Source of the DNA: Zancudomyces culisetae HAW-14-8
Taxonomy: Eukaryota; Fungi; Kickxellomycota
Direction: 5' to 3'
NCBI GenBank assembly: GCA_052426225.1
Contig: JBNJNM010000013.1
Coordinates: forward strand, 558,001-622,000
Length of the DNA stretch: 64,000 bases
Shown here: piece after piece, positions 1 to 64,000 of the stretch
How positions within the stretch are numbered: the stretch's first letter is position 1
How the letters are laid out: every line of letters begins with the position of its first letter
The notes under the pieces: model-generated
What the model saw: the letters and a program-made list of their open reading frames with translations, nothing else
What the model was told of the DNA's origin: nothing
The model's database searches: none
Translations under genes and position numbers: made by a program

Positions 1-365
1 CTCTAAAAAAGAGCATGATAAAGACATTTGCTACCCAAGATCCTAATGTAAAAATAAATGAGTGAGTTTTTGTATAAAAAAAAGATAAACGTAGGAGAAG
101 GATGTGGTATTTGAAGGGCAAGTTCCAGTGTTAACAATTTATAAAACGATATTTCGATTTACGATAAATTAAGCCAAAAAAAAGCACAGAATTCTAAAGA
201 CTTACCTCTGAGATTTACCCAACTAGAGTTCATATTAACTGTCTGTTCATTAAGATTAGGAGAGCTTGCGACTTTTTGGAAGATTGGGTTTCCCTTTTCG
301 CCAGGAATTTGATCGTGCGATTTTGCTGATCTTTGATAAGTTTGAACCATCTTGGCTTTTTTCAT
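1..365 (-). CDS. ORM1: ORMDL/Orm1-family sphingolipid homeostasis protein, 5' part (runs off the window start)
   Basis: Exon 365-206, intron 205-43 (GTAAGT...TAG), exon 42-1. Spliced peptide ...LNEQTVNMNSSWVNLRGSWVANVFIMLFFR matches the Orm N-terminal motif NMNxxWVxxxGxW. Confidence 0.8.
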
Positions 366-2194
366 TCAGAGTTTTATACCGCTTTATTCTTTTAAAAGAC
401 TCTAAGATTGGATTAGTATAAATATAGTATGGCAATACTGAACGAGGTATGAAAATGTAAAATCAATTCGGTCCTTTCTTTGTTTAACTAGCCTTATATA
501 GAAAACGAGTAATCGAAATGTTTGAGGACCTTTTTGTAATTTCCAGACTGTCATTGGCGTTTTAAAACTTTTTTTCTACCAATTCACGAGTGTTGTTTAT
601 GCAACAAGCCTGCCAATTTACATCAAAAATAAATAACATCCTTTTTTACGTAAATTTTGATAGAATTTTGGCCTACTGGGCAAAGCCCAATTTGTTCACA
701 CCGACCAATTTTATTTTGCGCAAAATAAATTGGTTACAGCAAATACCTATTCTTTTTTTTAGGGAAGGGAGAGGCGGAAAATACGGTGAAGGCACCATTT
801 ATTTAAATTTTATTTTCGTTTATATTTAGAATGAAAAACACTTTAACTTAACTGAACTGTATGCCTAAACACACATTTAACTCGCTGTGTAAGTATGGTC
901 TATTGGTAAATTGTGTTAAGAAAAAATAAACAGTATAAAAAAAGAATGTTTAAATTATTTTACTTTTATTTTAGCATTGAAAAACAAAGTAAAACAAGGC
1001 CAAGATCTTGAATAAAACGTTCAAACTAAGAATGTTGATGAAATGTACCTCCAGCTCAACCACAAACATTAGTTGCTTTAACTTGAAAAGTGGAAAGTGG
1101 AAGGTGCAAAGTGAAAATGAGAAACGAGAAATAGGAAACAGAGTGGGATATAAATTAAATAAGTTGATTGTTTGAGAGTTGTTGAACTTAAAGCAATCAA
1201 TATCGATCACAGACCTAAACTTGTATTAGCATCTGAGTTGCTTAAGTTGTAACAAAATATGATGATTACACTAGCATAAAGAATACTCCCACACAAAAAA
1301 AAAGGTCAACGGATTTGGGAATATGAACAAAATCAGAATATATTAGTAACGAGTTGTAAATTAATGTGCCAAAATTTACAGTTTTCAGCATGACCAGTAT
1401 TTACGTTGGGTTAACACATATGGTACCAGCATTTAGGCAGGATTTCCACAGCTTTACTAGATACTAGTTTGACCAATAACATTGAAAACTAGACAGAAAT
1501 ATGAGACGTTTAGAGCGTATGAGTGACAGATATATGCGTTTTTTCAAAAAAAATTGTGAAATATCAATACAAGAGTATCAAACAAGAACAAGTTTTGAAC
1601 AGATTTAAGCTATGATAGAGTATTAATGATATTTTAATAGCATTCTTAGTTCAACCTATTTGTACAAAACACTCAACGCGCGAATAATTGTTAGTCCTGA
1701 GTGGAGTATTGATACTAGGAAGATGAACCAAAATGGTACGAGATGGCATGTACATCAATGCGCGGAAATGTAAAAAACAATAAAACTTGTATAAAACCTC
1801 CATATTTGTACAATGCTACTGTTTTCTTCCAAATTCGGAGAATAGTGTACAAACATGAAAATTATCGAATACGCACTATATGTTGATTATTTGGGACAAT
1901 TGGATATTGAGTTTTTGGCAAGGTTTCAAATTACATAATCGCTATTTCTTAATAATAGTGCGGAGTTTTGATGCTTACTAAAGATCTCTAAAAAAATAAG
2001 AAAAGTAATAGCAAAATGAAAATTGGAAAATAGGATCTGGATCAACCTCAACTTTAACAACAAGTTTAACAACAACAAAAACAACATAGCGAGCAAACAA
2101 GAGATACAAAAATAAATTAATTCAAATACGTTTTTTTTGTAAATGTACAATAAATTCAACTATAAAAAATATTGATTACAGCAAATCAGAAGTA

Positions 2195-5100
2195 ATGAGG
2201 ATACTACAACTGAATTCCACATTGCAGTGGTCCTTTATCGGAAATGTATTATCGAACGCATTGGCTACGGGCGATGTTGATGAAGATGGTGTAGGTTTTT
2301 ACGGGGGCTTTTTTTACAGTGATTGAAACTAATTAATTTTTGGAATTTACAATTCCAAGTTGATTGTAAAGCATATAGATATATAGATATAACTTAATAT
2401 TATATAAGAGTTGCGTAAATTGATGGTAAAGTAAAAAAATATGTACTAATATGTGAATTTGTCACGAAAATAGTGCAATGAATTTGTAATTGGAAATACA
2501 TCAGGCGATATGGCGATCTTTAAGGGACGAGGGGGTAACGGAAGATGGGGAAAATGTAAAGAGCAAGTTAATAACGAACATGATTGTTGGAGCGAGGTAG
2601 AAAACAGGGGATTATCGAGGGAGGATAAGAATCGCGAGAATGAGAGAATAAAACCGACACGAGGCAAAAGGGATACATGGGAAGCTACTTTAGAGGCAGA
2701 ACGAGAATCTAGACTGCCATGGGCAGTGGCACACAATCTTGGGACCATTTCGACCATAGCTATTGGGGACGTTTTGAACACAGGAAAAACAGTTATAGTG
2801 GTTGTTAATGGGGAGGGTAAGATGTATTTGTTTCAGTACCCATTTCAGCCGGATATTAAAGCAGCCGAACTACAACGAAGGTGTAGACAACGAACACACC
2901 AAAACAAAGATATAGTCAAAGGTATGGTTTTTATATATGGTAGCTAAAGTATGTTATAGTAGTCAGAATAGAATTATGAACTTCAAATATGAATATATAA
3001 CTGTAACTCGTTAGAACACGAAAAGAATGATGATGTGCAAAGTAAGGTGTTTAAACCGATTGAGCTTAAAAAGACGTATAGAGTGTTTGGAGCCGATGAT
3101 GAAAGAAAGAGTAGTAGAGGTAAGAGAAATGAAAAGTTCTCGACGTTCAGGGACAGTAGAAGAGAAGACGTAGATGGTGCTCATATGGAAAAATCAAAGA
3201 GGTCTTATATGGAGTCAAATGAAATGAAGGCATATGAAAAATATGATGAAGAATTGGCGAGAAGGGCCAATACTGTTGACGATAAAAGTGGACTCGATGG
3301 GATACCGACATCTAGGGATACGCAAAGAAAGGGGAGAAAGGTAAAAGCTAGATGGACACCATTGATTATTGAACAGCCTGATGCGACATTGGATGTTCCT
3401 ATAAATGTTGAGGAAGCGATTATTGGAAAATATGATGAGAAGCGAGGAAATAGTATAATTTTAAGTACATCTGACGGGTTTGTACATGTGTACGAATTGG
3501 AGGCAAGTAAAGGTAGTATTGAGGGAGTAAAGATGGTATCAAAGAGTAATGTCAAGGGGAAAAGCGAGCATAAAAAAAGGAACAAGAAGCACCAAGATGA
3601 TTTCAAGGGGTATAAATTCGGAGGAGACGATGTAGAACCTAAAGTTGGTGGCAAGAGCGATGAACAGAGTGGTGAAAGGAAGGAAGGGGTGAAGGAGGAG
3701 GGTGAGAAGAATGAGGTGCAGCATTTTTTGACGTCACGACAGAAAAAAAGGGAAAGAGGGGTGAGAAAACGAGCGATATCATTGACAAATGGCGAAAAGG
3801 GTAAGCATGATCTATTGTTAGTTTGAACTAAAATAAAAGTTTGGGGAGGGAGTATACAAATTTACTGTTAATTTTTATATTATTCAAAGCCAAGGATTTA
3901 TCAAATGAAATTGTGAATGTTAATAGAAAAGGGATTGATGAAATGGTATACTTTTCGAGGAAAGAGTTATGGAAAACCAATATCAGAGAGTTTTAAATAC
4001 AATGTGAATGTGAGAATTACAAATCCAAATGCGGGCGATAAAAATAGTATGAACACTGGAAAGGAAAATGTGGAGCTGCCACCCAGGGCTGTGATGGCTT
4101 TTAATGGGGGTAAGAGCTTTGGATCCATGGTAGATGTTACAAAACGCCTCGAGAGGTATAGTAACAAGGGTATACTCTCAAACGAGGAAGAGGAGGCAAA
4201 GAATCGAAAGACATCAATGGGATATGAAATGCTAGGGGCTTTGAGCAACAGCCAGCTTTTTAGGTGGGTTTATACAGCACCACCTTCGCTGGCAAATACT
4301 AGAAATAACAGCAAAACACATTCAAGGCAGGTTAGCATGAATAGCGGTGTTAACATAAAGGAGAATTATCAACCGGAATCAGTATTGATCAACCAAACTG
4401 TGCGAGAAGAAGAAAAAGGGCCTAACACTTCGATTCAAGAGGGAAAGCAACTGGATACTAAAGAGGACAGCCGAGAGACTGAGGGCAGGCATTCGAGGAG
4501 GTCAAAATCGAGTGTGAGCGAGATAATGACAAAACTCATTGCTAATAAGGAGATAGGGCGCCTCAAAGGTATTCAAAACGCCTATACTGAAAAGGAAGGA
4601 ACTGAAAAAGGAAAAGACGTAGAATTGAAAACCATGATTCTCAAAGATGAACAGGGAAGATTGAGTGGGTTTATACCAGCACCTGGTGCATCCCAGCAGG
4701 TGGAAAGTGCAAGGTATGTTATTTCTAGTACTTTGAATCCAAAAGCTGATGGGAATTTGGGGCATAAAGATAATCGGAATGCTGAGCTAGCGTATGGATA
4801 TCGGCGTGATAACGCAACTGAACCTAGAGAAACACCGGATATTAGAGATATGAGGGGAGTGACAAGTGGTAACAACTATGGTGGTAAGCTTGATATTCAA
4901 CGTCTTCAGTCACAACAACTGTCACCTTCACCACTGTATGCGCTAAAGACATCATCAAGTGATTCTGACGCCAACTACACGCATGCTTATGAAGATAGAG
5001 ATGCACCAGCAAAAAAAAAAGAGGTGAATAAGCAAGAGTATAAACATTCATTTCTAAGAGCGAAGGACGATGAAGGGTATGGATTGAAAGATAAAGTGCG

Positions 5101-8014
5101 AGGCAGGAGGGGTTTAGATATTGGTGAAAGTAGTGCTTACAGCGGTGAAGTTGGCAGGTATACGAGTGGCCATAGCCACATCTATTTGTCGGCTGGAAAC
5201 AGGAGTCAAAGTAAAAGTAAAAGCAGACGGCTGGAAACATCGGAATCAGAAAATTCAGATATGAACAATGTGTACCGAGTTCAACGAAAACAAAGAAGCA
5301 GAGAAGGGAGATCAATTGGCAGTAGATCCAGCAGGAAAATAGAAGGAAAAGAGCGTAAAAAGAGTCAGAGTGTCGTTGGCGGGATTAGAAAGAACGGACA
5401 AGATAAATTTCGCGTCAAATATGTGAAAAACTGGTTTATAAATGATTTTGTGGGAAATCTAACGTTTACCAAAGCGTATCCGGACTCGTTTGATCAAAAA
5501 GTAAAGCATGAAGAAAGTAAAGTTGACGATAACGAGAAAAGTGAAAATGAGCCCAAGAAAGAAGCCAAGCTGATGGACTATTTAATTGTAACTAAGCCAG
5601 GTGCTAAATTTGTATCAATAAGTAGCGATACGGTTGAGATTTTGAGCAGTACAACTGGTGGTGAAAATAAAGCAACCAAGAAAGACGTGGATAGAAATAG
5701 CAGTGTTGGTACAAGGCGATTTGCTAAACAAGCAAGTGAAATGGGCAGGGCGGATGACGATAAAGAAGGTAAGGAGTCCACTGTACCAGGTACGAGAACG
5801 GAAAAGGGAGAAACGGATACTCAAAATGAAGATGCATTAAGCCGGAAAAAAATCAGTGTTTTGTCTAACCCAAAGTTTAGCAAGCTGAAAAGCGATGCGA
5901 ATACAGCGTTATCGCTTGAAAACGTGGTTGCAAACTTTGGTTCTTTGGAAAAGACCAGAAAACTTTTGGTTGGTGAAACAGCTGACAAATCGTCAAATCA
6001 TCAACCTACAGTCTCCAGTTTGGCTACAAGTGAATGGGGTGGTGTCAGTAAGAATGGTAGTGAGGAACAAAGTAGTGAAAGATCTGATCTTAGAGATACC
6101 CATCATTCAGCTATTGGTTTGCTCAGATCTAAACTTGGAAACATTCCGGGAGCATTTTACGATTTAAAAGAGGATGGTTCTGAAAATCAAGGTTGTGCAT
6201 TGACAGCATCAGATATCCTGGAAGAAATCATGTCATACGCGATAGGAAACATAAAAATTGGCGGACATGATGTTCCCTGGCTGATTAGTGTCACCATGGA
6301 TGGTTCGATATCATGCTATGATATGGTGAGTAAGTCGGTACACACTGTTAGCATTCCAGTGTTGGATCCCATTTTGGGTGTTTGGGCCATCAAGTTTCCC
6401 TCAGGCGCACATTGGAGAAAATCACCACTATACGACTCAATAGAGCGTTTTGAAGAAACCAGTTATCACAATCGAGTGCTACAGGATACGCAGGCAGGCA
6501 GTCGTTACAGTGACATTTACCCCAAATTAATCAAGAATTTATCACATAACTACCTGGTGTTTTGTACGTGGAGGGGAACTACCCTCTTTGTCAACACAGA
6601 AAAACTGTTGCTTAGTAGTAACAATCAACCCAAACCACCAAAAACGCTTCTAGAACGTGCTGCTCAGCTTGAATCTGATGACGCAACCAAAAACGATGAG
6701 CGTGACACACGGTTGACTCTTGATTCGTTTATTAGGTTTAAATTCCAAGAGTCTGTTAGCGCATTCCTGGCGGCTCCGTATGCGCCAGTGCTTGGAGGGC
6801 CCAATGTTCCGTGTCTTTTCTATGTTGATTTCAAACATAGAGTTTGGGTGCATTATCAACTAGACGAAATTCCTGCTCTGGATTTATCTTATGAAAAGAG
6901 CACCAGCAATGCCTATGATTCACGGTTAATTTCTGAAAGGAGAAAATGGAGACTCAGAAACATCAGATTCCACAGATATCGGTTTGTTTATAATAACTAT
7001 ACCAAGCATCTCAATGCTTCTAATTTTATTGCAACCCAATTGGATGATAAGGCTGTCAAGAATATAGATAAAAATGAAACAGCAAAAACATCGGCACCTG
7101 AGACAATGGGTGACGACTTGTTAATGGCCACAGGCTTTCAGTCAAAATTCATAAGATCTAAACATTATGCCGCATTTAACATCAAGAATCGATCCCCAAA
7201 TACCAACAAACGGAGCTGTTTAAAACAACCTATTAAGAACTCATCACATAGAGCCAAAAACACTGATAAATCCCCTACACCTATCAAGACTTTCTGCACA
7301 ACATTGAAAAATAGTACCACGTTAATGTCATCTCTTTCAGTAGACAAATTTTTCAGCTTTGATGAGACAGGCGATGGCTCGGGTGAAGAGGATTTCATCA
7401 AGAGTCTTCAAAAAGAACACGCCAAACGATCTGTCTTTATCAACACCGTTCCACCTGTAAAGCAGAGTCAACCGGAAACAGTGAAAAGCACAAACGGCTT
7501 TGATCACAATCACAGGATGGATCAGTGTTCCAAGAATTTGCTATTTATCCCACCGCCTCTTAAAACCATACTTAAAGACAAGGATAGATATAGAGAAGAA
7601 AGCGTTTCAGGTTCAGATAGCTTTTTTGAGTCTGACACTGGTGCCGTTGTACCTCCATATTCCGAGACGCCCCTTACTATACATTCGGCGACTTCAAACA
7701 GTACAACCGCATTCGAGAGCGATGATATCGGGATTCAAAACTTTATTGAGTTTATCAAGGATGATCTCGATTTGTTGTTGGCATCATTTAAAACGACATG
7801 TTATATGCCCTCATTGATTTCTGGCGGGTTGCGCGACCGCTTATCTTCTTCGTGTGCAGATGGTGATGGTGAAGGTTGTGGGCTCAACAAAGACATAAAG
7901 AACAATCAAAAGCTGAAAAAGCTGGTTACTTTGGCTAAAAACCACAAAATCAATCCCAATCCTCAAAACACACTTGCTTTAGCCAAGTTTATTAGTTCTG
8001 TGCTATATTTGTGA
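2195..8014 (+). CDS. ITFG2: ITFG2-like KICSTOR complex subunit (FG-GAP beta-propeller), about 1805 aa with large low-complexity insertions; 4 exons
   Basis: Exons 2195-2290, 2474-2921, 3015-3800, 3927-8014, all phase-compatible GT-AG. N-terminal ALATGDVDEDGCNEFVIGNTSGDMAIFK and IAIGDVLNTGKTVIVVVNGEG, and C-terminal FCTWRGTT and RFKFQESVSAFLAAPYA..NVPCLFYVDFKHRVWVH, match ITFG2 motifs as I recall them. Confidence 0.8.
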
Positions 8015-11000
8015 TACATTTTGGCAGTCTATAACAGTTTTTATCATGATTGTAATGAACTGACTCACTTGTATTTGCTAAGCACTAAACTATTCAATTA
8101 GCAAATTTATTGTTTACATGCTCTTTTTGTTCCGGAATAATAACAAAGAGGTGGAGTTAAGTGAAGTGGAGATGGAGGCTGGGAGAAGTGGGAATGAAAA
8201 TGAAGAAAGGCGGAAAGGTGGTGGGGTCGGGAGATACTTGTGTTCAGGTGGCTAAGATTTGGGATTTTAATCAAACTAGGAATATTAGCTTGTAAATCCT
8301 TTCTCTTTTTTATTTATTATTTATTCCATGACATCATCAAGTAAATTAGGTAATGTGTTAAAATAATTAGCTAAGAAGGAACATGTTGAAGTGTAAACTG
8401 ATGGGTGACAACACCAAGATCTACAAAAAGGAAAACCTATGACCAATGTGTTCGAGTTTACCTTGTGCGACTATTGAGTCCTTTCCATTATTTTTTGTTT
8501 ATTTCCTTTCTTGCGAAATGAGACTTGGATGAGAAGGTGGGGGGGGGGGGGAAGAAGAGGTTAGGAGAGGAAATATAACTGAGTTTTTTGCAGGCTAAAT
8601 CTGGTGTAAAAAATAAAAAGAATATTGAGGCTGAAAAGTTACTTTGAATAAAATAATGCTGGAAGTTGTAAAACGATATTTGTATACGCAAAGCTATAGT
8701 TAATGCCACCAACTCTTGTTGTTCTTTCTAAAGTACTCTGTCCCTAGTACTGTACTTCCTAGGAGTAGGTAAGGGAGGAGTAGGAAGGGGAATAGGAGCT
8801 TTTAGCTATGTTTTTGACTTTTAGATATGAGGGCATTAACAGCGCGTCTCAAGCAAAAACGAAAAGTAAACAAGAGTGTAAAGTAAACTAATATTTGTGG
8901 ACGGAAATAAGGGAGGGCGGAAGAGGGTGAGGCAGATGTACTTAGTGTTGTTGATTTTGTAACTAGCCACATTTAGAGTAATTATGTACAGTGCAACATA
9001 ACAATTATGGCCATTTAATACAAATCCAACTATTAAATGAAAATCTGCAAAACAACAGCATTTGTAAATCTTGGTTGTTTTTTATAGCCGAGAAGCAGAG
9101 GTAACAATCCCATCATTTTATTTCAAGGTTAAAATTGACTTGGTTATAGATTAAATTGAACAAATCTGGACTTAATTAAAATATATCATCACATTCCAAC
9201 TAATAGCTGTTGAAAGAATGCACGGAAGAGTGGATAGGGAAGGGTCTGTAAAAACCGGGTGTCTTCATACGGGAACGGCACAAGCTTTTATGTTCCGTTT
9301 CATTTTCACGTTTGAGTACATGTGTTTTTGGGCTGATATTCCAGTGTTAACTTGGGAAGACAAAGTAAATATATGGGAAACGCCTTTATCTCTTTTCTCT
9401 TTTGTCTTCCCGACAATTTTTGGAGAATATGGCTTTTATGTTTATCAAACACTATCATTTATTCGTTTATTTACTTTGCTCTATCTTTAGTCTGCTTTAA
9501 TGGAGGTGGAGAGGCTGTTTAAGTTCCATATTATATTGTTTTTTTTTTCTGGGTAAACAAGCATTCTTCCTGATTCAACACATATTTGCTGGGTTGTTGG
9601 GTTTGTTGACCCAGATAACGTTATATCACCGATTTTTTCTACCATTAGGATATTTGATTGTAAGGTTTTTGTTTGTTTTTCTTTATACAATAAACCTGAT
9701 TTCTAATCGGAGAATCCCTATCTCTTTTCTCTCCCATCTGTCACACTTTCCCTCCATCCCCACCCTTGTTTCTCACCACTCCATCCCAGTAAAAAAACAA
9801 AAACAAAAACAAAAACAAAAACAAAAAAGAATTGTACTAAATGATTTAGACTAGATCTCGTTTTTTCTCATACTATATTTCACTTTTCCTCCTACTCTCC
9901 CAATCCTTTTCATTTCCACAAGAAAAGGTCACAAAAATTATTAATTCCTGGGAACTATGTACAATATAAAAAATAAAAAAATGTATATGTGTATGTGTAT
10001 ATCAAAAATTAAAAAAAAAGAACGGGTTCGAAAATATTGTTGATGTTTTTACTAAATGTCACCAGCTTTTCTTTTAATTGTTATTTATTCTTGGTTTAGT
10101 GAAAAGACGAGAAATGGAGTGAAGTTGAAAAAGAAATTAGCAGGTGATTGGGTTGGGTGGGACAAGGGGATAAGAGGACAAGAGAGAGAATGAAGGAGAC
10201 GAGAAGGAAATAGAGGAATATGCTATTTATGGATAGGTTTTCTATTTATGTTTTGGCATGATTGAGATTATCTGAAAATCTTAGTACCCAATAATATGCA
10301 AAACGACACAAAAAAAAAAGTGTGTTTATTAATAAAACAAATGTAGAACACTTGCAAAAAAAACGAACCAGACTAGTAATATATTGCATTATGTTTGAGT
10401 TGATTCGAAAAAAATAAAACGTGCACAATAGGTCTTGTAGAAGAAAAGAAAAAGAAAAGAAAGAAAAAGGTGAAAGTGAAGGTAAATGAAAATGAAAATG
10501 TAAAGGTAGCTTGGTACTCGATTCCTTGGAAAAACTAAATGTCTTAATTCCATTCAAGGTTCAATTTAATGTTCCTCTTTTATCAAACTTTTATTTCTCT
10601 GCCAGGGACAAAAAGAGGTAGGTTCTAAAATTTAAAAATTAAATTAGTTTTTAATTTATATTAAATATCAAATGCATTATTTTTAATTAATGAACAATGG
10701 GATTTTCAATGAGGATTTGTCAGTTTCTAGTAATTGCAATAAGAAAGATTTCAATTGCAAACTCTACCACCCTCTCCCTCCTATTAGAGTCCATAACATT
10801 ATCATTATTTAAGCCTACTTTGGCATTACAATTTAGAATTCATTTTCTGCTATATTAATCAGAAGTGACTAATATCGGGATGGTACCCATTCATTTTGCT
10901 ACATTATTTATTCCACGTATTCATATATTTACAACAAAGTCAAAATAATAAAAACATAACTTGAGATTGATCCTACCAAAATTGGGCCCTAGTAAAACTG

Positions 11001-12490
11001 AGCTGGGGTGGCCTGGGGTGACTGGATGAGATGACTGGGTGGGGTGACTGGGTGGGATGAATGGGTGAGCTGATTGACTGGCTGTTTTATTATTTGGATG
11101 GGTTAGTGGAAATATCTTTTACAAAATTTGTCACGTGTAGTCTGCTCTTTTGTTGGGTCTAGCTTCCTCCTTTTTTACCTTGAGTGACCCAGGTTACAAT
11201 TAACGAGATAAATGAAAAAGTGGGAAAAAAAAAGGTGGAAAACACACCTGTAAAGATCTAGACCGTTTTTTTTGTAATAAAAAAAAAGAACATCAGCAAT
11301 TAAACTAATGTTGCTTAAACCACATAATAAAGAAACGAAGTGCTCCAGGTTAATAATTGGGCATGAACAATAAGACTTTAAGTAAAGAATATCTTTGTAT
11401 ATAGTAACAAATATTTGTTTAATATTGAAGACTAACTTTGGCCTTACCCCCCCCCTCTCCCCCTTCTCCCCTCTTTCCCCATCTCCACTTGTTTTTTGCT
11501 TTTTTTTTTCTTTCTCTTGGCATTTCTTTGGTAAAAAATTACAAAGCTCTTTGGAGAAATAAAAAGTCTAGAAAAACAAACAGCCATCATTAAACAGTAT
11601 AAATTTTGTTCAATGTTTAGAGCAAGAACATTGGTATAACACAAGTATCATGTGAAAAAGAAAATCGCAAAAAAAAGGTATGGAAAAAAAAGACCTGGAA
11701 CATATGACAGCATTTTCTTTAATGAAAAAGATGTATTAAATTACCGAGTACATCACTAAAATATCTAGAGAAATACTAGAATCCAAAGATTCACAAAATA
11801 AGCTAAATTGGAGGAGGAAAAGAAGGAAAAGGAGGAGTAGAAAGGTGAGGGGAGGGGGGGTGAAGAGGAGGCAGGTAGGGAAGATGGTGGGAGATTTATG
11901 CCGGTTTCAAAGAAATATGTACAATGGGACTTCAGAAAAGAAAAAATAATAGCTAAAGCGTGATATTCATTTGATTGTTTTGAAAAGGGGCATTAAAATT
12001 ACATCACGAATTAGTCTCTTGATCTATTTTTAATATACAATCTGGAAAGCAACCTAAAGCAGATGAAAATATACAAGCGAATAATAACAAAAGAAAAATT
12101 AGTTTTATTTACATTATTTACCTTTCAGTACATGTAAATTTAATAATAAAAAAAACAGTAGAAAAGTTCACACCAAAATAGATTATATTCTTATTATTTA
12201 AGGATTGTTGCTCTTTTTATTTTATATTGTGGGTTGAATGGAGTAGTAATACCATTTTATTCAATTTATTATTGAAAACAAGTGTCTGGGTAATTTTTGG
12301 AATACCACGCAAGCTTTTGTATTTTATTTTATTTTATTTTATTTCATTTTTGATATTCTCTGTAATATTAATATTTTTATTATTTTAGAGTTCAGGAGAA
12401 TTACTGGGTAAAAAAAATCAAATAAGCGAGTTTATTTTAATATGATAATAACAGTAATAAATACAAATGCATGACCAACGCTAAAGCATA

Positions 12491-12585
12491 CAGTACAGCG
12501 TAACGCAACGCAACGCAACACAACGCAGTACAATACAATAAAATAAAATAAAATATAACACAATGCAATGCAATAAAATAGAATA
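12491..12585. repeat. Degenerate pentanucleotide microsatellite (CAACG/CAATA/AAATA/CAATG)
   Basis: About 19 consecutive 5-mers in register, most differing from the neighbouring unit by 0-1 base. Confidence 0.75.
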
Positions 12586-14178
12586 AAAAACAAAATTTGG
12601 GCCACCAGCGTGTGAATAATAGGAACATGATTAAATTTATCAAGTGGTTTTCCGACATCTATAGACAAAGATACAATTTGCAAGAAAAAAAAGGAGGGGG
12701 ATGATAGGGAGACAGGGAGACAGGGAGGCAGGGAGAGAGGATCTATTTGAGAGGTCTAGTTTCGGGCTATCATTATTCAAAGTGGTTTTGTTGAGAGTTT
12801 TTTAAATGTAGAGAAAATATTAATTTCTAGTAACACAAAAATTAATGCCATCATCAAGCGAATAATTGAAAAATCTGCAGCAATATTTGAATTTAAGTGT
12901 AATTATTTTTCTCGCCCATTCAGACTAAAACTATTTATATTAAAACATAATCCCTAGGCTTAAAGTGCCACATTGGATGGAGAAAAAAAAAAGTAATGTA
13001 GCTCTTTTTTTTTATTTTCGAATAAAAAAATTTTTAAATTTTTTGGATAATTGCAGAAATGAAATTCAAAAAAATTAAAATAATAATAATAATAATTTAA
13101 AAAATAATATTATGGAATAAAAAGACTCAAATTAATGAACTTGGTGTCAGCCTAAATATAAAATAAAATAGATAAAATAAAATAAAATAAACTTGAAAAG
13201 AAAAAAAAAGAAAAAAAAGAATAAAATAAGCACCCACAAAAACAATTGGAATGAAACGATAGTTAATAATTGTTTTTATTTTTCAGTTTCTTTTTACTTT
13301 TTCACAATTACTAATACAAGATTTTATTTTGTAACATACATCACGAGAGTACAAGTACTTCAAAAGGTGAAAAAAGTAATATATACAGTATTTTTTCTTT
13401 TTTTTTTTTGTTTTTCAGAAAAAGAAAAAAAACTACTAGATATTACCAAAATATATATAGATAGTAATAATAGGAATTTAGAATGTTTTAATTTCGAAAT
13501 TGTATTTTAAGAGTAAATTAAAAGTGCGGCAATTGAAAAAACATTTCTCCAAAACTAACAATTCTTGTATTAAAAAAAAGAAGAAAAAAGCAAGCGAGAG
13601 AAAAAAAACAGCAACTAGCAAGAATAAAAGACGAAGAAGGAATTGTTTTTTTTTAAAGAAAGCAACAACAATAAGAAAAGGGTGAAAACGGAATACAAAG
13701 TTAATAGTATAAACTTGAAGATTACCAATACCGACGCTGCGAATATTTTAATTGTATAGATAACTCAGAATACCGAAATATAAGATTAAAGCAACAAAGC
13801 AAAAGTAGGCAAACGGACAAAGAATACTAACAACGAGAATTAGGCGATTAAATTAAAAGAGAAAAAGAAGAAGAGTTGCAAACAAGATTTAGTTGAGGAA
13901 TTAGAAAAATACCAACAAAAGAAAGGAGTAAATAAATAAATAAAAGGGTCAAGAAATACAATTGCGATTTAAAGCAAACTAATTCTGTAATATTTAAACT
14001 TGTACTTGGAATATTTATGCAAGTAGACTCAGCGATATAAAGAGATTAAGAACGAACACTTTGAAATAGAAATAGGAAAAGAAAAGAGAGCGAGTAGATT
14101 CTTGAATAGCTGAGGCAATAATTTAAAAAACAAGAATAAAAATACAGAATAAATAAATAAATAGATAAGGAAAAAAGA

Positions 14179-16117
14179 ATGAGGGAAACCAATTTTAACT
14201 TTCCATTATCGAATAAGGCATGTGTGTCGATATCACCATCGCTATATGATAGAAGAGCATTGGATTGCACGGCGGTATTACCGTTGGTGAATTCACTATG
14301 GCATTTAAATTACTTGACATCGTCGTCGGCAAGAATACGAGATATAATGACGACAGATGGAGGGGTAGAGAGGCTAGTTCGAATACTAAAGACGTCGAAA
14401 ATCGACAAGGAGTCAAAAGAGCCACTAAAGACGTGGAAGTGGGTGATGGCGTTTCATTGTATAGTAAACATGGGGGTGAGGGGAACGGAGGAGGTGAGGG
14501 CACGAGTGGTAGAGGCAGGGGCGATTAGAATACTGGTTAGGATTTTTGAGGCGTATCTGAAGAAAATGGAGGTGGTGGAGGTGGGGAAAGTTCTTAACCA
14601 GCTGACGACAGCGGCGAATGGAGTAGAAGTGATGATGAAGAGTGTATACGACGGGTACAATAACAACTTACCAGTGCCATACGAAATGATGGCAGAGGCA
14701 GGCCGCGATCCAAACTATGAAGAGAGCCTGAATGGGCTTGGTGACCATACCATAGTTGGTGGAGTGCATATAGAAAACAGTATAGGTCCAGAACAAAGAG
14801 CCGATGCTGCTGGTCAAACAAGTGACGGCCTGGGTGGTAGTCGACGACCGCCAGGAGACCGGTTTGCAGAGCCACCGCTTTCGCTAGACGAGCGGATGCA
14901 AACAGACGAGACATCGCTGTTTTCACTGACAGCCCTAGCAGGACGGCCGCCACAGGTTAACAGCAATGCATTAAGCAACTATGCGTTTGAGCAGTGCCGG
15001 ATTGAGATTCTGCAGATGCGATACGAAATGGCTCAGCATGAGTTGCAGAAGGTCGACAATGTTATGTTTCGGCCCGAAGATGTAGTCTTTTCGCTGCAGC
15101 TCTTGGCCTACATTACCAAATATGCCCGCCTAAGAAACATTCTGTACAACCAAAAGAGACAAGACGAAGTCAGTTCTGTAGACGACGAAATGGTGCCGCG
15201 TGGCTGCAATGTATTTTCCCTAATTGAAAAACTCACTTTTCTGCCCAATCCTCAATGTATTCGAGACTGGGCTGCCGTCGTCATGAAAAATGTCTGTCGG
15301 AAAGATGAAACCAAAAACGGTCTGCGCCGATGTTCCTATCTCAAATGTATGCGCTGGGAGTCTCCCAACCGCCTGTTTTCCAAGTGTCGTCGTTGCCGAA
15401 GAGCTAAATACTGCTCCAGACTATGCCAGAGCGAAGCCTGGGCCGCCGGCCATAAAAACTGGTGCTCTGAACGTCCAAACCCCTCTGCTGACTCCTGTAA
15501 CTACGACCCTCCTGCTTACGACTCTATCTCTACTGTTCCTTTTGACTCTCCAAATCCTGCCTCCGACAATTCCACCACCTCCTCCTTCCTCCACTCCAAC
15601 CGCCGCTACTCTTCCTCCTCCTCTTCCTTCTCAAACAATCCCAATCGCAACTTTCAGAATGTTCAACTTCAGCGTCGACCTGCTCGTCTCTCCTCCTCTG
15701 TCTCCCATACTCCTTACCCTCCCCCAAGAAGATTAGCCTCCTCTCAGCTTCCCCCTTCCTCTACCTCTTCTCATGAAAATACTGCTCCTACTCATCTTTC
15801 CTCCAATAATCATTACTCTGTTCTTTCTTTGCCTCCAATCAGACTAAACCCTTCTTTACTTCCCCCCATCTCCTCTACTTCTTCTACTTCTTTTAATCCT
15901 CCAAACAATACCTCTTATTATAATACTCACCCTCTTTATTTCTCCAATTCTAACAACACCTCTTCTCAGTCCTCACAACAACAACAACAACAACAACAAT
16001 TCCAATCTCAACAGCATCAATATCAACATCAACAAAATCAACAATTACAACAACAACATCAACAGTTACAACACCAATACCATCAACAACAGCAATACCA
16101 ACAACAACAGCAATACC

Positions 16118-16160
<43 letters not shown>

Positions 16161-16374
16161 GCAACATCAACAGCAACATCAACAGCAACATCAACAGCAA
16201 CAATATCGATATCAACATTATCCTCTCTCTCAATCTTCTCCTCGTCCCCCAAACAATTCTTCCACCTCTACTATCAATAATTACCAACCTCAATCTCAAT
16301 CTCAATCTCGATCTCAATCCCAATCTCAGCCTCAATCCCAATATTATCATCATAATAACAATCGTCAATTTTAA
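14179..16374 (+). CDS. MUB1: MYND-type zinc-finger protein samB/Mub1 with S/P/Q-rich tail
   Basis: Intronless 731-aa ORF. N-terminal MRETNF...SLYDRRALDCT...LVNSL.HL.YLTSSS.RIR and MYND finger CSYLKC...FSKCRRCRRAKYCSRLCQSEAWAAGHKNWC. Confidence 0.9.
15975..16203 (+). repeat. (CAA/CAG/CAT)n coding microsatellite, poly-Q/H/Y tract in samB
   Basis: Long CAA-dominated triplet run, in frame. Confidence 0.9.
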
Positions 16375-16747
16375 TCTCAATCTTTCTTTTTCTTTCTTTT
16401 TCCATCTCTCTCCCCCCCCAGTTTCTTTCTCTTACTGATTTATTTACCTAGACTTATCCCTAAATTCACCTCTTTCTTTATTTTTTTTGTTTACCAAACA
16501 TAAAAACTTTATAATTACTTAGATGGTTTCCTTTTTTTATTATAATACTATTGTTATCCCCCCCCCCCCCCCCCCTTCCCACTCCCCCCTTCCTCACTCT
16601 CTTCATTTCCCTTTCCCTCCACAACACAAAAAAATAAATAAAATTGTTTTTATTATTTGTTGAAATAATCCTTTTGTATACCGTCTACTTTTCTAAAAAC
16701 TTTATTTAACCTACACGCAACAATGTCTCTTACATTTTAAGGATATA

Positions 16748-17901
16748 TTATAAAATGTTATTATCTGTAAAAATCAAAACATATTGTAATGGAACCAACA
16801 TTTCATCCCTTTCAGTTCCTCCCGTCTTGATATCTGCTTTCCTTAATATCCTCTTTGCACTACCACTACCACCTTTATTACCACTGTTATTGCTATTGTT
16901 GTTGTTATTACTGTTACTGTTACTGTTGCTGTTACTGTTATCAAGAAATGAAAATAAATGTGAATACACAAGCTCATCCAGCAAAATTTTACATTCATTG
17001 TATCCTCCCAATCCTTGTCTATTGGGTAAATAGTATTCTGCCTGAATAAGCATACCCTTATATGATGTCCCCACCATAATGTTTCCTATCTTTATCACAT
17101 AATCACCCCCAACACTAACAGCACAATACCCTTCGATCTTGGCACTCTGTCGCAACTTCCAAATATTCTTGAGTTTATTTAATATCAACTCGAATTCGCT
17201 ATCGACTCTTTGAACCATCTTTGTCTCGTTAAATACCAGGTACTGCCGAATACCCCCACTTCCACCTCCACCTCCACTAACTGTACCATCTCTCACATTT
17301 CCATTATACATATTATAGTGCTTTCTATTACTTGAACCATTGATGCTCTTCTCCATCAGTTCGTGTTCTTCGTTATTGATATTTTCAATGTAATATATTT
17401 CCTCATCTTCATCTTCTGCCTCACTCTCCCCTGCTCGCTCATTAATCTCGTTGCTATTGAGAACATTCGGGTACAACGCTGTCGAAGAATCCATACTAAT
17501 CGTATATAATGCCTGGGTATCTTTTGCCGCTGCAATCTCTATATATCATTAATATTATATCAACAATGTTTCAATGAATACGCTCCTCTCCTCTCCTCTC
17601 CTCCATTCTACTCTTACCTTGCTCCATAATCTTTTCCGAATCCAAAAACTTTTGCTCACTGCTCACATCATATAACGGCTTGTACAACTTGAGTTCGGCA
17701 TTCCATTTTCCAACCACACTCAATCGAAGTTGTGTACTTAGCACATCTTGCAATTGTGCCATTGAGTTGGCACCCTGTGCCTCTTTCCATAAATATACAC
17801 TATTTATATTTGATTTATTTACTTAGTTTTTTTTTTATTTTAAAAATTTCAATTTGCATTTTTGTATTGTTTTCTTTTTTTTACCTTGTAGCAAATGTCA
17901 T
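16748..17901 (-). CDS. MED20: Mediator subunit Med20 (Srb2)-like, about 329 aa; 3 exons
   Basis: Exons 17901-17885, 17799-17618, 17538-16748, phase-compatible. WKLRQSAKIEG...GDYVIKIGNI...KGMLIQAEY resembles the Med20 core. The first mini-exon is tentative. Confidence 0.7.
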
Positions 17902-18356
17902 TGTTACAACACTATTGATAATTTATCTCTTTCTTCTTTTCCCTTATATTTTTCTTGTTTTGTGGGTTTACCGTTTCATTTGCAAGTGTCGTTCTATATT
18001 TTTACTGAGTATTGTAAAAGTATACCAACCCTTTACTTTTTCTTTTCTTTTCCTTATTCAACAAATAACAATAACAATAAGAATAACAATAATTTAAATA
18101 CTACTTTTACTACGATTTGATTTGCTTTCATTTAATTTCAAAATCGAAATCTGTTTACCTTAATAAATAAATAAATGGATAAAATGTATAAAATGTACAC
18201 AAAATAAAATTATCTAGACTTTTGTTTTTTAAATTATTTAAATGAAAATTGATATTTACAATACTTGTATTTTTAACAGTGTATTAAAGGAAACTCTCCC
18301 CCTTCCTACCACCACCACCACAATCATCACCACCTCGTTCAATTTGAACCACGAAA
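17902..18356. promoter_or_regulatory. Probable bidirectional promoter between MED20 and NSE1
   Basis: Head-to-head start codons about 455 bp apart, AT-rich spacer. Confidence 0.45.
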
Positions 18357-19856
18357 ATGTCCTCTACCCAATACAAAGTCTTTCTACAATCATGCTTGGC
18401 CAAGAGTTTTTTAACCCAGGATCAGCTAATAGAACAATGCAATACTATTTTTGACCAAGGTCGGTAAATCTCTCTCTCTCCTCCCCATCTCCCCTTTTTA
18501 ATACTTTACTTTTTAAATAATCACTATATACCACTCATATAATAATAATAATAATGTTAATAATAATAATAATTACAGTAAAAGGACCGCTTCAATAAAT
18601 ACATTAACCATATAAACTAAACCGAGTAGACTGTGATCCTTCTCGGATAATCGAAAAAACCAAATCAACTTTTTCACAGCTTGGCCTAGATTTAATCTCT
18701 GGAATCGACCAAATAACCGGAATCACTTACTGGTGTGTAGTACGTAACCCTGCCTCTTTAATTTTTTATTCTTCGTAAAATATATATATACACACACATA
18801 TATGTATATGTATGTATATATATGCCTATACTCAAACTAAAACTAGACAAAATTATTCAAAGCTCTATTTCACTTGTTTAATCTTTACCTTTACATTTAT
18901 TATTATTATTCCTATCTTAGATCGATCACAAAAACGATTCTTTGCTTTTGAATTCCACAAAGCACTCATCGATAGAAGTGCTTTATTACAAACTACTAGT
19001 AAGTAATCACCCTCTAACAAAAACACGCATAATTCCTCGTTTTCCCTTTACCTCCCCTCTTCCGTTTTCGTTTTTTGGAATAATATTTATTTCTCTAAAA
19101 AATAAAAAGATTTAATAATAATAATAATAATAACACTAATACATTTATTTATTTTGAAAACATAGATAGAGGCCATAGTTACCCGAGACGACAAAAAGTA
19201 CTATATATCTAGTCACGATGCGCTCAAGAAATCGGCTGAGCTTAATTCTCCCTCATTCAGAACAATCGACGCCCAGCGCGCACTGGATAAGTTCACCACT
19301 GACGGTTTGTTGAGCAATATCCACGGCTACTATGTATTGGGCAATCGGGCGTTTCTAGAATTGGTTGGAAGTGGGTATCTTAAAGACTTTTACGAGGATT
19401 TTTTGGTTGAATGCAAAATTTGCAATCAAATTGCCACCACAGTACGTTTTATTTTATTTTATGTTATTTATATGTTATTACATTATATTATATCTTAATA
19501 TATCAAAAAAGATTAAAACTACTCTGAAAATGTGAAAAGAAATATAGTATGCATTGTAATTCATCTGTATTATGGGTCAATAGGGAAGATACTGCGAGGG
19601 TTGCGGTGCTTCGTTTCATATCTATTGTTTTAATCACTTGAAAGCAGGCAGAAAAAATAAAACTCATGTGTATGATAGCGATGACGACAATGAGAGCGAT
19701 ACTCCAACAGCTGCAGACGACAAACCAGGCACTGTAACATGTTTAAACTGCTCCGAAATCCTGGATCAGAGTTCTTTATTTGGTACCATCGAAACACCAG
19801 ATGATGATGATGATGCGGGTGCCCACCCGAACAAACGAAGGAGGAAGGAGGTGTGA
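18357..19856 (+). CDS. NSE1: Smc5/6 complex non-SMC subunit Nse1 (winged helices plus RING-like finger), about 279 aa; 5 exons
   Basis: Exons 18357-18459, 18630-18739, 18921-18998, 19166-19441, 19584-19856 sum to an open frame. Motifs YKVFLQ, GYYVLGNRAFLEL and CKIC...GRYCEGCGASFHIYC...CLNC. Confidence 0.8.
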
Positions 19857-21520
19857 AATTTTCTGTATTTTCTCCTTTTCTCAATCAGGTCAATATTACT
19901 TGAAATCTTTCGGAAATTGAGATTATAAAAGAAAGTAAAGTAAAGTGGAGCGGGATGATAATGAAGTATTAAATCGAGAGTTTTTCTAAGATCGAACATG
20001 ATAAAAAAAAATGGAGGAAAAAGTTTAGTTCTCAGAGTAAAATTCATATTGATAGTATTAGCATAGTATATTGTGTAAAACTTCATTACACACACACACA
20101 CACTCTCTCTCTCCTCCACCCGTCCCTCCCCCCCCCCCCCTTCCGCCCTCTCCCAAAAAAAAAGCGAATATTTGCAGTTTAAAGTCTTTACTTCTTTTAA
20201 TCTACTGTTTATAGAAATAATACTTTGTACAAAAGCACAACCTCATTTCAAATACCATGTTAGTATCCAGTATGGGATTGTGATTAATAGGGATATTGTT
20301 TTTTAACATTTTATCAAAATCACTTGTTATCTGGTAACTAACATTACGTTCATTTTGGGTTATGTTTTTTTAGTATTTGTTCTTATAGTATAGTAAAAAT
20401 ATAGTTGGAAAACAAACCTAACAGTAAACGCAAACATCCTTGACGTTATTCAAAAACAGGAACAAAAACAAAAAAAGAGGTTTTACTTTGCCGAAACTTG
20501 GCGGAAATAATTGAACACTTCGATTTCAATAAGATCAGGGTCTTATCTTTTAGATAGGTACGAGGTTGAAAAGTAAAAAAATGGCGGGGGGAGGGGGGAG
20601 GAGGGGAGGGGAATAAAGAGTGTAGGAGTATAGTAGTATCATAAAATGTTATCATTCACATATATTGAACAGCTTTTCTACATAGTGGTCGTCAATCACA
20701 TTAACAGGTGTGCAAGTATTAAGATAAGATAAAATAGGTAACCCTATATGTATCTTTGAAACGAGTTCCACTACCATATATATAGTGCTTTTGACTAGAT
20801 CATTAGCACTGGATAAAAGAAAAGAAAAGAAAAGAAAAGAAAAGAAAAGAAAAGAAAAAAACGGCATGTATAACCTTTTATAGTTCTCATTTTCCCTTTT
20901 TTTTGTAACAGGTAGGATCCCCCTCCTTATCTCCTTCCCTCCTTCCTTCATCCGCTTCATCCGTTTCTCTGCTCTGTATACCTTTTTTTCACAAGGAAAG
21001 AGTAAGAACAAAGATAAAAGAAGGTGTAAATTTATAAATACCATAAAAACAAATTCTCAGTCAATATCATATATAGTTATGATGCTGTTATCATTACAAT
21101 ATGTTTTACTAATTCGGCGTCAGTAAAGGTAGTTTAAGTTAACTAAATTGATAAACCAGAGTTACGAAATAATAAATAAACAAGTTGCATTTAATCCTTT
21201 CAGGTTTGCTTATCTCCTATATTCCTTAATTCAAGTAAAATAAAAAAAAGGGGGAAGAGGTAAAGGGGAAAGAGTGAAAGAGTGAAAGAGGGAAAGAGGG
21301 AAAGAGGGAAAAGGAGAAAGGGAAAAAGTATTATTATAAAGTACGGGTAAATGAACTAAAAAAAGAAAAACAAGAAATATATAAATATGAACCGGGTTCT
21401 TGTACTTGAATACGCACCCTTGGACTCTTTTGCAATATTCCACAATACTTTATTTTTTTTATACATTAGTATCAATTAAATACCAATATTTTGTATACTT
21501 TGAAACATTTGGAATAAAGA

Positions 21521-24201
21521 AAAAAAGCAACAACAATAATGGCCAGTTTTGTTTCAAGATTCTCCTTTTCAAGAGTTGGAAACTATAGTGCGAGGATACT
21601 TGCCCCACTGGGAAGACGTTCTCTTACCACAGCAAATTCGGTTTTGGACCGTAAGTTATTATTTTAGTTATTATTGTAACTGTTATTATTGTCCGTTTCT
21701 GTATTTACTTCCACCACTTTTACTGTTTTAACTATTCAGTTTTGAATTTTGTTTAGTAATAACTCATTGTATTATATTCCGTATGTTATAAATAGCTACA
21801 CTGGGACTCACAGGTATTTGAATTGTATACTCGACTATGTTTAACCACGTACACTTTGTATATGCAGATATGAAAGCACGTATATTTCCGACTACCATAA
21901 ATATTGCGTCTAACAAAATGTTGGTATCACAGATGAGCAAAAGGAGTTGTACGAAGCTGCATCGAGTTTTGCAGAAGCCGAAATGGCACCTATTATGTTG
22001 AAGGTAAGTATGCAAATACGGATATGGATACGGATAAAAATACGCATGAAAATAGGAATAGAAATAAGAGTACAAATAGGAATACAAAGTGTGGTAGTTA
22101 TGAGAGTGTTCCATTGTACTAAAGAAGAATATACATAAAAATACCAGACACGGTATTGTTTGGTAGTATAGTGTATGGAGTGTGTCTAGTAACACTCACT
22201 TTTGAATTTGATAAACAACCAAATAGCTTGACCAAGATGAAAACATGCCAAAAGAGTTGCTATTAAAAGCAGCAGAGTTGGGATTTGGTATGATATATAC
22301 ATTATATACAATAAATTATATATAAGCATACAGTTTGTACATAACTATTTGTGTTACACCATTTATAATGAATGGAAAAAAAAGTAAATGGATGAATATA
22401 TTTAAAAATAATACACAAATTTGGTGATGAGTGATACAAACTGTATAATGGAAAGGATATAAAACATATGACATACGGTATATATTACTGGTTTATAAAA
22501 TTTACCACACTTTACTGTGATATTGCGTGTAAATAGGTAAATTATATGTTTCCGAAAAGAGTGGAGGAGTGGGGCTAGGTAAGTGAGCAAGAGTATATAA
22601 TGGTGGTGGATATGATACTGTTGATGTATGGTTGTAGGAGATGTGATAAAGTGATAAAATGATAAAATGAATTTATAGATCGATTATCTACATCGGTCGT
22701 ATTTGAGGGGCTATCTAGAGGCGATGTGTCAACTACTGCATATCTTACTCTGCACAAGTAATTTGCCACTTCCATTTACTGTTTCATAATTTTTCACAAA
22801 TTATAACAACCCGTTGTTGTTAATATTTATATAGTATGTGTGCATGGATGATTGACAAGTTTGGAAACCAAAGTCAAAGGGACAAGTATCTGGAAAACCT
22901 GCTAAATATGGATGTAAGTACGAACGTTGTGTTTGTAACTGTGAGCAATTTATGTGCATCCCATCCATGTTTAATACTACTCACCTTTTTGTTGAAACAT
23001 GTAAATTACATTGTAAATAACCCCCTATGAAATACTACTTATGATACACCAGCATTTAGGATCATACTGCCTGACAGAACCTGGAGCGGGAAGTGATGCA
23101 GCATCATTATCAACAAGTGCAAAGAAGGATGGATCTAAATATATTCTGAACGGATCAAAGGCGTTTATTTCAAATGGTGGAGACTCTGATATATATATTG
23201 TTATGGCAAGAACAGGAGGGGCAGGGCCAAAGGGTATATCAACATTTATTGTTCCAAAAGACTCGCCTGGACTGAGTTTTGGAAAGAAAGAAAAAAAGGT
23301 TGGATGGAGCTCACAACCCACACGAGGTTAGTGTATTTCGTTTATATTTATATTGAGTTTTAGATTGATTGTGGTGTGGGTTTGTATACGGTTTAATGTT
23401 AGAGCACCAAGAAATTTGATATGAAGTCGTGAAAATATGGATGTAAAATGATGAAGGTAATGACGTTTACCAAAACACTGGGATTTGAATACCAAATATA
23501 GCTGTTATATTTGAAAACTGCGAAGTACCGGCGGAGAATTTAATGGGGCGGGAGGGAGATGGGTTCAAATTTGCAATGATGGGTCTAGACGGAACCAAAG
23601 TGAATATATGCAAGTATAATATTCACATACATTAGCTATTTCTTCGAAATTAATCATCTACTGCTGGTATTTATTCTTATTGAAATCCATATTAATTATT
23701 AACTATAACCGTATAATCAATAAAATCAAGGATATCAAATATGCTCAAATAGCGTCATGTAGCCTTGGTGGTGCTGATTCCAGCTTGCGTGCTGCTCTGG
23801 AACACTCTGCTGTCCGAAAACAGTTCGGTACCCCAATCTTTGATTTCCAAAATACCCAGTTTGAGTTGGCTGAAATGGCAGGCCGACTTAATGCTTCGAG
23901 ATTGATGGTTAGACAGGCAGCAAGGATGTTGGATGAAAAATCACCAAGTGCAGTAGCATTCTGTGCTATGGTAAGTCAAACTGAAATGGGCAATTCCATA
24001 TACTTGAGTTAATGTAAAAATTCAGACAACATTTGTAGCTATAACTGCTCTTTCCGTATGAACAAATAGGCCAAAGAGTTTGCAACAGATACATGTTTCA
24101 ATATCTGTAACCGATCACTACAATTGCATGGTGGATATGGATATCTTAAGGACTATCCAGTTCAACAGTATATGCGGGATACGCGTGTTCACCAGATTTT
24201 G
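21521..24201 (+). repeat. Direct repeat, copy A of the ~2.7 kb ACAD8 duplication
   Basis: Near-identical to 36564-39233, including most introns. Confidence 0.95.
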
Positions 24202-24264
24202 GGTGGAACTAGCGAAATAATGAAGGTCATAGTTTCTAGGTCACTCGCAAAACTCATTTCTTAA
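21539..24264 (+). CDS. ACAD8: Isobutyryl-CoA dehydrogenase-like paralog (copy 1), 418 aa, 11 exons; lacks the catalytic Glu
   Basis: Exons 21539-21650, 21796-21813, 21933-22003, 22227-22287, 22537-22578, 22679-22757, 22835-22913, 23053-23326, 23502-23609, 23753-23970, 24070-24264 (1257 nt, open; requires a GC donor at 23610). ACAD8-type motifs [65 protein letters not shown]; R/S-rich mitochondrial presequence. Confidence 0.85.
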
Positions 24265-24838
24265 TATATTTCTCTTGTTTTGTTTTGTTTTATTTTTTTG
24301 GGAAGGGTTGATATATGTACCAAGGGAAATTTAGTGGTCTCGTGGGAAATACTATTAAAATAAATCAATAGTAACATTTTTTAAACTTAACTCGAGAATT
24401 CTTGCAAAAAGATTAAAAAGTAGAGGTACTGAACAACACAGATGGTACTGAACACATATATTTGACTGGACGCAATGAATCGCGACTCAAAGATGTACTT
24501 GAAGCGACACATTAAAATAGTATTTAGAGCGAAAATACTGATGAGTAGAGAGTAACAATGATCATAGTGACAATGAAGAATTAACATATAGCTCTAGATC
24601 CTAATGTAGGAGTGTTTTTTTACGTTTTAATGTTTTTTTTTGTTTTATCACACACGTATTACGTAAATATTTAGTAATGCATGTTATTTCAATTTGTAAA
24701 AAGAGTCAACAGCTATAATTAAGATATGCACATTTTATGAGCTGGTGTTATTGCAGTTATCTTTATCAAACCATTTCGTATTTTATATTTTAGCACTTTG
24801 AAAAGCTAAATAGATGTAAAATAATTGTTGCGTATAAT

Positions 24839-25513
24839 ATTATCACCAAACAGCTTTCAAAGACAGATTATGCTGGAAAACAAGCCCACGTTGAGCTGGC
24901 CGAACGAATGCGAAAGAGAGACCCAGGTAGCGCTCCCCAGGTTGGCGACCGAGTTGCATATGTTATAATCAAGGCGGCCAAAGGTGCTGCCGCTTACGAG
25001 CGTGCTGAAGATCCAATCTATGTGCTGAACAATGGCCTTCCGATTGATACACACTACTACCTTGAAAATCAGCTTGTAAAACCTCTTACCAGAATTTTTG
25101 AGCCCATTTTAACCGAAAAAGTTGGTTCTTTGTTTTCTGGTGATCACACCCGCTCAATTCATCTGACCACTCCAAATACTGGTGCTTTAATGAGGTTTGC
25201 TGTAAGGTCAGAAACTTGTCTGGGTTGTAGAGTTCCTCTACCGCCTTCCAAAAAGTCAGCCGGGTCTAATGCTGTTTGTGTTCACTGTTTGCCCAAACTT
25301 CCCGAAATATATTTTGCAAATCTCCAAATTGCCAATGCTTGTCAGACTCGATACGCTAGATTGTGGACTGAATGTCAACGGTGCCAGTCAATAATGCACG
25401 AAGATGTTGTTTGTTCCAACAGCGATTGTCCCATATTTTATATGCGGACAAAGGCACAGCATGATAACAATCAACAGATAAAAGTGATGAAAAGGTTTGA
25501 TTTGAGCTGGTAG
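24839..25513 (+). pseudogene. POL3: Orphan 3' fragment of DNA polymerase delta catalytic subunit (end of polymerase domain plus CysA/CysB); open frame, ATG at 24908 would give 201 aa
   Basis: IITKQLSKTDYAGKQAHVELAERMRKRDPGSAPQVGDRVAYVII...EDPIYVL...YYLENQL, CLGC..CVHC (CysA), CQRCQ...CSNSDCPIFYMR (CysB). Homology stops near 24839, with an in-frame TAG at 24791; I found no upstream POL3 exons in the window. Identity is secure; functional status is uncertain. Confidence 0.75.
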
Positions 25514-25866
25514 TTTTTGAATAGCACTCGCCGCTTTTTTGGTTTATTCTACTCTTATTATATTGTTATTGATATTCTTTTATACACCATCTTTTATAAC
25601 TTGAGATATAGCTAGGAGATACCTTTATTTTGTATATATTAGCTGAATAAAGCATAGTTTTGATCCATATAGCTAGTGTGGGTGACAAAGTTGTATATAA
25701 GGTGTATTCGTAAATGGTGTACTTTATTTGCCGACATAAACAAACAAACAATATTACTATGGCACTTAGTGTACCATTCCTAACTTTTTGTTTTGTAAAA
25801 GGAAATACAAAGCAGACCTAAAAAAACAGACACAAAAAACGACATTTTTGCTGAGACACTTGCAGA

Positions 25867-26844
25867 TCAAACTCTCAGAAGTATCTTTCCTGTTGTTTTT
25901 CCAGCTTCAATAAAGCGGTGAGCATCAGCTGCATCTTTAAGGTCAAACTCCTTGCATATGTTAACCTTTAAACTTCCACTTTCAACCAGATCGAATAGTG
26001 TTGAGCATGCCTCAGTAAACTCTTCCCTTGTACGAACGTAATTAAAGACCCCCGGGCTTACTAGAGCTATCTCTTTTTCACTCAAAACACTGGACTCAAC
26101 TTTTGGAATCACTCCCGACGCATTACCGAACGAAACTAGAGTTCCACACCGTCTGAGTGAATCAAACGAAGCTTGGAATGTTGATTTTCCCACGCCGTCA
26201 AACACTGCATTTACCATCTGACCATTGGTGATCTCTTTAACTCGTGTGGGGACATCCTCTCTAGTATAATAAATGATATGGTCTGCTCCCGCATCAGTTG
26301 CTAACTTGGCCTTTTCCTCATTAGATGTGGTGCCTATCACAGTAGCACCATAGTGTTTACAGAGCTGAACAAGCAACTGACCTGTTCCCCCTGCTGCAGC
26401 ATGAACAAGGACTATGTCTCCTTTTTTAACGTTGTAAGCCCTCTTGACAAAAGTCACAGCAGTGAGCCCCTGAAGTAATGATGCAGATGCAGTATCTAGC
26501 GCCATCTGCTCTGGAACAATAGCAGCATTCACTGGGTCAACCAGGGTATATTCAGCATACGCGTTATGTGAAGATAGATATGCCACTCTACTACCAACCT
26601 CAAATCCAGTCACGTCAGATCCAACCTCCTCGACTATCCCGGCACCTTCATGGCCTAATACAAGAGGCATACTAGCTTTAAAAAGTCCGGTTCTAAAATA
26701 CGTCTCAAGAAAATTGAGCCCTACAAACTTGTTTTTAACAAGTATTTTGTTTTTTTCAATTTGGGGCTTGGGGATATCCAAGTATTTGATAACGCTGACA
26801 TCTCCTGGTTTTTCAATTCTGATGGCCTTCATTGTTGAGCTCAT
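25867..26844 (-). CDS. NADPH:quinone oxidoreductase, zeta-crystallin/Qor-like MDR enzyme
   Basis: GLNFLETYFRTG, LGHEGAG, LQGLTA, HAAAGGTG, VFDGVGK, SFGNASG, TTGKILL. First ATG at 26844; the frame is open upstream to a TTG at 26940. Confidence 0.9.
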   Translation of the reverse strand: MSSTMKAIRIEKPGDVSVIKYLDIPKPQIEKNKILVKNKFVGLNFLETYFRTGLFKASMPLVLGHEGAGIVEEVGSDVTGFEVGSRVAYLSSHNAYAEYTLVDPVNAAIVPEQMALDTASASLLQGLTAVTFVKRAYNVKKGDIVLVHAAAGGTGQLLVQLCKHYGATVIGTTSNEEKAKLATDAGADHIIYYTREDVPTRVKEITNGQMVNAVFDGVGKSTFQASFDSLRRCGTLVSFGNASGVIPKVESSVLSEKEIALVSPGVFNYVRTREEFTEACSTLFDLVESGSLKVNICKEFDLKDAADAHRFIEAGKTTGKILLRV

Positions 26845-27695
26845 TCTAATTTGAAATTGAGGTTTTGAAAATTGTACTATTGATTTTGCACTTATCTTTA
26901 GGAAATCGAAATTCTTTTTAAAAAGTTCTCTAGATTTCAAGTTGAACTATTTATTCTGTTAACACAGTAAATGTATCTTGATATATTTAACTTTAGGTAT
27001 GTTTTTTCTATGTCGAGGGGAGATCATTTCATGTATTTATAGACACAAGTCCACCCTCCCTCATCAACACCTACACACTCAAATCACCTCTGTCTTTTTG
27101 CATTACTAAGCACCTACAATAATGATAGTCTATAAAACGAGACGTAGAAAACAACAATAAAACATTTGTTTCTAGCAAATCAAGTTTAAGTCGGACATCT
27201 ACTCTTTATTCCTCAATGAATTATCTAATAAACACCACACCAACCACTAAAATAGTTGTTTTGCGTAATATTTACCTAATTTATTCTCTTTTGCTCTTCT
27301 AATGACGTCATATTCTCTGGGAATTGAGTAAATGAACATATCTCCCGTAGTACTTTTTCATATTGAAATGGGAACATTCTACATCTATGTTCAACTCCAG
27401 AGCTTCTTTTATATTGTATTAATCAGCAACCAGGATTTAGCTGGTCTACAAATAGGCCTTAAAAACCAATAAAAATTAAATGATAAACCATTCCAAGGAC
27501 CATAGGGTCAAAGCAAGGGTAATAATAGGAAACAATCCTACAACATTTCACGTGTTTTTTCGAATCGTTCGATGTTTTGATTTTAGTAGATTTCAAACTA
27601 CAATCATAAATACTAGAAACGTAAAAATACGCGTTTGTAATATATTAAGCGGAGTAATGTGTATTAAAAAACAATAATTGTATATTCTATGCTGA

Positions 27696-28518
27696 CTAAT
27701 TGGAGGTAGTAGTGGTGGTGGTAGAGGAAATATCCACCTTTTCTGCATGTACAAGATTTTCCTGAGTAGTTTTAGGAGGCGCTTGGTTATCCATTTGATT
27801 AGTGACAAGATCGTTGGCGGCAGCTGTTACAGAAATAGATTGTGGATCATTTCCTGCTTCTAGCTTTCTCTGTTTTTTCGCCTCGAGGTATCTATACTTT
27901 TTCCCCAATCTAATCGATGCCTCATACGCTAGGCGCCGTTCGTTCAAAACTGTTTTGATTCTGGACATGGATTTTTTACACTATGAGATATTCAGAAAAA
28001 ACATTAGAATAGTTCCGACTAAATACACATCGCTTTGTAAGAATAAATGTAGTGAAGAAAAAAGGTAAACCGTACCTTGATCATTCTTGCTTTGTTGGAG
28101 TAAAACTCTTCTGATATATTCAAGCTTTTTGCCAGAGCCCTTTGACCAGCCAAAACATTACATTCTTTCAGCAGGACGATCCATAGTTTTTGCAGATCCT
28201 CCCAACTTTTTGTTCTCAATTCAGCAGCTCTCCAAGCTCGTCCTGATATTTCACACAATTTACACGGTTAAATAATTGGATTTTATATTCATCATCTTGT
28301 TACTTTTATCATAAGTGTTTATGTTTGATTATTTGAAGGTTTATATTACCTGTATGGATTTTATCCTTTGGCAGGGACTGGTTTCCCTCGAAAAATTCTT
28401 CCAATCCTCGTAATTTACTACAGGTGTGAAATGAACTTTGTGCACCTATAGAAGTTCTATTGATTGTTAGCCCTGAAAATACCCTTGTTAGGTTTCCTAC
28501 TAATCCTCTCATTGCCAT
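27696..28518 (-). CDS. MRPL4: Mitochondrial ribosomal protein uL29m (MRPL47/Mrpl4); 3 exons
   Basis: Exons 28518-28350, 28242-28076, 27980-27696. Motifs GLEEFF...[32 protein letters not shown] and [13 protein letters not shown]. Confidence 0.88.
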
Positions 28519-29949
28519 ATTTATATATTTAATTGATTTTTGCAATTAATGTTAATCACACTTTTATCAAGAAGAGACAAACAAAACTTTTATTGTTTTT
28601 TTTAGCAGGTATTTTGATATACAACATCATACTATATCTCAAGAATATCAAATAAGCATAATTCAAAATGCTGATCGGGTAGGCGAAAAAGTTTAGGTAT
28701 TTTAAAATGCAAAACAGCAATATTTAGGTTTTTTTTAACTCAAATCATACTTTGAATATTCAATATCAGATGATAAGGCTTACTATCTTCTTGTGTATGT
28801 TAATATACATTACATCTTTTCTTCTAAGTCCTTCCACACGAAGCATAAATACATCTTGCTTCTACCTTGATGAATCACGGGGACTGGCACTCAAATCTTT
28901 TTTTTGCACAATTCATATATATGAGTTTTTGAAGTATTATCGCCATAATTTTATCAATCTAGTACCACCACTCGTGTGAATTTTTATTTGCAAGTCGCTG
29001 CTGAGCCACTGTATGCTTTCCATAAATCTGATATTTTCGACTGTACCATGGCATCACGCATTATACACATATGTGTATGTGAAATCCCAGGTAGAAACCA
29101 GCCAATATTACGTTTGCAATGAAAAAAAATGTGAAGACAGTACCTTTTTTTTTCTTGTTTACACGTAGTACTAGCCTGACAGTATTTTAACCGACGTTTT
29201 TGGAGTGATAGAAATATCAAATTAGAATACTGAGGGATAGAACGAGACGATTCTGCTAGTTTTTCTTTGCATCACCTATACCATCAATCACAGCCATAGG
29301 CGTTTCTGTGTTTGAGCATGTTTCTTATTGAAGCTTTTTATTGGTTTTAATATTCATTGGATTTTTTTTAGTTACTAACTTTGGTTTAATTTATTTTCTA
29401 TTTATTGCGATCTAATCAAGGAAAAAAACGTTTATGAAAAACCATTTCCACTAAAAAAAACCAGCAAATTAATTTTGCGCAATTACCTAACAATGTAAAT
29501 CAGTGTCAAGTGGAAAATACAAAAGTCAAAGCTGTTAATAATCCGGGAGTTCGTGCATATTGTTGTGAATGGGTGTATCAAAATATATTTTCTTATAATT
29601 CCACAGGTTCAACAATATCTGCAAAAAAATTTTTTGTATTTTTACAAATGTAGTCCCAACACTCGGCTTTTGAACTTTGACAGGTTTCTGTCTTAACTCA
29701 AAGTATACACGTGTTATAAACTAAAAATTTTATAGGCTAATGCTGATTTTGAAAAAAAAGTTCAAAGTTACTATTATGGCGATTTGGAACAGAGAATAAA
29801 ACAAAAAAAAACAATATAAATAGATCCAAACTTTCTCCTGTCAGGATTCTATCATTCATCTTAAATAACAGATAGATACAGAAAGAGGCAAAATCCCAAA
29901 GAGTCTGCACCAACAGCTCTTAGTATTTTCCAGAAATCAGACCAGCAAA

Positions 29950-31419
29950 ATGAGTGATCATGAAAAAGCAATGGGAATTGAGGTTGAGGATAGCCATGGC
30001 AGAGAAGGAGAAAGACATGAGGTTAATAAGGGTTTGGAGTTTACTGAAGAGGAGGTATCCTTGCTAAGAAGGGCACTAAAAAAAATTGACATAAGAGTAT
30101 TGCCGATTATGTACCTTATGTACCTTGCGGGAGCAATGGATAGATATAACATGGGTGCGGCATTGATCAATGGAATAATAGAGAAATTAGATCTGACATC
30201 AACAGATCAAGGAAATATTAACTCTCTGTTTTTCACCACATACATTGCTATGGAACCATTTGCCAATATAATCTTGAAAAAAACCCGCCCATCATTCTGG
30301 TTTCCATTTATTGGAATATCGTGGTCAATCACATGTATGTGTATGGCAGCAGTAACAAATGCAACACAGGCAGTAATTATCAGACTGCTTTTGGGTATCT
30401 TTGAAGCAGGATTCACACCAGGAATGATCACATACTTGGCATACTGGTACACCAGAGAAGATCTAGGTTCGCGAATGTCCATCATGTTTTCAGCGCATCC
30501 AGCCTCAGGGATTGTCAATCTGCTATATGGAGCATTCGCCTCAATAAAAATTGGCAAATTGATAGCCTACCAGTCCATTTTTATCTTTGGTGGAACAATA
30601 ACACTGGTTATTGCCATTGCAGCTATCTTTGTAATTGAAGACTACCCCGAGCATGTAAAGTTTTTAACAGAAAAAGAAAAAGCTCTTGTTGTGAAGAGAA
30701 TCAATGCTAGTCAGGGAAGTGCCGAAAGATCCCATGTCACATTTAAATCCACTCTCGAAACTATCCTCGACTGGAAGGTGTGGGCATTTGCCATTCTTAA
30801 CTTGTCCAGAACCGCCTCCTTGCTGATTTTGGGGCTTATTGGTCCAACCATTATAAAATCGTTTGGATTTTCAAGATCTGAAGCTACATTCCTGTTTGCA
30901 GTTGTGTCAGCAATTGGTACTTGTAGTACAATTACATTTGCATTTGTATTCCAAAAAGTCCCATACTGGATTCGAATCGTAGGTGCCGATATCATAACAG
31001 CCGCTTTCTTTGCAGTAGTTGCGTTTTCCACTAATAATGTCGTACGACTCGTCTTTATGTTTGCTCTAGGAATCCCAGTCTATGCTATTTTCCCAATAGC
31101 TACAAGTTGGATGTCAGTAAATGCTGGTAGTACTCAAAAGCGTGCGTTGATGTCTGCGGTATTTGCGATGGTTGGTAATGTTGTTGGTCTTGCTGTTCCG
31201 TATTTGTTCACCACTGCAACTGCACCAAAGTACATCGCTGGATATTCACTTGCTTTTGGATTGTATGCTCTATCAATTGTAGTAGCACTAACACTTGCGT
31301 TTGCACTCAACAAGGCAAACAAACAGCGGGAAGCGCATCCCCAAGATGTATCTCATTTGACTCCTGAAGAACAAAGAGCTATGCACGATTTCCACCCAAG
31401 CTTTAGGTATATACTCTAA
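29950..31419 (+). CDS. MFS transporter, anion:cation symporter (Dal5/Tna1-like) family
   Basis: Intronless, 489 aa, about 12 hydrophobic segments. Motifs KKIDIRVLP, DRYNMG, RLLLGIFEAG..PG...YLAYWY..EDLGSR and C-terminal HPSFRYIL. Confidence 0.9.
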   Translation: MSDHEKAMGIEVEDSHGREGERHEVNKGLEFTEEEVSLLRRALKKIDIRVLPIMYLMYLAGAMDRYNMGAALINGIIEKLDLTSTDQGNINSLFFTTYIAMEPFANIILKKTRPSFWFPFIGISWSITCMCMAAVTNATQAVIIRLLLGIFEAGFTPGMITYLAYWYTREDLGSRMSIMFSAHPASGIVNLLYGAFASIKIGKLIAYQSIFIFGGTITLVIAIAAIFVIEDYPEHVKFLTEKEKALVVKRINASQGSAERSHVTFKSTLETILDWKVWAFAILNLSRTASLLILGLIGPTIIKSFGFSRSEATFLFAVVSAIGTCSTITFAFVFQKVPYWIRIVGADIITAAFFAVVAFSTNNVVRLVFMFALGIPVYAIFPIATSWMSVNAGSTQKRALMSAVFAMVGNVVGLAVPYLFTTATAPKYIAGYSLAFGLYALSIVVALTLAFALNKANKQREAHPQDVSHLTPEEQRAMHDFHPSFRYIL

Positions 31420-32210
31420 TAGATATAAATGTAACCAATCCCGCTAAACTCACTACTACTTGTGCGTGTATTTGGATTTTATTTGACTTTAAATTTTATG
31501 TATTTTGTTTATGTTGTTTTATTAAATATTATTTCTACATTATTCAAACACGCTGTAGTGGATAACAGTATGAAGGTGTCAGTACCTCTATGTTTCTTTT
31601 TATAAATTGTATATAATATTGATTTTTTTGAAAGACTGTAAACATGCCACTCCAATGAAGAATGCATTAACATACACTTCCAACAAAACTGAACATCACA
31701 GAAGTAAGAAGAAATACCTCAAGTCTTTAGAAGAATCATATAAAGCGCCTATAATTTAGGTTTGGATGTGGGGGGGGGGGGCTCACCAGTGGTTAAATAT
31801 TATCAAAAATTTAAACTAACTTGCCCACTGTCGTCTTTACTATTCGGTTTATACACTAACGATATATTTAACGAAATAAAAGACGTAGCTGCAACAGACC
31901 TATCTAACTTGAAACCTCTAATATCAACTAAATTACAAGGATTACAGTTTGATAATAGCAGGACTCTTGTAAGTACACTAAAAAAAGAAAATTTCAAGGT
32001 ACCAGTACCAGCAGAAATGAAGAGATTGAAATGTTTGCAAGTATCAATGTGGCAGGAATGAAGTAATGTTTAGATAAAGTAAAATAAAAAATGCTTAAAA
32101 AACATAACTGTTATAAAAAAGGTAAAGTGGGAGATACCAGAACATATTCTAAAAATTGGTAGATACCATCCCACACGCGTACCCCAAACTTGGTATCAAA
32201 TGCTAGGAAT

Positions 32211-34595
32211 CTACCTGTCACCCATAGAACTGACTGCTGCGTTAAACCCAGCGTGTGTGTTGTCTTTGTTGATGAATTCACATCCTGAAGTGGTATCACA
32301 CCTTTGTGCCTGTTCTATAGGGTTGTATAATAGCTCAGTAAAATCAACCCCTGAAACATAATCCTTATGCTTAGATATGGGGAAATTTTGGTCAAATGTT
32401 GGAGACTGGGTTTTAGACATCTCTTTGTAATTCGCGCTCAAAATAGAATGATAAACACGTTCAAGCATCTTTTTGCACTGCTCAAGCAATGCAGTATTTT
32501 GAAGAGATGTATAACGATTAACAACCTTTACAAAATATTTGCTAGGATCATCATCCAGGCTTGGGTTGTTATTAATATGAATTTCATGATTCTGTGGCTG
32601 TTTCTTTGATATACCGAGGTCCCCCAATATCAAATTGAGTTTTTCTGCCTCCTTGATAGCTGGTTTCAAATCGATTGCCATTATAATTTGTTTTCCATCA
32701 CTTTCATTATCCAAAGGCAATAAAAACTCGCTATTTTTACTCAGACTCTCTTTTGCAAAAATTCGACTTAGTAGGAATGGTTCATGAATCTTGGAGGAAA
32801 GAGTGTTGAAGCAGCACTCTCGTTTGTAATAGTTGCTTCCATTTGGAACTAGCCATGGATTGTAGTCATATGATGAAAGCATCATCTTTTTAAAGTTCTC
32901 GGGGATGTTTTTAAACTTGGAATTGGCCTTATCATAGCTTTTTTTAACATCAGATATATTGTTAGCCAAATAAAAATACATCTTTACTAGTGGGGTTGTT
33001 GCTTTAAGCTGCTCAAAATATTCGATTATTACTTTTTTGCCATTTACAATTGCATTGTGTCTACTCAGGTTCCTGATATACTCTAGATTTGTGAGGTGCC
33101 TGAAAACATGAGAGGTCAAATAGTTTAACTCTATATCAAACTTTTCTATTGGAAACGTTGAAAGTAGCCAGTAAAACACTTCTATAAAGTAGATAGTATT
33201 GTTGATTAATATAACTTTGGCAGCTTTTACTCTCTCTGGAGGAATATCCACATTCTCATAGTAAGCTACTTCTGAAGCATTCAAATGAAGATTGGTCACA
33301 CAGGTATTCAGCATCAGTGTACAGTATCGTAGTATAAAGTACTCAATGTTCATTGCGTTTACTATGCCTGGATTGCGTACTGAAAACGCCAATATATTTT
33401 CCAGTTCATTATAAAACCTTATAACCATCATTCTCTGAAACACTGTAGCGTTTGTAAACAATTTCAGGTAGCGTCGATAATCTAGTTCCATTTCCTTTGC
33501 TATTGTAATTTCTCTCCGGTTGATAAACGTTACAATTCTGTATCTTATTTTATTTAGCATCACATATCAACCAAATGTATCAAACTTGAATTCCCCTTGG
33601 TTGTTTAGAATTACACCACCATTATATACCGCTTTGGAGTTTGACAATACAAAACTGGTATTACAATGCCATAGACGATCATTGCTGGGTAGGTTTACAA
33701 AAATGTCTTTGAGCTGTATAGCTGGCAGCAGTGTCAAACCCTCAGATACTAACATGCAATAAATTTATATAGACCACCAAAGACGTCTTCCAAGTTCCTT
33801 TTCTACTATTGAATATTTACCCTCTTTCTCAGGTGTGCTGACGGAATGTGCATCCACCATATGCAATTTCATTGAAATGGCCAGCTTTGTTGCCAAATGG
33901 AAATATTTTGTGCATTGCGATGCAAGTCCAGTGACGGAATAATATCTACTTAGCACCTGCATTGTCCATATGCCCAAACAATCTGGATGAATAAATATGT
34001 TTTTCATGTATTCGGTGGTATAGTTTAATGCTCGTTTACGCCTCTCTCGAGTAAATACTTTAAAAAACTTGTCATCTTTTAATACAGTTGATCCCATCAG
34101 TAAAAGAGTACAAACCACGTACTTTGGCACTTGAAAACTCTTTACGTTTTGTATAAACTGGGGAATTCTTACAACATTTGCAAGCAAAGGATAACGATAC
34201 ATAAACATGTACATTAGCTCATCTATCACATCTCGTAGGAGTCTTGATAACTCTATATCCTCCGCATCCCTACCAATTATATTCTGAATGTCCACATCAA
34301 CGATGCAGGCATCTGTCATCAAATTCTTTATTTCATGCCTTATACCATGATTGGAGCTTTCATTGGCTGTGGTTTTCATTTTTTTGCTCTGTTTTTTCAA
34401 TTCTTCAACTCTTTTTTGTATATCTGCGAGTTTTTTAAACAAAGGCTCATTCACGGGTCTCTTATGCACATTTCTTTTTTCATTAACTCTAAACGTTATT
34501 ATGTATTTTTTGTAGGTATTGTCAGCATTTGACTTTGCCCTTGTTCGTTTGCCACCACCAGCAGATTCTTCTCTTTCAGAATTTTTTTGAGCCAT
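32211..34595 (-). pseudogene. Fungal-specific transcription factor (middle-homology-region type) gene interrupted by two in-frame stops
   Basis: Three track ORFs (33765-34712, 33567-33755, 32211-33563) share one frame, separated only by TAA at 33765-33767 and TGA at 33567-33569. Motif ATKLAISMKLH...EKELGRRLWWSI*I resembles the fungal_trans consensus. Start placed at ATG 34595 (an upstream in-frame start at 34712 is possible). Confidence 0.6.
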
Positions 34596-36563
34596 TCTAT
34601 AAAAGTAGAGTAGAAATAATCCTGGAATGAGTTGATTGATACGAGATAGTAATAACTGCCACTCATACCAAGTACTGTGTTTATATACTACTATTTTTAT
34701 TTTTAGGCTCATATCTTTAGTGTTTTGCCCTTTTTGATACTTGGAATATGAAACTCAATCTTTTCATATATCCGTACTTCTGACCAACTCCTTTGATTGA
34801 TTGAAAATAGTTGATATTTTGAATTGGGAACAAAAAAAACAAACACATATCTTCTAACAAAAACAAAAACAGGATGAAAAAAAGATGAAAAAAAGATGAA
34901 ATAAAGATGAAAAAAAAAAAGATGAAAGCTCAACTCAACTTTGTTATTCCCAACAAACTCAATTCAATATAATCTCGAATCTATTCAAATCTCAGTTAAT
35001 ATACTGGGGTTTATGTAACATTCATCTAAAGATGCCAGTACAACCGAGAAAATTTCCTATGGTAACATAAAAACATACCGCTATTAGATGAAAACCACTA
35101 CCTCATCTTTTCCAGATTAAGCCTAGGCTTCCAAAACAAAACACTCGCAACATTTTCAATATTCCATTCATCGGAATGGCTCTAATTAAATATCAGCTGA
35201 GTGGGTGTGATTTACGAGATACTAATATTATAGATAAATATATATTCGTATCTACTTGGTTATCTTTTCAAAGCTAATATATACAACTAGATCTAACCCA
35301 CCTTATTACCTTCACTGAAATACAACTATATATCCCTTGTGTCGTGGAGACAATCTTGTAAACAAAGTCTTTTTTTTCAGTTATTTACTTTATGATACCC
35401 TTCCCATTTGTTAATCTCACTTCAGTAACAACAACAAAGTATTTTTTTATACTTCGTATCAGGACGACGGCTTTAAATTCAATCAAAAACTAAGGTACAT
35501 CAAGTAGTATGATGCTATGGCCTAACATTATGGATTTTACTGTCTCAAATATCCAGCTTATTAAGTGTGAATATACTAAGACGAACCAAAATGGTCAAAT
35601 ACGATTCAATTGGTTTTCCGGCTAAACTGTACTTAATATCCTCACACTAATTATTTCACATATTGTAGAGTCTGAACTTTTATTCAGGCCGCAATCCCAT
35701 CTGTTCTTGTTAAAATTCGTTTTTGTTTTACTCGTTAGTATATTGTAATGACGCAACTAGATCCTTACACTAAAAAAAAATCAAATAAATAAAAATACAA
35801 TACCAGTAAAATTCTAGGGCTCCAGTCATAAATTTGGAGTCGATTAGATATTGTTGTAAAGTTTACATTGTTCTTGCATTATGGGATTTTGCATGGAATA
35901 TATATCACTTATTTGTAGCCATTTTTTACATTAGAAAATTAGTAAATGTGAGATAAAAACGATTGAGATTATAGCGCGATTTAGCATGCTAAGGACGTGT
36001 ATTCGCATAAATCAAGTAGAACAAACTGATACTCGAGCTATATCATTTATCAGTGCTTGATTTATTTCATTATACATCATTTATACCTTAATATTTGGTG
36101 GCTTTTCGGGAACCTGATGGCTAGTGCTGCCTCTGCTTAGGTCATGAATATTTTCAGCTTTTTAAATAAAGCCCAAATAGCTATGAAACAAAAAGAAGAA
36201 AAAAACCAGCATAATTAACCGACTCTAGCACGCAGATATTTGCTGACGAATAGTCTTTTATGAAGTAATCAAGTTATGCGATTTTATTCGCACCAACTCA
36301 TTTTATAAAAACGCAATTTTGCTAGACCAATATTTCACCACAGACCAGCTGGGATAGCAATTCCACTCGCTATTCAAGCTTGTTTCGGATAAAGCGAATA
36401 TTCAAATAGCGCACCAAATTGGCTGGTAGTTACACAGTCAATCCTTACAAATTGTGAGACACACACACAAACAACACTAAAAGAGATATACAAAAGATAG
36501 TATAAATTAGTACGTTTTCGCACCAACCGAAGTAGATTAGATAAACACAATTCCCATAAAAAC

Positions 36564-39233
36564 AAAAAAGCAACAACAATAATGGCCAGCTTTGTTTCAA
36601 GATTCTCCTTTTCAAGAGTAGGAAACTATAGTGCGAGGATACTTGCCCCACTGGGAAGACGTTCTCTTACCACAGCAAATTCGGTTTTGGACCGTAAGTT
36701 ATTATTTTAGTTATTATTGTAACTGTTATTATTGTCCGTTTCTGTATTTACTTCCACCACTTTTACTGTTTTAACTATTCAGTTTTGAATTTTGTTTAGT
36801 AATAACTCATTGTATTATATTCCGTATGTTATAAATAGCTACACTGGGACTCACAGGTATTTGAATTGTATACTCGACTATGTTTAACCACGTACACTTT
36901 GTATATGCAGATATGAAAGCACGTATATTTCCGACTACCATAAATATTGCGTCTAACAAAATGTTGGTATCACAGATGAGCAAAAGGAGTTGTACGAAGC
37001 TGCATCGAGTTTTGCAGAAGCCGAAATGGCACCTATTATGTTGAAGGTAAGTATGCAAATACGGATATGGATACGGATAAAAATACGCATGAAAATAGGA
37101 ATAGAAATAAGAGTACAAATAGGAATACAAAGTGTGGTAGTTATGAGAGTGTTCCATTGTACTAAAGAATATACATAAAAATACCAGACACGGTATTGTT
37201 TGGTAGTATAGTGTATGGAGTGTGTCTAGTAACACTCACTTTTGAATTTGATAAACAACCAAATAGCTTGACCAAGATGAAAACATGCCAAAAGAGTTGC
37301 TATTAAAAGCAGCAGAGTTGGGATTTGGTATGATATATACATTATATACAATAAATTATATATAAGCATACAGTTTGTACATAACTATTTGTGTTACACC
37401 ATTTATAATGAATGGAAAAAAAAGTAAATGGATGAATATATTTAAAAATAATACACAAATTTGGTGATGAGTGATACAAACTGTATAATGGAAAGGATAT
37501 AAAACATATGACATACGGTATATATTACTGGTTTATAAAATTTACCACACTTTACTGTGATATTGCGTGTAAATAGGTAAATTATATGTTTCCGAAAAGA
37601 GTGGAGGAGTGGGGCTAGGTAAGTGAGCAAGAGTATATAATGGTGGTGGATATGATACTGTTGATGTATGGTTGTAGGAGATGTGATAAAGTGATAAAAT
37701 GATAAAATGAATTTATAGATCGATTATCTACATCGGTCGTATTTGAGGGGCTATCTAGAGGCGATGTGTCAACTACTGCTTACATAACCATTCATAAGTG
37801 AGTTTCGTTATTTTGCTTGTATGTAACACGTTAGATACTAAAACGTCATGATTTCGGTATGAAATATATAGTATGTGCGCTTGGATGATTGACAAGTTTG
37901 GAAACCAAAGTCAAAGGGACAAGTATCTGGAAAACCTGCTAAATATGGATGTAAGTACGGATGTTGTGTTTGTAACTGTGAGCAATTTATGTGCATCCCA
38001 TCCATGTTTAATACTACTCACCTTTTTGTTGAAACATGTAACTTGTATTGTAAATAACCCCCTATGAAATACTACTTATGATACACCAGCATTTGGGATC
38101 ATACTGCCTGACAGAACCTGGAACGGGAAGTGATGCGGCATCACTATCAACAAGTGCAAAGAAGGAAGGATCTAAATATATTCTGAACGGATCAAAGGCG
38201 TTTATTTCAAATGGTGGAGACTCTGATATATATATTGTTATGGCAAGAACAGGAGGGGCAGGGCCAAAGGGTATATCAACATTTATTGTTCCAAAAGACT
38301 CGCCTGGACTGAGTTTTGGAAAGAAAGAAAAAAAGGTTGGATGGAGCTCACAACCCACACGAGGTTAGTGTATTTCGTTTATATTTATATTGAGTTTTAG
38401 ATTGATTGTAGATTGGGTTTGTATACGGTTTAATGTTGGAGCACCAAGAAATTTGATATGAAGCCGTGAAAATATGGATGTAAAATGATGAAGGTAATGA
38501 CGTTTACCAAAACACTGGGATTTGAATACTAAATATAGCTGTGATATTTGAAAACTGCGAAGTACCGGCGGAGAATTTAATGGGGCGGGAGGGAGATGGG
38601 TTCAAGTTTGCAATGATGGGTCTAGATGGTGGACGAATAAACATATGTAAGTATAACAAATATTGTCATTTTCTGTTACTAATTAATTTATTTATTTAAT
38701 CCGGACTTTTATTTATTAATACTTCACAATCCGTGCGTGATATTGTTGGTTTAATCTATGGATACTTCGAATATGCTCAAATAGCATCATGTAGTCTTGG
38801 TGGTGCTGATTCCAGCTTGCGTGCTGCTCTAGAACACTCTGCTGTCCGAAAACAGTTCGGTACCCCAATCTTTGATTTCCAAAATACCCAGTTTGAGTTG
38901 GCTGAAATGGCAAGCCGACTTAATGCTTCGAGATTGATGGTTAGACAGGCAGCAAGGATGTTGGATGAAAAATCACCAAGCGCAGTAGCATTCTGTGCTA
39001 TGGTAAGTCAAACTGAAATGGACAATTCCATATGCTTGAGTTAATGTAAAAATTCAGACAACATTTGTAACTATAACTGTACTTTCCATATGAACAAATA
39101 GGCCAAAGAGTTTGCAACAGATACATGTTTCAATATCTGTAACCGGTCACTACAATTGCATGGTGGATACGGATATCTTAAGGACTATCCAGTTCAACAG
39201 TATATGCGGGATACGCGTGTTCACCAGATTTTG
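36564..39233 (+). repeat. Direct repeat, copy B of the ~2.7 kb ACAD8 duplication
   Basis: Near-identical to 21521-24201. Confidence 0.95.
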
Positions 39234-39296
39234 GAAGGAACTAACGAAATCATGAAAATTATAGTTGCTCGTTCCTTGTTTAAATTGCTATATTAG
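36582..39296 (+). CDS. ACAD8: Isobutyryl-CoA dehydrogenase (copy 2), canonical active site; 11 exons
   Basis: Same exon structure as copy 1, all GT-AG. Retains [18 protein letters not shown] and [11 protein letters not shown], with the catalytic Glu codon GAA at 39234-39236. Confidence 0.9.
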
Positions 39297-39620
39297 GCCA
39301 CCATCTATACCACTTAGCATATTATTTTCTTTCTGTTTACTAAACTATGTTTTTGTTGTTAGTTTCGTTTCTTTTTCTTTCTTTTTTCAATCTGGATTCT
39401 TTCAGTTTGTCTATAGTTTGGCTAATACTAACTACTTTAAATAATAGTTTTATAAAACCCGGGCCATGTCTTAGCGAAGAAAACATGTGGTTTATTATTA
39501 ATTGTACAATAGCATTAGGTGAAGTCTATACACACAAATTAATTCAAGTGGTACAACCAAAGATTGATAGGAAGGACAAGCAATAGTAATAATGCTTTTT
39601 TACACCTCTTTAAATGTGGT

Positions 39621-40247
39621 TTAGTATAGCTTATGCCTCTTGAACTGTGTAGACCCCAAAGATTTTCGCCCGGCATAGATATTTCGCGCGTTTGTGGTGG
39701 GTGCCCTTTTTACTTGTTGAGTTGGTCCTATATGATGTTGCGTTTTTCTTCTTGCTTCATTTATCCGCTCATCCTCTGCTTTCGTTTCTAATTGTTGTCT
39801 CCTCATCTCTTCCTCCTCCTCAAACTGTATTTTTGTTATATCCTGGTCTCTCCTCTCTTCTTCAGCATCTTGATCTTCAACAGTATCATTTACTTGAGTA
39901 TCTTCTGGCTCGATGTTCGCGCTTTCCGCACTAATGTGATTTGAATTCGAAAGTATTTCGTAGTTTGAGGCACCACCAGTCAAAATTTCAGCCCACACTT
40001 GAATAAGCTGGCTGCTTTGTTCAATTGATGCATTAAATTTCTATTTATGTTTTTTTTTATACAAACATTAATTTTTGGTTTTTGCTATTTGACACACAAT
40101 ACCAGATTCAGGTGTGAACGTTTACGGATGTTGACAAAGCAGTCTTACCTTTATTCTTCTTTGGACTATCTCTACGCAGTCACCAATATCAGCAAAAGTT
40201 CGTGCGATTTCTTTAACATTTTCCAGCTCTTGTATCCTCTTGTCCAT
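39621..40247 (-). CDS. DUO1: DASH/Dam1 complex subunit Duo1-like, about 172 aa; 2 exons
   Basis: Exons 40247-40149 and 40040-39621. RIQELENVKEIARTFADIGDCVEIVQRRIKKFNASIEQSSQLIQVWAEIL...NYEIL follows the Duo1 pattern (ELxxV..I...L...W..IL), then a charged coil and basic tail. Confidence 0.65.
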
Positions 40248-41046
40248 TTTATCGTTTTTCTATTCCTTTTTTCACTGAGCCAAAAATTCTCGTCTTGAAA
40301 AGCCTTGTTTATAGTTAATAGTTGTGTATTTTTGGAAAAAAATTATGCTGGTTCTTACACTAGGTAAATAAACACATCCAATAAAATACCCAATAAAATC
40401 GCGTCGACAATAAAATTAGATATTGTTTGGATTGTTTATTCTGTGGGTTATTGCTGCTTTGCTTTTAATACGTTTGCTATTTAGTTGTGTATATTAAACT
40501 TAATCATCTTTATCCAACAACTAGAAAATAGCGAGCTTGTTCTTATTCTCTTTGCATTTTCAAAGTAAAACAATATTTGCTTCAAAGGTTTGTTTTCCTA
40601 GCACCAATCCACAGTTTGGATTACATTCAAAAGTTAACCACACATATGTCTTTGTATTTCCCGCTATTTGGCGGGGGGTCGATATGTTGCAACTTCCCTT
40701 GTTATGGGAGAGCAACATTTTGCCAGGATATTTGGCCTTTAGCCAAAATTTGCCTTTGAAATTTCGCTAACTTCTCCAATTCCAATTCCCAATCATATCA
40801 AATCCCCAAGCTTTTAAAGGGGCGTATCAAAAAAAATTTTTTTACTCGCCAATTCCTACCAACAGAATAATCAATCGATTTATCAAATAATGTGTATCAT
40901 AGCTGATATCCCGATTTTTTTTCAATAACAGTGTTAAAGTGTAGATTTTCTGAATTTAAACTATTGTATCTTAGCCAAAGGATAGACTTGAAATTAATCA
41001 AATTATACTCTCATTTCTCAGAGCAACAGAAAAAAAGATAGAATCA

Positions 41047-42470
41047 ATGTTTGTCAGTTTACGATCGGTGCGTCCTAGAATCAGCTCTCTAATAGTAAGT
41101 ATATTGTTTACCAGATACTTACCCCGAGATTCCCTCTGATATGACCCACATTTATCGATTACATCGATTCAGCTTGGTATTTAAATAACTTAGTTTCGAA
41201 ATTTGTGCTATTTCTTATCTATTTGTTACTTTGGATCTTTAAATAGACTGGACCTACATTTAGAGGTCTCAAAACCCTTACCCAACTCCCATACTCGACT
41301 GAAGACGGACTGAGCCCACTTTACTCCAAAGAAGCTCTGCATAATATTTATAATGTTCGCCAAAGCCTACTTTTGAATCGTGTTAACGAACTGTCCCAAG
41401 GTATGAATTTATATAAATACTAAGAATTTTTACACAAAATCAATAACAAAGTATTTTTTTCTTTTATATATCTCGTGTTGTTTTTTCATTAATTTAAACT
41501 TTTATTTACTTTGCAATTAGATACAACTTTCGGTCACGAGAATCTCACGGAAATAGTGAAAAGGTCTTCAGTATATCCGGAACACATTGTGCTTTACAAC
41601 AATGCTTCACAAGCTTGGAACACTCTGTTCTTCTTGAAGTCTTTGGTAAATATTTTATACCGATTGTTTTTTATTGATTTTCACATCCTGTGTTTATTTT
41701 TTTTGGATTATGCTGGTGTCTCGTACTAAACATGGATTTAATTTATAACTGTTTTAATAGCGAAAAAATCCATCTCAACCATCGAATATTGTACAGAAAA
41801 CTTTATCTATGCATTACGGGTCATTCGAAGGGTTCAAAAACATTGTAAGACCGGCATTTTATTTAAAATCTTGATTAATAGCATTATTTACCATAACTCA
41901 AAATTTTAAATTGTAGTTCAAGCAATATGCTAAGGGTATTTTTGGAAACGGATGGACTTGGCTAGCCATCGACAACCAAGGAAAACTGCTTATTAAAAAC
42001 ACATATAATGGAGGTAAGATTCATCTTTCTATTTGATCCGGTTGAATGGTATACCTCTGCCCGATGGTCGAATTTTTTATCCTTACTCCGACTTTCTATT
42101 GCCTTACGCTCAATAACATTTTTTAAACGATTTATGTTTACCAACCACAAAATATTTAATGTATTGTGATGGACATGTAGCATCATTATTTTCGATTATT
42201 CCTGAAAACAGCGAGGGTCCTATTAGCATCTCAGACAAAGACTTATACAAAAGAATAAAGGAACTCGAAAACGGAAAATATCCCACCCAAATGGATAGCT
42301 TCTCCCCACTGAAACCAATCTTATGCCTCAATATGTGGATGGACTCCTACATGTTTGATTTTGGATATGACAAGGATAGATACATTGATTCCTTCTGGGA
42401 TGTTGTCAATTGGGATGTTGTTGAGCAAAGGCTAATCAACTCTGAGCAGTCAAATAACGCACTTTATTGA
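41047..42470 (+). CDS. Mitochondrial small-subunit ribosomal protein of Fe/Mn-SOD fold (mS42/mS43; Rsm26/Mrp1-like); about 6 exons
   Basis: Spliced peptide: presequence, LPYSTEDGLSPLYS, LYNNASQAWNTLFFLKSL, IFGNGWTWL, PILCLNMWMDSYMFDFG...YIDSFWDVVNW. SOD fold, but the His/Asp metal ligands are replaced. Confidence 0.75.
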
Positions 42471-42964
42471 TTATAACTTTTTGTTTTCCCTAATCTTCAA
42501 TGTTATTTCCTATACTATATTTTCTATGGCATGAAAAGGCCTTGGTATATACTGATTTTTACAATTCTTAAAGCCCACCACTTTTTTTTTTGGTCTTTAA
42601 TCCGTCCTTCTTTTTGCTCGCTGTTCGCTAATGAATGTGTCAAAATGCTTGACACTTGGAAGCGGCTACATTTTTAACCAGAGGGCCTATGTTGTCTCAA
42701 CACAAACCCCGCTAATTTGATAACTACATAACCAACCAATGTGCTTTTTCTCCCTGCCCAGCTAACTAACTGCTTCAAGTTATTAATGATCACTTTAAAC
42801 CCACCTTCCAAATAATTTCACACGCGCCCCCCCCCCCCCCCCAATATCATAACTCATTAAGGCTGATTCCTTTTTTTTCGATTTCATCTTTTATTTTGTC
42901 AAAAAATGAGCATACTTAAAACGCTATTAAAAGCTGTATACTAGAAAAAGAAACGCCCACGCAA

Positions 42965-43555
42965 TCAGTCATAGGTTTTGTTGAAGAACTTTTTGGATTC
43001 CTTGGCTTCTGGGACAATAGTGTCTTGACCCTTTTGCCAATTTACTGGACAAACTTCACCGTGGATATCAGTGAATTGCAAGGCATCAACCAAACGCAGG
43101 GCCTCATCAACGCTTCTTCCAACTGGGTTGTCGTTGATCATCATGCAACGGATCTTTTGCTCCTTGTCAATCAGATAAAGTCCACGGTAGGCAGTACCTT
43201 CCTCTTCATCCAAAATTTCGAAGCTTCTTGAAATTTCCTTGTTGAAATCTGAGACTAGTGGGAAGTTGAGTTGTCCAACACCACCCTCATGTCTTTCCAT
43301 ACTTGTCCATTGGAAGTGACTATATGCTGAGTCGCATGAAATACCAAGAACTTCTACCCCACGCTTTTTAAACTCTTCGGCCTTTTGACTGAATGCAATG
43401 ATTTCAGTTGGACATACAAAGGTAAAATCTAGAGGATAAAAAAACACAATAAGATATTTCCCCTTATAGTCTGACATGCTGACCTCAGTGAACTCCCCAT
43501 CGTAGATGGCTTGAGCTTTGAATTGTGGTGCTAGTGAATTTGGTTTGAGTACCAT
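42965..43555 (-). CDS. TSA1: Typical 2-Cys peroxiredoxin (Tsa1/Prx1)
   Basis: FYPLDFTFVCPTEI and HGEVCPVNW motifs; 196 aa, intronless. Confidence 0.95.
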   Translation of the reverse strand: MVLKPNSLAPQFKAQAIYDGEFTEVSMSDYKGKYLIVFFYPLDFTFVCPTEIIAFSQKAEEFKKRGVEVLGISCDSAYSHFQWTSMERHEGGVGQLNFPLVSDFNKEISRSFEILDEEEGTAYRGLYLIDKEQKIRCMMINDNPVGRSVDEALRLVDALQFTDIHGEVCPVNWQKGQDTIVPEAKESKKFFNKTYD

Positions 43556-44555
43556 TTTTAACTTTCTTTGTTCTGTATTCTGTTTCTTTATTCTATGCTA
43601 GGGTGAGAGAATAATAGAAGGTGTCCCAGGTCTTTTGCGTTTGAAGGAATAATCTGCTGTTTTATATTTTTTTTATTAAAACTCTTTTTTTTATTGCGCC
43701 CATTTGCGTATTTTTGCGTTTACAGAGCTTACAATAGCATATATGACACTATACCCGCATCTAGCTTTAACTCCAGCCTCGCCTTCACCCCCTCCCCCCC
43801 TCCCCCCCTCATTTCATTTTTTTAATAAACGTATATGATAGGTGCAGCATGCTTTCTCGGAACTACCAACCAATATTTTTAATGGGGTCAAGAACAGTGT
43901 TCAAATCAGGTATATGGCGCATAAAGCGTTTTTTGCAATGTGTTTTTTCTTAGCATAAATCAGGTACATCTTTTTTTCCCTTCAAATCCCAATGCATTGA
44001 ATGAATGAAATCATTTGGATTTGATGCATTTGGATTGGACCTTTGTTTTTTTCGCTTCTAATTACCAGTTCATGCATCCTATCCCATTCCGCCTAGCTCA
44101 CCTCACCTTGCCCTGCCCTGCCTCACCTCACCATAATGGGTGCGAATAGGAAGATCGCTTAGGACCCATACAACAATAATTATGGGTTCCATATGTGGAT
44201 CTTGAACATAGACAGCTAATGTTGCCAATTTTTTACGTGTGGCTAAAGCCCCCCACCCCCACCCTCCCTAGCATTAATCATCCACCTAAATGCTAGTATA
44301 GGAGCTTGCCTTTATTTTACCAGTAATTCACCAATAGTATTATTGCTCTTTTTTAAAGAAAACATTACAAGGGGGAAGGTGGTGGTAGCGTCTTCGACAT
44401 CACCTATCAAAACAAAACCCTATAAAATTATTTCTGCGACTATCACTTGCTAATAAAACTAGTAGAGTATTAGTGGTATCATAAACCTTTGTTGATCTTT
44501 TGGGTCGTACATGCAGATATTACCAATTAATCGTCGTTCCAACTATAGAAACCAT

Positions 44556-44585
44556 CAGTCTTTTGCAGTCTTTTGCAGTCTTTTG
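44556..44585. repeat. Tandem repeat (CAGTCTTTTG)x3
   Basis: Three exact 10-bp units. Confidence 0.8.
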
Positions 44586-45727
44586 CGGTATTATGCCACA
44601 TTTCTGGTAGCGCAAGTGTGCAGGTATGCTGAGTGTGGCCTTAATTCATAGCTATATGGTCCTCTTCTCTTACGACTCATATCAATTAACCTGAAGTTAA
44701 AAAACGAAAGAAAGAAAACTTTTTTTAAATTAGAAATGTTGTGCTACTAATCTAAAATCGAGACATTTAAAAGTTCCCGTAGTAAGAGCTGTGATCAATA
44801 AATATTGTAGACACACTAACCTGAATCTACAATGACCGTCTTAAGTTTATTTACCACTTATTCCTTTGGATAAAAACACTAGTTCTTGCAATAAATTTGC
44901 GTTGAGGCACACACTTTAAACACTAATTTATCAGCCAGCTCAAAGATTGATTTATGTTTGCCATATATTGTTTCTAACTTAGCTGGCACATTTTAGAAAA
45001 AAAATACTATCATCAGTTTAAAAACAACACCCCACTATAATATGATAGAATTCAACATATATGTAATGAGTTTAGAAAAGCAACACCGCACACTTCATCC
45101 CATCTCAGCCCTTCCCATTCCCCCAAAACCAGTCATATTGAGAATGAGTTGGTCATATTATTCTTATTTTTATCTTTTTGACAACCATTTGTTCCCAAAG
45201 TTATTCATCCTCTGGCATATATACTCTTATTCATTTCGCTTAGGCATTTTAGCCATATCTACATCAGCAGCAACTTGATCATGTCTTTTACTCCAAATCA
45301 CAGATGGTCTAACTTTTTTTAACAACTTTGTTTTAGACTTTGCATGTGTTATCACCTCGATTTTTATTTGGCATTTTTGGTCATAAATTCAAAATTAGCC
45401 AATAATCTATAAGAGCAAACAGCCACATCAAAATCATTGCGCAATTTATTCGTCAAAGCGAAATGTAAACAAACGTATACTTTTCATTGGCCTAAAAAAA
45501 AATGGTAAATAGAGAAAAATCAACATTTACAATGGAGAAACGTACAATGAATGAGATATAAACGGAGCACCTATGTCTAGGGGTACAAACCATAAAATAA
45601 TAATAAAACAGGAAGGATAACACCATTAACTCTTGTATTTAACGTGTTATCTTGCTTCTCCAGCGATAACTTAAATGCTAATTAACAAGTACTACCAGAG
45701 ACAAAAACAGAAAAGTTTGCAGTAAAA

Positions 45728-48700
45728 ATGGAATTGATAGAGACTGAGGATTTCATAGCTGTGGACAAGATCAAAAGAACACTACGTGCGGTAATAGGAA
45801 AAGTCAAATATGCCAAGAGATTTGTGACGCAGAGTCCCTCAGAGTTTTTTACAGGAACATCCTTGGAATGTCAAACAGGTAAACCCACTAGAGCCAGTGT
45901 AAATAAAAAACCTAAAAAAGACGAATCAACGCAAGTTAATTCAATTGGCAAAAGGAGCGATGAAATACCACGCCGAACTACCAGAAAGTCAACCCTTCAA
46001 CGATCTAAGGATTGGTATTCTGAAAAGGACAATGTTTGTGTTCTTGAAGACGAATTAGATCTATGGAGCACGCACGGGAATGCACAACTGGCGAGCAAAA
46101 GAGTCGGTAGTGCCAAGGACAATGTTATTTCTGGGAACACTATTTATTATACAAGACAAAAAAAATATTCAAGTACACATTCTAGTGGAAAGAGTACACG
46201 GACTGAATTAGACAAAATCACGGGAGAGAAGCGTTTGACACAAAGTGTCAAAGTATCAAAAGAATATGAAGAGATCAATGAATTTAGGCGGTGTTGTAAA
46301 TGCTACACTAGAGCCCGTTGCTATTGTGACAAAGAAAATAGGTTCCCGATAAAAGCTCGAAAGAAGGTAACGTATTACGAGAGCGAAATTAGTGATGAGG
46401 AAGAGCAATTTTACAGGAGTAGTAAGAGAAAATACAAGAATAACAGTTCGGCAGAAAGAGTAGCGAGTAGAAATAGGGTGCTAATAGAAAAGCCAGAGAC
46501 TTGGCTAATAACCCCGAAAAAGAAGAAAAGTGGTATAAGTAGTAGCCATTTGGTGCACGAAACGAATATTAGAAATGCAGCTTTGAAAAGGCAAATTTTT
46601 AAGCCCACTGGAGAGAAACGAGAATCAAACTTCAGTAGAGCGGGGTTTACGAGTATTTTGGAAAAAAGAGAGGGTAGAAAAGTCAAGAGGAAATATGATT
46701 TTGGCATTTGGAATTGTATTTTGACACAGCGAGAGACAAGCAACAGCAGGTTTTTGATTACCAAGGAGTTGGGATTTCTGTATGAAGAGCTGAAGAAGGT
46801 GTTTACAAGTCTATGGACAGATTGGGTTCAACAAATTATGGAGAACGAGAAAAGAAAGAGTGTATTTTGGTCTGGAGGTATGATTTTTGGGGGAAATGGG
46901 TTACCATTAAAAGTACTAAGTGGATTTGGGGTGGGGAATCATATTGGGGATAAGTATGGAGTGGATGCTGAGGTGGACGTATTGGCGAACGTCTATGAAT
47001 CGATCCCTAGTCATTTGAGAAGGTAAATAGAGTCTAAACATTTATATTGATGGAAAAATGGTGAATATATTATATTTTCTAGCTGAGAGAAGAGGGAGGG
47101 GTGAGTTGGGGTTTGCTTTTAAAAATTAATGGTCCTAAACTATGTGAACTTTACGAAATAGATTTGTTGTCATCCAACACATCACAAATATATGTTATGA
47201 AGAGTTTAGGGAGTTTGGGTGGGAAGAAATATTACTCGAGGCGTTGTTAAGCAGCGGGGCAGTGTATCAGCACAACTGGGTAGTAGAGAGGATTCTACAA
47301 AGTTGCGTGAGACTAAAAGGTGGTGATATATATCCAGATGATGGTGGTGTGAGAGAATTGGAGCTGCTAAAGGTATATAACGAGGGTAGAAAAAGGAGAA
47401 TCCAGGATATTTTTGATGTAGAATGGTTACAAACTGTGCACCGACAAGCCAGTATTCTAGGAAGTAGCGAAACGTTTTTAAACAAGTTGGCAAGGATTAC
47501 TCAACAGTTGGTGAGAGAAGAAGGAACAGGATACAAAGTATACAAGGAGAAGATTGGAATTTCTATGGTCGAGGATTGGTCCAGAGATTTATTGCAAAAG
47601 GATAGATACAAAGGGAATAGCATCAAAAGCGATAAATATCGGGCGAGAAAAAGGAAGAGGGTTGATGAGGAAACAGGTAAAAGTAGTGGCAGCGAAGATA
47701 ACTATGATTTGGAGAATGATTATGAGGAGGAAGATGCGGTTGATAAGGATGGGAGTGGTACCGACAGCTTTATTAGTAAGCTTGGTTATGTGAAGTGGAT
47801 AACCAGGCTTCCAGAAATAGTGGGTGGGAATGAGATGGCGTTAGTGGGAGTACGATTTATCCTGTACAAACTACGTAAAGAGGTACAGAAAATAAGAGAA
47901 AGCGTGGACAGGTTGGATGAAAAGGAAGAAAAAATTATAAGATTAGTAGAGGGACTGAAGATGTTTCGGGTGGTACTAAGTATGAAAATGACAAAGAGCA
48001 TAAAGGAGTACCATCAATTAAATGAGGAGGGGGTTGCTGGGCATTACGATTGTGGGTTTGGGGGGTATGTTGAAATAGACTCATTTGATAAGGACATGGC
48101 TAGTTTTGGCACTATTAGAAAAAACGTGGCTAACAATCACCAAATAACATTATTTATGAAAGCAGTGGGTGAAATACTTAGAAAAACGAACGAAGTGTTA
48201 AAAAGAACGATAAAAATCAAAAAGATACAGCAGCGACGGCAGTGGCAAGGGAAGGGTGGAGAGCAGGTACTTGCAAGAATAATAGAGGAACTGCAGCTAA
48301 CAGTGATGTATATATACAACATGGGAAACGTGCTTTGTGATGTAGCGAAGGTTGTGATACCAGACAGGGGCAACAAATGGGGCTATGGTTGTGATGGTGA
48401 GAGTGTACAGATGGTGAAGAGATTGATAGGCGATTTAAAGGAGTGGGGTGGTGGACCAAAGGTGTTATTTGAGGTGATAAAAAACAACCTTCAGAACCAC
48501 CTTGTACCAGGGAATGAAAGGCGGCTGATTGGAGAGATGAAAAAAATGGTACGAAACTACCAAGTGGTGGTGGAAAAGATGGATAAAGTTGCAAAGATGG
48601 AGAGTATATGGACTCCAAAGTGGATAGTAAAAGGGAGTGGTGATGGCATGGTAAAAGAAGAGGGTGAAACAGGAGGTGATGTGGGTTCACAAGGGGCGAA

Positions 48701-48995
48701 GCGGGATCAAAGGCAGGACGAAAAGGGTAATTTAAATAGAAATGTAATTGGGAATGGAAATGGAAAGGAAGCAATAGTGATGAAGATGAAAAACGAGATC
48801 AAGGGATATTTAGAACTGTTAACAAAAGGGGAGCGTTATAATAACGCCAATAAAAATAGGAACGTTAAAGCTATTGCTATTGGCAATGTAGACAGTTGTG
48901 GGAAACTAAGAGAAACAAAGGAAAATTGTAGGGGTGGGGATAGTAGTGAAGATGAATTGAGTACTCTAGCTCGGCATTCTTTTTTCGTAGTATAG
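45728..48995 (+). CDS. Hypothetical K/R/E-rich protein, about 1040 aa; 2 exons
   Basis: ORFs 45728-47026 and 47244-48995 join in frame through intron 47023-47161 (GTAAAT...TAG), giving ...VYESIPSHLRRFVVIQHITNICYEE.... No family recognised. Confidence 0.65.
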
Positions 48996-49191
48996 TATTA
49001 TTAAGAAACCACAATTTTGTAAGAGTAAATAAATTAAATTAAATTAAATTAAATTAAATTAAAAAAAATTAAAAAGAGAGGGAGTGGTATATTTATTTTA
49101 TTAATTAGATGATGTATAAATGATCGATTTATAAATAATAATGATAGCATAAATAACGAGTTTGAAGAATTTGTAAACTCAAATAAATAAA

Positions 49192-52004
49192 TCACCTATG
49201 TTGTTCTTCTGCATCAAAGTAGTACTCTGAACCAGAATCTGAATCTGAATTTGGATCTGAATTTGGATCTGGACCTGGGTTGGAGTGTGGATGAGATTCC
49301 AAGACAGAATTGACATTGGCATTGGGATTAGTTTCTTGAGTATCAGTGGTGGGTCCGTTGTATAGTAATGAGTTTGTAGCATTTCTTACAGGAGCTAAAG
49401 CATTGGCAAGGAAGTCATATAGAGAGTTGCCGATGGCACTGTTTACAGGAACAGGATCATTAGTATTATTATCATTGTCGTTGTCGTTTCCGTTGTCATT
49501 AGTGGTGGTGGTGGTGGTGGTATCATCAGCAAGGTTTTGTTGTTGCAAGAGTTGTTCAATCTCATCAATTTCATCGGCGTTGTAATTGTTATTGTTGCGT
49601 AACCAGGGCAAGAAAGCCCGTAAGATTCTAGTAATACCAGGCTCATGACCATTATCAAGATCAAGATCAAAGTCATCATCATCATCATCATTGTTACCAC
49701 GAGGATGAGGACGAGGACGAGGGTTGCGGTTATTTAGTTCAGCAAGCAACCGTTCAGCAAATCTAGTGAGGGATTCTCGGTTGTTGAGACCACGTCGGTC
49801 CAAACCATAATTATCTAGTAATAAGGTGGTTGGGTTGATATCGTCTGGTGGAGGCAAAGGATCAAAGGCAAAGCTATCGTTGCTTTTGATGGATTCAGGC
49901 AATTTAGAAATCAAAGTTTGGTAGTCGGAGGCAACAATGTGTCTTGAAAGATTTAGAGGAATCACATATGTACACAACTCTTCTTTTACGCTATTTCCAA
50001 GTGCCAACAAACTCTCGCAGTTGATGAATTTATCTGGAGACGATTCTATTTTATCCGTTTCAGAGTTATTAACAAGCTCAATGGCTCTGGATACTCCCAA
50101 CTTCAACCATTGTCCCGCCTCTCTACTTCGATACAGGGATCCAGATCGTTCGACAAACGCCGAGGCCAACAACTCCATAACTGTATAGCCTTGTTCAAAT
50201 TCCTCGCTGACTAAAATGGGCTTGAAAAATTGGTTTTCTACTATTTCTGATCCCGTCACAATACTCGCGCTTTTAAATAGCTTTGGAATCACCGTGGGGA
50301 ATACCAAAATCGCTTGTACCAACAGATCCAAGCTTTCCTGGTGGTCCTGTTCGCTCAGTTTGTTGGGATCGCTCTGTTTTCTCTGTTTGGCCAATGTGTT
50401 CATCTCCATTTGAAACTTGGCCAGAGCCACCGAATATCTCCAGTTGGGCAATTTCGCCGGTGTTGAAAACTTCCATTCGGAATAAAACTTAAATACATAG
50501 TCGTATTGTTTAGATTTAATCGCAAAATAATCCAAACTCAAAATAGCGCTGAACGGGTCCTGCACAGGGTCCAAGCTCAACAGAACCTTGTTCAACTCAA
50601 ATGCACTTCTCCAGCACCCTCGTTTCGCCAACAGTCCCATTTGTCTAAATAACGCCACAAAGAACGAGCGATTCTGTGACCTCCGATAATCCAGTCGACA
50701 GTTTCCTCCTGTCAACGTAAACCCTGGCCCAAACGACGATTCCAGTGCAAACAACGCCTTTTCTATATATTCTGCAACCTCCTCTGTCATTGCCCCTCCA
50801 ACCTGCTCAAGTCCCAGTGCATACTGAAGCAGTGTATCTACATGGTATGGATTTACATGTAAAAGATTTGCAAGCATATATGGATCGTGCGTACTTAGAC
50901 ATGCAACAAACTCTAGCTGTGCTTCTTGGTATTTGTTAGAATAATTTGCCATAAACCACGTTCCTCCATCTGCTGCCTTTTCCGACCGTTCTTTAATATC
51001 GCTAAACTCCTCGTCGTCTATGTTTATTCGTTCTATACTAAGTCCTGTTTCTTTGCTCATTGCTGGCCAAGTAAATCCTGGCTTGGCAAATATGTATCTC
51101 CTACGCTCCAGCCCTTGTCGCAGTATATACCGTCTTCTCCCCTTCTCTTTTTCCTTTTCCTCTCCACCCAACCTCCGTTTGATTTCCTCTCCTGCATTCA
51201 TACACTTTATATCTCCTCCCACCAATTCTCTACAAAGCTGTAGGTTTTCCTCAATTCTTCTTCTCAAGTCCTCATCTATTCCCCGAGCCGCAGATACTTC
51301 ATCCCCCTTCATCTGGCTAGCCCCTTCCTTCTTTTCTTTTCCTTTCTTGTTCTTTTTGTTTTTATTTTTCTTCTTGTTCGCCGCTGTTCCTTTCTCCTTT
51401 GGTTGCTTGCTCGCTTTTTCTTCTGTATCTCTTTCCTATAAATTTACATTCAATTCACAAGTTTAGCTTTTTTTCTTTTAATTTTCTTCCAACTAGAATA
51501 AATGTATATACAATGATTACTTACATTTTTTTCTTTATCATCGCGATCCTTCTCCTCTCCGCTTGGCTGCTGCTCCTCCATAACATCATTTTCATTGCTA
51601 TTTTCTTCGATTACTGCGACTTCGTTCTCAAGCTCGATAGCACCCTGTTCACCATCCTCGGTTTCCTCAACTTCTGCATTCTTCTTCTTTTTTTTCTTTT
51701 TTTTGCTTTTACTAGCTCCCGTATCCATCCCTCCAAAATCCTCAAGATTTTCAAGTAGTCCAAAACCTACATTTTCTTTTTTTGCCTTTGCCTTTGCCTT
51801 TTTTTTCTTTGATGTTGTAGTCGTAGTCGTAGTTGTAGCTGCTGTTTCGTCAATAGCTACACCATCTTCACCTTCCTCTGCTTGCTCTTGCTCAAGCTTT
51901 TCTCTATTTTTTTCAAGTTCGAGTCTTTTTACTCTTTCCAAATTAGCCTCCAGTTCATCGTATCCTCGGCTCTTTAGTATCTTTTTTATCGCTCGATTTG
52001 ACAT
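49192..52004 (-). CDS. RQC1: Ribosome quality control protein Rqc1/TCF25; 2 exons
   Basis: Exons 52004-51525 and 51435-49192. N-terminal MSNRAIKKI; motifs NPYHVDTLLQ, CRLDYRRSQNRSFFVALFR, RGCWRSAFELNKVLLSLDP..DP, LPNWRYSVALA, FAFDPLPP. Confidence 0.88.
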
Positions 52005-52811
52005 TTTTCTTTCCTTTTCTCTAATATATCTCCTCTTCTAATTGATTCTTTTTTTTGCTTTGTTTAATTAAACCTTGTAAGAAACTTTATTCTATAAAGA
52101 TCTGCTCAATTCCCAATAACGATTGTCTCCCCCGCCTTTTTTTTTAGTTGACTCGATTTCTTAATATCTATCTATTTCTGTCCTCTCATCAACACAGCGC
52201 ACTTTTTTTTCTATTTTTTTATTTTTTTAGTATTTTTCCTCTATTTTGCTCAATTCTTTACACTGATTGTGTGGCTAATAAATAGAATTAAAAAATTTTT
52301 TTATTCCAGCATTTTTCGTATTTTTTTCATTTCAATTTCAAAATAAAAAAAACCAGTCAGAAAATAAAAAGCCGCAGCTATTTTCATGTGCAAGGGCTTG
52401 AATAACTGATTGGTTGATTGATTCGCTTTTTGAATAAATCGAATTTATTTGGCGGAGATTTCAAAGGCCGTGAAAGAAAGTAAAAAAAAGCAACAACAAC
52501 AACAATAGCAGACTTGAATGAAAAGTGCTCACGAATTGGCCGAGTAGATTGGTGACGGGCCAAGACAAAATAAAACAAAACAACATTCAACATCCACATG
52601 TTTTTTTTCTTTTTTTTCTTTTCTTGTTCTTGGTATAAATGGGATGATCCATGTTTTTCACACATGTATTTTTCCTATTTACATTATTATATGTTTATAC
52701 TTATAAATAAAAGTATATATAAATTCTGACTGTTTTTTTTATACTTTTAGTAGAGTTACAACTTTCAAGTTTGGAAAATCACTAAATAAAAAACACACAC
52801 AAAACTGTAAA

Positions 52812-53567
52812 ATGAGTTCGTTAAAAATCTCGCCACTGACAAAGATAGGAAGTGCATACAAGGAATTGAGCGAAGCCTTTAAAGCAAGCAACCCGGCCGC
52901 AGTAGCTGTGGTTCTGGGTCCTACGGGGGAAGTAGGACGCGAAGTTGTGAGAAATTTGCTTTCTCTTGGTGCATATTCAAAAGTGATAGTGGCTACACGA
53001 CGAGAATTAGAGTATGATGGACCAAATTCGGATAAATTGGTTCAGGTCAAGGTTGACTACGACAACATCGAAAAGCACAAGGAGGATTTCAAAGAGGCTT
53101 CGACATGTTTTTGTTGTCTCGGAACCACGCGTGGTAAGGCTGGAAAAGAAGGCTTCTATAAGGTTGATCATGACTATGTTATTAACTCGGCCAAGATGCT
53201 TAAAGAAAATGGATTGAGACACTTTTCGATGTGTTCTGCACAAGGTGCAAATCCAAGCTCTATGTTTTATTATCCAAAAGTCAAGGGCCAAACCGATGAC
53301 GAACTAAAACAGCTGGGATTTGAAAGACTGACGATATCCAGACCCGCCTTTTTGGTGTGTGAGCGCGAGGAGAGCCGGCCCATGGAGCGCTTCTTTGGAG
53401 CAATTATATCTGGTGTCAATAAACTCGTTCCAAACTTGATGTCTGTTTCAACTGCGGATGTAGCCAGAGCAATGGTATCAGATTCTTTCGAAAAAGTAGT
53501 TCAAACACCAGTTGTTACAATCTATGAAAATAAGGACATTGTTGAGCATGCCTCGCGACTTGACTAA
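52812..53567 (+). CDS. HTATIP2/TIP30 (Fmp52-like) NAD(P)-binding SDR-type oxidoreductase
   Basis: Motifs LGPTGEVG, FCCLGTTRGKAGKEGFYKVDHDY, YYPKVKG, RPAFL...REESRPME. Confidence 0.9.
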   Translation: MSSLKISPLTKIGSAYKELSEAFKASNPAAVAVVLGPTGEVGREVVRNLLSLGAYSKVIVATRRELEYDGPNSDKLVQVKVDYDNIEKHKEDFKEASTCFCCLGTTRGKAGKEGFYKVDHDYVINSAKMLKENGLRHFSMCSAQGANPSSMFYYPKVKGQTDDELKQLGFERLTISRPAFLVCEREESRPMERFFGAIISGVNKLVPNLMSVSTADVARAMVSDSFEKVVQTPVVTIYENKDIVEHASRLD

Positions 53568-54227
53568 AGTACGGATTTTTATTTTTTATTTTTTATTTTT
53601 TCTACTTTATTTTTTTCAGGGTTCTCAATTTGTATTGTTGATTTTGTTTCTAGGTTCTATTTTGAAATGACATTTTTCGGAGTAATCTATCCTTTATTTT
53701 AGTTTGTTTTATTCTAGTTTTTGATTTGTGTTTTTAAGGTTTTTGGGATGGTAATTGTGAGCTTATTAAATAAGTTTGATAGTATGACCACACATATACA
53801 CATACACACATACACACCAAGTTTTATTTTTAATAGTTGTGAAACATGGACTCAATGTCAATTTGAAATTTTAAAGCTCAAAATGACATAAAGTTCTTAA
53901 TATATTCAGGAATGAAATATCCCATCACGTTTTAATTGAAGAAAATCTGACAGGTATTTTTTTAAAAAAAAGACGTTTTGTCATGACTATTCACCAAGGG
54001 CATATATAGATATAAACCAAGTAAAAAAGAAGAGCGACAGTAAAAGTAAAAGTAAAAGTGAAAGTGAAAGTGAAATGAATAATAGCTCAAAGAACAGCTA
54101 ACTAGCTTGGCTTAATCATCCAAAAAAAAAATTATGCTTATGGTTAGATTATAAAAGGTGTTCAAACAGAACTCTTAATGTATGTATTTATTGTGTGCAT
54201 ATTTGGGGAAATAGTTGGCTAGGAAAA

Positions 54228-56441
54228 ATGCTTAGTACAGAGAGTTTGGCTATATCAGAGGTGTGCTTTTCCAAGGACATTGTGGACTGTGGTGAACCTT
54301 CTAATTTCTATTCAGGTTTTATAGAAACAAACGAAAACCCTGAGCAGAATGGTACAAATAAATGTTATAACTCAGCGCTATCAAGCACGTTTCTGTTTTC
54401 CGAAATGGATAACGAGGAGACATACACAGAGGATAAACAGAGCTATGGTAAAGTAGATGTATGCAAAGAACACTATCCTATATGTAGTAGTGCTAGTTTT
54501 GAAGACATATTTAAAGGAATGGGCGATAAAAGTAATGGAGACAGCACAACAAATATCTTTTCGGCGCAACTGGACTCTGGTAGCATGTACAGCGAGGTAT
54601 ATAATATACTTGATGGTTTGGAGAAAGGTAGCGGGTATAGCTTACCCGATACCTGTACTAGTTTGTTAAAGCCATCATCTAGTGATGAGCAAGAGAGTAT
54701 GGAGCTCTTTTTTGAAAAGGAGACAGATAACAGTGATATTTATTTTTCAGATATTGATGAAACGTTTTTCGAAACCAAGGAAGAAGTATCGATCCACGCT
54801 GGACATGAAGCTATGATTGATGTGATTGATATTTCGAGCGGCGTATATCCACAGGAAATAAAGTCACCTAAAACGTGTTGGAAAGGTAACATGGAGATGA
54901 AACAAGAATGTAGCAGCGATACTAGCTACAGTGAATATACATGCAAAAAACTTGGATTTAGTGAGTTTAGTGAGTTTAGTGATAACGGGTCGTTGAGTAG
55001 TGTGGCATCATCACTTATAAAATCAGTAATCGAGGATAAAAAATACAAGCAAAGAAGGAAGGGAAGAGGCAGAAGGGGGAAGGGGGAAGAGTTGAAAATA
55101 TCCAGTGAAAATACATCTAGCTATTATTATACCAGCGACGAGTACATCCATGATAGTGGCAAGCAAGGAAGAAGAAACAAGAGGACGAGAATAATGAATG
55201 AAGAGGAGCAACATATATACGAATACATAATGGGGCTTGTCAGACAAATAACAAGGGGCGAAATAAATGTAGATGAATTTTTATCAAAAGTAACAAGCAA
55301 CAATAATTCTGGTAGTGTGGTAGTGGAAGATATCAACAAGAAGTTGGAAACTACTAATCGAGCAACACAATACTTGGTGGTTCTGGGGGTTATTGCAAAT
55401 CAAATCAAAGAAAATACATACATAAAGCGGAGAGACATATACTACAAACACGTGGATCTATTTAAAACACAAAGGACGGTCGATAAGATATGCGTGGATG
55501 TATGTAAAATGTTGGGATTAAAGCAGCAGGCACAGATGCATGTAATAGCATCAGCGACTGGATTGATGGCGGGGCCAATTTCAATTCAATTGCAACAAAA
55601 CAATGGCGGAAGTAAGAGCGGAAATGTAAATGGAAGTGGAAATGGAATGACGGTGTTGGATTATCGAATGGATATGTCACAGGGTTTATTGATTCCTCAG
55701 GTACACGAAATAGCCAGTATAAATATATTAAGTGAAGGACTACAATATGTTGTAATTGTGGAAAAGGAGACAGTGTTTTATGCGTTATTACAGAGATTAC
55801 AGGCTATGAATGTTATTCTGATAACGGGGAAAGGATATCCGAGCAATAACACAGTACAGTTTGTTGGTTTGTTGAGTAACTACTTAAGGTGTTATTATCA
55901 ATATTACACAACTAATCGTAGTGGTGGTAGTGGTGGTAGTGGTGGTAGTGGTGGTAAAAAAAAGGAGGGATTTGAAAAGTGCGAAATTGTAGGGCTGGTG
56001 GATTATGATCCATATGGATTTCATATATACAAAATCTATTCTGAATGTGTTTACCCAAACGAAATGAAGTTTTGCGGTCTTGGTACAATAGATCTTCTGA
56101 CCCATTTGGTTAACAAAAAGATCAGGAGCGATGTAATACAAAACATGACAAGGAATTGTTTTACTAGAGCATTGTATTTGCTGAAAATGGTTAAACATCA
56201 ACAGTTACAAGTACAAACACAAAACACTAGTACTACTAATACTACTAATACTATTAATACTATTAATACTAATACTAATATTTCTAGTAGTGGTAAATAT
56301 TATGGAATTGGGAGTGTTGATATTTCCATTCAAATGTATTTGCGTAAAAAAGCCGAGCTGGAAGTGTTAACAGAAATCAATAATGCTAGAACGTCATCTT
56401 TGTTGGAGGATTTGGTAACTACCAAACTAAAACTAAGTTGA
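54228..56441 (+). CDS. SPO11: Meiotic recombination protein Spo11/Rec12 (TopoVI-A homolog) with long acidic N-terminal extension
   Basis: RDIYY (catalytic Tyr), LFKTQRTVD, VIVEKETVF, ITGKGYP, LVDYDPYG (Toprim DxD), KAELEVL. First ATG at 54228. Confidence 0.88.
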   Translation: MLSTESLAISEVCFSKDIVDCGEPSNFYSGFIETNENPEQNGTNKCYNSALSSTFLFSEMDNEETYTEDKQSYGKVDVCKEHYPICSSASFEDIFKGMGDKSNGDSTTNIFSAQLDSGSMYSEVYNILDGLEKGSGYSLPDTCTSLLKPSSSDEQESMELFFEKETDNSDIYFSDIDETFFETKEEVSIHAGHEAMIDVIDISSGVYPQEIKSPKTCWKGNMEMKQECSSDTSYSEYTCKKLGFSEFSEFSDNGSLSSVASSLIKSVIEDKKYKQRRKGRGRRGKGEELKISSENTSSYYYTSDEYIHDSGKQGRRNKRTRIMNEEEQHIYEYIMGLVRQITRGEINVDEFLSKVTSNNNSGSVVVEDINKKLETTNRATQYLVVLGVIANQIKENTYIKRRDIYYKHVDLFKTQRTVDKICVDVCKMLGLKQQAQMHVIASATGLMAGPISIQLQQNNGGSKSGNVNGSGNGMTVLDYRMDMSQGLLIPQVHEIASINILSEGLQYVVIVEKETVFYALLQRLQAMNVILITGKGYPSNNTVQFVGLLSNYLRCYYQYYTTNRSGGSGGSGGSGGKKKEGFEKCEIVGLVDYDPYGFHIYKIYSECVYPNEMKFCGLGTIDLLTHLVNKKIRSDVIQNMTRNCFTRALYLLKMVKHQQLQVQTQNTSTTNTTNTINTINTNTNISSSGKYYGIGSVDISIQMYLRKKAELEVLTEINNARTSSLLEDLVTTKLKLS

Positions 56442-56604
56442 TTAAACAAGGTTTATTTAGACACTTTGAGTGCATCTATTTAATAAAATTATAAAATTAT
56501 AAAATAGTCGCATATAATTTTAATAAAATATAAAATGTAAAATGTAAAATAAAATAAACAAAAATAAATAAATAAAATAATAAGAGTCCAAAAGTAGGTT
56601 TAGA

Positions 56605-56794
56605 TTAGACTACATTTGGGATGTTAATAAACTTGACGCCATTAACACCTTCACCAAAGACAATAGCCCAGGGTACATAGTATTTTATACCAAAATTGTC
56701 TTGAACATAGATTGGATAAGCGTTTGGACGACGGTTGGATTTGTCGTTTGCAATACCACTGCTATTGCTATTGCTATTGCTGTTGTTTTTGTTT

Positions 56795-56828
<34 letters not shown>

Positions 56829-59800
56829 AATTGGGTTCAGGCAGATCTGGATTGTTTAATAGCAAAGAGAATAATGGTGAGGAGGAGGAAGTAGAAGTAG
56901 AAGAAGAAGAAGAAGAGGGTGATGATGAGGAAGTATTATTTTTATATTTGAAGCTTCCATTTCCTACACCAGAACTATTGCTATTAAACGATCCAAATCT
57001 GCCTGAACGGCTACGGGCGGCAGCGGTATTATCAGTTCCCATGCCAGGTAACGAAAGATATATCCCAAGATACCCATTCCCGCCGGCAGAACAGGCAAGT
57101 GAAGTGGGAACAGTTGAACAGCTTGAACATGGCGAAATCGATGCACATCCACATGCACATTTGTGGCATGACCCAGTAGTCTTTAGATTGTGGATAAACG
57201 GATCGTACTCTTGTTTTTGCTCGTCTGTATCAAACATGTCTTGGTTTTCTTGATTGTCATCATTGTGGCAACCGCCGGTACCATCACTGGAGTTGTGGCA
57301 AGAGTTGCCGCAGCAAGTGTGTTTGCCACCGATTTTTGCTCGTTTTTGCTGTTCATTGGTGAATAATGCCTTTTTGGAATTCATGGCTGATGGTTTGGTT
57401 GGAACTTTTGATACAACGTGATGATTACCATTATTGCTAGTGAAACCAGACTTGTTGTTTGAATTGAGAGAGGAGTTAAAGTGACCATTCTCAACACCAG
57501 CACCACGAGTACTCTTATTCTTATTATTATTATTATTATCACCCTTGTTGCTATTGTTGGTGGTGGTGAGTAATGGGTAGGCAGTTTGACCAGATGCTAG
57601 GTGAGACTCACAACAATCAAACATCGGTGCCATGGTGTGCACAAGTTTGGTGGCAGGTTTTCCAGTAATAAAGAACTCCATTCTCTTTGGGTCAAAGTTT
57701 TTGATCAAACATAATATCTGGTTGGATTCAGGCAAGTACCTGGGTGCATAGCCTATTAGTGAATCCGGCATATCTGGAAAAGAGGTAACAATTGGTAGAG
57801 AAAGGTGTGAAGGGATTGGTGAATAAGGTTGGTTTTGGTTGTTTCTGCTGCTGATTGCATCTTGGCTGGTGTTGGAAATAGGAGAAAATCGATTTGCAGC
57901 TATTACTTCCATATTACTATTACCATTATTGTTGTTGACATTGTTGACGTTGGTTTCGGTGGCTTTGTCTACCAAACCAATATTGATTGGATATGAAAAA
58001 GTATAAGTGGAACAATCTATTCCAACAATAGTCCAGCAAAAGGCATCACCAATTTCTGTTGAATTGGAACTTACATCACCATTGGAATTTGTGCTACTGG
58101 AGTCATCTGTGTCGCATTTAACTCCTCTATTGTTATTATTGGTGTTTGCAAGAGTGTTGATTGAAAGAGGTAAGAATGACAGCACATTTCTTCCTGACTT
58201 GTTATAAACAGTGTTGGTATTTTCATTTCCATCACCATTGTTACCACTACCACTACCACTACCATTGTTGTTATTAGGATAAGCACATAGATACAAAGGT
58301 TGTCGATTATTACCATTAACATTACCATTAGCATTACCATTATTACTATCATTTTCATCATCACACAACTCAAATGCAATCTTGTGCATTTGACAAACTG
58401 GAGATTGTCCATCATCAACCAATTTTCCACAAACAACCTTGCGAATAATCATTACAGGTGACCTGAACGCAGCAATCTGTGATTCCAAAACCACTTTTGC
58501 ATTGTAGAATAGTGGAGATTCATCAGTACTTCCTCCATTATTGGGAGTCGTCGTATCAGGCAAAGGAATTGAAGAATCGGATCCTAACGAACGATGTGTT
58601 TGGTTGGTGACATCAACTATCCTGAAAGCATGCCAATTGTCTGGAAGGGCTTCCCACTCGCCAGAATCTCTCTCAACAGACATAAATCTGGTTCTAAATG
58701 TCTGCGAATTGATTCTGTTGAACAGCGATACTGTGGAACCCTGGAAAACACACAGCCCTTTGCCTCTAGAGTTATTGGTCTTTTTGCTAGGCTTGGAAAT
58801 AATACTCATTTTCTCAGATGTCAGCTCAGCATAGACTTGTCCCTTTTCGCTGACTGGTCGGCCCACAACGTACGGCATCTTGAGTTGCAACTTGAAACGG
58901 AAGTCTTTGTTCTTCCCACTGTTTATCACGTGTAAGCACTTGAAGAGTGCATAGTCGTATGTGTCGACATAGAAATTACGATTGTCATTAGCATTATCAC
59001 TATCCTTCTTTTCGTCGCCATTTTGTTTAGCTGGTGTTGATAATCCTCTTGCAAGCGCCACCATTTCTCTGGTTGTCAAATTTGACTGGCTAGTTCTGGA
59101 GTTACCGTTTCCAAGCTCATGCACATTTTTTTCCGTCAAATAATTGCCATTGTGTAGACCTTGGTTTGTAACAAATTTGGTTGAGTATTTCTTGTTTTCG
59201 TGTCCCGTTTTAATTGCTGTTTGTGATTCTGACACACTCACACTGTCGTACGTTTTACCAGTTCGGGATTTAGCAAGTGCCATTTTGGTTCGTGAACCCA
59301 TTTCATCCATTCCTTCCTGTATCTTGGATCGCTGATCGAAATCCTGGACTACATGCATCTCCATTACTGAGTTTCTGGCTATCGCAGCACTCTCGCCTCT
59401 TCCCCAAACTAGCACAGCTGGTGGTGGACACAAAAATCGTTTTTCATTTCCATACGATTTTTGTGCTACTGAAGGATAGAAGCACTTCACTGTTACTATA
59501 TTGTCAATCCAATCACCAAGCCACGTCTGCCACGCTGGGTTTTCCAGATCCTCTTGTCCATCATAACCATAATTATAATTATAATCACCATCATCCTCAT
59601 CTTCATTCCCTAGTCTCTCAATCTTACCAACCTCCTTGACTTTATCCGCCCAGCCTCTTTTGTCATCTTTGCCATTCTGTATCTCTTGTTGAAGATTTCT
59701 GTCATTTTCCTTTTGGAAATGGTCCTCGTTACTTTGAAGCAGTGACATTATGCTCATCCGTCCATCTGTGGCCCGCGATTCCATGTTGGTCGTATCTAGT

Positions 59801-60936
59801 CCATAAGACTCTCTGCCAGGACCTTCACCAGTACTACCACTACCACTACCACTACCACTGCTATTGATACTTCTATGACCACTATGCTCGTACTTGTAGC
59901 TATGGTTATTATTGTAGCTGTAATTGTACTTGTACTTGTAGTTGTATTTGTGACCACTACTATAGTTGCTGTTGTCAGTATTACTATTGCTGTCTTCCAT
60001 CTCACTATCACACAAACCAATTCCTCCTCCTATCGCTTCATCCTCTCCACTGTATACGCTTTCTCCTTTTAAGTACTCCTCCATACTCTGCAGCTTTTTT
60101 ATCTTCAAAAGTTCATCGCTACTTCGTGCAATGTGGCTTTTTGAGTATCTAAACCCTAAAAGCTCTTGCTCTTCACTCCTACCATTCGCTCCATCATACA
60201 TTCCGTATATTTCATCTTCTCTTTCTCTACTAAGTTTATATCGTTCGTAAATTCTAGCCTTTTCCATCTCTATAATTTTTTTAATTTCTCTCTCTCTTGC
60301 GTTCCTGATTTCTTCATAGTCATATCCATAATCACAGCCACAAACATGACCCTCCTTGTTATATCGTCTATATCGCTGCACTCTACTCCTCCCATTAACT
60401 CCACCGTTCTCCTCATCTTCAAATCTCCTTGCTTCATGTCCAAACGACCCCTTATTTATCACTCGGTTTTTGTCTTTACTAATGTATCCCTCGGCCCCTG
60501 GGTCATACCTCTTGTAACTCTTGATTGGAAGCTCTCTTATTTCATCTTGTTCAGTTCCATGTATTCGTCTCTTTGGGTTTCTTAATTTTTCACCCTCACT
60601 ATCTCCAATGATTTTGTCGCCGATATACCGTAAACCTCCTCCCCTGTATCCCTCCTCCACACTACGCCCTATCAACCCTACTGGATATATACCATTACTT
60701 TGTTTCCCCCGTCCTCCATATACCTCTCTTCCTACTTCCCCGCTTATCTTGTAGACATTGTTTTCTTTGACATCGTCCTGTTTAGTAATGGCTTCCATGT
60801 AGTCACCTCTTTCTCGCTCCATTTGTCCGTTTGGTGTTGGGTACATTTGTCCGGTGGCACTAACCCGATATCTATTTAAATCTGGATTTGAATCACCTTT
60901 TTTCTCAAGTAAGCTATATCGACTTGAACGCAACAT
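56605..60936 (-). CDS. CSL (CBF1/Su(H)/LAG-1; Cbf11/Cbf12-like) transcription factor, 1443 aa
   Basis: VAQKSYGNEKRFLCPPP, IISKPSKK, GSTVSLFNRINSQTFRTRF, SPVMIIRKV, PVCQMHKIAFE, WTIVG. Intronless, with long low-complexity N-terminus and inserts. Confidence 0.92.
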
Positions 60937-63900
60937 TCTTTTTTTTTTAATGTATTATTTTACCCGTCCTGCTCTTTTTGGTATGGTAGTTCCCCAATAA
61001 CTGGTTGAGCAATACTTGTTTTTATTTAATATTTGAATATGCTTTGTTCGTATGCCAACTCTCTCGAGTCTAAACGTTATTCTATTGCTTTGTTCTTTTT
61101 TTTTTCGTTTTAAGTTCCTCGATTTGCCAATTCACTGTGTTTTGGTTATGTTAATAGTAAATTGTGCATGTACACACACTTCGATGTTTGTAAAGTATTT
61201 CGAGTATTGGAATTATCAAATTTTATTTTGCGCACTTCAAGCCGCTTTGATTTTTTTTTATTATTTAGTTTTATTACTATTCTTATTATATTATTGTATA
61301 ATTATTTGGTTATTACTAAGCACTATCATAAATGGTTAGCTAAACGGATTAAACATAAAGTTCAACTTGGAGCTCACCAGATGTATTTTGTATAAAACTA
61401 TGGAATTAAATGTGATTAAAAAAGATGCTCAAATATTCAACATTTTGTCATTAGCGTGTTTCAACTTTAGTTTTATAATATCCTGGTGGTTTTTTTTTTC
61501 TTTCTCACATTTGTTTTCTCTGCAATCATTATTTACTCACTTTTTTTTTCCCCTCCCCCCTTATTTTTTTCTTGCAACTTTAAAAAAAAAAATTACACAA
61601 GGATTGGTACAGTCAAAATGTCAAGTTCTTTCTAATAGTCTTAATTCAGTTAGTAAACTCACGCTTTTTTTTATTTTCTTTATATCTTGCAGGATAATCC
61701 AAAAAGAAATATCTGTGGGAGAAGCAATAAGCCGTACTCCATTTTTCCCACCATCCCCTACATTATCAGTCCAATCTCCTAGCTGATCAATCTTCCCTCT
61801 TTTTATTTTATATTATCCGCCAATAAACGTTGTGTTGGTAAAAATATGTACATAAATGGTCAAATCCTGTAATAGGCTGTTTTTTATTTAGGACTTTTTA
61901 TCTGGGGCCTTTATTATTTATATTTTTTTTTGTAAAATTACATATTTCTCTTGATTTAATTGTGATGGTTGGATTTGATTATTTCCATTTTTCTGATTTA
62001 GTATTTCACAGTTTTCAAATTGGGCCTGATTATTTGGAACGATATTATTTTACTGAAATTACAAATACAATTCGTTTTTATCTTTTTTTTCTTTCTTTGT
62101 ATTGCTATTCTTGGAATAATTTTTTTTTTTTGCTCATGTGCTTTTTACATTTAAGTCCATCAATTTCCATTTTAACCGAGTGGAAATAAAAAAAGTCAAT
62201 AAAATGTGGATATATTAAATCAGAAAGAAAAAAATATAAAATCTCGTCAATTTACAATTAACATTCTTCTGCAAAACTCTCTCTCCCTTCCCTTCTCCAC
62301 CACACACAGACAAATTTGCGTGAAATATTTGCGAACAATGTAACTGATCTTTATTGGTTATTGCCTCTTTTTTCCTTTTTAGTGCGATTACATAAGCCAT
62401 GCACTCATTTCCTGGGCTTTTTTTTCTTTTATGTCCGCGATTCACTTCATAAAACACAATACTTCATTTCACCAATATATAATTTTTTTTTTGTGTTTAT
62501 CTAGATTTCAAATTCACCTTTCATCAAAATCCCCTCATTCTCTCTCTCCCTTCCCTCTCCCCCAAAAAACCGTAGTCATGCTGAGAACCCGTTACCAAAA
62601 TTTTGTTTGTTTTTTTTTCCAACACAATATCTGCCACCAATAAATCGCCTTTTCTTTTCCCCTCCCAGCTCCCATATCCAATATCTACCTCTTTCCCACT
62701 AAAGTCATGAATTTCGTTTATTTCACTAAACTCGGCCACTCACGTATACTACAACTTTATCTTCTCTCTATCCTTCAAAGGGCATTGTATAGTATAGTTA
62801 CCAGGCTATTACCTTGGTAAAACAGAAAAACTGAGAAAAAGCCTTCCTTCTCTGGAACCACATATTTACTGTGAACTTCCAGAGCATGTTAAAAACAATA
62901 AATAACTGCACATTAACAGTACATGTACAGTTTGTTGGCAATACCTCTCCCACTCCCCCCCCCTCCACTCTCACCTCCTCATTATGTTACTGCATCCCTG
63001 GGCTCTTATCTTATATCCCAATGACTATTAGGTAGTAATCTGATTCGCAATGAAATTCTGCGCTTTTACATTCCAATAATTTATTTTACGGAACCTCAAA
63101 AAAGAAACCCAAGTTTTCTCAAACATTCAGAAAATTACCTAAACATGTAGAAACTCAAAAAAAAAAATTTCTGGCTTTTCTTGTTCACCAACTTGCTTCC
63201 ACTCCCACTAAGATTAATTTAGGCGAAAACACGTTTACCATAGGACAAAATTAATAAATAAATAAACTGTTAGTTGCGTGTTATCAATAACTATTTCTTT
63301 TTTTTCAATCTGTGATTTTCCACTTCTTAATCGCTTTGGCTTTTTATTTTCATTTTCACGAACCTCAATGGAAAATTCTAGGTTAGTAAGCGGCTTTTTT
63401 CGATTTGTAATTTTATTTTTTCTGCTCTACCTCCACCACCACTCTCGTCTCCACCATTTACCTATAGAATCCTAATTACAAAATCATAAGCTTCAAACTA
63501 ATTATAAACTTTCTGTATAAATCATAATTCAATTTACTCGTCCATCAAATAAAACACAACGATAACGGTGTAGTACAGAAATAAAACAATAATAACAATT
63601 CCTAAATTACAAGAAAAAAAATGACCATCAAATTGGCTTGAGCTCAAATCATAGGCATGTTTAATCTCCCAACTGGAACAGGGAAATGGAGCTGGTTGAA
63701 AAAGACGAAAATTGTTATAGAAATAAGAATAATGATGAAAATATAAATATATAGTTGGACAAAAGGCTTTTTGTGTTTTTTCGCTAGAAAACCTGAAATT
63801 TTTATAAAAGCATAATTTTAGCCAACAACCATTTGCCATTTTAGCTGTGAAAACTCTGGTATGAAAATCTTGGTGTATATATTTCCTTGTATTTCATCTT

Positions 63901-64000
63901 TTATGTTACAATTCTAGATATTATGAAACATTTTTAAGCCAATTTCTCTTTCTAAAACATCAGTTTTTTTTTCGTTTTAAGCAAAGAAATTTCGATTTTT

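Follow-up and report, generated by a model that had tools for sequence, protein, structure and literature searches.

A glutamate-less IBD (ACAD8) paralog in Zancudomyces culisetae that is probably held by selection against gene conversion

In the bacterial ACAD IaaF the catalytic glutamate is replaced by glycine, and the enzyme decarboxylates benzylmalonyl-CoA (PMC8360864). IVD and LCAD similarly have a small residue at position 376 (human numbering) and carry a helix G glutamate at position 254 (PMC10925408), and in the heterotetrameric ACADs ChsE1/2 and ChsE4/5, which are encoded by operon neighbours and possess two FAD sites per tetramer, one partner is devoid of the catalytic glutamate (PMC8399759). 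At the DNA level, the human red/green opsin and RHD/RHCE genes exhibit homogenised introns with divergence peaks around selected codons (PMC3924837). The gene pair described here resembles the latter in both respects, but has three such peaks, at which synonymous sites approach saturation, and what is protected is the loss of a catalytic base.

The pair is located in a 64,000-nucleotide stretch of DNA (the window, to which all coordinates refer) of the 27-Mb genome of Z. culisetae HAW-14-8 and consists of two intact IBD/ACAD8 genes with 12.3 kb between them. Both have 10 introns with undamaged reading frames and splice sites; the proteins differ at 15 of 418 residues (96% identity overall), and the promoters are unrelated in sequence. 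The features are as follows.

21539-24264, plus strand: copy A, IBD/ACAD8-like, glutamate-less (G-type), 11 exons, 418 aa, intact frame
21539-21650, 21796-21813, 21933-22003, 22227-22287, 22537-22578, 22679-22757, plus strand: copy A exons 1-6
22835-22913, 23053-23326, 23502-23609, 23753-23970, 24070-24264, plus strand: copy A exons 7-11
36582-39296, plus strand: copy B, canonical IBD/ACAD8 by its sequence, 11 exons, 418 aa, with Glu399 (human Glu376) and Arg278
36582-36693, 36839-36856, 36976-37046, 37267-37327, 37577-37618, 37719-37797, plus strand: copy B exons 1-6
37872-37950, 38090-38363, 38539-38646, 38785-39002, 39102-39296, plus strand: copy B exons 7-11
21521-22739, plus strand: youngest putative conversion block (partner 36564-37779), 2 substitutions and one 3-bp indel
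22738-22844, plus strand: island A (partner 37778-37881), codons 122-131 and intron 6
22845-23584, plus strand: older putative conversion block, 18 differences in 740 bp, with an identical run at 23131-23372
23588-23763, plus strand: island B (partner about 38625-38795), codons 275-285 and intron 9
23610-23752, plus strand: intron 9 of copy A, GC donor, predicted splicing
23740-24201, plus strand: older putative conversion block, 13 differences in 463 bp
24202-24264, plus strand: island C, 3' edge of homology (partner 39234-39296)
24265-36563, no strand: spacer between the copies, built from other duplicated segments

The spacer contains a DNA polymerase delta 3' fragment, a Zn-dependent dehydrogenase, an MFS transporter and a fungal transcription-factor-like gene, and each segment is matched, with patchy 92-96% identity, by a further copy at another genomic site. 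In copy A, intron 9 has a GC donor (GCAAGT) at the position of GTAAGT in copy B, and its one in-frame alternative (donor 23600, acceptor 23730) is weaker. The GC donor could be a recent disabling change and is in this respect a point against function.

Self-BLAST of the window revealed a single large repeat, 21514-24237 against 36556-39269, with 93.9% identity, the homology of the copies beginning about 18 bp upstream of the ATG. As originally noted, the first ~1.2 kb differ by exactly two substitutions (21547 and 21577, both synonymous) and one 3-bp indel in an AAG run (22122-22124). Apart from this indel, 21578-22739 is identical to copy B (1,159 identical bases), and residues 1-121, including the presumed mitochondrial leader, are consequently the same in both proteins. 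Not one of 20,000 shuffles (mean 290, max 820) contained an identical run as long as the 1,237 columns observed, which excludes chance as its origin. The middle blocks are about 2.6% diverged, compared to 0.16% for the 5' block (P=5e-8). The near-identity claimed for eight of the ten introns is complete in introns 1-5, whereas introns 7, 8 and 10 carry 5/139, 6/175 and 6/99 differences. Divergence between the copies thus rises in steps (0, 0.16%, 2.6%, saturated) and reveals blocks of different age. Within the three islands synonymous sites are near saturation (pS 0.82 against pN 0.21; P=2e-8) and the proteins have been under purifying selection. A third donor copy as source of the islands was looked for and not found, and derivation from another ACAD of the same genome was ruled out by differing motifs. 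The stepwise divergence and the saturated synonymous sites beside identical introns support an old duplication followed by repeated ectopic gene conversion, as had been proposed, and we consider it highly probable that conversion together with selection shaped the mosaic.

The islands map, in agreement with their predicted structural positions, to helix E, the start of helix G and the J-K loop, and islands A and B proved to be composed as described. In island A, codons 122-127 all differ (AYLTLH in copy A, AYITIH in copy B), four of them purely synonymously, codons 130-131 differ synonymously, and intron 6 is unalignable; it carries the diagnostic Leu126 (22750-22752), which corresponds to human Ile103 on helix E, a residue that, judged by this position, probably belongs to the pocket. 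Island B reads GTKVNI in copy A and GGRINI in copy B, followed by an unalignable intron 9, and carries the diagnostic Thr277 (23594-23596; human Gly254, the IVD catalytic Glu site) and Lys278 (human Arg255), which is found in copy A only. Island C does begin at the catalytic codon 399, aligned to Glu376 of human IBD, which is Gly (GGT) in copy A and Glu (GAA) in copy B, and it includes Ser402 in place of Asn in copy A; however, it is the edge of homology with no converted DNA beyond and hence not a true island. Among 116 near-invariant IBD columns there are five at which copy A departs and copy B conforms, all of them invariant in 74/74 sequences and all within the islands. Randomly placed islands would cover all three diagnostic columns with P=2e-4, or in 1/45 of cases if two islands are tied to introns. 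Taken together, significant patchiness, saturated synonymous sites next to identical DNA and divergence peaks centred on functionally decisive codons fit concerted evolution with selected divergence peaks.

Database searches were run exon by exon, while joined protein models were used in local comparisons. The best PDB match for exons 6 and 11 is human IBD/ACAD8 (PDB 1RX0), and vertebrate IBDs are about 60% identical to the window pair, with Leu375 and the FAD and ETF residues in common. Copy B retains the full active site including the LEG motif (Leu375-Glu376), has ACAD8 as its nearest relative among ACADs and is, as far as its sequence tells, a normal IBD. Copy A descends from the ACAD8 clade according to both tree and sequence comparison, but differs from human IBD by I103L, G254T, R255K, E376G and N379S. 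It therefore lacks Glu at both of the known catalytic positions: Gly399 occupies the J-K loop site at which 74/74 orthologs possess Glu, and Thr277 aligns to Glu254 of IVD. No substitute acidic residue is present elsewhere in its pocket, unlike in cyclohexene-carboxyl-CoA dehydrogenase; Asp117 at the start of helix E occurs in both copies and in a few ordinary IBDs. In family searches copy A matched nothing beyond generic ACAD, an atlas search gave generic IBD clusters only, and a metagenome scan with its exon 11 returned solely Glu-bearing IBDs.

A second IBD type was identified in Mortierellaceae, where it accompanies an ordinary IBD in the same species and is annotated as plain IBD (e.g. 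Podila horticola KAF9321307.1). We compared 15 such G-type proteins with 45 ordinary (E-type) proteins. Among the matches listed, only columns 126, 277 and 399 separate all 15 G-types from all 45 E-types, corresponding to I103L, G254S/T and E376G, one in each divergence peak, and copy A bears all three. The proposed selection at the islands thereby receives independent support, since each island holds one of these columns with the same derived residue in copy A; that specificity and catalytic residues are shielded was likewise supported, but understated the case, as copy A lacks a catalytic base altogether. Further features common to copy A and the G-types are Asp94 and Thr102 in human numbering and the intron positions adjoining islands A and B. 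In all 15 G-types the FAD residues are conserved, as are Leu375, Gly377, Glu380 and the ETF-docking Glu211; a salt bridge between ETF and the ACAD docking Glu has been described (PMC10925408). Thr378 is changed to Ala in 10/15, possibly resulting in looser FAD binding. The Podila G-type gene is spliced and lies on a continuous contig, and a structure model of its product overlays human IBD at 1.1 A. In contrast to copy A, where Lys278 is found, all 15 G-types keep Arg255; they form a separate clade and are about 77% identical to their own E-type paralog, so that they are not under recent conversion, unlike the window pair. No partner ACAD is located within 10 kb of the Mortierellaceae genes, whose surroundings offer no hint of a pathway. 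Two fragments that seemed to carry Ala376 (P0294, P0297) owed this residue to the alignment and in fact possess Glu, and tandem ACAD fusions among the first matches were prokaryotic and unrelated. A literature search found no paper on glutamate-less IBD paralogs of Mortierellaceae, which apparently represent an undescribed enzyme family.

In the tree, the window pair is placed inside Zoopagomycota (97/96), so that a transfer from an animal host is unsupported, while the Mortierellaceae G- and E-types form one clade (100/99). The AU test rejects both a grouping of the window pair with the G-types (p=4e-12) and Mucoromycota E-types without the G-types (p=2e-5). As the trees reject a shared clade, convergence of copy A and the G-types is likeliest. 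Alternatively, the G-type might be a single ancient paralog of Mucoromycota and Zoopagomycota with an inherited trio, whose backbone signal was erased by conversion in each lineage. Conversion demonstrably wipes history in the window pair and could hide shared descent; the same three states occur in both groups, and Asp117, Thr125 and Val109, typical of G-types, are present in both window copies. Given the trees and AU tests, and as no G-type appeared in other fungi among the best 120 matches listed, we consider such a history rather unlikely. No Harpellales ortholog of the pair was present among the protein matches returned.

Mixed reads of the two copies might in principle have produced false identity during assembly. 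A 2.7-kb repeat between unique flanks is much shorter than HiFi reads usually are, collapse would not be expected to yield graded blocks of divergence, and the island residues match proteins of unrelated fungi. A look-up of a neighbouring gene for a second, independent assembly gave no match. The genome being, as we infer, a PacBio HiFi assembly at 48x (PMC12611240), such an artefact is extremely improbable. The mosaic might instead be neutral, with two indel-diverged introns blocking conversion locally and drift altering the islands of a decaying pseudogene. Large indels can stop conversion (PMC3924837), two islands hold whole unalignable introns, and mosaic duplicates are common in the Z. 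culisetae genome; still, this view is disfavoured and quite improbable, as island pN lies far below pS, the islands start in codons upstream of the introns, and drift would not arrive at precisely the trio of the Mortierellaceae.

More weight is due to the idea that copy A acts as a subunit without catalytic activity, or as an acyl-CoA sensor, and would be imported with copy B, form mixed tetramers via near-identical interfaces and tune or dampen IBD under its own promoter. The missing base at 376 and 254, the identical residues 1-121, the overall identity and the unrelated promoters agree with this, Glu-to-Ala kills SCAD activity (PMC13027082), and heteromeric ACADs with one base-less subunit are known (PMC8399759). 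Drift would be expected at a dead site, however, yet every one of the 15 Mortierellaceae proteins has Gly376, Ser/Thr254 and Leu103, and copy A shows them again; copy A itself also retains its FAD and ETF contacts, and the Mortierellaceae genes lack a nearby partner. Copy A also differs from the ChsE proteins in keeping the full FAD residue set (all checked) and in being so similar to its partner. Such a role is accordingly unlikely, as is, to a similar degree, another new chemistry, e.g. an enoyl-CoA reduction that detoxifies acrylyl- or methacrylyl-CoA and takes its proton from water, or an elimination resembling the sulfinopropionyl-CoA desulfinase reaction. The same pocket conservation and the existence of base-less ACADs with other reactions (PMC8360864, PMC9293079) would fit the latter, whereas the lack of an acidic residue elsewhere in the pocket, the presence of Asp117 also in copy B and ordinary IBDs, and family matches that stop at generic ACAD do not.

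The sequence comparisons rather suggest that copy A is probably a glutamate-less paralog with a distinct function, which selection maintains against conversion, and that it is very probably still functional. The retention of FAD- and ETF-binding residues makes a changed reaction more likely than a dead gene. An IBD gene would have been duplicated long ago, copy B remaining an ordinary IBD, while copy A would have reshaped its acyl pocket at three sites (plus R255K and N379S), losing the proton-abstracting glutamate. The copies would go on exchanging DNA by ectopic gene conversion; a tract running across any of these three positions would cost the pair one of its two functions and be selected out, so that old divergence would persist only near these sites, with the adjoining intron carried along.

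It might be speculated that copy A is an FAD enzyme needing no base. Our best guess, by analogy to IaaF and tentative, is the oxidative decarboxylation of a short 2-carboxy acyl-CoA (methyl-, ethyl- or dimethylmalonyl-CoA), in which departure of the C2 carboxyl as CO2 would replace proton removal; Gly376 would give the carboxylate space, Ser/Thr254 may bind it, and ETF would take the electrons. IaaF, compared by its published description, shares the ACAD fold and the Gly, but is bacterial, belongs to a separate subfamily with a GGG motif (LGG in copy A), acts on bulky substrates and uses O2 rather than ETF; no iaa genes were found among the scanned neighbours of copy A. The reaction could offer a way around the B12-dependent disposal of propionyl-CoA, or could serve to repair side products of carboxylases. 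The genome encodes methylmalonyl-CoA mutase and a PCC-beta-like gene, and PrpD had no match in it; since the mutase is intact, a B12 bypass would not be obligatory. In its full form, the scenario is that Harpellales and Mortierellaceae independently turned an IBD duplicate into a base-free decarboxylating ACAD through the same three substitutions, converting methylmalonyl-/ethylmalonyl-CoA to acrylyl-/crotonyl-CoA and CO2 as a B12-independent bypass or repair, with conversion leaving an almost minimal set of switch residues; this combination is doubtful at present.

The window pair represents a natural mapping experiment, in which 15 of 418 residues differ and the three protected ones are confirmed by an unrelated fungal family. 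Mosaic paralogs being frequent in the Z. culisetae genome, its divergence peaks could be used throughout to locate function-switching residues. The comparison also uncovers an apparently conserved ACAD8 subfamily without the glutamate, whose members are labelled as ordinary IBD in many Mortierellaceae genomes and for which copy B may serve as a matched active control. If alkylmalonyl-CoA decarboxylation is true, it would add a step to the propionate and branched-chain metabolism of eukaryotes, for which bacteria are the necessary source of vitamin B12.

The two IBD-like genes of the window (contig C13), copies A and B, were the only ones identified in a search of the whole Zancudomyces genome (27,093,596 bases in 25 contigs, ~35% G+C); the published PacBio HiFi assembly of this insect-gut fungus, Zancudomyces culisetae, is reported with 27.18 Mb in 26 contigs, 35.56% G+C and 48x (PMC12611240). 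The features are as follows:

21539-24264, + strand: copy A, a glutamate-less IBD/ACAD8-like gene
36582-39296, + strand: copy B, a canonical IBD
22738-22844 (copy A positions): island A, divergence peak
23588-23763 (copy A positions): island B, divergence peak
24202-24264 (copy A positions): island C, divergence peak

Each copy consists of 11 exons with an open frame of 418 codons, and predicted splicing of intron 9 of copy A depends on a GC donor. They form a single long repeat (21514-24237 versus 36556-39269) with 93.9% identity. Homology extends from 18 bases upstream of the start codon to the stop, and thus the promoters and 3' ends are unrelated. Within the repeat, divergence is stepwise. 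No substitution occurs among 1,159 aligned bases of 21578-22739 and two among 1,216 of the entire 5' block, compared to 31 differences among 1,203 in the two middle blocks (P=5e-8), where a further identical run occupies 23131-23372. None of 20,000 shuffles produced a run as long as the longest identical one of the pair. Near-saturation is confined to the 40 codons of the islands, where pS is 0.82 and pN 0.21 (P=2e-8); beyond them, pS is 0.02-0.07. As originally predicted, a nearly identical pair is thus interrupted by three diverged islands, and saturated synonymous sites beside identical introns cannot result from one recent duplication. The introns of islands A and B occupy positions common to other fungal IBD genes and are therefore older than the duplication. 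The low pN together with the intact frames and splice sites shows long-lasting purifying selection on both copies. That the identity of the pair is an artefact of the assembly or consensus is, beside this stepwise pattern, a most improbable reading.

In human mature IBD numbering (copy A/B residue number minus 23), copy A departs from 74 IBD orthologs at five invariant columns (I103L, G254T, R255K, E376G and N379S), all within islands. Copy B retains all five residues and, judged by its sequence, is an ordinary IBD. The catalytic base of most ACADs is Glu376; in IVD and LCAD, a glutamate of helix G at position 254 takes this role (PMC10925408). With Gly376 and Thr254, copy A is without a base at either known site. 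Island C does start at the catalytic codon, as the original prediction stated, but since homology stops at the stop codon, it represents the edge of the homology tract.

Database searches with copies A and B used individual exons as queries; their joined spliced sequences were analyzed in local scripts. Copy A exon 11 retrieved a single fragment in which Gly occupies the catalytic position. The contig of this fragment is grouped in a Podila cluster and carries an IBD-like gene that matches the copy A letters at each of the three sites. Among the matches listed for the Podila protein, Mortierellaceae possess two IBD types, both annotated as IBD: a G-type with Leu103, Ser/Thr254 and Gly376, as in copy A, and the ordinary Glu376 E-type. 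Dissophora globulifera, Actinomortierella ambigua and Podila verticillata have both. In 60 proteins, columns 126 (Ile to Leu), 277 (Gly to Ser/Thr) and 399 (Glu to Gly) alone separate 15 G-type from 45 E-type proteins without exception. Each lies in a different island, and copy A has the derived state at all three. Randomly placed islands of equal size cover all three columns with P=2e-4; with two islands constrained to introns, this probability is 1 in 45. An Entomortierella protein has island B and C motifs nearly as in copy A. One Podila G-type protein is encoded by a continuous intron-free frame on a short contig, pointing to a spliced transcript. The model of this protein has a pLDDT of 88 and superimposes on human IBD at 1.1 A, and the three diagnostic sites are predicted to reside in helix E, helix G and the J-K loop, in agreement with the placement expected earlier. 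The Mortierellaceae G-types form two supported subclades, one mainly with Ser379 as in copy A; this split may reflect a second duplication.

Ectopic conversion would move blocks between copies A and B, and tracts crossing any of the three sites would be purged, as described for selected sites of human opsins (PMC3924837). Given the stepwise divergence and one G-type-defining column per island, we infer that this process very probably underlies the mosaic, and the earlier interpretation of an old duplication under conversion and selection is upheld. Four further duplicate pairs are mosaic, and gene conversion looks common in this genome. Among the repeated sequences observed are:

25867-26940, - strand: Zn-dependent dehydrogenase, paired with locus L104 (4037-5107), ~45 kb apart; similar island pattern, with 44 amino-acid differences mostly in residues 3-7, 66-100, 115-162 and 277-303 and long identical stretches between
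24838-25513, + strand: DNA polymerase delta 3' fragment; 201-aa frame matching, with 100% identity, the C-terminal end of a longer gene ~44 kb away, identical DNA run 342 bp
29950-31419, + strand: MFS transporter; differences from its paralog (L108, contig C11) are restricted to residues 4-44 and 185-268; conversion-like patchiness thus also occurs between contigs
31991-35667: segment resembling a transcription factor, with 95-96% identity to two more sites on the same contig, ~20 additional matches at 68-72% across the genome
L106/L107, contig C10: acyl-CoA-oxidase-like inverted pair ~113 kb apart, 98.9% identity over 5.9 kb, identical run 1,025 bp, small divergence peaks

In the tree, calculated without 21 rows (18 unnamed metagenome/transcriptome proteins and three redundant or partial G-types), the Mortierellaceae G-types are monophyletic (99/97), with the Mortierellaceae E-types as their sister group (100/99 combined), and copies A and B are placed in Zoopagomycota (97/96). 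AU tests reject grouping copies A and B with the Mortierellaceae G-types (p=4e-12) and grouping the Mucoromycota E-types without G-types (p=2e-5). Two duplications followed by convergent changes are the simplest reading of these results. Because conversion erases backbone history, the G-type might instead be an ancient paralog common to both lineages, which we regard as rather unlikely. Val109, Asp117 and Thr125, typical of Mortierellaceae G-types, occur in both copies (21539-22739, 36582-37779), which hints that conversion proceeded partly from A to B.

The G-types retain the FAD residues, Leu375, Gly377, Glu380 and the ETF-docking Glu211, and their sequences appear to hold one particular pocket fixed without drift; this favors, speculatively, a ligand-specific redox role rather than a dead site. 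The closest precedent for copy A is IaaF, where Gly likewise replaces the Glu and the C2 carboxyl is lost as CO2 instead of proton removal (PMC8360864). By analogy, an IBD-sized pocket would accept methyl-, ethyl- or dimethylmalonyl-CoA, and it may be speculated, as the likeliest of several readings, that copy A performs an IaaF-like oxidative decarboxylation of short alkylmalonyl-CoA. Some other base-free chemistry appears less likely, and a non-catalytic partnership with copy B, beside the conserved FAD and ETF residues, equally so. Lys255 and the GC donor are found in copy A alone and could reflect a recent weakening; that copy A is a decaying gene is nevertheless very unlikely in view of the purifying selection. 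The genome encodes a B12-dependent methylmalonyl-CoA mutase and a PCC-beta-like subunit, and a genome search yielded no match to PrpD; a decarboxylating enzyme of this kind would thus provide a B12-independent exit or repair route. Besides the IBD pair, the ACAD genes (both sets among loci L003-L008, L109 and L110) are MCAD-, SBCAD-, IVD-, GCD- and, twice, ACAD10/11-like, with no clear SCAD motif among them.

Neither gene conversion with selected divergence peaks nor the existence of base-less ACADs in bacteria is new. We found no publication on a glutamate-less IBD subfamily in the literature covered, which was incomplete. A conserved fungal subfamily of glutamate-less ACAD8 proteins, its switch residues marked by conversion, appears to be undescribed and, from the sequences, has apparently evolved twice.

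What the first reader, a model, noticed from the sequence alone, without database searches (positions are those of the whole stretch)
23590..24264. Intact but apparently catalytically dead ACAD8 paralog: candidate pseudo-enzyme or new chemistry
Seen: copy 1 encodes ILGGTSEI (GGT at 24202-24204) where copy 2 has ILEGTNEI, and DGTKV where copy 2 has DGGRI. The 418-aa frame is otherwise intact. Established: ACADs use either a Glu at the MCAD-376 position or, in LCAD/IVD, a Glu in helix G just before the conserved Arg. Copy 1 has Gly at the first position, Thr at the second, and Lys in place of the Arg, so neither base is present. Heteromeric alpha2beta2 ACADs with one non-catalytic chain (mycobacterial ChsE) and base-less ACAD-fold enzymes with other activities (3-sulfinopropionyl-CoA desulfinase) are known in bacteria. 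Inference: copy 1 may be a regulatory or heterotetramer partner of copy 2, since near-identical interfaces kept by conversion would favour co-assembly, or it may be a neofunctionalised flavoprotein. I know of no described eukaryotic ACAD8 system like this.
Basis: partly seen in the sequence, partly recalled or inferred. Interest (0 to 1): 0.8.

Follow-up and report, generated by a model that had tools for sequence, protein, structure and literature searches.

The report
Base-free isobutyryl-CoA dehydrogenase variant in fungi
This fungus keeps, beside its normal valine-breakdown enzyme, a near-twin that has lost the residue needed for the normal reaction; the same three changes recur in other early fungi, so it is probably an undescribed enzyme with a different reaction rather than a dead copy.

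Summary
Observation confirmed. Copy 1 (21539-24264, 11 exons, 418 aa) has Gly at the catalytic Glu376 site and Thr-Lys for Gly-Arg at the helix-G site, so neither known base is present. It is not a one-off. Of 209 ACAD8 relatives, all 33 with Gly376 also have Ser/Thr254 and Leu103; none of the 176 with Glu376 has Ser/Thr254. The type occurs across Mortierellaceae beside a normal paralog, is spliced and under purifying selection there, and probably occurs in Gonapodya; trees put it in three separate places. The four fixed differences between the Mortierellaceae types all fall in the three islands that escape gene conversion between copies 1 and 2. FAD- and CoA-binding motifs are kept, which argues against a dead structural partner. 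Most likely reaction (inferred, about 40%): oxidative decarboxylation of a 2-carboxyacyl-CoA such as methylmalonyl- or ethylmalonyl-CoA, as in bacterial IaaF, which also has Glu-to-Gly. Caveats for copy 1: a GC splice donor, a unique Arg-to-Lys change and no RNA runs listed. No paper on the type was found, and the scan had not noted it on other DNA.

The parts
21539..24264 (+). ACAD8 copy 1 (base-free, 'G-type'): exons 21539-21650, 21796-21813, 21933-22003, 22227-22287, 22537-22578, 22679-22757, 22835-22913, 23053-23326, 23502-23609, 23753-23970, 24070-24264; 418 aa
   Evidence: exon 24070-24261 best matches human ACAD8 1RX0
36582..39296 (+). ACAD8 copy 2 (normal, Glu376 at 39234-39236), same 11 exons, 418 aa, 15 residues different from copy 1
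21796..21813 (+). 18-nt micro-exon (copy 2: 36839-36856) that brings the protein to 418 aa and restores the segment seen in relatives
   Evidence: an equivalent micro-exon is visible in L029
22740..22844 (+). Unconverted island A: Leu124 and Leu126 (Leu126 at 22750-22752 = human Ile103) plus the following intron
23590..23737 (+). Unconverted island B: Thr277 (23594-23596, LCAD/IVD base position), Lys278 (23597-23599), Val279, plus the following intron
23610..23752 (+). Intron with a GC donor in copy 1 only (GT in copy 2); intron position shared with relatives; splicing not shown
24202..24264 (+). Unconverted island C, beginning at the Glu376-to-Gly codon (24202-24204) and running to the stop
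21514..22739 (+). Homogenised tract: 3 substitutions and 2 small indels against copy 2, introns included; longest identical run 615 nt
22723..22725 (+). Asp117 (human Cys94), found in all G-type proteins but also in copy 2; sits just before a helix; weak candidate for an alternative base

Best explanation
Copy 1 is a member of a recurring, selected, base-free variant of mitochondrial ACAD8 (Leu103, Ser/Thr254, Gly376) that is kept alongside a normal ACAD8. In this genome gene conversion has homogenised the pair except at the three pocket segments. This layer is well supported (about 0.85 for the type being functional). Most likely reaction (inferred, untested): oxidative decarboxylation of a short 2-carboxyacyl-CoA. 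Step 1: CoA and FAD bind as in ACAD8 (motifs shown conserved). Step 2: the substrate's 2-carboxylate occupies the cavity left by Glu376-to-Gly, held by the new Ser/Thr254 hydroxyl (inferred from position). Step 3: loss of CO2 makes the enolate that Glu376 would normally make (precedent: IaaF). Step 4: the C3 hydride goes to FAD, giving acryloyl-CoA from methylmalonyl-CoA or crotonyl-CoA from ethylmalonyl-CoA (inferred from the short ACAD8 pocket). That would be a B12-independent exit for methylmalonyl-CoA, or a repair route for ethylmalonyl-CoA.
For: Covariation: 33/33 Gly376 proteins have Ser/Thr254 and Leu103; 0/176 Glu376 proteins have Ser/Thr254 and 2/176 have Leu103 (rows include related strains). 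Only four fixed differences separate 15 G-type from 14 E-type Mortierellaceae proteins (model 125, 126, 277, 399), all inside the three islands defined earlier from the window alone, which cover 35 of 376 codons. Island codons: pS 0.86, pN 0.22, Fisher p 7e-9. G-type genes of Podila: dN/dS 0.11; a Linnemannia G-type sequence lacking four introns shows transcription and splicing. Both types occur in the same species. Flavin and CoA motifs are invariant in G-types. The Podila G-type model matches 1RX0 at 1.0 A rmsd. IaaF replaces YEG by GGG and decarboxylates 2-carboxyacyl-CoA without C2 proton removal (PMC8360864). The genome has methylmalonyl-CoA mutase, an additional carboxyltransferase beside acetyl-CoA carboxylase, and malonyl-CoA decarboxylase, so such substrates are likely present.
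Against: No activity, ligand or expression data exist for any G-type protein; the substrate is inferred from geometry and one bacterial precedent. IaaF has GGG, whereas G-types keep Leu375 (LGG), and the IaaF authors credit the lost Tyr with making room for the carboxyl group. IaaF's residue at the helix-G site could not be checked. No model coordinates were available for docking. No gene neighbourhood points to a substrate. Copy 1 alone has Lys for Arg255 (Arg in 35/35 other G-types) and a GC donor, and no RNA run was listed. The neighbouring duplicated block is also a conversion mosaic, so islands alone do not prove selection.
Confidence: 0.42

Rival explanations
1. The G-type catalyses another base-free reaction on a short acyl-CoA: beta-elimination of a leaving group (as 3-sulfinopropionyl-CoA desulfinase does), reduction of an enoyl-CoA with water as proton donor, or dehydrogenation with a relocated base such as Asp117 (as Ch1DH uses Asp91).
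For: Both Glu positions are also emptied in Ch1DH and in the desulfinase (PMC9293079). Asp117 is present in 33/33 G-types and only 8 E-types. All evidence for selection and for a kept flavin site applies equally.
Against: Asp117 is also in copy 2 and in the Gonapodya Glu-type genes, lies in a converted tract, is not a fixed difference within Mortierellaceae and sits at the start of a helix. By numbering (inference) Ch1DH Asp91 falls near an invariant Met instead. Copy 1 gains no acidic or basic group over copy 2. NCBIfam scores for desulfinase and acryloyl-CoA reductase are far under cut-off and are no higher than for the Glu type.
Confidence: 0.23
2. The G-type is non-catalytic: a partner subunit in mixed tetramers with the Glu type, or an acyl-CoA-binding regulator or sink.
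For: It was always seen in species that also have a Glu type. Copies 1 and 2 have identical presequences and differ at only 15 residues, so mixed tetramers are likely if both are made. Non-catalytic partners exist in mycobacterial ChsE pairs (own knowledge).
Against: A purely structural chain needs no fixed triad: the same three replacements recur in separate lineages while all flavin contacts stay invariant. Normal ACAD8 works as a homotetramer and was retrieved without a G-type from most other fungi and from animals (a limited sample). No ACAD lies within the flanks read beside three Mortierellaceae G-type genes.
Confidence: 0.2
3. The type is functional in other fungi, but copy 1 in this genome is recently decaying or mis-spliced.
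For: GC donor with a non-ideal exon end at 23610. Lys for an Arg that is nearly invariant. It sits beside duplicated fragments in a rearranging region. No RNA evidence.
Against: Frame open over 11 exons with all other splice sites canonical. Island codons show strong purifying selection. The donor keeps AAGT at +3 to +6 although the intron body has diverged. The three islands have not been overwritten by copy 2.
Confidence: 0.13
4. Copy 1 is an assembly artefact or a neutral duplicate whose resemblance to other fungi is chance.
For: Long identical tracts can arise from collapsed reads; no reads could be laid.
Against: An artefact cannot create an open frame whose three changed sites match the fixed differences of another fungal family. 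Flanks are unique and the islands are found nowhere else in the genome.
Confidence: 0.02

Closest known systems
Isobutyryl-CoA dehydrogenase (ACAD8/IBD, PDB 1RX0)
   Same: Nearest solved relative by sequence and fold (61% to the chimpanzee protein; G-type model rmsd 1.0 A); Leu375, flavin and CoA motifs, mitochondrial-type N-terminus.
   Different: Glu376 is Gly, Gly254 is Thr, Ile103 is Leu, and Arg255 is Lys in copy 1; no base for C2 proton removal.
Benzylmalonyl-CoA dehydrogenase IaaF (Aromatoleum aromaticum; PMC8360864)
   Same: ACAD fold with Gly in place of the catalytic Glu; shows that decarboxylation can replace proton abstraction. Best 'works like' candidate.
   Different: Prokaryotic, a separate branch of the family, GGG rather than LGG, bulky substrates, encoded in iaa operons. 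G-types derive from ACAD8 and their activity is untested.
LCAD / IVD, and myxobacterial ACAD8-like tandem paralogs (L032, L034, L036)
   Same: Gly or Ala at the 376 site.
   Different: They carry a compensating Glu in helix G (DGERV in the myxobacterial genes); copy 1 has Thr and the other fungal G-types Ser or Thr.
[quoted passage not shown]
   Same: Both Glu sites emptied (Asn241, Thr363) with a changed reaction; a few pocket exchanges switch the chemistry.
   Different: Uses a new Asp91 base; no type-specific acid was found in the G-type pocket.
3-Sulfinopropionyl-CoA desulfinase
   Same: ACAD fold lacking the catalytic Glu.
   Different: Bacterial; G-type scores 264 bits against a cut-off of 600, no better than the Glu type.
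Mycobacterial ChsE1-ChsE2-type alpha2beta2 ACADs (own knowledge)
   Same: One chain lacks the catalytic Glu and a Glu-bearing paralog is present.
   Different: Those partner chains are highly divergent, lose flavin contacts and are encoded side by side; G-types keep the contacts and differ from their partner at few fixed sites.

Membership tests
ACAD8/IBD | Descent from ACAD8 (closest sequence, tree position) | tested here: met
ACAD8/IBD | Leu375 and conserved flavin/CoA motifs | tested here: met
   (Arg255 is Lys in copy 1 only)
ACAD8/IBD | Catalytic Glu376 | tested here: not met
   Gly at 24202-24204; copy 1 descends from ACAD8 but is not filed as a working IBD
ACAD8/IBD | Isobutyryl-CoA dehydrogenase activity | not testable with these tools
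   needs enzyme assay
LCAD/IVD-type ACAD | Catalytic Glu in helix G just before the conserved Arg | tested here: not met
   Thr277 aligns with the Glu of the genome's IVD-like gene and of the myxobacterial Gly376 gene
IaaF (decarboxylating 2-carboxyacyl-CoA dehydrogenase) | Gly in place of the catalytic Glu | tested here: met
IaaF (decarboxylating 2-carboxyacyl-CoA dehydrogenase) | Full GGG motif | tested here: not met
   LGG in copy 1 and all 35 G-types; not a member, at most works alike
IaaF (decarboxylating 2-carboxyacyl-CoA dehydrogenase) | Place in the IaaF branch and iaa gene context | tested here: inconclusive
   No IaaF sequence could be fetched; copy 1 nests inside ACAD8 and no iaa-like neighbours were seen
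IaaF (decarboxylating 2-carboxyacyl-CoA dehydrogenase) | Oxidative decarboxylation of a malonyl-CoA derivative | not testable with these tools
   needs enzyme assay
ChsE-type heteromeric ACAD partner chain | Divergent chain with loss of flavin-contact residues | tested here: not met
   motifs invariant in G-types; definition from own knowledge
ChsE-type heteromeric ACAD partner chain | Adjacent, co-transcribed gene pair | tested here: not met
   copies 15 kb apart with unrelated flanks; no ACAD beside three Mortierellaceae G-type genes
ChsE-type heteromeric ACAD partner chain | Obligate co-assembly with the Glu-bearing chain | not testable with these tools
   needs co-purification
3-sulfinopropionyl-CoA desulfinase | NCBIfam NF042439 above cut-off | tested here: not met
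   264 vs 600 bits for the Podila G-type
Ch1DH (Asp-base ACAD) | Type-specific Asp in the N-terminal pocket helix | tested here: inconclusive
   Asp117 is shared with copy 2 and lies before the helix; no direct alignment to 7P98 was obtained

The most novel reading that the evidence does not exclude
Fungi evolved, apparently three separate times from ACAD8 and by the same three substitutions, a mitochondrial base-free acyl-CoA dehydrogenase that oxidatively decarboxylates methylmalonyl- or ethylmalonyl-CoA. It would be a eukaryotic 2-carboxyacyl-CoA dehydrogenase (none found in the papers searched) and a new B12-independent bypass or repair route.
Probability: 0.35. Interest if true: 0.87.

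Novelty: new variant of a known kind. Interest (0 to 1): 0.76.

Why it matters
Dozens of fungal proteins annotated as isobutyryl-CoA dehydrogenase cannot do that reaction by the known mechanism, and ten paper searches found no description of them. The window's pair is a natural experiment: two 418-aa proteins that differ at 15 residues, three of them the recurring signature, so a few swaps test which change switches the chemistry. If the decarboxylase reading holds, it adds a reaction so far shown only for bacterial IaaF and gives B12-using early fungi an alternative fate for methylmalonyl-CoA, which bears on propionate handling and on acryloyl-CoA biocatalysis. If it is instead a partner or ligand-binding subunit, it would be a non-catalytic ACAD8 partner in a eukaryote, which I found no report of. 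Cultured species (Mortierella alpina, Linnemannia elongata, Podila verticillata) carry both types, so it is directly testable.

Tried and rejected
Expression of copy 1: no sequencing run was listed. The joined spliced protein has no reference, so it was not sent to any search or fold tool; exons were searched by reference, one profile held a single exon plus homolog ids, and the joined model was used only inside local scripts. The costly library search was used once because the claim rested on relatives; it showed no ACAD8 variant lineage by itself, and the lead came from the word search. My first model (412 aa) missed the micro-exon and was rejected. Exact DNA pattern for the copy-1 motif in metagenomes: none; no close relative of the Podila exon there, and none of the ACAD8-like metagenome matches was G-type. 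Bacterial Gly376 hits have a compensating Glu, so they are a different solution. The L028/P0006 variant has Gly376 but keeps Gly254 and has an in-frame stop; set aside as a probable pseudogene. A single clade of G-types is rejected on whole-protein trees, but conversion weakens that test. No other Harpellales or Kickxellales ACAD8 was retrieved, so presence in close relatives is untested. The Gonapodya candidate lacks its C-terminus because the contig ends. The 1RX0 paper was not held, so the pocket role of Ile103 is from memory. The L122 carboxyltransferase could not be confirmed as PCCB.

Full report
The observation. The window holds two ACAD8 genes 15 kb apart on the + strand, copy 1 at 21539-24264 and copy 2 at 36582-39296. 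My first model gave 412 aa. Copy 1 reads DGTKV and ILGGTSEI where copy 2 reads DGGRI and ILEGTNEI. Alignment places Gly399 at human Glu376, Thr277 at Gly254, Lys278 at Arg255 and Leu126 at Ile103. The genome's IVD-like gene has its Glu opposite Thr277 and its MCAD-like gene has Glu opposite Gly399, which matches the two base positions described in PMC11153573. So copy 1 has neither base. One caveat to 'intact': the intron at 23610-23752 starts GC in copy 1 and GT in copy 2.

The host. The genome is 27,093,596 bases in 25 contigs, close to the published Zancudomyces culisetae assembly (27,184,066 bases, 26 contigs, 35.6% GC; PMC12611240), and the pair groups with Zoopagomycota proteins. The species name is an inference. 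The genome has only these two ACAD8 genes, plus MCAD-, SBCAD-, IVD-, GCD- and ACAD10/11-like genes.

Anatomy of the pair. The copies are a mosaic. Over 21514-22739 they differ by 3 substitutions and 2 small indels, introns included; the longest identical run is 615 nt against at most 187 in 2000 shuffles. Three islands are deeply diverged: A 22740-22844, B 23590-23737 and C 24203 to the end. Each starts at or just before a changed pocket codon and runs into the next intron or the 3' flank. In island codons synonymous sites are saturated (pS 0.86) while pN is 0.22 (Fisher p 7e-9); outside them pS is 0.047 and pN 0.003. This is what an old duplicate under repeated gene conversion looks like when some segments are not overwritten (inference). 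The pattern alone does not prove selection, because the duplicated Pol delta/quinone reductase block next door is also a mosaic.

The variant is not private to this genome. A word search with the last exon returned a fragment with Gly at the Glu site; its locus L029 carried an intron-bearing ACAD8 with LTLH, NGSR and ILGGANE, the same three changes. Following it gave full-length proteins. Among 117 hits, 100 have Gly254-Arg-Glu376, 15 have Ser/Thr254 with Gly376, one has Ser254 with the C-terminus missing, and one is an odd Glu type. Over all 209 proteins readable at the three sites, 33 of 33 with Gly376 have Ser/Thr254 and Leu103, and 0 of 176 with Glu376 have Ser/Thr254; these rows include related strains, so they are not independent. 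G-types occur in Podila, Linnemannia, Actinomortierella, Dissophora, Gamsiella, Entomortierella and Mortierella, in two subgroups, and in the same species as a Glu type. Entomortierella chlamydospora has GTRVNI and ILGGTSEI, almost copy 1's motifs. Gonapodya sp. JEL0774 has a second gene with Leu103 and Ser254, but its contig ends before the 376 codon.

An independent test. Comparing 15 G-type with 14 Glu-type Mortierellaceae proteins gives only four fixed differences, at model positions 125, 126, 277 and 399. All four lie in the window's three islands, which I had defined before seeing these data and which cover 35 of 376 codons; copy 1 has the G-type state at 126, 277 and 399 and copy 2 the Glu-type state. 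Counting three independent sites, chance is roughly (35/376)^3, about 1 in 1200. G-type genes are constrained (dN/dS 0.11 between two Podila genes) and expressed: a Linnemannia contig from SRR6256851 encodes a full G-type protein and lacks four introns present in the genome.

Origin. Whole-protein trees need three changes: copy 1 is sister to copy 2, Mortierellaceae G-types nest among Mortierellaceae Glu types, and the Gonapodya gene sits with its own paralogs. A single G-type clade is rejected (AU p 1e-6). Conversion could produce the same tree from one ancient duplication. In island C, however, copy 1 shares background residues with copy 2 rather than with Mortierellaceae G-types, which leans to convergence; I put it near 60 to 40. 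Either history implies function.

What it does. The flavin- and CoA-binding motifs are invariant in G-types, and the Podila G-type folds confidently (pLDDT 89) onto 1RX0 with rmsd 1.0 A; copy 1 itself could not be folded. The change is thus a specific rebuild of the pocket: a cavity where the Glu carboxylate was, a hydroxyl at the other base position, and Leu for Ile at a pocket-floor residue (the role of Ile103 is from memory). Bacterial ACAD8-like genes that have Gly376 compensate with a helix-G Glu; the fungal ones do not. The closest precedent is IaaF, where YEG is GGG and loss of the 2-carboxyl group replaces proton removal (PMC8360864). In the short ACAD8 pocket the fitting substrates are methylmalonyl-CoA (to acryloyl-CoA) or ethylmalonyl-CoA (to crotonyl-CoA). 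The genome encodes methylmalonyl-CoA mutase, an additional carboxyltransferase and malonyl-CoA decarboxylase, and B12-dependent enzymes are common in early fungi (PMC8085122), so a B12-independent exit is plausible. Every step beyond motif conservation is inference, and I give it 0.42.

Rivals. Other base-free chemistry or a relocated base (0.23): Ch1DH empties both Glu sites and uses Asp91 (PMC9293079), and all G-types have Asp117, but so does copy 2, it precedes a helix, and it is not fixed between the Mortierellaceae types. Non-catalytic partner or ligand binder (0.20): mixed tetramers are likely, yet a structural chain does not explain a fixed triad with an intact flavin site. Functional type but decaying copy 1 (0.13): GC donor, Lys for an Arg kept in 35 of 35 other G-types, no RNA listed. 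Artefact (0.02).

Membership and novelty. Copy 1 descends from ACAD8 but fails its defining Glu; it also fails the LCAD/IVD, IaaF (GGG), ChsE-partner and desulfinase tests. It may work like IaaF without being one. Databases call all these proteins isobutyryl-CoA dehydrogenase, and paper searches found nothing on them; the library lacks most subscription journals, so this is not proof of absence. The scan's notes had no such finding on other DNA.

Limits. No reads were available. No other Harpellales ACAD8 was retrieved.

Verdict. A real, selected, undescribed variant of a known enzyme family, with a concrete and cheap biochemical test. Interest 0.76; new variant of a known kind.

Noticed in passing
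window 24838-28624: Inverted, mosaic duplicate of a block about 20 kb before the window start: the 3' end of the DNA polymerase delta gene (218 aa, 100% identical to the source gene, no 5' part) plus a zinc-binding/quinone-reductase-type gene.
   Followed up: partly
window 29950-31419 and 31991-35667: MFS transporter with 94% copies on another contig, and a fungal transcription-factor gene with 95-96% copies on this contig and about 20 more at about 70%; the stretch between the two ACAD8 genes is largely duplicated material.
   Followed up: no
window 21514-21538: Homology between the copies starts only about 20 nt before the ATG and ends at the stop, so promoters and 3' ends are unrelated and the copies may be regulated differently.
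   Followed up: no
L032:860-3151, L034, L036:6035-7999: Myxobacteria (Labilithrix, Myxococcus dinghuensis) have tandem ACAD8-like genes in a valine-type cluster; one has moved its base naturally (Gly376 with Glu in helix G), like the engineered MCAD T255E/E376G mutant.
   Followed up: partly
L028:951-1546; P0006, P0264, P0265: An unidentified eukaryote has an ACAD8 copy with Gly376 but normal Gly254 and an in-frame stop, beside a normal sister sequence (L030); probably a pseudogene.
   Followed up: partly
L120:10001-15295: The Gonapodya prolifera gene model spans two tandem Glu-type ACAD8 copies about 90% alike, with an apparent gap in the assembly between them.
   Followed up: no
P0430 (Polychytrium aggregatum): Glu-type ACAD8 with Ser in place of the nearly invariant Arg255 and an odd following segment; may be a gene-model error.
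   Followed up: no
window 19167-19857: Spliced gene just upstream of copy 1 that looks like the Smc5/6 subunit Nse1 (read by eye, not scanned).
   Followed up: no
G000:C11:3094725-3096305 (L121): Full-length B12-dependent methylmalonyl-CoA mutase (772-aa open frame) in this fungus.
   Followed up: partly
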